Origin: Escherichia coli | GTDB taxonomy: Bacteria; Pseudomonadota; Gammaproteobacteria; Enterobacterales; Enterobacteriaceae | Reading direction: 5' to 3' (one strand) | Assembly: GCF_016026235.1 (NCBI RefSeq) | Contig: NZ_CP065613.1 | DNA length: 64,000 nucleotides | Part shown: piece after piece, positions 1 through 64,000 of the stretch | How positions within the stretch are numbered: the stretch's first letter is position 1 | How the letters are laid out: each line of letters opens with the position of its first letter | Translations under genes and position numbers: made by a program | Notes under the pieces: generated by a model | What the model saw: the letters and a program-made list of their open reading frames with translations, nothing else | Told to the model about the DNA's origin: nothing | The model's database searches: none

Positions 1-15611: not shown

Positions 15612-16083
15612 TCATAAATCTGTTTGAGTGTTGCGATGGGTAGTGCAAGTTCGATATCTCCGCAATTTACAGTCCGATGAAGGAAAATGAATATCCATAA
15701 AAAATATATCGGTTTATCCTGGCGTATATACCTACTTCGACGTATTTCCAATAGTTGCTAATTAAAGGCAGGTCATTATTATTCACTCTGAATAATGAAT
15801 TATTCACTGTCCGCAGAGTAAGAAATATAACTTAGGTATCTATTTAATGACTTGCACAAAAAGCTAAATTTTCACCCATAAATAAAAATATAATCCCGCG
15901 CCCAACCACCTGATGAGTGGCTACAGGCACTGGATATATTAGGTGGCGGTGTACTTTCTTACATAAAGGTATTTCCTTTTCTGCGGAAAAGGAAACCGGG
16001 AAATCCCCGGTTTTTCTGACAAGCAGACGCCATTATTTGTGTCTGCCTATGTTCGTTAATTCGTTCATCAGGAAATTATCTCA

Positions 16084-19000
16084 ATGTCACGTTATAAAAC
16101 AGGTCATAAACAACCACGATTTCGTTATTCAGTTCTGGCCCGCTGCGTGGCGTGGGCAAATATCTCTGTTCAGGTTCTTTTTCCACTCGCTGTCACCTTT
16201 ACCCCAGTAATGGCGGCACGTGCGCAGCATGCGGTTCAGCCACGGTTGAGCATGGGAAATACCATGGTAACTGCTGATAATAATGTGGAGAAAAATGTCG
16301 CGTCGTTTGCCGCAAATGCCGGGACATTTTTAAGCAGTCAGCCAGATAGCGATGCGACACGTAATTTTATTACCGGAATGGCCACCGCTAAAGCTAACCA
16401 GGAAATACAGGAGTGGCTCGGGAAATATGGTACAGCGCGCGTCAAACTGAATGTCGATAAAGATTTCTCGCTGAAGGATTCTTCGCTGGAAATGCTTTAT
16501 CCGATTTATGATACGCCGACAAATATGTTGTTCACTCAGGGGGCAATACATCGTACAGACGATCGTACTCAGTCAAATATTGGTTTTGGCTGGCGTCATT
16601 TTTCAGGAAATGACTGGATGGCGGGGGTGAACACCTTTATCGACCATGATTTATCCCGTAGTCATACCCGCATTGGTGTTGGTGCGGAATACTGGCGCGA
16701 TTATCTGAAACTGAGCGCCAATGGTTATATTCGGGCTTCTGGCTGGAAAAAATCGCCGGATATTGAGGATTATCAGGAACGCCCGGCGAATGGTTGGGAT
16801 ATCCGCGCAGAGGGCTATTTACCTGCCTGGCCGCAGCTTGGCGCAAGCCTGATGTATGAACAGTATTATGGCGATGAAGTCGGGCTGTTTGGTAAAGATA
16901 AGCGCCAGAAAGACCCGCATGCGATTTCTGCCGAGGTGACCTATACGCCAGTGCCTCTTCTGACACTGAGCGCTGGGCATAAGCAGGGCAAGAGCGGTGA
17001 GAATGACACTCGCTTTGGCCTGGAAGTTAACTACCGAATTGGCGAACCTTTGGCGAAACAACTCGATACGGATAGCATTCGCGAGCGTCGGGTACTGGCA
17101 GGCAGCCGCTATGACCTGGTTGAGCGTAATAACAACATCGTTCTTGAGTACCGCAAATCTGAAGTGATCCGTATTGCTCTGCCTGAGCGTATTGAAGGTA
17201 AGGGCGGTCAGACACTTTCCCTCGGGCTTGTGGTCAGCAAAGCAACTCACGGACTGAAAAATGTGCAGTGGGAAGCGCCGTCATTACTGGCTGAAGGTGG
17301 CAAAATTACCGGTCAGGGTAGTCAGTGGCAAGTAACGCTCCCGGCTTATCGTCCAGGCAAAGACAATTATTATGCGATTTCTGCGGTTGCCTACGATAAC
17401 AAAGGCAATACCTCAAAACGCGTGCAGACAGAGGTGGTCATTACCGGAGCTGGTATGAGCGCCGATCGCACGGCGTTAACGCTTGACGGTCAGAGCCGTA
17501 TTCAAATGCTTGCTAACGGTAATGAGCAAAAACCGCTGGTGCTGTCTCTGCGCGACGCCGAGGGCCAGCCAGTCACGGGCATGAAAGATCAGATCAAGAC
17601 TGAACTAACTTTCAAACCGGCTGGAAATATTGTGACTCGTTCCCTGAAGGCCACTAAATCACAGGCAAAGCCAACACTGGGTGAGTTCACCGAAACTGAA
17701 GCAGGGGTGTATCAGTCTGTCTTTACTACCGGAACGCAGTCAGGTGAGGCAACGATTACTGTTAGCGTTGATGGCATGAGCAAAACCGTCACTGCAGAAC
17801 TGCGGGCCACGATGATGGATGTGGCAAACTCCACCCTGAGCGCTAACGAGCCGTCAGGTGACGTGGTTGCTGATGGTCAGCAAGCCTATACGTTGACGTT
17901 GACTGCGGTGGACTCCGAGGGTAATCCGGTGACGGGAGAAGCCAGCCGCTTGCGATTTGTTCCGCAAGACACTAATGGTGTAACCGTTGGTGCCATTTCG
18001 GAAATAAAACCAGGCGTTTACAGCGCCACGGTTTCTTCGACCCGTGCCGGAAACGTTGTTGTGCGTGCTTTCAGCGAGCAGTATCAGCTGGGCACATTAC
18101 AACAAACGCTGAAGTTTGTTGCCGGGCCGCTTGATGCAGCACATTCGTCCATCACCCTGAATCCTGATAAACCGGTGGTTGGGGGTACAGTTACGGCAAT
18201 CTGGACGGTAAAAGATGCCTATGACAACCCTGTGACCAGCCTCACGCCGGAAGCGCCGTCATTAGCGGGTGCCGCTGCTGAAGGTTCTACGGCATCGGGC
18301 TGGACAAATAATGGTGATGGGACGTGGACTGCGCAGATTACTCTCGGCTCTACGGCGGGTGAATTAGAAGTTATGCCGAAGCTAAATGGACAGAATGCGG
18401 CAGCAAATGCGGCAAAAGTAACCGTGGTGGCTGATGCGTTATCTTCAAACCAGTCGAAAGTCTCTGTCGCAGAAGACCACGTAAAAGCCGGCGAAAGCAC
18501 AACCGTGACGCTGGTGGCGAAAGATGCGCATGGCAACGCTATCAGTGGTCTTGCGTTGTCGGCAAGTTTGACGGGGACCGCCTCTGAAGGGGCGACCGTT
18601 TCCAGTTGGACCGAAAAAGGTGACGGTTCCTATGTTGCTACGTTGACTACAGGCGGAAAGACGGGCGAGCTTCGCGTCATGCCGCTCTTCAACGGCCAGC
18701 CAGCAGCCACCGAAGCCGCGCAGTTGACGGTCATCGCTGGGGAGATGTCATCAGCGAACTCTACGCTTGTTGCGGACAATAAGGCTCCGACCGTCAAAAC
18801 GACGACGGAACTCACCTTCACCGTGAAGGATGCGTACGGGAACCCGGTCACCGGGCTGAAGCCAGATGCACCAGTGTTTAGCGGTGCCGCCAGCACGGGG
18901 AGTGAGCGTCCTTCAGCAGGAAACTGGACAGAGAAAGGTAATGGGGTCTACGTGGCGACCTTAACGCTGGGATCTGCCGCGGGTCAGTTGTCTGTGATGC

Positions 19001-20340
19001 CGCGAGTGAACGGCCAAAATGCCGTTGCTCAGCCACTGGTGCTGAACGTTGCAGGTGACGCATCTAAGGCTGAGATTCGTGATATGACAGTGAAGGTTAA
19101 TAACCAACTGGCTAATGGACAGTCTGCTAACCAGATAACCCTGACCGTCGTGGACAGCTATGGTAATCCGTTGCAGGGGCAAGAAGTTACGCTGACTCTG
19201 CCGAAAGGTGTGACCAGCAAGACGGGGAATACGGTAACAACCGATGCGGCAGGTAAAGCCGACATTGAGCTGATGTCAACGGTTGCGGGAGAACACAATA
19301 TTTCCGCTTCGGTGAATGGTGCTCAGAAGACGGTCACGGTGAAATTCAAGGCGGATTTCAGTACCGGTCAGGCGACCCTGGAGGTTGATGGCAGCACGCC
19401 AAAAGTGGCAAACGACAATGATGCCTTTACGCTGACGGCAACGGTTAAGGATCAATACGGCAACCTTCTGCCTGGCGCTGTGGTCGTCTTTAATCTGCCT
19501 CGGGGCGTCAAACCGCTTGCAGACGGTAATATCATGGTGAACGCCGACAAGGAGGGTAAAGCGGAACTGAAAGTGGTCTCCGTGACTGCCGGAACGTATG
19601 AGATCACGGCGTCGGCAGGAAATGACCAGCCTTCAAATGCGCAGTCTGTAACGTTTGTGGCCGATAAGACTACGGCGACCATCTCCAGTATTGAGGTGAT
19701 TGGCAACCGTGCAGTGGCGGATGGCAAAACCAAACAGACGTATAAAGTTACGGTGACTGATGCCAATAACAACCTGTTGAAGGATAGCGACGTGACGCTG
19801 ACTGCCAGCTCGGAAAATTTAGTTCTGGATCCTAAAGGGACGGCGAAAACTAATGAGCAAGGACAGGCTGTTTTCACCGGCTCTACCACTATCGCAGCGA
19901 CATATACACTCACGGCGAAAGTGGAACAGGCCAACGGTCAGGTATCGACGAAAACTGCTGAATCTAAATTCGTCGCGGATGATAAAAACGCGGTGCTCGC
20001 CGCATCTCCAGAACGTGTAGATTCTCTGGTGGCGGACGGGAAGACTACTGCAACAATGACGGTTACCCTGATGGCGGGAGTCAATCCCGTAGGAGGAAGT
20101 ATGTGGGTCGACATTGAGGCTCCGGAAGGAGTGACGGAGAAGGATTATCAATTCCTGCCGTCGAAGGCTGACCATTTCTCAGGTGGGAAAATCACGCGTA
20201 CATTTAGTACCAGCAAGCCAGGTGTCTATACGTTCACATTCAACGTACTGACGTATGGCGGGTACGAAATGGCGCCTGTGAAGGTGACAATTAACGCCGT
20301 TGCTGCAGAGACTGAAAATGGCGAGGAGGAGATGCCATAA
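16084..20340 (+). CDS. eaeH: Intimin/invasin-family adhesin EaeH (FdeC), intact, 1418 aa
   Basis: N-terminal inverse-autotransporter beta-barrel region followed by many Big (bacterial Ig-like) repeats; position between ykgM side and ykgA. Confidence 0.85.
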   Translation: MSRYKTGHKQPRFRYSVLARCVAWANISVQVLFPLAVTFTPVMAARAQHAVQPRLSMGNTMVTADNNVEKNVASFAANAGTFLSSQPDSDATRNFITGMATAKANQEIQEWLGKYGTARVKLNVDKDFSLKDSSLEMLYPIYDTPTNMLFTQGAIHRTDDRTQSNIGFGWRHFSGNDWMAGVNTFIDHDLSRSHTRIGVGAEYWRDYLKLSANGYIRASGWKKSPDIEDYQERPANGWDIRAEGYLPAWPQLGASLMYEQYYGDEVGLFGKDKRQKDPHAISAEVTYTPVPLLTLSAGHKQGKSGENDTRFGLEVNYRIGEPLAKQLDTDSIRERRVLAGSRYDLVERNNNIVLEYRKSEVIRIALPERIEGKGGQTLSLGLVVSKATHGLKNVQWEAPSLLAEGGKITGQGSQWQVTLPAYRPGKDNYYAISAVAYDNKGNTSKRVQTEVVITGAGMSADRTALTLDGQSRIQMLANGNEQKPLVLSLRDAEGQPVTGMKDQIKTELTFKPAGNIVTRSLKATKSQAKPTLGEFTETEAGVYQSVFTTGTQSGEATITVSVDGMSKTVTAELRATMMDVANSTLSANEPSGDVVADGQQAYTLTLTAVDSEGNPVTGEASRLRFVPQDTNGVTVGAISEIKPGVYSATVSSTRAGNVVVRAFSEQYQLGTLQQTLKFVAGPLDAAHSSITLNPDKPVVGGTVTAIWTVKDAYDNPVTSLTPEAPSLAGAAAEGSTASGWTNNGDGTWTAQITLGSTAGELEVMPKLNGQNAAANAAKVTVVADALSSNQSKVSVAEDHVKAGESTTVTLVAKDAHGNAISGLALSASLTGTASEGATVSSWTEKGDGSYVATLTTGGKTGELRVMPLFNGQPAATEAAQLTVIAGEMSSANSTLVADNKAPTVKTTTELTFTVKDAYGNPVTGLKPDAPVFSGAASTGSERPSAGNWTEKGNGVYVATLTLGSAAGQLSVMPRVNGQNAVAQPLVLNVAGDASKAEIRDMTVKVNNQLANGQSANQITLTVVDSYGNPLQGQEVTLTLPKGVTSKTGNTVTTDAAGKADIELMSTVAGEHNISASVNGAQKTVTVKFKADFSTGQATLEVDGSTPKVANDNDAFTLTATVKDQYGNLLPGAVVVFNLPRGVKPLADGNIMVNADKEGKAELKVVSVTAGTYEITASAGNDQPSNAQSVTFVADKTTATISSIEVIGNRAVADGKTKQTYKVTVTDANNNLLKDSDVTLTASSENLVLDPKGTAKTNEQGQAVFTGSTTIAATYTLTAKVEQANGQVSTKTAESKFVADDKNAVLAASPERVDSLVADGKTTATMTVTLMAGVNPVGGSMWVDIEAPEGVTEKDYQFLPSKADHFSGGKITRTFSTSKPGVYTFTFNVLTYGGYEMAPVKVTINAVAAETENGEEEMP

Positions 20341-20415
20341 TTTGAATAGTATGAAAGTTACGATCTAATAAAGAATAATGGTGTTGAAATATTCAACGCC
20401 ATTATTCACTGAATA

Positions 20416-20451
20416 CCTTGCCTGATACTGATTAAATAGTATCAGGCAAGG
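20416..20451. terminator. Hairpin (14-bp perfect stem, 8-nt loop) between convergent eaeH and ykgA-like gene; likely bidirectional terminator
   Basis: CCTTGCCTGATACT / loop GATTAAAT / AGTATCAGGCAAGG read directly. Confidence 0.5.
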
Positions 20452-20479
20452 ATAAAACTCAATAAGAGATAGTGACCAA

Positions 20480-21364
20480 CTAAACCGGACGAACGGGAAT
20501 AAAAATTTCGCAAACAACATCATTGCCATCCTTTTCTACGAAATCTTCATTGTAATAAAAGCGCTCAATATCGCTGCCGTTCACTCTGGCTAACCCCCTG
20601 GCAGGCAACTCTATCAGATAGATGTTACGCACCCAGTCAGGATAATTTTCCCAGTTTCCTTCATAACGGAAAGAGGCATAAAGTCCTCGGGTCGTTGTCC
20701 ACTCTTTTGGCATGTCAGCATATTCACATACCGTACCAGCAAAAGTTTCAACCGTGAGCAAATCGACCGATTTTGTTGACGGTTCAAACGTGGAGACGAA
20801 ATAGATATCCGTCTTATAATTCTTCATACATCTGGCTAAATGATGACGTCGTAGTTTGACTTCTTCATCCGGTGATTTATTCGACACCTCAATGTCATAT
20901 TTAAATGAGTTGCCAAAAATAGGTGTCTCAGGAAAGTTGACTAATCGACACTCCGTCTTTTGCTGTTGACGTATTAAAAAAGAAGGGAAGATATTTGCGA
21001 GATCCCAATAATCACGGTGGCGGTATTCACGGGGAGAGCAGCCGAATAACTTTTTAAATTCGCGGCTGAATGACTGCTGTGAATCAAAATGCAAAGAGAG
21101 TGCAATATCAAGCATAGATTTCGCGGTGAGCCGGACAAGAATGGCGGCACGGCAAAGCCTTCGTTTGCGAATGTATTCTCCCAAAGGCACATGCATGAAA
21201 TTTCGGAACAGAAGCTGGATGTTGCGTCTGCTGTAGCCAGATTTCTGTGCGATATCTTCGATTGAAATAGGGTGCTCAAGATTGCACTCAATCCACTCCA
21301 GGAGCTGCTGTAGAATCTTCTGCCTGATCATCACATTCTCCATTAATTCTTCGTCATATCGCAC
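20480..21364 (-). CDS. ykgA: AraC/XylS-family transcriptional regulator (294 aa), ykgA-like
   Basis: N-terminal AraC-type double HTH; C-terminal effector domain; synteny next to eaeH. Confidence 0.7.
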   Translation of the reverse strand: MRYDEELMENVMIRQKILQQLLEWIECNLEHPISIEDIAQKSGYSRRNIQLLFRNFMHVPLGEYIRKRRLCRAAILVRLTAKSMLDIALSLHFDSQQSFSREFKKLFGCSPREYRHRDYWDLANIFPSFLIRQQQKTECRLVNFPETPIFGNSFKYDIEVSNKSPDEEVKLRRHHLARCMKNYKTDIYFVSTFEPSTKSVDLLTVETFAGTVCEYADMPKEWTTTRGLYASFRYEGNWENYPDWVRNIYLIELPARGLARVNGSDIERFYYNEDFVEKDGNDVVCEIFIPVRPV

Positions 21365-21577
21365 ATTTTCGTTATGCCCTGGGCCCTAGTGTATCAAAAA
21401 CAGCAAGTCCGAAGGCAAAAGCACTGGTAGCGTCTGCTTCATTGCCCAAAAAATAGAGAGGTTTCAGTCCTACATTATTAATGAATTTTTTGCATAAGTG
21501 ATATCAAAATCCACATACTAATTTGAGGTTACGTTTTAACGTAGACTCATTGTTCATGCCTAATGGAGGGACTGACA

Positions 21578-22447
21578 GTGGAATTTTCCGTATTAAGTAA
21601 CAATCTGAAAATGCCGATGATGGGATTTGGTGTTTTTCAGGTTACCGATAAAAACGTGTGCAAACAGTCAGTGTTGAACGCTATCCGCACGGGGTATCGA
21701 CTCATCGACACTGCAGCGGTATACGGTAATGAAGATGCTGTCGGTGAAGCCGTTCGTGAAGCCATATCCGAAGGTTTATGTACCCGAGAAGAGTTATTTA
21801 TAACGTCTAAATTGTGGGTGCAGGATATGTTGAATCAGGATACGGCAGCAGCAGGTATTGAAGCATCATTAAAAAAATCGGGACTAGAATACTTCGACCT
21901 CTATTTATTGCATCAGGCTATGCGCGATTATTTCAGTGCGTGGCGTGCACTCGAAGATGCCTATGAAGAGGGCAAATTAAAAGCGATTGGGGTTTCCAAT
22001 TTCTATCCTCATGTTCTGGCGAACTTTTGTGAAACGGTAAGAGTTAAACCGATGGTCAACTAGGTCGAGTTGCATCCCTATTTTGCCCAACCAGAGGCGC
22101 TGGCAACCATGAAGTATTATAACGTGCAGCCTGAAGCATGGGCTCCGTTAGGTGGTGGACGACATAAACCCTTTGAAAATAATCTGCTTCAGAGTATTGC
22201 AGATGCCCATCAAAAATCGATTTTTCAAGTCATTCTGCGTTGGAATATTCAACGGGGAGTGGTCGTTATTCCGAAATCGACACATCAACAGCGTATCGAA
22301 GAAAATTTCGCTATCTGGGATTTCTCACTGACAGAGAAAGAAATGGCACAAATTAGTTCGCTTGATTTGGGTTATGTTGGGGAGTCGGTAAAACATTTTA
22401 ATCCTGAATTTGTTCGTGGTTGTCTTGCTGTAAAAATACATGATTGA
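21578..22447 (+). pseudogene. Aldo-keto reductase interrupted by in-frame amber codon (TAG at 22061..22063)
   Basis: Two ORFs in same frame (21563..22063 and 22070..22447) separated only by TAG; paralog at 14667..15518 has Gln (VNQVEV) where this has stop (VN*VEL); GTG 21578 with GGAGG RBS. Confidence 0.7.
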
Positions 22448-22606
22448 TATTAATCATGTATTTTTCCTGAGACGACAAGAATCTTTTAACAGGGGAGTGA
22501 TATTGATCTTCACTCTGTCATATCTCCGGTAATATGGCGTCAGGCTTCATCATCAGAAAGGGGGCCTGACGCCTGAAAAAGTGAACAACAGACAGTGTTC
22601 GGATTA

Positions 22607-23200
22607 TCAATATTCAGTTTTTAACGTTGAACTGGATTCATTACTGCGTTGTTTAAGAATTTCCCGCGCCGAATCTGCCATTATCATGACAGCACCTGCC
22701 AGCATCAGAGTATCTTTCAATACCAAGCGACCAGCACCGGATAAATAAGGGAAACCATGATGAGCGTCACCCAATGCGGGTACCCATGCCTCCGGGGTGG
22801 TGATTAAAAATGAGAGTGTTACCAACGGTGTGGTAAATGCCATCAGCCCTCCCAATAAACCTAACCAGCGATTGACAGGATTAGCCAAAACCAGCAGAGC
22901 AATAATCACCTCCACGACGCCAAGACCGTTGGAAAAACCATAGGTATTATTGGCCGATTGCCATGCCCTTGCTTCTGGTTTGTATTCGCCTTCGTGAGTC
23001 AGATACTGTTTATAGTCTTCCGGGTGTTCATAAAAGAACGACATTAGTGGACTGTTTGCGACGAATGGTGTAATGCTGTCTGCCTCGTAAGGGACAAACT
23101 TTAATAACCCAATCCACATAAAAACAATTGCAATACTCAGACGAATCAATGTCAGGCCAATTTTATCTCCCCGACTTAACAGGTGCAGGTATTTTTCCAT
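22607..23200 (-). CDS. rclC: RclC (YkgB) inner-membrane protein of reactive chlorine resistance operon
   Basis: Start at MEKYLHLLSRGDKIG; hydrophobic; synteny rclABC. Confidence 0.85.
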   Translation of the reverse strand: MEKYLHLLSRGDKIGLTLIRLSIAIVFMWIGLLKFVPYEADSITPFVANSPLMSFFYEHPEDYKQYLTHEGEYKPEARAWQSANNTYGFSNGLGVVEVIIALLVLANPVNRWLGLLGGLMAFTTPLVTLSFLITTPEAWVPALGDAHHGFPYLSGAGRLVLKDTLMLAGAVMIMADSAREILKQRSNESSSTLKTEY

Positions 23201-23211
23201 TGTGAACATCC

Positions 23212-23448
23212 TTATTTATACAATACTGCTGTTGCGGTTGAATTATTATCAATTCGCATCGATGTGACTTTCCAGGATGAAGCATTATATTTTCTGGCTA
23301 TATCAGCAATGGCATCCTCCAGAACTGTCGGTGATGCTGATACTGACGAGACGCTGATATGTTTCAGAATTATTTTATCATCTGCATTGGTGGAAAATGC
23401 CATAACGCCAGATAATAGTGTTGCAAATAAAACAGATTTTTTAAACAT
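23212..23448 (-). CDS. rclB: RclB (YkgI) small periplasmic protein, 78 aa
   Basis: MFKKSVLFATLLSGVMA signal peptide; synteny. Confidence 0.85.
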   Translation of the reverse strand: MFKKSVLFATLLSGVMAFSTNADDKIILKHISVSSVSASPTVLEDAIADIARKYNASSWKVTSMRIDNNSTATAVLYK

Positions 23449-23556
23449 ATAAAATACCATCAATGAAGTGATTAAGAAGTTATAGAGTAACAGGGAATTA
23501 ATAAGATTCTTTTCTCTGAGACGCCAGAATATTTGTTCTGGCGTCTGATTTTGAGT

Positions 23557-24882
23557 TTATTTGACTAATGAAAATAGATCATTGAGTGATTCGCTCATCG
23601 ACGGATGAGTAAATATCTGATCGCGTAATATGCTATAAGGCAGCCCGGCATCCATCACCATTTTCACTATATTAATCATCTCGTGGGAGTCAACACACAG
23701 CAGTGATGCCCCTAATATACGTTGGGTTTTATTATCAACAATCGCTTTTAATACCCCACGGGTATCGTTCATCACTCTGGCACGCGGAATTGCAGCTACA
23801 GGCAATGTCACCACCTGAATATCAGCACCACTCTCTCTGGCTTGTTCTTCTGTCATACCAACCCTGGACAGGGGCGGTGTCATAAATACGGAATAAGGCA
23901 CATTTTTCCGATCATCAGTACTACGTTTGCCTTCACCCAGTAACTCATCACGTACAATGCGGTAATCATCCAGTGATATGTAAGTAAATTGCAGCCCGCC
24001 GGTAACATCTCCCATCGCCCAAATATTGTCTGCGGTGGTATGTAATCGCTTGTCAACGACAATTGCCCCACGCTCGTTTACTGCGATACCGGCATTTTCT
24101 GGATGTAACGAAGCGGTAGCCGGTTGACGACCGGAAGCTATTAACAGTGCATCCACCGCCAGTTGGGCGTGCTCGCTATGCACTTGCACTTGATTTTCAT
24201 GGTGACTGATTCGCTCCACATGGGCATTGAGGATAATATCGACGCCCTGATCGCGTAAAATCGTCGCGATATTATCAGCAATATCCCGATCTTCCCGAGG
24301 CAAAAACAGCGAAGCTGCTTCTAAAATGGTTACCTTGCTGCCAAAATTAGCGAACATAGAGGCGAACTCAACGCCAATATATCCGCCGCCCAAAATATCT
24401 AAATGCCCAGGCAATTCTTTTAGATTAAGTAATCCGGTGCTGTCATATACACCAGGCGTGGTGGTAATTCCAGGAATTGGCGGAACCACGGTTTGTGCAC
24501 CGGTATTAATAAAAATTTTCTCGCCATGAATTTCCAGATTTCCCTCAGGCCGATGAACACGCAGGCTATGATTATTGATAAACTCCGCCTGGCCGTCGAT
24601 CACGTCGATATTGGGCATATCCGCAAGATTATGAAAATTCTTATTACGTAAAAAATTAACCACTTCATTTTTACGCTGTATGGCACGGACAAAATCTGTG
24701 TGCTGCTGTGCGTCATGAACCAATGTTTTGGTTGGGATGCAGCCGATATTAATACAGGTCCCGCCATACATTGCATTTGATTGTTCGATGAGAGCCACTC
24801 GCCAACCTGCTTTTGCCAGCGTGACGGCTAATGTTTTTCCAGCCTTGCCAAAACCAATAATAACTGCCTGATATTTATTCAT
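23557..24882 (-). CDS. rclA: RclA (YkgC) pyridine nucleotide-disulfide oxidoreductase, 441 aa
   Basis: GFGKAG FAD-binding motif and CxxxxC redox motif (GGTCINIGC); start MNKYQAVIIG. Confidence 0.9.
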   Translation of the reverse strand: MNKYQAVIIGFGKAGKTLAVTLAKAGWRVALIEQSNAMYGGTCINIGCIPTKTLVHDAQQHTDFVRAIQRKNEVVNFLRNKNFHNLADMPNIDVIDGQAEFINNHSLRVHRPEGNLEIHGEKIFINTGAQTVVPPIPGITTTPGVYDSTGLLNLKELPGHLDILGGGYIGVEFASMFANFGSKVTILEAASLFLPREDRDIADNIATILRDQGVDIILNAHVERISHHENQVQVHSEHAQLAVDALLIASGRQPATASLHPENAGIAVNERGAIVVDKRLHTTADNIWAMGDVTGGLQFTYISLDDYRIVRDELLGEGKRSTDDRKNVPYSVFMTPPLSRVGMTEEQARESGADIQVVTLPVAAIPRARVMNDTRGVLKAIVDNKTQRILGASLLCVDSHEMINIVKMVMDAGLPYSILRDQIFTHPSMSESLNDLFSLVK

Positions 24883-25107
24883 GATGATTTCCTGTCGAAA
24901 CGCGTTCATTTGACATCATGACTATAGACGCAAAAGAGCAAATACCATTTCTTCACAACGCTTGATATTTTGTCTTATCGTCTGGTATTTTCTTTTTCTT
25001 AATCAGAATCACAAAACAAAAATCATGATTAACCATTTGATGGTATTAGATTAGTTATTTACTAAGATTGTTGGTGTTTGTAATCAAAAACCACTCAGGA
25101 GTCTGAT

Positions 25108-25962
25108 ATGGATGCCCTTAGCCGTTTGTTGATGCTTAACGCTCCACAAGGAACGATCGATAAGAATTGCGTGTTAGGAAGTGACTGGCAGCTTCCACAT
25201 GGTGCCGGGGAATTATCGGTTATTCGTTGGCATGCGTTAACGCGAGGAGCGGCGAAGCTGGAAATGCCGACGGGAGAGATTTTTACATTACGCCCGGGAA
25301 ATGTGGTCCTGCTACCACAAAATTCAGCTCATCGCCTGAGTCATGTCGATAATGAATCGACCTGTATTGTCTGCGGCACTCTTCGGTTGCAACATTCGGC
25401 GCGTTATTTTTTAACGTCTTTGCCGGAAACGCTGTTTTTAGCACCGGTTAACCACAGCGTGGAATATAACTGGCTGAGGGAGGCGATCCCGTTTTTACAA
25501 CAGGAATCCAGATCGGCGATGCCGGGAGTGGATGCACTGTGTAGCCAGATCTGCGCTACATTCTTTACCCTCGCGGTGCGTGAGTGGATTGCACAGGTTA
25601 ATACAGAGAAAAACATTCTCAGTTTGCTTCTGCATCCACGTCTTGGTGCGGTAATACAGCAAATGCTGGAAATGCCAGGACACGCCTGGACCGTCGAATC
25701 GCTGGCCAGCATCGCCCACATGTCTCGGGCAAGTTTTGCCCAGCTTTTCCGTGATGTTTCCGGAACCACGCCGCTGGCTGTATTAACAAAGTTGCGTCTA
25801 CAAATAGCGGCCCAGATGTTTTCCCGGGAAATGCTCCCTGTTGTGGTGATCGCTGAGTCAGTAGGCTATGCCAGTGAATCATCTTTTCACAAGGCGTTTG
25901 TCCGCGAGTTTGGTTGTACTCCGGGAGAATATCGGGAAAGGGTCAGACAGCTTGCACCCTGA
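25108..25962 (+). CDS. rclR: RclR (YkgD) AraC-family redox-sensing activator, 284 aa
   Basis: Divergent from rclA; C-terminal AraC HTH; conserved Cys residues in N-terminal domain. Confidence 0.9.
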   Translation: MDALSRLLMLNAPQGTIDKNCVLGSDWQLPHGAGELSVIRWHALTRGAAKLEMPTGEIFTLRPGNVVLLPQNSAHRLSHVDNESTCIVCGTLRLQHSARYFLTSLPETLFLAPVNHSVEYNWLREAIPFLQQESRSAMPGVDALCSQICATFFTLAVREWIAQVNTEKNILSLLLHPRLGAVIQQMLEMPGHAWTVESLASIAHMSRASFAQLFRDVSGTTPLAVLTKLRLQIAAQMFSREMLPVVVIAESVGYASESSFHKAFVREFGCTPGEYRERVRQLAP

Positions 25963-26490
25963 ATAAAACCGCCAGAAATCAGGGCAAAGATAATCCGCAT
26001 TCCGGGAGTTGTGAGCCTTTCAACTATTTCTATTTCCAACGGTGGTTTGGGCTTTATATATTTTTTTTCTGATGGACTCTAGCTCAGTTTTTAAATAAAA
26101 ATGCAAACTAAATTGCTTCAATTAAATAAAACCCCGACTATTACTTGATACGTGATTATTGTCGGTGATTTTTTTGTACACCATCAGTGTATATCTCAAT
26201 AACCCCTGAATAAGTAGCTCTGAATAGGTATAAGGGATGTAGCCTTTTTAAATGGATTTCTTATGCCAAAAATGAACGTCGATTTCCCCATAAAATGTGA
26301 GCGATGCCGAAAGAAATAAAATTAGTTATTGCATTTGAAGTTTGGATGAAAGATTATCATTTGTCATACAAATGAGGGGTGGTATGTTGCTAGCCAATTA
26401 AAAAAGAACGCCATATTTATTGATGATTGCTCCCCCGGAAGGAGGGGAACCATCGGGCATAAATGGGCATGAAGTAATGGAGTATTAGTT

Positions 26491-47000: not shown

Positions 47001-47986
47001 ATGACTTGCGACCGGAGGCGAGTAGCTACATTGCGAACCTTGCAGCAGCGAATACCATATTCACCACGCGTCTGCATGAGCGTCTGGGTAATACGTACTA
47101 TACCGACATGGTGACGGGTGAGCAGAAACAAACCACTATGTGGATGCGCCATGAAGGTGGTCATAATAAATGGCGTGATGGCAGCGGCCAGCTGAAAACC
47201 CAAAGCAATCGCTATGTTCTGCAACTGGGAGGCGATGTCGCGCAGTGGAGCCAAAACGGCAGCGACAGCTGGCATGTTGGGGTCATGGCGGGATATGGCA
47301 ACAGCGACAGCAAAACCATTTCCTCGCGAACCGGTTATCGTGCAAAAGCGAGTGTGAACGGATATAGCACCGGCCTCTATGCCACCTGGTATGCCGATGA
47401 CGAGTCGCGTAATGGCGCGTATCTCGACAGTTGGGCGCAGTACAGCTGGTTTGATAACACAGTGAAAGGGGATGACTTACAAAGTGAATCCTATAAATCA
47501 AAAGGATTTACCGCTTCACTGGAAGCTGGATACAAACACAAATTAGCTGAATTTAATGGCAGCCAGGGAACGCGTAATGAATGGTATGTTCAGCCGCAAG
47601 CACAGGTTACCTGGATGGGAGTCAAAGCCGATAAGCACCGCGAAAGCAACGGAACCCTCGTTCATAGCAACGGTGATGGCAATGTTCAAACCCGACTTGG
47701 CGTAAAAACCTGGCTGAAGAGCCACCATAAAATGGATGACGGTAAATCCCGCGAGTTCCAGCCGTTTGTAGAAGTGAACTGGCTGCATAACAGTAAGGAT
47801 TTCAGCACCAGTATGGATGGCGTGTCCGTCACTCAGGATGGAGCCCGAAATATTGCTGAGATAAAAACCGGGGTGGAAGGACAGCTAAATGCCAACCTGA
47901 ATGTCTGGGGGAATGTGGGCGTTCAGGTTGCCGATAGGGGATATAATGACACCTCTGCAATGGTTGGCATTAAGTGGCAATTCTGA
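44003..47986 (+). CDS. Large AIDA-I-type autotransporter adhesin, EhaA-like (1327 aa from MNKIYRLKWN start)
   Basis: Extended signal peptide MNKIYRLKWNRSRNCWSVCSELG; repetitive passenger; Pro-rich linker PEPDPMPNPEPNPNPEPNPNPTPTPGP (about 46900..46985); C-terminal beta-barrel ending ...GIKWQF. Confidence 0.85.
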   Translation: MNKIYRLKWNRSRNCWSVCSELGSRVKGKKSRAVLISAISLYSSLALSKDVTVSEDHTAVFGKDNQTIDYRISVTDNANLVINATDTSRPRLTLASGGGLDITGGKVTINGPLNFLLKGTGFLNVSNAGSELYADDLYESNSGMRHDQGYFNVSNGGKIHVKGTSRLTYTQGNVSGEGSQVNAGTFFMGVYGGYGGNQFLSVNNGGEVNAREHISLGYYDQRSDTTLVVSDGGKISAPKISLSTNSELALGAQEGSAAKAAGIIDAEKIEFVWAKTSDKKITLNHTDKNATISADIVSGSEGLGYINALNGTTYLTGDNSAFSGKVKIEQNGALGITQNIGTAEINNRGKLHLKADDSMTFANKISGNGTISIDSGTVALTGNNYAFSGYIDVASGAVAVISEDKNIGRADLDVDGKLQINANKDWVFDNDLQGRGIVEINMGNHEFSFDEFAYTDWFQGSLAFQNTAFNLEKNAEFLQRGGITAGQGSQVTVGKGAHSISTLGFSGGTVDFGALAAGAQMTEGTVNVSKTLDLRGEGVIQVSDSDVVSSVSRDIDSALSLTEVDDGNSTIKLVDAQGAEVLGDAGNLQLQDKNGQILSSSAQRDIQQNGQKAAVGTYDYRLTSGVNNDGLYIGYGLTQLDLHATDSDALVLSSNGKSENAADLSAKITGSGDLAFSSQKGQTVSLSNKDNDYTGVTDLRSGTLLLNNDNVLGNTHELRLAAETELDMNGHSQTVGTLNGSADSLLSLNGGSLTVTNGGTSTGSLTGSGELNIQGGTLDIAGDNSNLTANVNIANSANVLVSHAQGLGSANVENNGTLALNNSAEKRAAASVNYTLGGNLTNNGTLMTGMSGQQAGNVLVVKGNYHGNNGQLVMNTVLNGDDSVTDKLVVEGDTSGTTAVTVNNAGGTGAKTLNGIELIHVDGKSEGEFVQAGRIVAGAYDYTLARGQGANSGNWYLTSGSDSPELQPEPDPMPNPEPNPNPEPNPNPTPTPGPDLNVDNDLRPEASSYIANLAAANTIFTTRLHERLGNTYYTDMVTGEQKQTTMWMRHEGGHNKWRDGSGQLKTQSNRYVLQLGGDVAQWSQNGSDSWHVGVMAGYGNSDSKTISSRTGYRAKASVNGYSTGLYATWYADDESRNGAYLDSWAQYSWFDNTVKGDDLQSESYKSKGFTASLEAGYKHKLAEFNGSQGTRNEWYVQPQAQVTWMGVKADKHRESNGTLVHSNGDGNVQTRLGVKTWLKSHHKMDDGKSREFQPFVEVNWLHNSKDFSTSMDGVSVTQDGARNIAEIKTGVEGQLNANLNVWGNVGVQVADRGYNDTSAMVGIKWQF

Positions 47987-48127
47987 TCTGAATAATGAGT
48001 AAAAGGAGAGAGAGCCGAACGGGAGATAATTCGGCTCTCTGTGTCATTTTCTTGCAGCCAGCTTTATCAGTCAGAGTGAAGACTCGCAGATTTAGCTGGC
48101 GCACAAGATTTAATCAAGGTGTGTTCA

Positions 48128-49216
48128 ATGGCTTCGCATGATTTGAGTGTTTTTTTGGAAGAGTTCGGGGCAACGGTGAATTTGACGTTGCCTGGTATCG
48201 TGTCCGAAAAAGAACGGCTTTTACTCAAGCTGCTAATGGAGGGAATGTCGGTTACAGAAATCTCACAGTACAGAAATCGCAGTGCAAAGACAATTTCACA
48301 TCAAAAGAAGCAGCTGTATGAAAAACTAGGCATCCAGAGTGATATTACCTTCTGGCGGGATATCTTTTTTCAATATCATCCGCAAGTCATCAGTGGCACG
48401 GGAAATAAAAATAATTTTTATATCCCTGATAACCGTTGTCACCATATCGTCACGCCTGAAGCCATCAGTCTGGCGTTGGAAAACCACGAATTCAAACCGT
48501 GGATCCAACCGGTTTTCTGCGCGCAGACTGGGGTACTGACGGGCTGTGAGGTACTTGTCCGCTGGGAACATCCACAAACGGGAATTATCCCACCGGATCA
48601 GTTTATTCCTCTGGCGGAGTCATCCGGTCTTATTGTCATAATGACCCGCCAACTGATGAAACAGACTGCGGATATTCTGATGCCGGTAAAACATTTGCTG
48701 CCGGACAATTTCCATATTGGCATCAACGTCTCGGCGGGTTGTTTTTTGGCAGCGGGATTTGAAAAAGAGTGTCTGAACCTGGTTAAGAAATTAGGTAACG
48801 ATAAAATCAAGCTGGTTCTCGAGCTAACGGAACGTAACCCTATTCCGGTAACGCCAGAAGCCAGAGCGATATTTGACAGCCTTCATCAGCACAACATTAC
48901 CTTTGCGCTGGATGACTTTGGTACGGGTTATGCGACCTATCGTTACTTGCAGGCGTTCCCGGTCGATTTTATTAAGATCGATAAGTCATTTGTGCAAATG
49001 GCGAGTGTCGACGAAATCTCCGGTCATATTGTGGACAATATTGTCGAACTAGCGCGTAAGCCTGGTCTGAGTATCGTGGCGGAAGGGGTAGAAACCCAGG
49101 AGCAGGCGGATTTAATGATCGGTAAAGGCGTTCACTTTTTGCAGGGCTATTTGTACTCTCCGCCAGTACCGGGTAATAAATTTATCTCTGAATGGGTAAT
49201 GAAAGCAGGTGGTTGA
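48128..49216 (+). CDS. pdeL: PdeL (YahA) c-di-GMP phosphodiesterase with N-terminal LuxR-type HTH and C-terminal EAL domain
   Basis: HTH (LLLKLLMEGMSVTEISQYRNRSAKTISHQKK) plus EAL-domain motifs; synteny after betT region. Confidence 0.9.
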   Translation: MASHDLSVFLEEFGATVNLTLPGIVSEKERLLLKLLMEGMSVTEISQYRNRSAKTISHQKKQLYEKLGIQSDITFWRDIFFQYHPQVISGTGNKNNFYIPDNRCHHIVTPEAISLALENHEFKPWIQPVFCAQTGVLTGCEVLVRWEHPQTGIIPPDQFIPLAESSGLIVIMTRQLMKQTADILMPVKHLLPDNFHIGINVSAGCFLAAGFEKECLNLVKKLGNDKIKLVLELTERNPIPVTPEARAIFDSLHQHNITFALDDFGTGYATYRYLQAFPVDFIKIDKSFVQMASVDEISGHIVDNIVELARKPGLSIVAEGVETQEQADLMIGKGVHFLQGYLYSPPVPGNKFISEWVMKAGG

Positions 49217-49257
49217 TGTAAACCGCTATTCACAGCGCATCGGGAGGTTGGCAGCGA

Positions 49258-50190
49258 TTAATTCTCCCGATGCAGTAAATCCTGATAGATCCCCGTTAAT
49301 ATGCCATTTGGCGCAAATTGTTTTTTAATCCACTGCGTCACCTGACCCGTAGCAGAATGCTGAGTCGCCAGTAACATGCGCGAATCCTGGCGCGGATTAT
49401 GGATTTGTCGGGTAACCAGCAGGGATTGCGTCATTGCCTCACGGACCATGTAATCCGGCAAAAAACCAATTCCTTCACCTAAAATCTGGCACTGACATTT
49501 GGTGTTGAAATCTGGCACCAGAATTGACTCCTGCCCGTGCAGCAACCAGCCCACTTTTTTATTAATCGTATGCGCGGTGTCCTCCACCATAATATTAGGG
49601 TAGAGACGCAGTTGGCTTTCGGCGATGGGTTCCGGCACAAAGGCTAACGGGTGATCCGGGGCGATAGCAAAAGCCCAGCGAATCGCGCCAATTTCAGTGT
49701 AATCAATACCGCCGCCGTCCAGTAGTGTATCGGGTGCGCCGATGGCGATATTGGCCTGATTATTAATAATCGCATCCCAGACGCCGTTATACACTTCGGT
49801 GGTGACGGTAATCTGGCAGGTAGGAAACTGCTTTTTCAGCACCTGTAACAAGCGTGCGGTGTGTTTGGGCGTATAAAGCAGCTGATTAATACAAATGCGC
49901 ACACGCGCTTCTATGCCCTGCGAAATAGTATCGATACTGCGTTTGATGGCGTGAAAATCATTCAGCAGGTCGGTAGCTTTGCGGAAAAAATAACGCCCGG
50001 ACTCCGTTAACTCAATGCTGCGGGTACTGCGAGTGAACAACACCACATCCAGCCCCGTTTCCATACGCTTAATGGTGTAGCTAATGGCGGAAGTGGTTAA
50101 ACCCAACTCGTCTGCGGCTTTACTGAAGCTGCCAAATCGCGCAGCGGTAGTAAATGCCAACAGATTCTCTTCGGTAAAAACTGAGTTCAT
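49258..50190 (-). CDS. yahB: YahB LysR-family transcriptional regulator, 310 aa
   Basis: LysR HTH at N-terminus; synteny. Confidence 0.85.
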   Translation of the reverse strand: MNSVFTEENLLAFTTAARFGSFSKAADELGLTTSAISYTIKRMETGLDVVLFTRSTRSIELTESGRYFFRKATDLLNDFHAIKRSIDTISQGIEARVRICINQLLYTPKHTARLLQVLKKQFPTCQITVTTEVYNGVWDAIINNQANIAIGAPDTLLDGGGIDYTEIGAIRWAFAIAPDHPLAFVPEPIAESQLRLYPNIMVEDTAHTINKKVGWLLHGQESILVPDFNTKCQCQILGEGIGFLPDYMVREAMTQSLLVTRQIHNPRQDSRMLLATQHSATGQVTQWIKKQFAPNGILTGIYQDLLHREN

Positions 50191-50281
50191 TAAACCATTC
50201 TCGCCATTATCTAATATGAATTTCTCCAGCCATGACTGTAGAGGTATCGATTAAAGATAGATAATCATTTTTGAATAACTT

Positions 50282-50779
50282 TTAATACCCGTCGCGTTTA
50301 GTCGTCGCTTCGCTTAATTTTTGTCCGCCATATTCTGAAACTATCCCCACGCAGTTACCCGCCAGAAAACCCAGTAACGTCACCGTCCAGTTCATCCCGC
50401 AGGCAAAAAACAGCGTCATGCCGAGAAAGCCACCGGGAATGAATGACAGTAACCAGAAACGTCCTTGCCAGACCACTACCGCTGAGAAAGGCACGGTAGT
50501 AATCACGCTCGCCCAGAACCCGGAAATCCCACTTACAGAGGCCAGCCAGCCGGAAGCCAGCGCGGCAAAAAACGCCCACACCATCCCGGAATAGTTAACC
50601 GCCAGACTTCTGATAAACCCTGATTTACCGCCGCCTGCGGCATAAAAACTGCAAAAGGCGACGAAGCCAATGGTTCCTAATAATTCCCATCCCTGAGAAA
50701 GCCCAACATGTGAAGATACTAACTGCCAAAGCCCTGCACAAACACCGACGGTTATACCCGTTGCAGTGAGTCCGTTCAT
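50282..50779 (-). CDS. yahC: YahC inner-membrane protein (165 aa from MNGLTATGI)
   Basis: Hydrophobic multi-helix sequence; synteny. Confidence 0.8.
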   Translation of the reverse strand: MNGLTATGITVGVCAGLWQLVSSHVGLSQGWELLGTIGFVAFCSFYAAGGGKSGFIRSLAVNYSGMVWAFFAALASGWLASVSGISGFWASVITTVPFSAVVVWQGRFWLLSFIPGGFLGMTLFFACGMNWTVTLLGFLAGNCVGIVSEYGGQKLSEATTKRDGY

Positions 50780-51037
50780 CTTGTTCCCCCTCTGGTTAGA
50801 CATGGACGAAAGCTGCGCTTATATGTGCAGACTATAGAGAAATAAAACCTGATTGAGTGAAAGGGTATCGGGTCAAAGAAACAAATATTGCACTACCGCA
50901 CACTGCGAAAAGATTGTTGAACATCATTCAACAAAAAGGCGAAATACGGCGAATTAAATTTAAGCGGGTTCTTTTATCAGATTAACGTTGCTATTCTCAA
51001 TTCATCGAAAACAGCCACAAAAATCAGGGGAATGTTA

Positions 51038-51643
51038 ATGAGTATAAAAAATCTACCTGCCGACTATTTATTGGCTGCACAACAGGGCGATATCGATAAA
51101 GTAAAAACCTGCTTTGCGCTGGGTGTCGATATTAATACCTGCGATCGCCAGGGGAAAACGGCAATTACGCTGGCAAGTTTATATCAGCAATATGCTTGTG
51201 TTCAGGCATTAATTGATGCCGGAGCGGATATTAATAAACAAGACCAGACCAGTTTAAATCCTTTTTTAATCAGTTGCCTGAACGGTGATTTAACCCTGTT
51301 ACGAATTATTTTACCGGCTAAACCCGATCTTAATTGTGTAACCCGTTTTGGCGGTGTCGGCCTGACGCCTGCCTGTGAAAAAGGCCATTTAAGTATTGTA
51401 AAAGAGCTTTTGGCGCACACCGATATTAACGTTAACCAGACCAACCATGTTGGCTGGACGCCGCTGCTTGAAGCGATTGTGCTTAATGATGGTGGTATTA
51501 AACAGCAGGCGATTGTGCAGTTATTGCTGGAACACGGTGCCAGCCCGCATCTGACCGATAAATATGGCAAAACGCCGCTGGAACTGGCGCGGGAACGGGG
51601 CTTTGAAGAGATTGCGCAGTTACTGATTGCCGCAGGTGCATAA
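51038..51643 (+). CDS. yahD: YahD ankyrin-repeat protein, 201 aa
   Basis: Repeated ankyrin-like motifs (GKTAITLAS, GWTPLLEA, GKTPLELA). Confidence 0.85.
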   Translation: MSIKNLPADYLLAAQQGDIDKVKTCFALGVDINTCDRQGKTAITLASLYQQYACVQALIDAGADINKQDQTSLNPFLISCLNGDLTLLRIILPAKPDLNCVTRFGGVGLTPACEKGHLSIVKELLAHTDINVNQTNHVGWTPLLEAIVLNDGGIKQQAIVQLLLEHGASPHLTDKYGKTPLELARERGFEEIAQLLIAAGA

Positions 51644-51682
51644 ACCGGGAGGCTTGCTATCAACACACCAGAAAAACGGTGT

Positions 51683-52546
51683 GTGTGGGCGCTAACTGCG
51701 GATGCGGATTTTCTGGCGCAGCGGGGGCAAGGACAGGTTGAACAGGTCTTTGCCAGAGCGGTAAATATCGCACTCCCGGCTCGCCAGCAGTTGCTGACGC
51801 TGCTTTGTGAAGAGTACGACAATGCGCCAAACAGTTGTCGGTTGGCACTCACTCACTTTGATGATCTGTTCCGGCATGGTGATAAGGTTCAGTTTGACGA
51901 TCAAGGTATTACGGTTGGTCAACATCTTCATATAGAGATGAGTCGTTGTCGGCGTTGGCTGTCCCCAACCTTGCAAATGACCGCTGTGAATTTTCACCTT
52001 ATCGCCTGGCAACAGTGGCACGACATTATTCATCAGCACCTGGGGGAAAATGAAACCCTGTTTAATTATCGCGGCGATAATCCGTTTTATCAGGCGTTAA
52101 ATAAAGAATTACATATTAAACGACGGGCAGTTATTCAGACAGTAAACGATAAGCAAAATATCGCCTCAGCGGTCGCCAGTATGATGGGGTTAGGGATTGG
52201 CCTTACGCCATCAGCCGACGATTATTTAACAGGTCTGGCGCTTATTTTATTTATTCCCGGGCATCCGGCGGAAAAATACAAAGAGGAATTTTATCTCGGT
52301 CTGCAACGCGGCAGAAATAATACCACATTATTAAGTGCCATAACGCTGGAAGCCGCATTACAACAACGCTGCCGGGAAAATATTCATCGTTTTATTCACA
52401 ACATTATTTATGACATTCCTGGGAACGCAACTCAGGCAATAGAAAAAATTAAACATATTGGCTCCAGTTCCGGCTGCGACATGCTGTATGGCATGGCCGA
52501 TGGTTGTGCGCTGAGCCAAACCTACGGAGGGAATTATGTCAGTTAA
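51683..52546 (+). CDS. yahE: YahE (DUF2877 family), 287 aa
   Basis: Synteny; paralog class of YlbF/AllH. Confidence 0.8.
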   Translation: MWALTADADFLAQRGQGQVEQVFARAVNIALPARQQLLTLLCEEYDNAPNSCRLALTHFDDLFRHGDKVQFDDQGITVGQHLHIEMSRCRRWLSPTLQMTAVNFHLIAWQQWHDIIHQHLGENETLFNYRGDNPFYQALNKELHIKRRAVIQTVNDKQNIASAVASMMGLGIGLTPSADDYLTGLALILFIPGHPAEKYKEEFYLGLQRGRNNTTLLSAITLEAALQQRCRENIHRFIHNIIYDIPGNATQAIEKIKHIGSSSGCDMLYGMADGCALSQTYGGNYVS

Positions 52547-54083
52547 AATAGTCATTAAACCGAATACCTATTTTGATTCTGTCTCGCTGATGTCTATCTC
52601 CACGCGTGCAAATAAACTCGATGGCGTCGAGCAGGCATTTGTGGCGATGGCGACCGAAATGAACAAAGGCGTGCTGAAAAATTTAGGGCTGCTGACGCCG
52701 GAGCTTGAGCAGGCGAAAAACGGCGACCTGATGATTGTCATTAACGGCAAAGCGGGCGCGGACAACGAGCAGTTGCTGGTAGAGATTGAAGAACTGTTCA
52801 ACAGCAAAGCGCAAAGTGGCTCGCACGAGGCGCGTTACGCCACCCTTGCCAGCGCCAAAAAGCATATCCCGGAAAGTAACCTAGCGGTGATTTCGGTCAA
52901 CGGTCTGTTTGCCGCTCGCGAAGCACGTCAGGCGCTGCAAAATGACCTCAACGTGATGCTGTTTTCCGATAACGTCTCGGTTGAAGATGAACTGGCGCTC
53001 AAGCAGCTGGCCCACGAAAAAGGGCTGCTGATGATGGGGCCAGACTGCGGCACGGCGATTATTAACGGCGCGGCGCTCTGTTTTGGTAACGCCGTGCGTC
53101 GCGGCAACATCGGTATTGTTGGCGCATCCGGCACCGGCAGCCAGGAACTGAGCGTCCGTATCCATGAATTTGGCGGCGGCGTTTCACAGCTGATCGGCAC
53201 CGGCGGGCGCGACCTGAGCGAGAAAATCGGCGGCCTGATGATGCTCGATGCCATCGGCATGCTGGAAAACGATCCGCAAACTGAAATCATCGCGCTGATC
53301 TCCAAACCGCCCGCGTCTGCGGTGGCCCGTAAAGTGCTGGAACGTGCGCGCGCCTGCCGCAAGCCGGTGGTGGTCTGCTTCCTCGGTCGTGGCGAAACGC
53401 CGGTGGATGAGCAGGGGCTACAGTTTGCCCGCGGCACCAAAGAGGCGGCGCTGAAAGCGGTGATGCTCTCCGGCGTGAAACAGGAACATCTCGACCTGCA
53501 TACCCTGAACCAACCGTTGATTGCTGATGTGCGTGCGCGCCTGAAACCCCAGCAGAAATACATTCGTGGCCTGTTCTGCGGCGGCACCCTGTGCGACGAA
53601 ACCATGTTCGCGGTGATGGAAAAACAAGGTGATGTTTACAGCAACATCCAGCCCGATCCTGAATTCCGCCTGAAAGATATCAACCGCAGCATCAAACACA
53701 CCTTCCTCGACTTTGGCGATGACGACTTCACCAACGGCAAGCCGCACCCGATGATTGACCCCACCAACCGCATCAGTCGGTTGATCGAAGAAGCGCGCGA
53801 TCCAGAAGTGGCGGTGATCGTGATGGATTTTGTGCTCGGATTTGGATCGCATGAAGATCCGGTTGGTTCCACCATCGATGCGATCAAAGAAGCGAAAGCG
53901 ATCGCCGCAGCCGAAAGTCGTGAGTTGATCATTCTCGCCTATGTGCTGGGCACCGATCTTGATACGCCATCGTTAGAACAACAAAGCCAGATGCTGCTTG
54001 ATGCCGGCGTGATTCTGGCGAGCAGCAGCACCAATACCGGATTGCTGGCGCGTGAATTTATCTGCAAAGGGGAGGAAGCCTGA
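52536..54083 (+). CDS. yahF: YahF, FdrA-like acyl-CoA synthetase (NDP-forming)/succinyl-CoA-ligase-alpha-like protein, 515 aa
   Basis: CoA-binding and ligase-like Gly-rich motifs; overlaps yahE stop. Confidence 0.85.
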   Translation: MSVKIVIKPNTYFDSVSLMSISTRANKLDGVEQAFVAMATEMNKGVLKNLGLLTPELEQAKNGDLMIVINGKAGADNEQLLVEIEELFNSKAQSGSHEARYATLASAKKHIPESNLAVISVNGLFAAREARQALQNDLNVMLFSDNVSVEDELALKQLAHEKGLLMMGPDCGTAIINGAALCFGNAVRRGNIGIVGASGTGSQELSVRIHEFGGGVSQLIGTGGRDLSEKIGGLMMLDAIGMLENDPQTEIIALISKPPASAVARKVLERARACRKPVVVCFLGRGETPVDEQGLQFARGTKEAALKAVMLSGVKQEHLDLHTLNQPLIADVRARLKPQQKYIRGLFCGGTLCDETMFAVMEKQGDVYSNIQPDPEFRLKDINRSIKHTFLDFGDDDFTNGKPHPMIDPTNRISRLIEEARDPEVAVIVMDFVLGFGSHEDPVGSTIDAIKEAKAIAAAESRELIILAYVLGTDLDTPSLEQQSQMLLDAGVILASSSTNTGLLAREFICKGEEA

Positions 54084-55501
54084 TGAGCCCGTCACTGTTT
54101 AGCCAACCGTTGAACGTTATTAACGTCGGTATCGCCATGTTTAGCGATGACCTGAAAAAGCAGCATGTAGAAGTGACTCAACTCGACTGGACGCCGCCGG
54201 GGCAGGGCAATATGCAGGTGGTGCAGGCACTGGACAACATTGCCGATTCGCCGCTGGCAGACAAAATCGCCGCCGCTAACCAGCAGGCGCTGGAGCGCAT
54301 TATTCAGTCGCATCCGGTTTTGATTGGCTTTGATCAGGCGATTAACGTGGTGCCTGGCATGACGCCGAAAACCATTCTTCACGCCGGGCCGCCGATCACC
54401 TGGGAAAAAATGTGCGGCGCAATGAAAGGCGCGGTCACCGGGGCGCTGGTGTTCGAAGGGCTGGCGAAAGATCTCGACGAGGCGGCTGAACTGGCGGCCT
54501 CCGGGGAGATCACCTTCTCGCCGTGCCACGAGCACGACTGCGTGGGTTCGATGGCGGGCGTCACCTCTGCCTCGATGTTTATGCACATCGTGAAAAACAA
54601 AACCTACGGCAACATCGCTTACACCAACATGAGCGAGCAGATGGCGAAGATTTTGCGTATGGGCGCTAACGACCAGAGCGTGATTGACCGCCTGAACTGG
54701 ATGCGCGATGTGCAGGGGCCAATGCTGCGCGACGCGATGAAAATTATCGGCGAGATCGATCTGCGCTTAATGCTGGCGCAGGCGCTGCATATGGGCGATG
54801 AGTGCCATAACCGCAATAACGCCGGGACGACGCTGCTGATTCAGGCGCTGACGCTGGGAATTATTCAGGCGGGCTACTCCGTCGAGCAACAGCGCGAAGT
54901 GTTTGAGTTTGTCGCCAGCAGCGACTACTTCTCCGGCCCGACGTGGATGGCGATGTGTAAAGCGGCGATGGATGCGGCGCACGGCATCGAATACAGCACC
55001 GTCGTTACCACCATGGCGCGTAACGGCGTCGAGTTCGGCCTGCGGGTTAGCGGCCTGCCGGGGCAATGGTTTACCGGCCCGGCGCAGCAGGTGATCGGCC
55101 CGATGTTTGCCGGTTATAAGCCGGAAGATTCGGGGCTGGATATCGGCGACAGCGCCATCACTGAAACCTACGGCATTGGCGGATTTGCCATGGCGACCGC
55201 GCCCGCTATCGTCGCGCTGGTGGGCGGCACGGTGGAAGAAGCTATTGATTTCTCCCGTCAGATGCGCGAAATCACCCTCGGTGAAAACCCCAACGTCACC
55301 ATTCCGCTGCTCGGTTTTATGGGCGTGCCGTCGGCAATCGACATCACCCGCGTGGGTAGCAGCGGCATTCTGCCGGTGATCAACACCGCCATCGCCCATA
55401 AAGATGCGGGCGTCGGCATGATTGGCGCGGGCATTGTGCATCCACCTTTTGCCTGCTTCGAGAAAGCCATTCTTGGCTGGTGCGAACGTTACGGCGTCTG
55501 A
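54083..55501 (+). CDS. yahG: YahG (DUF1116 family), 472 aa
   Basis: Start overlaps yahF stop (ATGA); synteny. Confidence 0.85.
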   Translation: MSPSLFSQPLNVINVGIAMFSDDLKKQHVEVTQLDWTPPGQGNMQVVQALDNIADSPLADKIAAANQQALERIIQSHPVLIGFDQAINVVPGMTPKTILHAGPPITWEKMCGAMKGAVTGALVFEGLAKDLDEAAELAASGEITFSPCHEHDCVGSMAGVTSASMFMHIVKNKTYGNIAYTNMSEQMAKILRMGANDQSVIDRLNWMRDVQGPMLRDAMKIIGEIDLRLMLAQALHMGDECHNRNNAGTTLLIQALTLGIIQAGYSVEQQREVFEFVASSDYFSGPTWMAMCKAAMDAAHGIEYSTVVTTMARNGVEFGLRVSGLPGQWFTGPAQQVIGPMFAGYKPEDSGLDIGDSAITETYGIGGFAMATAPAIVALVGGTVEEAIDFSRQMREITLGENPNVTIPLLGFMGVPSAIDITRVGSSGILPVINTAIAHKDAGVGMIGAGIVHPPFACFEKAILGWCERYGV

Positions 55502-55514
55502 CCTACATGTTCAT

Positions 55515-55785
55515 GCCGGATGCGGCGTGAACGCCTTATCCGGCCTACGAATGGCGCGAGAATCTGTAGGCCTGATAAGCGTAGCGCATCAGGCATTTGT
55601 CACCATTGCCGGATGCGGCGTGAACGCCTTATCCGGCCTACGAGTGGCGCAAGAATTTGTAGGCCTGATAAGCGTAGCGCATCAGGCATTTGTCACCATT
55701 GCCGGATGCGGCGTGAACGCCTTATCCGGCCTACGAATGGCACGAGAATTTGTAGGCCTGATAAGCGTAGCGTATCAGGCAATTT
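55515..55785. repeat. REP/BIME cluster: three tandem ~93-bp units of palindromic REP sequences
   Basis: Unit GCCGGATGCGGCGTGAACGCCTTATCCGGCCTACGAATGG...GCCTGATAAGCGTAGCGCATCAGGCATTTGTCACCATT starting at 55515, 55608, 55701. Confidence 0.85.
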
Positions 55786-55830
55786 GGCGTTGGTCATAAC
55801 CCCATCACCCTCTGTAGCGGACATAACAAC

Positions 55831-56781
55831 ATGAAAGAGCTTGTGGTCGTTGCCATTGGTGGCAACAGCATTATCAAAGATAACGCCAGCCAGTCGATTG
55901 AGCATCAGGCGGAGGCGGTGAAAGCCGTCGCCGATACGGTGCTGGAAATGCTGGCTTCCGATTACGACATTGTGCTGACCCACGGTAACGGGCCGCAGGT
56001 CGGGCTGGATTTACGCCGTGCGGAGATTGCCCACGAGCGCGAAGGGCTGCCCTTAACGCCGCTGGCGAACTGTGTGGCAGATACGCAGGGCGGCATCGGC
56101 TATCTGATCCAACAGGCGCTGAATAACCGGCTGGCGCGTCACGGCGAGAAGAAAGCCGTCACCGTGGTGACTCAGGTGGAAGTGGATAAAAACGATCCAG
56201 GTTTTGCCCATCCCACCAAGCCCATTGGTGCATTCTTCAGTGAAAGCCAGCGTGACGAATTACAAAAGGCAAACCCTGACTGGCGTTTTGTTGAAGATGC
56301 CGGACGGGGCTATCGCCGCGTGGTCGCCTCGCCGGAACCGAAACGTATTGTCGAAGCACCTGCCATTAAAGCGCTGATCCAACAAGGTTTTGTCGTAATT
56401 GGCGCGGGCGGCGGTGGAATTCCGGTAGTGCGTACTGAAGCGGGGGATTACCAAAGCGTGGACGCGGTTATCGACAAAGATCTCTCTACCGCGCTGCTGG
56501 CCCGTGAAATTCACGCCGACATTCTGGTGATCACCACCGGCGTCGAAAAAGTCTGTATCCACTTTGGTAAACCCGAGCAGCAGGCGCTGGATCGGGTGGA
56601 TATTGCCACCATGACTCGCTATATGCAGGAAGGACATTTCCCGCCCGGCAGCATGTTGCCAAAAATCATCGCCAGCCTGACGTTCCTGGAACAGGGCGGT
56701 AAAGAAGTGATTATCACCACGCCGGAATGCCTGCCCGCGGCGCTGCGTGGCGAAACGGGCACCCATATTATTAAAACGTAA
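55831..56781 (+). CDS. yahI: YahI carbamate-kinase-like protein, 316 aa
   Basis: Amino-acid kinase family N-terminus (VVVAIGGNSI) and overall carbamate kinase pattern. Confidence 0.9.
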   Translation: MKELVVVAIGGNSIIKDNASQSIEHQAEAVKAVADTVLEMLASDYDIVLTHGNGPQVGLDLRRAEIAHEREGLPLTPLANCVADTQGGIGYLIQQALNNRLARHGEKKAVTVVTQVEVDKNDPGFAHPTKPIGAFFSESQRDELQKANPDWRFVEDAGRGYRRVVASPEPKRIVEAPAIKALIQQGFVVIGAGGGGIPVVRTEAGDYQSVDAVIDKDLSTALLAREIHADILVITTGVEKVCIHFGKPEQQALDRVDIATMTRYMQEGHFPPGSMLPKIIASLTFLEQGGKEVIITTPECLPAALRGETGTHIIKT

Positions 56782-56790
56782 GGACGTAAG

Positions 56791-64000: not shown

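Follow-up and report, generated by a model that had tools for sequence, protein, structure and literature searches.

Does the 64,000-nucleotide stretch of Escherichia coli DNA analysed here (the window; contig NZ_CP065613.1) carry an intact copy of the adhesin gene fdeC (eaeH), which is broken in K-12, and what would an intact copy say about the strain that it came from? The first part can be answered with high confidence: the window contains an intact chromosomal fdeC in its usual E. coli position, encoding a prototypical FdeC-type inverse autotransporter (type Ve secretion) adhesin. The observation of an intact gene is correct but ordinary, and was already known. The difference from K-12 has been known in print ever since eaeH was discovered, by subtractive hybridization against MG1655 (PMC4309559); the K-12 pseudogene has been reported (PMC3324786), as has the contrast between the intact and K-12 alleles (Nesta 2012). 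The finding matters mainly for annotating the gene correctly. FdeC/EaeH has already been studied as an adhesin and as a vaccine antigen, and the intact copy indicates that the strain retains a common colonization factor that is missing from K-12.

Reading frame, identity and frequency of fdeC

The ORF listing of the window gives a single frame of 1418 amino acids with an ATG start.

16084..20340, plus strand: fdeC (eaeH) coding sequence, intact, 1418 amino acids plus stop (ORF listing, translation, alignments, and identical protein at NCBI)

Translation of 16084-20340 contains only one stop, which is terminal, in agreement with the one uninterrupted frame described in the initial annotation; a random run of 1418 codons without a stop has a computed probability of about 3e-30. 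The GC content of fdeC is 0.525, against 0.489 in the window as a whole. The initial annotation had proposed alignment with FdeC as the means of finding frameshifts, and none was found: the window protein aligns without gaps, end to end, with two intact RefSeq-annotated FdeC alleles of 1418 amino acids (98.5 and 97.5% amino acid identity; lowest identity over 50 residues, 0.82-0.90), and its start codon is the same as that of RefSeq FdeC. A hidden frameshift or a mis-called start is ruled out by this gapless alignment and common start.

The 1415-residue allele of the urine isolate BH100N is 93.8% identical over its full length, differing by a one-residue indel near residue 1311 and by two extra C-terminal residues in the window protein. 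All three values lie above the threshold of about 91% full-length amino acid identity used here for FdeC/EaeH orthologues, which was taken from the range of >91% reported for the FdeC family (PMC3324786). The crystallized FdeC fragment (PDB 4E9L) matches residues 595-1008 of the window protein at about 96% identity. The exact window protein is already at NCBI, named FdeC, and is present on 24 contigs in public data. This RefSeq/NCBI name stands although the NCBIfam matches did not include an FdeC model; only other inverse autotransporter families were matched, all below cut-off. The gene is the same as that for FdeC of ExPEC strain IHE3034 (ECOK1_0290; PDB 4E9L) and EaeH of ETEC strain H10407, and has the same types of flanking genes; the window protein differs from these orthologues in length (1418 residues versus 1416 and 1415) and by ordinary allelic substitutions. 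Nothing in the sequence speaks against the reading of this locus as an intact fdeC.

Allele comparisons give an overall dN/dS of 0.12-0.24 for fdeC, with 0.03-0.10 over residues 1-357 at the barrel end and about 0.35 in the distal passenger, where allelic substitutions concentrate. These ratios, which between old alleles are blind to very recent relaxation, point to purifying selection acting across fdeC alleles, and this signature lends support to the suggestion that the window FdeC is potentially functional.

Of 5426 complete genomes, 4585 contain at least 80% of fdeC. Among the matching records, 60 evenly spaced ones were inspected for intact versus broken copies; fdeC was full length and in a single piece in 52 of them, and in this sample the K-12 stub occurred only in laboratory or K-12-named records. 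Intact fdeC is the species norm in wild E. coli. Because most wild E. coli, commensals included, have an intact copy, it is not a marker of pathotype or virulence; an intact fdeC, being usual in E. coli, rules out the K-12 lineage and carries no information on pathotype (PMC3324786).

Comparison with K-12 and with the nearest relative

In MG1655, eaeH (b0297) is annotated as a pseudogene of 888 nt (314357-315244) that abuts IS3A (315229-316483), followed by a ykgA pseudogene; the account of a truncated K-12 gene followed by IS3, given in the initial annotation, is thus accurate. In a blastn comparison, the K-12-type locus matches the window as far as 16959 and next from 20677.

16960..20676, no strand: segment absent from K-12, with IS3A in its place (blastn of the K-12-type locus, junctions, and MG1655 annotation)

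The 3,717 bp missing from K-12 at the IS3 site take in fdeC from codon 293 to codon 1418, then the spacer, and finally 197 bp at the end of ykgA, and the K-12 IS3 junction sequences contain no target-site duplication. A simple insertion of IS3 in K-12 is ruled out by the missing 3,717 bp and by junctions without a duplication; the sequences argue instead for a 3.7-kb deletion at the K-12 IS3, which has cut ykgA short as well. This IS3-associated deletion removed codons 293-1418, together with the 3' end of ykgA, from the K-12 lineage, so the window represents the ancestral, species-typical state. The remaining part of MG1655 eaeH resembles the window gene closely, with 99.3% amino acid identity over the first 292 codons, and the upstream intergenic region is common to both from window position 15533. 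Window stretches 9229-15532 and 21594-22318 are also lacking in the K-12-type locus; together with the K-12 breakpoints at fdeC, they confirm that the source strain is not K-12.

The nearest relative among RefSeq complete genomes, FDAARGOS_943, has about 99.9% nucleotide identity across the whole window and has the IS2 insertion in hyxR in common with it, but its fdeC locus carries three IS insertions at sites that are empty in the window. ISEc60 lies at window position 15998-16008, 76-86 nt upstream of the fdeC ATG, with the target duplication GGGAAATCCCC, while IS1 and IS600 interrupt the gene itself, near codon 63 and at codon 909 respectively; the three insertions fall within about 2.8 kb, and the target duplications are clean for ISEc60 and IS600. 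Because of these three insertions, fdeC of FDAARGOS_943 is annotated as pseudogene fragments.

Several lesions are found near fdeC in the window itself: the adjacent aldo/keto reductase gene contains a nonsense codon, a LysR gene and a ykgL-like ORF have 1-nt deletions, hyxR carries the IS2, and ipbA is split.

From the lesions in neighboring genes and the IS-disrupted fdeC of the nearest relative, it follows that selection on the fdeC locus may be relaxed in this lineage. The window gene might then be intact but silent or of no further use, decaying in its lineage and heading toward the disrupted state of FDAARGOS_943, as the insertions upstream of and within that allele and the damaged window neighbors would suggest. 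The window fdeC, however, has no lesion, its upstream region lacks indels in alignment with strain NCTC9112, this very allele is found on 24 contigs, and comparisons with other alleles carry the signature of purifying selection (in which very recent relaxation would be undetectable); decay is considered unlikely.

15519..16083, no strand: AT-rich intergenic region 5' of fdeC, presumed promoter/regulatory region (565 bp, GC 0.386)

A related proposal, which is doubtful, is that the three IS hits in FDAARGOS_943 reflect selection against FdeC, and not drift, in an IS-expanding and possibly host-restricted sublineage, as a case of pathoadaptive adhesin loss; if true, the source strain and FDAARGOS_943, which form a natural near-isogenic pair, would be a ready system for testing such loss. 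That fdeC appears intact through an assembly or consensus artifact masking a real frameshift is extremely improbable: two neighboring genes differ by single nucleotides in short runs of G from those of relatives, a pattern that could come from sequencing error and that attests to indel-type differences in this sequence, but errors would break an ORF and not mend it, and the fdeC frame follows those of independent genomes codon by codon and encodes a protein found identically on 24 public contigs.

Domain architecture and predicted function

The intact fdeC of the window encodes the following segments.

16084..16221, plus strand: presumed extended Sec signal peptide, residues 1-46
16309..17133, plus strand: inverse-autotransporter beta-barrel, residues 76-350, outer-membrane anchor and translocation pore (PF11924, 4E1T, 4E1S)
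17155..17463, plus strand: barrel-proximal D00-like Ig-like domain, residues 358 to ~460
17476..20325, plus strand: nine tandem Big_1/Invasin_D3-type Ig-like repeats, residues 465-1414, extended passenger rod (iterated self-HMM, Pfam)

The presumed signal peptide was read by eye: its N-region is basic, its core is hydrophobic, and near residue 46 there is an AxA motif (AARA followed by Q); the N-terminus is nearly identical to those of RefSeq FdeC proteins. Residues 76-350 match the Pfam family IAT_beta (PF11924) at 364 bits against a cut-off of 22.3 (E=7.6e-109; profile positions 3-279 of 279), and the barrel also matches the solved structures of invasin (4E1T, E=4.8e-82) and intimin (4E1S, E=6e-71). 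The protein thus has the N-terminal 12-stranded barrel of inverse autotransporters (type Ve). Together with the 93.8-98.5% identity to RefSeq FdeC and about 96% identity to 4E9L, the IAT_beta score upholds the earlier assignment to the intimin/invasin family and to eaeH (fdeC).

C-terminal to the barrel, as in type Ve passengers, are tandem Big domains. The D00-like domain was recognized by the match of an intimin fragment (6TQD) to residues 358-479 (E=9.9e-12). The iterated self-HMM places repeats 1-5 at residues 465-573, 583-675, 688-778, 791-880, and 893-984, and repeats 6-9 at residues 1001-1088, 1097-1189, 1203-1294, and 1308-1414; Pfam likewise gives nine Invasin_D3/Big_1 stretches. The total of 10 Ig-like domains (nine repeats and the D00-like domain) agrees with the 10 Big domains counted in FdeC (PMC4943183). 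In the Pfam search the protein had neither a LysM domain nor an Intimin_C or other lectin-like domain at its C-terminus, and the last domain is a Big_1-type repeat in the self-HMM. This is the FdeC-type architecture, and it resembles that of IHE3034 FdeC and H10407 EaeH in having a presumed signal peptide, an inverse autotransporter barrel, and about 10 Big domains without LysM or a lectin cap.

The type Ve inverse-autotransporter superfamily also includes intimin (EaeA) and Yersinia invasin (InvA), which have a homologous barrel and Ig-like passenger domains; the window FdeC differs from them in lacking LysM and the C-terminal lectin-like receptor-binding domain and in having more Ig repeats. 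The possibility that the protein is intimin or invasin proper, a Tir- or integrin-binding adhesin and not FdeC, draws on this common barrel and Ig-like domains and on a score of 390 bits to NCBIfam intimin_all (NF033627), but it is effectively refuted, as that score is far below the cut-off of 1400 and covers residues 61-480 only, another Big_1-type repeat stands where the lectin-like domain would be, and the match to invasin 1CWV is confined to one or two Ig domains (residues 1008-1139) and does not provide an InvA D5. With the invasin model NF040980 the score reaches 310, short of the cut-off of 710. The NCBIfam scores, which lie below the respective cut-offs, help to exclude intimin, IatC and SinH.

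For the FdeC of the window, the secretion route, ligands and regulation are predicted from the literature on its orthologues. The presumed N-terminal signal peptide would direct the protein through Sec, and the 12-stranded barrel (residues ~76-350) would then enter the outer membrane with the aid of BAM and TAM; FdeC of CFT073 depends on BAM and TAM for outer-membrane assembly, which TAM enhances, and its passenger is surface exposed (PMC4943183). The C-terminal passenger of about ten Ig-like domains would be threaded out to form a long rod on the cell surface, where it may bind collagens and epithelial cells and promote contact between bacteria. FdeC binds collagen I, III, V and VI and is induced by host contact (PMC3324786), and eaeH is activated by cell contact (PMC4309559); binding to collagen and epithelial cells and induction by host-cell contact are described for the IHE3034 and H10407 orthologues (PMC3324786; PMC4309559). 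Probably the window fdeC stays silent in ordinary culture and is switched on by host contact. Control of fdeC by H-NS and temperature was reportedly described by Easton in 2014.

Flanking regions and the convergent ykgA-like gene

The fdeC stop is separated from that of the next gene by a spacer of 139 bp (20341-20479), and no IS element lies on the 3' side, as the initial annotation had noted. Its placement of an AraC-type ykgA-like gene directly downstream is right as to position, but the gene is convergent, on the minus strand, and is not co-transcribed with fdeC.

20373..20451, no strand: two strong hairpins in the convergent fdeC/ykgA spacer (20373-20407, 16-bp stem; 20416-20451, 15-bp stem; from folding)
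20480..21331, minus strand: ykgA-like regulator, AraC/XylS HTH and GyrI-like ligand-binding domain, Rob-like architecture (Pfam HTH_18, HTH_AraC, GyrI-like)

Consensus scans of 15400-21700 found promoter sites no more numerous than in shuffled sequence, which leaves fdeC with no assigned promoter, and terminator counts not above those of shuffles, with no listed terminator-like site inside the fdeC-ykgA spacer. Folding nevertheless gave a minimum free energy of -52.5 kcal/mol, far below that of shuffles (-19.8 ± 3.0; z = -10.8); the spacer hairpins were missed by the consensus terminator scan because they have no T-run. They may serve as transcription terminators or insulators.

The ykgA-like gene is intact, encoding 283 amino acids from the RefSeq-equivalent start, and is full length relative to NCTC9112. 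Its product scores 194 bits with the NCBIfam RobA model, below the cut-off of 380; it is therefore Rob-like and not Rob itself.

In alignment with NCTC9112 the window forms a single collinear piece of 25 kb, which is free of indels from 13631 to 21388. Around fdeC, the gene order (upstream, an aldo/keto reductase cluster; downstream, ykgA and rclCBA) is the same as in annotated genomes; these flanking genes, like the deposit of the exact sequence as FdeC, add to the case for fdeC identity. The position is thus conserved, being collinear with NCTC9112 and BH100N and in agreement with the published locus, in which fdeC is flanked by regulators and reductase/hydrolase genes (PMC3324786).

Reading frame and identity of fdeC

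The fdeC gene (also named eaeH) is carried in the window as one open reading frame whose translation has only a terminal stop; the chance of a stop-free run this long is about 3e-30. The initial annotation had described one uninterrupted 1418-residue frame, no IS element on its 3' side, and an AraC-type regulator directly beyond it. All of this is borne out: fdeC is followed by a 139-bp spacer, across which it faces the stop codon of the convergent ykgA-like gene.

16084-20340, + strand: fdeC (eaeH), 1418 aa, ATG start, single ORF
20373-20407: hairpin 1, perfect 16-bp stem, between convergent fdeC and ykgA
20416-20451: hairpin 2, perfect 15-bp stem, between convergent fdeC and ykgA
20480-21331, - strand: ykgA-like regulator gene, AraC-type HTH domains and a GyrI-like domain

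Hidden frameshifts were sought by full alignment with other FdeC alleles, and none was found. In global protein alignments the window protein is gapless against the 1418-aa proteins of E. coli PEC399 (98.5% identity) and NCTC9112 (97.5%), both intact in RefSeq. BH100N, a urine isolate, has a 1415-aa allele to which the window protein is 93.8% identical; this alignment contains one single-residue indel, and the C-termini differ by 2 residues. The minimum 50-residue identity across the compared alleles is 0.74-0.90; therefore no stretch of fdeC is concealed in a wrong frame. Against the same three alleles, dN/dS (Nei-Gojobori) for the whole gene is 0.12-0.24; it is 0.03-0.10 across the barrel and presumed signal peptide and about 0.35 for the distal passenger. 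Functional surface proteins are expected to show this pattern, in which the anchor is constrained and the exposed tip varies more.

The protein contains a full-length inverse-autotransporter beta-barrel domain (PF11924, residues 76-350; 364 bits, cut-off 22.3) and nine Invasin_D3/Big_1 stretches, and a Pfam search found neither LysM nor lectin-like domains. Among solved structures, residues 595-1008 match 4E9L, the FdeC crystal fragment (E=2e-248, about 96% identity), the barrel matches the invasin (4E1T) and intimin (4E1S) barrels, and residues 358-479 match the intimin fragment 6TQD. An iterated self-HMM delimits nine Big_1-type repeats within residues 465-1414, the last reaching the C-terminus; counting the barrel-proximal domain, the protein has ten Ig-like domains, as many as are reported for FdeC (PMC4943183). 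NCBIfam matches include no FdeC-specific model, and the protein scores far under the curated cut-offs of the intimin, IatC, Ilp, SinH, and YchO models, so these identities are rejected. Nearly all of about 90 RefSeq records listed are annotated "fdeC: inverse autotransporter adhesin FdeC". The identical 1418-aa sequence is deposited at NCBI under the FdeC name (EFK2889030.1 and others, 24 contigs) and belongs to a 17,949-member cluster at 90% identity.

From this anatomy and published work on orthologues, a mechanism can be proposed in which the presumed N-terminal signal peptide would direct export through Sec, the barrel would be inserted in the outer membrane with the help of BAM and TAM, and the C-terminal passenger would next be exported and fold into a rod composed of about ten Ig-like units. 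TAM dependence has been shown for FdeC of CFT073 (PMC4943183). Recombinant FdeC binds epithelial cells and collagens I, III, V, and VI, and host-cell contact induces FdeC expression (PMC3324786).

The 565-bp intergenic region upstream of fdeC is without indels relative to NCTC9112 and is AT-rich (GC 0.386). To judge by the title of a 2014 study, fdeC is reportedly controlled by H-NS and temperature, with which this composition is compatible. On the 3' side, the spacer hairpins (20373-20451) are unusually stable on folding (z = -10.8) and are putative terminators; they lack a T-run, so by a consensus terminator scan they are not classical intrinsic terminators.

The K-12 allele and the distribution of fdeC

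The initial annotation had set the window gene against a truncated K-12 eaeH followed by IS3. This contrast is upheld by the MG1655 annotation (NC_000913.3), in which eaeH (b0297) is a pseudogene at 314357-315244, IS3A lies at 315229-316483, and ykgA (b0300), ykgQ, and ykgP are also pseudogenes, and by blastn of a K-12-type locus; the two alleles differ in length. Homology to the K-12-type locus covers 15533-16959, gives way to IS3, and resumes from 20677, so 3,717 bp are missing in K-12: fdeC codons 293-1418, the spacer with both hairpins, and 197 bp of the ykgA 3' end. A simple IS3 insertion is rejected by this missing segment and by the lack of a target-site duplication at either IS3 junction; the K-12 loss is instead an IS3-associated deletion. 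Also absent from the K-12-type locus are 21594-22318 and the following block.

9229-15532 (6.3 kb): NADH:flavin oxidoreductase, alpha/beta hydrolase, two LysR regulators, two aldo/keto reductases

The annotated PEC399 locus lacks this block too. NCTC9112 carries it, and BH100N carries at least its fdeC-proximal part. The block is the counterpart of the "reductases and hydrolases" that Nesta et al. (2012; PMC3324786) described for the fdeC cluster.

Intact fdeC is not unusual in E. coli. The gene is matched in 5082 of 5426 complete genomes, and 4585 have 80% or more of its length at a single site. Of 60 matching records sampled at even intervals, 52 contain the gene in one piece at 99% coverage or more, and four, all named as laboratory or K-12 strains, have the 876-nt K-12-type stub. 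According to one published survey, fdeC is carried by about 99% of ExPEC and by about 90-100% of intestinal pathotypes, the commensals HS and SE11 have it at full length, and K-12 strains have only an N-terminal pseudogene (Nesta et al., 2012; PMC3324786). In another, the gene was complete in 84 of 126 genomes, and PCR gave a product of correct size for 83% of the ECOR strains (Goh et al., 2019; PMC6714894). The contrast with K-12 is the founding observation of the gene, as eaeH was first identified by subtractive hybridisation of ETEC H10407 against MG1655 (PMC4309559). The observation of the initial annotation is thus confirmed and its interpretation supported, and intact fdeC is an ordinary, already published trait of non-K-12 E. 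coli, of little interest in itself.

Insertion sequences and decay around fdeC

The nearest relative of the window among RefSeq complete genomes, FDAARGOS_943 (NZ_CP065615.1), is about 99.9% identical to it throughout and shares an IS2 insertion in hyxR, but is IS-laden in the fdeC region. Three insertions lie in or just upstream of its fdeC, corresponding to window 15998-18810.

ISEc60: 76-86 nt upstream of the fdeC ATG, clean 11-bp target duplication GGGAAATCCCC
IS1: about codon 63 of fdeC
IS600: codon 909 of fdeC, clean 3-bp target duplication GAA

The window has empty sites at these positions and therefore keeps the ancestral state of fdeC, lost in this very close relative.

Other genes near fdeC are damaged in the window.

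7535-7725, + strand: ykgL-like small ORF, GGGG-to-GGG deletion near 7608
11600-12525, + strand: LysR regulator gene of the fdeC cluster, 1-nt deletion (GGG to GG) near 12382, premature stop at codon 286 of 308
21578-22447, + strand: aldo/keto reductase gene between ykgA and rclC, CAG-to-TAG nonsense mutation at codon 162 (22061-22063)

The reductase gene is intact (870 nt) in NCTC9112, FDAARGOS_943, and BH100N, whereas K-12 retains only the 129-nt remnant ykgQ. Both 1-nt deletions fall in short G runs and so may be sequencing errors. This decay, with a split ipbA, keeps alive the alternative, to which we assign a low probability, that selection on fdeC itself is relaxed in this lineage.

Other surface-protein and regulatory loci

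The regulator gene hyxR (LuxR family, about 33681-35811) is split by IS2 (transposase 34063-35291, + strand), and the adjoining tyrosine invertase gene ipbA (fimX/hbiF; 35870-36490, - strand) is broken into ORFs of 127 and 52 aa. The hyxB locus (30427-33527, - strand) has an uninterrupted 776-aa ORF with an autotransporter beta-domain and an ORF matching hyxA; in FDAARGOS_943 an IS600/IS66 cluster disrupts hyxA and hyxB. The classical autotransporter adhesin gene ehaA (44003-47986, + strand) is uninterrupted and encodes 1327 aa from the RefSeq start. Between yahG and yahI (55514-55786), a 93-bp unit is tandemly repeated (2.9 copies, 95% match); by eye the units resemble REP/BIME palindromic elements, and FDAARGOS_943 appears to have more copies at this site.

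Follow-up and report, generated by a model that had tools for sequence, protein, structure and literature searches.

An aldo-keto reductase gene of Escherichia coli interrupted by an amber codon at a Dcm site, a change that has probably occurred in two lineages

The 64-kb stretch of DNA analysed here (the window) is the ecp, fdeC, rcl, ykgEFG, hyx, bet and yah region of E. coli, at ~0.31 Mb on the K-12 map. Between a regulator gene resembling ykgA and the convergent rclC lies a gene for an aldo-keto reductase that has become a pseudogene (Table 1). Translation of 21563-22450 gives a single frame with one internal stop, and the protein reads VRVKPMVN-stop-VELHPYFAQ around the interruption. In RefSeq, the intact orthologue occupies the same place as an 870-bp, 289-aa 'aldo/keto reductase' CDS, running from GTG 21578 to 22447.

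Table 1. Features of the interrupted aldo-keto reductase gene and of its surroundings, in window coordinates
Feature	Position	Strand	Details
Aldo-keto reductase pseudogene	21578..22447	+	289 codons; GTG start; amber codon 162; natural TGA stop at 22445-22447; from translation and the RefSeq CDS of intact orthologues
Amber codon, TAG for CAG	22061..22063	+	Codon 162; the Gln lost here corresponds to human aldose reductase Gln183; window T, intact alleles C
Mutated Dcm site	22060..22064	.	CTAGG in the window, CCAGG in intact alleles; the gene has no other CCWGG; the substitution is at 22061, its inner C, the target of Dcm
Shine-Dalgarno-like GGAGGG	21565..21570	+	Read from sequence; 7 nt 5' of GTG 21578
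A7 tract	21871..21877	+	Intact in the window; site of the A7-to-A6 frameshift allele P0018 in another lineage
S216F, TCT to TTT	22224	+	Lineage-specific; S in L001 and L002; 3' of the stop
ykgA-like AraC/Rob-type regulator	20483..21331	-	Intact; divergent; HTH and GyrI-like domains (PF12833, PF00165, PF06445); RobA-like, 193 bits, below cut-off
Paralogous aldo-keto reductase	14670..15518	-	Intact; 283 aa; 44% identical to the interrupted gene; has Q opposite the stop
LysR gene	11600..12522		Frame change near 12376-12433; truncated 285-aa LysR called in short-read assemblies identical to the window
ipbA invertase	35873..36432	-	Frame change near 36085-36109; lesion also annotated in FDAARGOS_943

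An earlier note on this DNA had described two open reading frames, 21563..22063 and 22070..22447, parted by an in-frame amber codon at 22061-22063. The amber codon is indeed there, as codon 162 of 289 and the sole internal stop of its frame, and the two open reading frames do share one frame; the starts assigned to them, ATG 21563 and TTG 22070, do not stand. The biological start is likely GTG 21578 rather than ATG 21563, because GGAGGG lies 7 nt upstream of the GTG and because the intact orthologues in RefSeq start there. ATG 21563 itself overlaps this Shine-Dalgarno sequence. As for TTG 22070, it is an artefact of the ORF finder, and the codons that precede it (GTC GAG, 22064-22069) belong to the same reading frame. 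Both halves are one gene, with a stop in place of a conserved Gln, because the alignments of the Gln-restored protein to aldo-keto reductases and to the paralog span the stop. Databases already hold the exact 161-aa N-terminal and 112-aa C-terminal fragments as STL99453.1 and STL99450.1, both named 'putative aldo/keto reductase [Escherichia coli]'. For annotation, our reading means that the locus is one pseudogene with an internal stop and not these two small 'aldo/keto reductase' genes. The GTG start does not figure in the earlier note, nor do the Dcm context and the recurrence in a second lineage.

The divergent regulator aligns over 283/283 residues with that of NCTC10444, at 98% identity, and the protein is presumed to regulate the reductase. 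Further away, hyxR is split by IS2, a lesion that, like that of ipbA, is also annotated in FDAARGOS_943, the nearest complete relative. Frameshifts in a recombinase gene and a LysR gene, together with an IS2 insertion, had been listed in the earlier note as signs that accessory functions are decaying here. The ipbA, LysR and hyxR lesions are real features of this lineage, and the neighbourhood fits that suggestion. Because FDAARGOS_943 carries many IS elements, a Shigella origin of the window came into consideration; the E. coli label on the deposited proteins and the intact fdeC of the window speak for E. coli.

The interrupted gene belongs to the aldo-keto reductase superfamily, with homology over the whole (alpha/beta)8 barrel and PF00248 recorded on both fragments. 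When the Gln-restored protein is compared with PDB sequences by phmmer, the best match is 1vp5 (E=1.7e-84), over residues 5-284 and across the stop. That the stop replaces a conserved Gln, as had been proposed, is confirmed from three sides: the three best PDB matches all have 'vnq' at this position, the paralog (the comparison chosen in the earlier note) has Q, and the orthologues have CAG. Similarity to the DkgA/DkgB-type enzymes (2,5-diketo-D-gluconate reductases; PDB 1vp5, 4mhb, 1mzr and 1a80) extends to the fold family, the catalytic tetrad and the cofactor residues, all of which align; the window gene differs in falling under both NCBIfam equivalog cut-offs (233.1 bits vs 425 for DkgA, NF008598, and 163 vs 327 for DkgB, NF008377). 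By these sequence scores, the reductase is DkgA-like but a distinct paralog of DkgA and DkgB. A literature search on ykgQ, the K-12 counterpart discussed below, yielded a single mention in passing and a paper on something else, and nothing about function.

Alignment to human aldose reductase (hAR), with a sequence that agrees with the published residue numbers, defines the part played by the lost residue. The catalytic tetrad D44, Y49, K78 and H112 aligns with hAR D43, Y48, K77 and H110 and lies entirely 5' of the stop. In the pairwise alignment, S140, N141 and Q162 stand opposite hAR Ser159, Asn160 and Gln183, and K233, S234, R239, E242 and N243 align with residues that bind the NADPH phosphate in the human enzyme. 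Crystallographic distance tables show that Gln183 OE1, Ser159 OG and Asn160 ND2 bond the nicotinamide carboxamide, with Gln183 OE1 hydrogen-bonded to nicotinamide N7 (PMC5056380). The window gene encodes the residues of the NADPH-binding site but does not place them in one translated polypeptide: Gln162 is TAG, and the residues that follow it lie past the stop.

A ribosome that starts at GTG 21578 would stop after residue 161. The fragment would keep the catalytic Asp, Tyr, Lys and His and would be without the Gln that contacts the nicotinamide, Trp188 (the stacking residue) and the entire IPKS...R..EN NADPH-binding segment. It would thus form an incomplete (alpha/beta)8 barrel without its C-terminal, cofactor-binding third. 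Because this part of the barrel falls beyond the stop, the product should be inactive, and we infer complete loss of enzyme function. Polarity on the neighbours is not expected, since the next gene, rclC, is convergent, and neither is a functional C-terminal product.

Codon 162 is CAG in every intact orthologue fetched (L001, L002, L011, L020, L022, L023, L024 and L025). The carriers include FDAARGOS_943, O157:H7, NCTC10444, ST131, SCU-172 and three draft haplotypes; the earlier note had pointed to other E. coli genomes for this codon, and close and distant relatives agree on it. The sister isolate GCA_902503985.1 (L022) differs from the window at 4/6870 bases, and within the gene at 22061 only. 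This bears out the proposal of a recent CAG-to-TAG nonsense mutation. Because L022 differs inside the gene at that base alone, the nonsense change is, on this comparison, the latest event, and occurred within a clone. An intact protein with Q162 and F216 also exists (P0032). Its existence indicates that S216F is older than the stop, and S216F as a product of drift after inactivation is ruled out, since the intact Q162/F216 allele is present in the same clone. Among 2950 complete genomes, S216F has no 100% match.

Intact alleles read GTCAACCAGGTCGAG where the window reads GTCAACTAGGTCGAG. The ancestral codons GTC AAC CAG GTC contain the pentamer CCAGG, with its inner C at the first position of codon 162. 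The change at 22061 is a C-to-T transition, and the ancestor and the mutated base are those of a Dcm hotspot, namely a CCWGG sequence struck at its inner C. A simple sequence of events would produce this outcome. Dcm would methylate the inner cytosine of CCAGG, deamination of the 5-methylcytosine would create a T:G mismatch, and the mismatch would be fixed as CTAGG upon failure of Vsr repair. Vsr very-short-patch repair acts on T:G mismatches in the CTWGG/CCWGG context and returns them to C (PMC2715241). We infer methylation at this site in this strain and deamination as the actual event, and we assume that the genome carries dcm and vsr, both of which lie outside the 64-kb window.

The closest parallel is lacI, in which amber hotspots are Dcm sites (PMC12606429). 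The two cases share a CCAGG with an in-frame CAG, an inner C-to-T change that gives an amber CTAGG, an expected suppressibility by Gln insertion, and recurrence at the same base. They differ in origin, the lacI mutations coming from a laboratory mutant collection and the present one from natural isolates, where it is read from sequence only. Coulondre, Miller, Farabaugh and Gilbert reportedly placed the lacI amber hotspots at 5-methylcytosine in 1978.

Lineage-wide substitutions point the same way. Over ~48 kb, the window and FDAARGOS_943 (~99.9% identical) are separated by 31 substitutions and 3 single-base indels. Three of the 31 SNPs (22061, 52040 and 52883) fall on the inner C/G of CCWGG, and all three are transitions, as 5mC-to-T predicts. 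With 0.43% of the window at Dcm inner positions, ~0.13 SNPs are expected there; the enrichment is ~20-fold, with a Poisson P, calculated by hand, of ~3e-4, or ~0.008 when the index site is left out.

The same TAG occurs on a second, ST131-like haplotype (L012/L019), which differs from the window at 20/870 bases (2.3%). One base, the amber base itself, separates L019 from the intact ST131 allele (L024). In the collection searched, 238 index blocks list P0019, the amber fragment of this haplotype, and one carrier is a k141-named metagenome contig. Of all single-base changes in the intact gene, 129 would create a stop (28 of these being transitions), which puts the probability of hitting one site twice by chance at ~0.8-3.6%; with so many routes to a stop, two hits on one base are unlikely unless that base is unusually mutable. 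Because the second TAG haplotype is 2.3% divergent and yet one base from its own intact allele, TAG most likely arose twice, independently, as far as these alleles tell. Recurrence of the kind that marks a Dcm hotspot is found both in the two haplotypes 2.3% apart and in the 3/31 SNPs against 0.13 expected. A hotspot site combined with weak selection on the gene would explain why the same amber allele arose separately in two or more E. coli backgrounds. We conclude, with considerable confidence, that the window carries a genuine and recent loss-of-function allele of a dispensable DkgA-like reductase, most likely produced by 5-methylcytosine deamination, and that the mutation is recurrent.

Several other explanations deserve weight. 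The earlier note had allowed that lesions in this stretch might be systematic sequence errors, and one could imagine that the genome truly reads CAG and that T is a miscall, perhaps related to methylation at the Dcm site. Modification-induced miscalls are documented (PMC11610603). This very pentamer is miscalled in error-prone long-read assemblies: in four such assemblies of other strains, 13/51 indel events fall on CCWGG, which makes up ~1.1% of bases. Each of the four has an indel at the present pentamer, although errors here are partly ascertained, the four having been retrieved as split genes via the C-terminal fragment. Many of their other indels fall in homopolymer runs. The concentration at CCWGG is also an indirect sign that such sites, this one included, are methylated in those strains. 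One of the four comes from the NCTC project, which presumably used PacBio rather than nanopore sequencing. The substitution in the window behaves quite differently from such errors. The N-terminal fragment, with the same T, is found on no fewer than 24 contigs from the 26 index blocks read, among them the NCBI drafts GCA_000805835.1 and GCA_001907535.1 and Logan assemblies of separate sequencing runs. Identity between the window and the carrier loci retrieved is 99.98-100% over 4.3-20.5 kb, with most loci exact, and short-read assemblies from other runs match the window at 100% over 11.6-20.5 kb, with the amber codon and the LysR frameshift included. The second TAG haplotype, present in a metagenome contig, adds to this, as do the survival of 136 intact CCWGG sequences in the window against only 2 CTAGG and the mere 3 indels in ~48 kb relative to a 99.9% relative. 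A miscall is, we believe, exceedingly unlikely, and the suspicion of systematic error is not upheld.

It is also very unlikely that the gene still works, whether by readthrough, with a resident suppressor tRNA, or through 161-aa and 112-aa pieces that reassemble as a split barrel. Gene callers do predict a 112-aa C-terminal ORF from ATG 22112, but a protein begun there would be without residues 162-178, the conserved NQVELHP strand included. Inspection of the sequence 5' of TTG 22070 and ATG 22112 revealed no Shine-Dalgarno-like sequence, and a promoter and terminator scan of 21300-22700 found no intrinsic terminator and nothing above chance, internal promoter-like sites included, which lends no support to a separate downstream transcription unit. 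The frame past the stop is open, with no further stops, as one would want for readthrough; a very recent mutation accounts for this. Suppression by supE or another Gln-inserting amber suppressor would plausibly restore the parental protein, as the earlier note proposed, because the amber codon was formerly one for Gln (all intact alleles have CAG), but ARAGORN finds no tRNA gene in the 64-kb window.

Two further alternatives accept the mutation and question its cause or its history. The change might be a spontaneous C-to-T transition of the ordinary kind, with no part played by methylation and with the Dcm site a coincidence. A plain C-to-T at 22061 would look identical, and C-to-T is the commonest substitution (21/31 SNPs relative to FDAARGOS_943 are C/T differences on the + strand). 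Coincidence would nonetheless have had to pick the sole Dcm inner cytosine from among the 129 nonsense-capable changes, and to alter the same base on a second background, in a lineage whose SNPs are ~20-fold enriched at Dcm inner positions; we therefore regard it as unlikely, though not far-fetched. Alternatively, TAG may have had a single origin and moved between haplotypes in a short recombination or very-short-patch conversion tract. There is room for a patch of less than ~218 bp, the window and L019 being identical from 22007 to 22223 (with differences at 22006 and 22224). However, each amber allele is one base from the intact allele of its own background (L022 for the window, L024 for L019), no other marker was co-transferred, and Vsr repair runs the opposite way, taking T:G in CTWGG to C. 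Since a hotspot makes recurrence the expected outcome, transfer of a single mutation seems quite improbable to us, and we retain two deaminations at one Dcm site as the preferred reading.

How readily E. coli does without this gene is evident from its distribution. Among 5050 matching complete genomes, 2932 have query coverage of at least 80%; the rest, K-12 and BL21(DE3) among them, keep a remnant of ~32%. The gene is deleted in about 40% of complete genomes. In K-12, the remnant is ykgQ (b4631), a 129-bp pseudogene beside the pseudogene ykgA. The connection to ykgQ made in the earlier note is sound: ykgQ sits between ykgA and rclC, gene order is the same as in K-12 (ykgA, ykgQ, rclC, rclB, rclA, rclR), and the window gene is similar in DNA sequence to the remnant. 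The two loci are alike in chromosomal position, in their neighbours (a ykgA-like regulator and rclCBA-rclR) and in gene family, and both genes are non-functional. They differ in that K-12 has a 129-bp fragment left by deletion and a ykgA pseudogene next to IS3, whereas the window has a full-length gene with a one-base lesion and an intact regulator.

Other alleles tell a similar story. P0018 (102 aa, ending in SLKNRG and then a stop, 205 contigs) is the A7-to-A6 frameshift, on an ST131-like haplotype, and the gene of FDAARGOS_943 carries P232S in the conserved IPKS motif. Three of the 31 substitutions relative to FDAARGOS_943 lie in this 870-bp gene, and all are protein-changing (Q162 to stop, S216F, and P232S in the relative), with ~0.56 expected (P ~0.02). 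By these sequence patterns, the gene is dispensable and weakly constrained. The amber allele itself is rare. A search of 5426 complete RefSeq E. coli genomes with 71 bp around TAG gave 0 matches at 100% among the 2948 that carry the site. JGI metagenome contigs, scanned for an exact match to the TAG pattern only, likewise gave 0, a zero that comes without a CAG denominator. The stop truly marks the strains of a small clone.

Repeated loss might mean that inactivation is itself selected for. In favour of adaptive loss, the gene has been lost independently in at least 4 kinds of event (by deletion, by frameshift, and twice by the amber mutation), and the excess of protein-changing substitutions just described would fit. 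Yet both point-type losses lie at known mutational hotspots, the Dcm site and the A7 run, as neutral decay predicts; an intact-length gene is kept in more than half of complete genomes; and there has been no sweep, the amber allele standing at 0/2948 among site-carrying complete genomes. We consider adaptive loss rather improbable. More speculative still is the idea that this single Dcm site acts as a natural, recurrent off-switch, silencing the gene in separate lineages (the ST131-like one included), with loss perhaps selected and with Vsr or recombination occasionally restoring it. An enzyme encoded beside the rcl reactive-chlorine locus might be costly in some hosts. If this long shot were true, the site would be a measurable readout of 5-methylcytosine mutagenesis in the wild.

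Mutation at a Dcm hotspot in a weakly constrained gene, our preferred reading, makes this a commonplace pseudogene, inactivated by a mutational process that is already known, a textbook phenomenon, and the amber allele opens no new mechanistic question. Neither this particular allele nor its recurrence seems to have been described so far. For those who work with long-read assemblies, the CCAGG pentamer is a trap: apparent frameshifts at such sites in error-prone assemblies should be distrusted, and the substitution seen here can be trusted. The locus also shows cleanly, in natural E. coli, what textbooks know from the laboratory: where a Dcm-methylated CCAGG overlies a CAG codon in frame, an amber hotspot can be predicted.

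The three other lesions that the earlier note had reported in this region were all recovered. Aligned with the protein of strain NCTC10444, the LysR-family regulator switches frame near 12376-12433, with frame +2 covering residues 1-278 of that protein and frame +1 covering 260-308. The truncated 285-aa call recurs in assemblies built from short reads with 100% identity to the window, so this frameshift is real. The frameshifted recombinase proved to be the tyrosine invertase ipbA (HbiF/FimX), in which the reading frame is lost near 36085-36109, and the IS2 hit lies in hyxR, which it splits into halves at 35811-35302 and 33971-33684; both lesions are also recorded in the annotation of the 99.9%-identical relative FDAARGOS_943. 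In four deposited assemblies of other E. coli (L013, L015, L016 and L017), rclA, rclC and the reductase are broken up by indels, which cluster at homopolymers and at CCWGG sites (13 of 51 indel events at the latter), and Dcm-site frameshifts in assemblies such as these are probably artefacts.

Features of the window compared with related strains (window coordinates)
Feature	Position	Strand	Basis or remark
LysR-family regulator, frameshifted	11600..12522	+	alignment to NCTC10444 protein
hyxR and ipbA lesions	33684..36432	-	protein alignment and FDAARGOS_943 annotation
yahG, intact 472-aa ORF	54083..55501	+	
Short tandem-like repeat segment, units of about 90 bp	55514..55786		several matching offsets in FDAARGOS_943

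FDAARGOS_943 also differs from the window in several respects. Many insertions of IS600, IS1, IS2 and IS66 are found across its copy of the region, with fdeC and hyxB among the genes interrupted. Its yahG is annotated with an internal stop, corresponding to a C-to-T change at window position 54842 that converts codon 254 from CAG to TAG; the window keeps CAG, and the context here, TCAGG, does not match the canonical Dcm motif. Of the three indels that distinguish the genomes, the one at 55782 falls inside the repeat downstream of yahG, and the copy number of the repeat unit appears to be unequal between the two genomes. Besides the reductase site, two differences affect the inner C/G of Dcm sites, namely 52040 (CCTGG in the window versus CTTGG in FDAARGOS_943) and 52883 (CCTAG versus CCTGG), the latter a synonymous CTG-to-CTA change in fdrA. 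These two sites suggest Dcm-site hypermutability across the window's lineage.

Within the reductase itself, S216F (TCT-to-TTT at 22224) is a rare change, without a match among 2950 complete genomes. It occurs together with intact Gln162 on three DNA haplotypes, namely O157-like, window-like and a third (loci L020, L021, L022 and L023), a distribution that could reflect recurrent mutation, short-patch recombination or selection. The counterpart of residue 216 is small, Ala or Gly in solved homologues and Ala245 in human aldose reductase, and Phe stands in its place here; the F216 enzyme may already be weakened. In FDAARGOS_943, the complete genome nearest to the window, the reductase (L010, 6892-7761), annotated as intact, carries P232S (window position 22271) within the conserved I-P-K-S NADPH-binding motif, and the function of this copy may be impaired as well.

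Follow-up and report, generated by a model that had tools for sequence, protein, structure and literature searches.

A tandem BIME-2 array of variable copy number between yahG and yahI of Escherichia coli: an allele of REP23/yahH

Introduction

Between yahG and yahI of Escherichia coli lies a run of near-identical palindromic repeats, which raises the question of what these repeats are, how their number changes, and whether they affect the expression of the genes on either side. The locus was examined in a 64-kb stretch of E. coli DNA, hereafter the window. Whether the copy number of BIME-2 elements tunes operon expression is a question raised by recent work on REP325, another repeat array of this kind.

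REPs of the Y type are imperfect palindromes of 30-40 nt in which a GTAG is conserved 5' of the foot and two bases of the stem are mismatched, and BIME-2 elements are defined by z2 and y REPs with a short S linker, in multiple tandem copies (PMC3333891). BIMEs are viewed as non-autonomous elements that are mobilised and amplified by TnpA-REP, and as a general source of intergenic polymorphism they are already in the literature (PMC3333891).

The array itself is already known as well. In a y-ome survey of 2024 it has the entry 'yahH (filled with REP23 sites)' (PMC11551758). The version in EHEC EDL933 was characterised by Neuhaus et al. (2016) as a REP/BIME element that lies between yahG and yahI and is made up of five repeat blocks; the authors noted that yahH had earlier been withdrawn from annotation owing to its REP structure, and suggested that yahDEFGIJ form an operon (PMC4765031). 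In K-12 genomes, a yahH ORF is annotated within the array. The array of the window is an allele of this catalogued REP23/yahH element, and copy-number polymorphism, known for the class, is now quantified here. A literature search found nothing on the use of the yahG-yahI array as a VNTR/MLVA marker.

Position and anatomy of the array

The array and its surroundings consist of the following features (all on the plus strand).

54083-55501: yahG, 472 aa, AllG/DUF1116 family (Pfam AllG, 8.8e-88; RefSeq homologues named yahG)
55499-55501: stop codon of yahG, TGA
55502-55514: 13-nt spacer from the yahG stop to the foot of the first REP hairpin
55514-55606: BIME-2 unit 1, 93 nt (from repeat searches, REP pattern matches and the definitions of PMC3333891); Y iREP 55515-55548 (palindrome 55515-55544, CTAC 55545-55548), tail-to-tail S linker 55549-55565, Z2 REP 55566-55594 (GTAG 55566-55569), head-to-head l linker 55595-55607
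55607-55699: BIME-2 unit 2, 93 nt, 97% identical to unit 1; Y iREP 55608-55641, S linker 55642-55658, Z2 REP 55659-55687, l linker 55688-55700
55700-55780: BIME-2 unit 3, terminal, with a Z2 REP at its end; Y iREP 55701-55734, S linker 55735-55751, Z2 REP 55752-55780, C>T at 55773
55781-55830: unique right flank preceding the yahI start codon, the final ~38 nt being common to REP-free alleles
55831-56781: yahI, 316 aa, carbamate kinase family (homologous RefSeq loci named yahI)
56791-58173: yahJ, beginning 9 nt past yahI

Tandem Repeats Finder delimited the array at 55514-55786, with a period of 93, 2.9 copies, 95% matches, no indels and a score of 502. A repeat search of the window returned three copies in register, 55514-55606, 55607-55699 (97%) and 55700-55792 (87%), the last of which departs only past its Z2 REP, where the unique flank begins. 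On the plus strand each unit starts with an inverted Y REP, i.e. a 30-nt imperfect palindrome followed by CTAC, and passes through the 17-nt tail-to-tail linker into a Z2 REP, i.e. GTAG followed by a 25-nt imperfect palindrome, and then into the 13-nt head-to-head linker. The string GCCGGATGCGGCGTGAACGCCTTATCCGGCCTAC occurs exactly three times, at 55515, 55608 and 55701, while GTAGGCCTGATAAGCGTAGCGCATCAGGC is found on the plus strand exactly at 55566 and 55659 and, with a single C>T at 55773, at 55752. Read on the minus strand, the Y REPs are three exact copies of GTAG-GCCGGATAAGGCGTTCACGCCGCATCCGGC (55515-55548, 55608-55641 and 55701-55734). The palindromes of both types contain a two-base internal stem mismatch, AA/GC in the Y stem.

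Apart from these six REPs, three Y and three Z2 in alternating orientation, the 64-kb window contains no others of this kind, and in 100 dinucleotide-preserving shuffles of its sequence neither REP pattern was matched once, even with 3 mismatches permitted. The repeat finder, the REP patterns and the flanking genes thus bear out an earlier sequence-only reading of the window, which had recognized tandem REP/BIME units between yahG and yahI. Its boundaries, 55515-55785, lie within one base of those found here; its unit of ~93 bp, repeated three times with few substitutions, agrees with the period of 93, 2.9 copies and 95% matches; and the two palindromic strings that it quoted are both in the window three times each, one C>T in the third Z2 copy included.

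The array occupies the sole sizeable gap of a same-strand cluster, yahD-yahE-fdrA-yahG / yahI-yahJ, whose layout is operon-like: fdrA shares one base with yahG, 9 nt separate yahI from yahJ, and in the nearest genome (FDAARGOS_943) yahD-yahE-fdrA form a contiguous run. Neither a sigma70-like promoter nor an intrinsic terminator was found on either strand of 55502-55830. The best tail 3' of a Z2 hairpin is AUUUGU, which falls short of the GC-rich hairpin plus U tract of an intrinsic terminator.

Assignment to BIME-2

The array combines Y REPs, Z2 REPs in the opposite orientation, short linkers, tandem copies of variable number and an extragenic location, downstream of the yahG stop at 55501 and ahead of the yahI start at 55831. 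The 17-nt linker sits between CTAC and GTAG, and the 13-nt linker aligns with the 'l' linker of naRNA4. By its sequence, the array is an allele of REP23 and a BIME-2 cluster of the E. coli REP family, in which three Y-S-Z2-l units stand in tandem. A longer, Z1-like form of the REP is visible in unit 2 of strain MB19.

Identity with BIME-1 (RIB) was considered and rejected, as the array is without the IHF consensus, has Z REPs of the short type and consists of tandem units. The sequence-only reading had listed IHF and gyrase binding, stabilisation of upstream mRNA and recognition by RAYT transposases as established properties of BIMEs. The last three are published for the class, but the IHF statement does not apply to this array, because the IHF site belongs to the long L linker of BIME-1 (PMC3333891) and the IHF consensus WATCAANNNNTTR is absent from the array, its single match in the window being at 61304.

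In vitro, binding and cleavage by TnpA-REP need GTAG 5' of the hairpin foot and unpaired bases in the stem (PMC3333891), and both of these RayT substrate features are carried by all six REPs. RayT-type processing is probably the origin of the element, with RayT acting in trans. RayT is known to act in trans, with one REPtron per genome. No RayT homologue was detected in the 64-kb window (best tblastn E = 0.61); in K-12, rayT lies ~90 kb from yahG, beyond the reach of a window of this size. As to gyrase, some BIME-2 elements show enriched cleavage, mostly at Y REPs (PMC6379681), and by analogy the Y REPs of the array are probably gyrase sites on DNA; the yahG-yahI locus is not listed in those gyrase supplement tables that were available as text.

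Copy number among E. coli genomes

The sequence-only reading had suggested that the number of units may vary between strains, and counting units across E. coli genomes confirmed it. The two flanks were joined without the repeat and used as the query against complete genomes, so that the span of the match gave the intergenic length. Two samples of evenly spaced rows down the ranking were taken with different flank lengths (600-nt and 1,000-nt queries); they agreed and were pooled, giving 113 informative complete E. coli genomes as a sample of the 5,048 in which the locus is present, distributed as follows.

0 units: 16% of 113 genomes, intergenic length 94-95 nt
1 unit: 42%, 142-153 nt
2 units: 3%, 235-246 nt
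3 units: 3%, 329 nt
4 units: 28%, 410-427 nt
5 units: 8%, 514-515 nt

No genome among the 113 had more than 5 units. These counts provide a first estimate, at the population level, of how many units the locus carries: 0-5, most often 1 or 4. Because 16% of the sampled genomes are without any REP at the site, the array is dispensable. A direct sequence search found the REP-free allele in 655 of 5,426 genomes, always as a single copy; the possibility that this allele is a dispersed boxC repeat was rejected on account of that single copy. It nonetheless resembles boxC-like elements that occupy the same slot in other genera.

Unit number mostly tracks the identity class of the flanks, and therefore lineage, with occasional exceptions. 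K-12-like backgrounds have 4 units, and O157:H7 and O55:H7 have 5. A single unit is found where the flanks are 98.0-98.5% (600-nt query) or 97.4-97.6% (1,000-nt query) identical to those of the window, O111:H8 included, and also in UTI89-like (B2-type) backgrounds, which have a different 5' spacer: from the yahG stop to the foot of the first hairpin there are 23 nt in B2-type alleles versus 13 nt in the window. The three-unit allele of the window represents a minority state, the whole 701-nt query being matched at an identity of at least 99% by only 7 records. Among complete genomes, three-unit alleles were found in PapRG-06-5, NCTC9022 and CFT073.

How the copy number changes

By far the nearest complete genome is FDAARGOS_943, which has 5 units. 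Its identity to the window reaches 99.9% across the 10.5 kb upstream, against 98.0% for the next best genome, and 100% across the joined flanks of 1 kb. Removal of 186 nt from its array gives exactly the intergenic region of the window, with the junction anywhere in a 115-nt identical tract, and unit 3 of the window is identical to its terminal unit 5. The same is seen elsewhere: K-12 (4 units) and HCM-26C-1 (2 units) are exactly 186 nt apart, and strain 16843 (2 units) and UTI89 (1 unit) exactly 93 nt, the crossover tracts between alleles comprising 37-115 identical bases. Because the allele differences are exact multiples of 93 nt within identical tracts, the alleles indicate that copy number changes through unequal recombination in register, or replication slippage, between units. 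A transposase is not needed for this step.

An exact loss of 186 nt within a 115-nt perfect tract is also what would arise if a true five-unit allele had been collapsed by a short-read assembler, and a 465-nt array is longer than typical short reads; the near-identity of the background to FDAARGOS_943 (99.9% over 10.5 kb, 100% over the 1-kb flanks) would suit such an error. However, genuine recombination leaves the same signature, equivalent exact differences separate other pairs of complete genomes, and complete genomes with 3 units do exist, one of which, PapRG-06-5, shares the terminal unit. Moreover, yahG is intact in the window and there is no IS5 insertion, so the window derives from a different strain from FDAARGOS_943. 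An assembly artefact is thus regarded as quite unlikely, and the three units are probably a natural product of in-register exchange or slippage.

Reading frames and small RNAs within the array

Two kinds of gene can be read into the repeats. The relevant features are listed below.

55520-55834, plus: repeat-made ORF, 104 aa, in the frame called YahH or hypothetical protein in O157 and NCTC9022
55551-55799, plus: second repeat-made ORF, 82 aa, in the frame called yahH in K-12
55569-55638, minus: match to Rfam naRNA4 (RF02564), 78 bits, made up of Y REP, l linker and Z2 iREP
55662-55731, minus: second match to naRNA4 (RF02564), 78 bits, of the same composition

To see how the units vary, 21 distinct unit sequences from 11 alleles were aligned. 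The variable columns were distributed as follows.

17-nt S linker: 8 of 17
13-nt l linker: 4 of 12
GTAG/CTAC: 0 of 8
Z2 palindrome: 3 of 25
Y palindrome: 7 of 30

Four of the seven variable columns of the Y palindrome represent two compensatory changes of stem pairs from G-C to A-T (in one unit), and two of the seven lie in the loop. The pattern points to a hairpin under constraint, or to concerted evolution with the genomic pool of REPs, and not to a coding sequence.

According to the first of the gene readings, the repeats are coding repeats of a genuine small protein, YahH, their REP-like character being secondary or of dual use. Two plus-strand frames are indeed free of stops through the whole array (the ORFs of 104 and 82 aa), many RefSeq genomes have an annotation here, either 'protein YahH' or hypothetical protein, and in EHEC the ORF has ribosome footprints (RPKM 56, coverage 0.61) and was called probably translated (Neuhaus et al. 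2016, PMC4765031). However, 93 nt equal 31 codons, so that with two stop-less frames open reading frames are automatic, and the length of the ORF tracks unit number, from 42 to 166 aa. It is missing or at most 42 aa long in ~58% of the sampled genomes (those with 0 or 1 unit), the annotations differ in frame and start codon, and 1-nt indels in the S linker shift the frame inside the O157 array and in the terminal unit of K-12. The variation among units follows hairpin logic rather than codon logic, neither ORF reaches any Pfam or NCBIfam cut-off, the gene had already been withdrawn as REP (PMC4765031), and footprints on a multi-copy REP sequence are hard to map uniquely. With its unstable frame and length, its absence from most genomes, its hairpin-type substitutions and no family match, yahH was rejected as a real conserved gene, and a protein-coding role is considered very improbable; the genes that many RefSeq genomes show here as 'yahH' or hypothetical protein are by-products of a 31-codon repeat. 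The EHEC footprints could mean that the array is translated, and according to work cited in PMC4765031 translation would abolish Rho-dependent attenuation.

The other gene reading makes the units genes for naRNA4-like, HU-binding noncoding RNAs that condense the nucleoid, a role proposed for REP325 units by Qian et al. (2015). The Rfam gathering score of 59.5 is exceeded twice on the minus strand (78 bits each), the sense strand, at 53.9, staying under the threshold. The matches above threshold are, however, antisense to transcription from yahG to yahI, no promoter-like site was found on the minus strand within the array, and the Rfam model is in effect a generic Y-linker-Z pair of REPs. On these grounds the sRNA gene reading was rejected, real as the Rfam match is, and such a function at this locus is hardly credible. 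In addition, a 2026 preprint reports REP325/naRNA4 to be without measurable nucleoid compaction and to act locally in its operon (bioRxiv 10.64898/2026.03.23.713779).

A predicted effect on yah expression

On the yahG-sense strand, the Y REPs are predicted to fold into RNA hairpins of -20.5 kcal/mol and the Z2 REPs into hairpins of -11.5 to -12.5 kcal/mol, and the fold of the whole array has a z-score of -6.6 against shuffles. What such hairpins can do is best known from REP325 in yjdMN, where the downstream gene is lowered ~8-10 fold by attenuation that is partly Rho-dependent, while the upstream message is protected and a ladder of hairpin-ended transcripts is formed (bioRxiv 10.64898/2026.03.23.713779). 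Genome-wide, tandem gene pairs with a REP between them show a raised ratio of upstream to downstream expression; the effects are context dependent, and that on half-life is not universal (bioRxiv 10.64898/2026.03.23.713779). A REP located <16 nt from a stop codon lowers translation of the upstream gene, according to Liang, Rudd and Deutscher (2015) as cited in PMC12306157. In the window, 13 nt separate the TGA (55499-55501) from the hairpin foot at 55515, within that distance.

Taken together, these data allow a mechanism to be proposed. Transcription of the array from yahG would produce stable hairpins in each unit, which would block 3'-exonucleases and stabilise the upstream yahDEFG message; the same hairpins would cause partial, partly Rho-dependent attenuation and lower yahIJ relative to yahEFG. 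The number of units would set the strength of the stabilising or attenuating effect, and the first hairpin, 13 nt past the yahG stop, may also dampen the translation of YahG. RayT, in trans, would recognise GTAG and the stem mismatch, and probably seeded the element. By analogy with REP325, it is likely that the array stabilises yahDEFG mRNA and partly attenuates read-through into yahIJ, and the decoupling of yahEFG from yahIJ put forward in the sequence-only reading is plausible on the model of yjdMN. As a joint explanation, a BIME-2/REP23 allele that changes its copy number in register and would serve as a hairpin-based stabiliser and attenuator is considered the best account of the locus, with a probability of roughly 0.85.

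Passenger or selected hairpin

It is conceivable that the array is a selfish or neutral passenger, seeded by RayT and resized by recombination, with no effect on yah expression visible to selection. BIMEs have been published as non-autonomous elements mobilised and amplified by TnpA-REP, their effects on half-life are not general, presence and copy number differ freely among lineages down to the 16% of genomes with none, and unrelated elements are found at the same place in other species. The last point emerged from a pattern scan of one genome per species, which returned 17 contigs of other species with a yahG-yahI junction. After the yahG stop, these carry the following.

Escherichia albertii and E. 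whittamii: BIME-2 units
Pseudocitrobacter faecalis: an atypical Y-Z1/Z2 cluster
Several Kluyvera species and Klebsiella spallanzanii: boxC-like CCCTCTCCC/GGGAGAGGG elements
Kluyvera ascorbata and K. sichuanensis: a different GTAG...CTAC pair of REPs
Raoultella, Citrobacter and Enterobacter: single GC-rich hairpins in 79-114 nt

The hairpin of the REP-free E. coli allele, CCCTTCTCCC/GGGGAGAGGGG, resembles the boxC-like half elements. Yet every junction examined keeps some stable hairpin near the yahG stop, even where there is no REP: a GC-rich one starts 1-24 nt past the stop at all 17 junctions of other species and in the REP-free E. coli allele. The local folds at the junctions have z-scores of -0.9 to -6.5 against mononucleotide shuffles, which are weak statistics. 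The compensatory stem changes and the invariant GTAG also speak against a mere passenger, though concerted evolution could yield both, and the closest studied analogue, REP325, strongly affects its own operon. A purely neutral array is therefore judged possible but unlikely, and the stabiliser and attenuator role of the BIME-2 array is preferred.

The retention of the hairpin position with turnover of its occupant suggests a bolder idea, namely that the site past the yahG stop is a selected 'hairpin slot' filled by unrelated elements in Enterobacteriaceae. On this idea the BIME-2 copy number of E. coli (0-5, heritable and for the most part constant within a lineage) would adjust, in a graded way, both the yahDEFG:yahIJ expression ratio and the translation of YahG. 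This idea is speculative and, as a whole, rather doubtful. The natural alleles of 0, 1, 2, 3, 4 and 5 units in otherwise similar backgrounds could be used to test the tuning of an operon by BIME-2 copy number. The yah cluster is poorly characterised, so any regulatory consequence would be narrow in interest.

Comparison with known systems

The closest known element is the REP23/yahH array of K-12 and of EHEC EDL933 (X002), which has the same site, the same flanks and the same 93-nt unit of Y, 17-nt linker, Z2 and 13-nt linker. Between K-12 and the window, the units show 97-100% identity. The differences are in copy number (3 in the window versus 4 in K-12 and 5 in O157:H7), in a few linker substitutions and in the terminal unit, which reads GCGTATCAGGCAATTTGG in the window versus GCGCATCAGGCAGTCTGG in K-12. 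From the BIME-2 family at large, in the nomenclature of Gilson and Bachellier (Ton-Hoang et al. 2012, PMC3333891), the array shows no difference of substance, as both have alternating Y and Z2 REPs, a short tail-to-tail linker, tandem amplification, an extragenic location and strain-variable copy number, together with GTAG and the stem mismatch as determinants for TnpA-REP. BIME-1 (RIB-RIP) shares the Y REP, contains a Z REP of a related type and is likewise found at the 3' ends of genes, but it is present in single copy, with a longer Z1 REP and a long L linker bearing an IHF site.

REP325, the six-unit BIME-2 in yjdM-yjdN from which naRNA4 derives, is likewise a tandem Y/Z array within a same-strand operon. 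Its orientation relative to transcription is opposite to that of the yah array, so that the naRNA4-sense strand is here antisense to yahG and yahI; the second hairpin is 7 nt shorter in the yah array, which has 3 units against 6, and the spacer differs. With these differences, REP325 represents the best available model for the role of attenuator and stabiliser proposed for the array between yahG and yahI.

Allelic variation between yahG and yahI

In the window, the yahG stop codon is separated from the first REP by a 13-nt spacer (55502-55514, CCTACATGTTCAT), and the same spacer is found in the K-12, 2013C-4225 and O157 alleles. The B2-type alleles of UTI89 (locus L010, 601-623) and 16843 carry instead a 23-nt spacer (TCTGTAAAGTGCGCGTTGTTTCT), which is unrelated to the 13-nt one. 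The two spacers lie on either side of the 15 nt reported as the limit for effects of REP on translation (Liang et al. 2015, as cited in PMC12306157). Within 55509-55533 of the window, pairing is possible between the 5' spacer (GTTCATGCCG) and the 3' half-stem and loop of the first Y REP (CGGCGTGAAC), an alternative hairpin that local folding favours in unit 1 only; this pairing may be due to chance.

In Escherichia albertii NBRC 107761 (L015), where yahI matches at 3797-3834 (minus strand), the intergenic region upstream of it holds two BIME-2 units. Between them the final ~45 nt of yahG occur a second time, together with the stop codon and the 5' spacer; the register of duplication was therefore different there and took in the end of the gene. 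In the four-unit array of E. coli MB19 (L011, 601-1027), the second unit is 99 nt long; its REP (GTAGGCCTGATAAGACGCGAAGCGTCGCATCAGGC) is longer and Z1-like, and its linkers differ as well. This unit looks like the product of conversion from another BIME locus, giving rise to an 'atypical' BIME.

The yah cluster in related genomes and on plasmids

The nearest complete genome, FDAARGOS_943, was compared over window 45000-55500 and NZ_CP065615.1 2524583-2536001 (L012). This genome is rich in insertion sequences (IS600, ISSfl3, IS2, IS66 and the IS5 family) and is ~918 nt longer than the window across this stretch; an IS5-family transposase is annotated adjoining yahD, and its insertion may be the source of the extra nucleotides. 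The annotation of FDAARGOS_943 lists yahG as a pseudogene, interrupted by an internal stop. In the window the gene is intact, and the window's strain is therefore close to FDAARGOS_943 but distinct from it, and possibly belongs to a Shigella/EIEC-like lineage.

Beyond the species, the C-terminal 150 aa of YahG (window 55049-55498) are 95-100% identical in contigs of Raoultella, Kluyvera, Citrobacter, Klebsiella and Enterobacter (L020-L074). Identity between these genera is not usually so high, which suggests that the cluster is either strongly constrained or was recently transferred. With window 55002-55501 and 55831-56330 as queries, yahG-like or yahI-like sequence was found at ~120 plasmid places (94-96% identity), and parts of the yah cluster are therefore also plasmid-borne. 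Two examples are:

NZ_CP163453.1 53497-53991, plasmid match
NZ_CP074577.1 168063-168562, plasmid match

The REP-free allele

The site equivalent to window 55502-55830 is occupied in E. coli JNE21-003 (L003, 1703-1796) by a REP-free allele of 94-95 nt, in which the BIME and its immediate flanks are replaced by unique sequence containing a hairpin (CCCTTCTCCC/GGGGAGAGGGG). This sequence is present in 655 of 5,426 genomes as a single copy, and it is similar to the boxC-like elements of Kluyvera and Klebsiella, which occupy the identical position.
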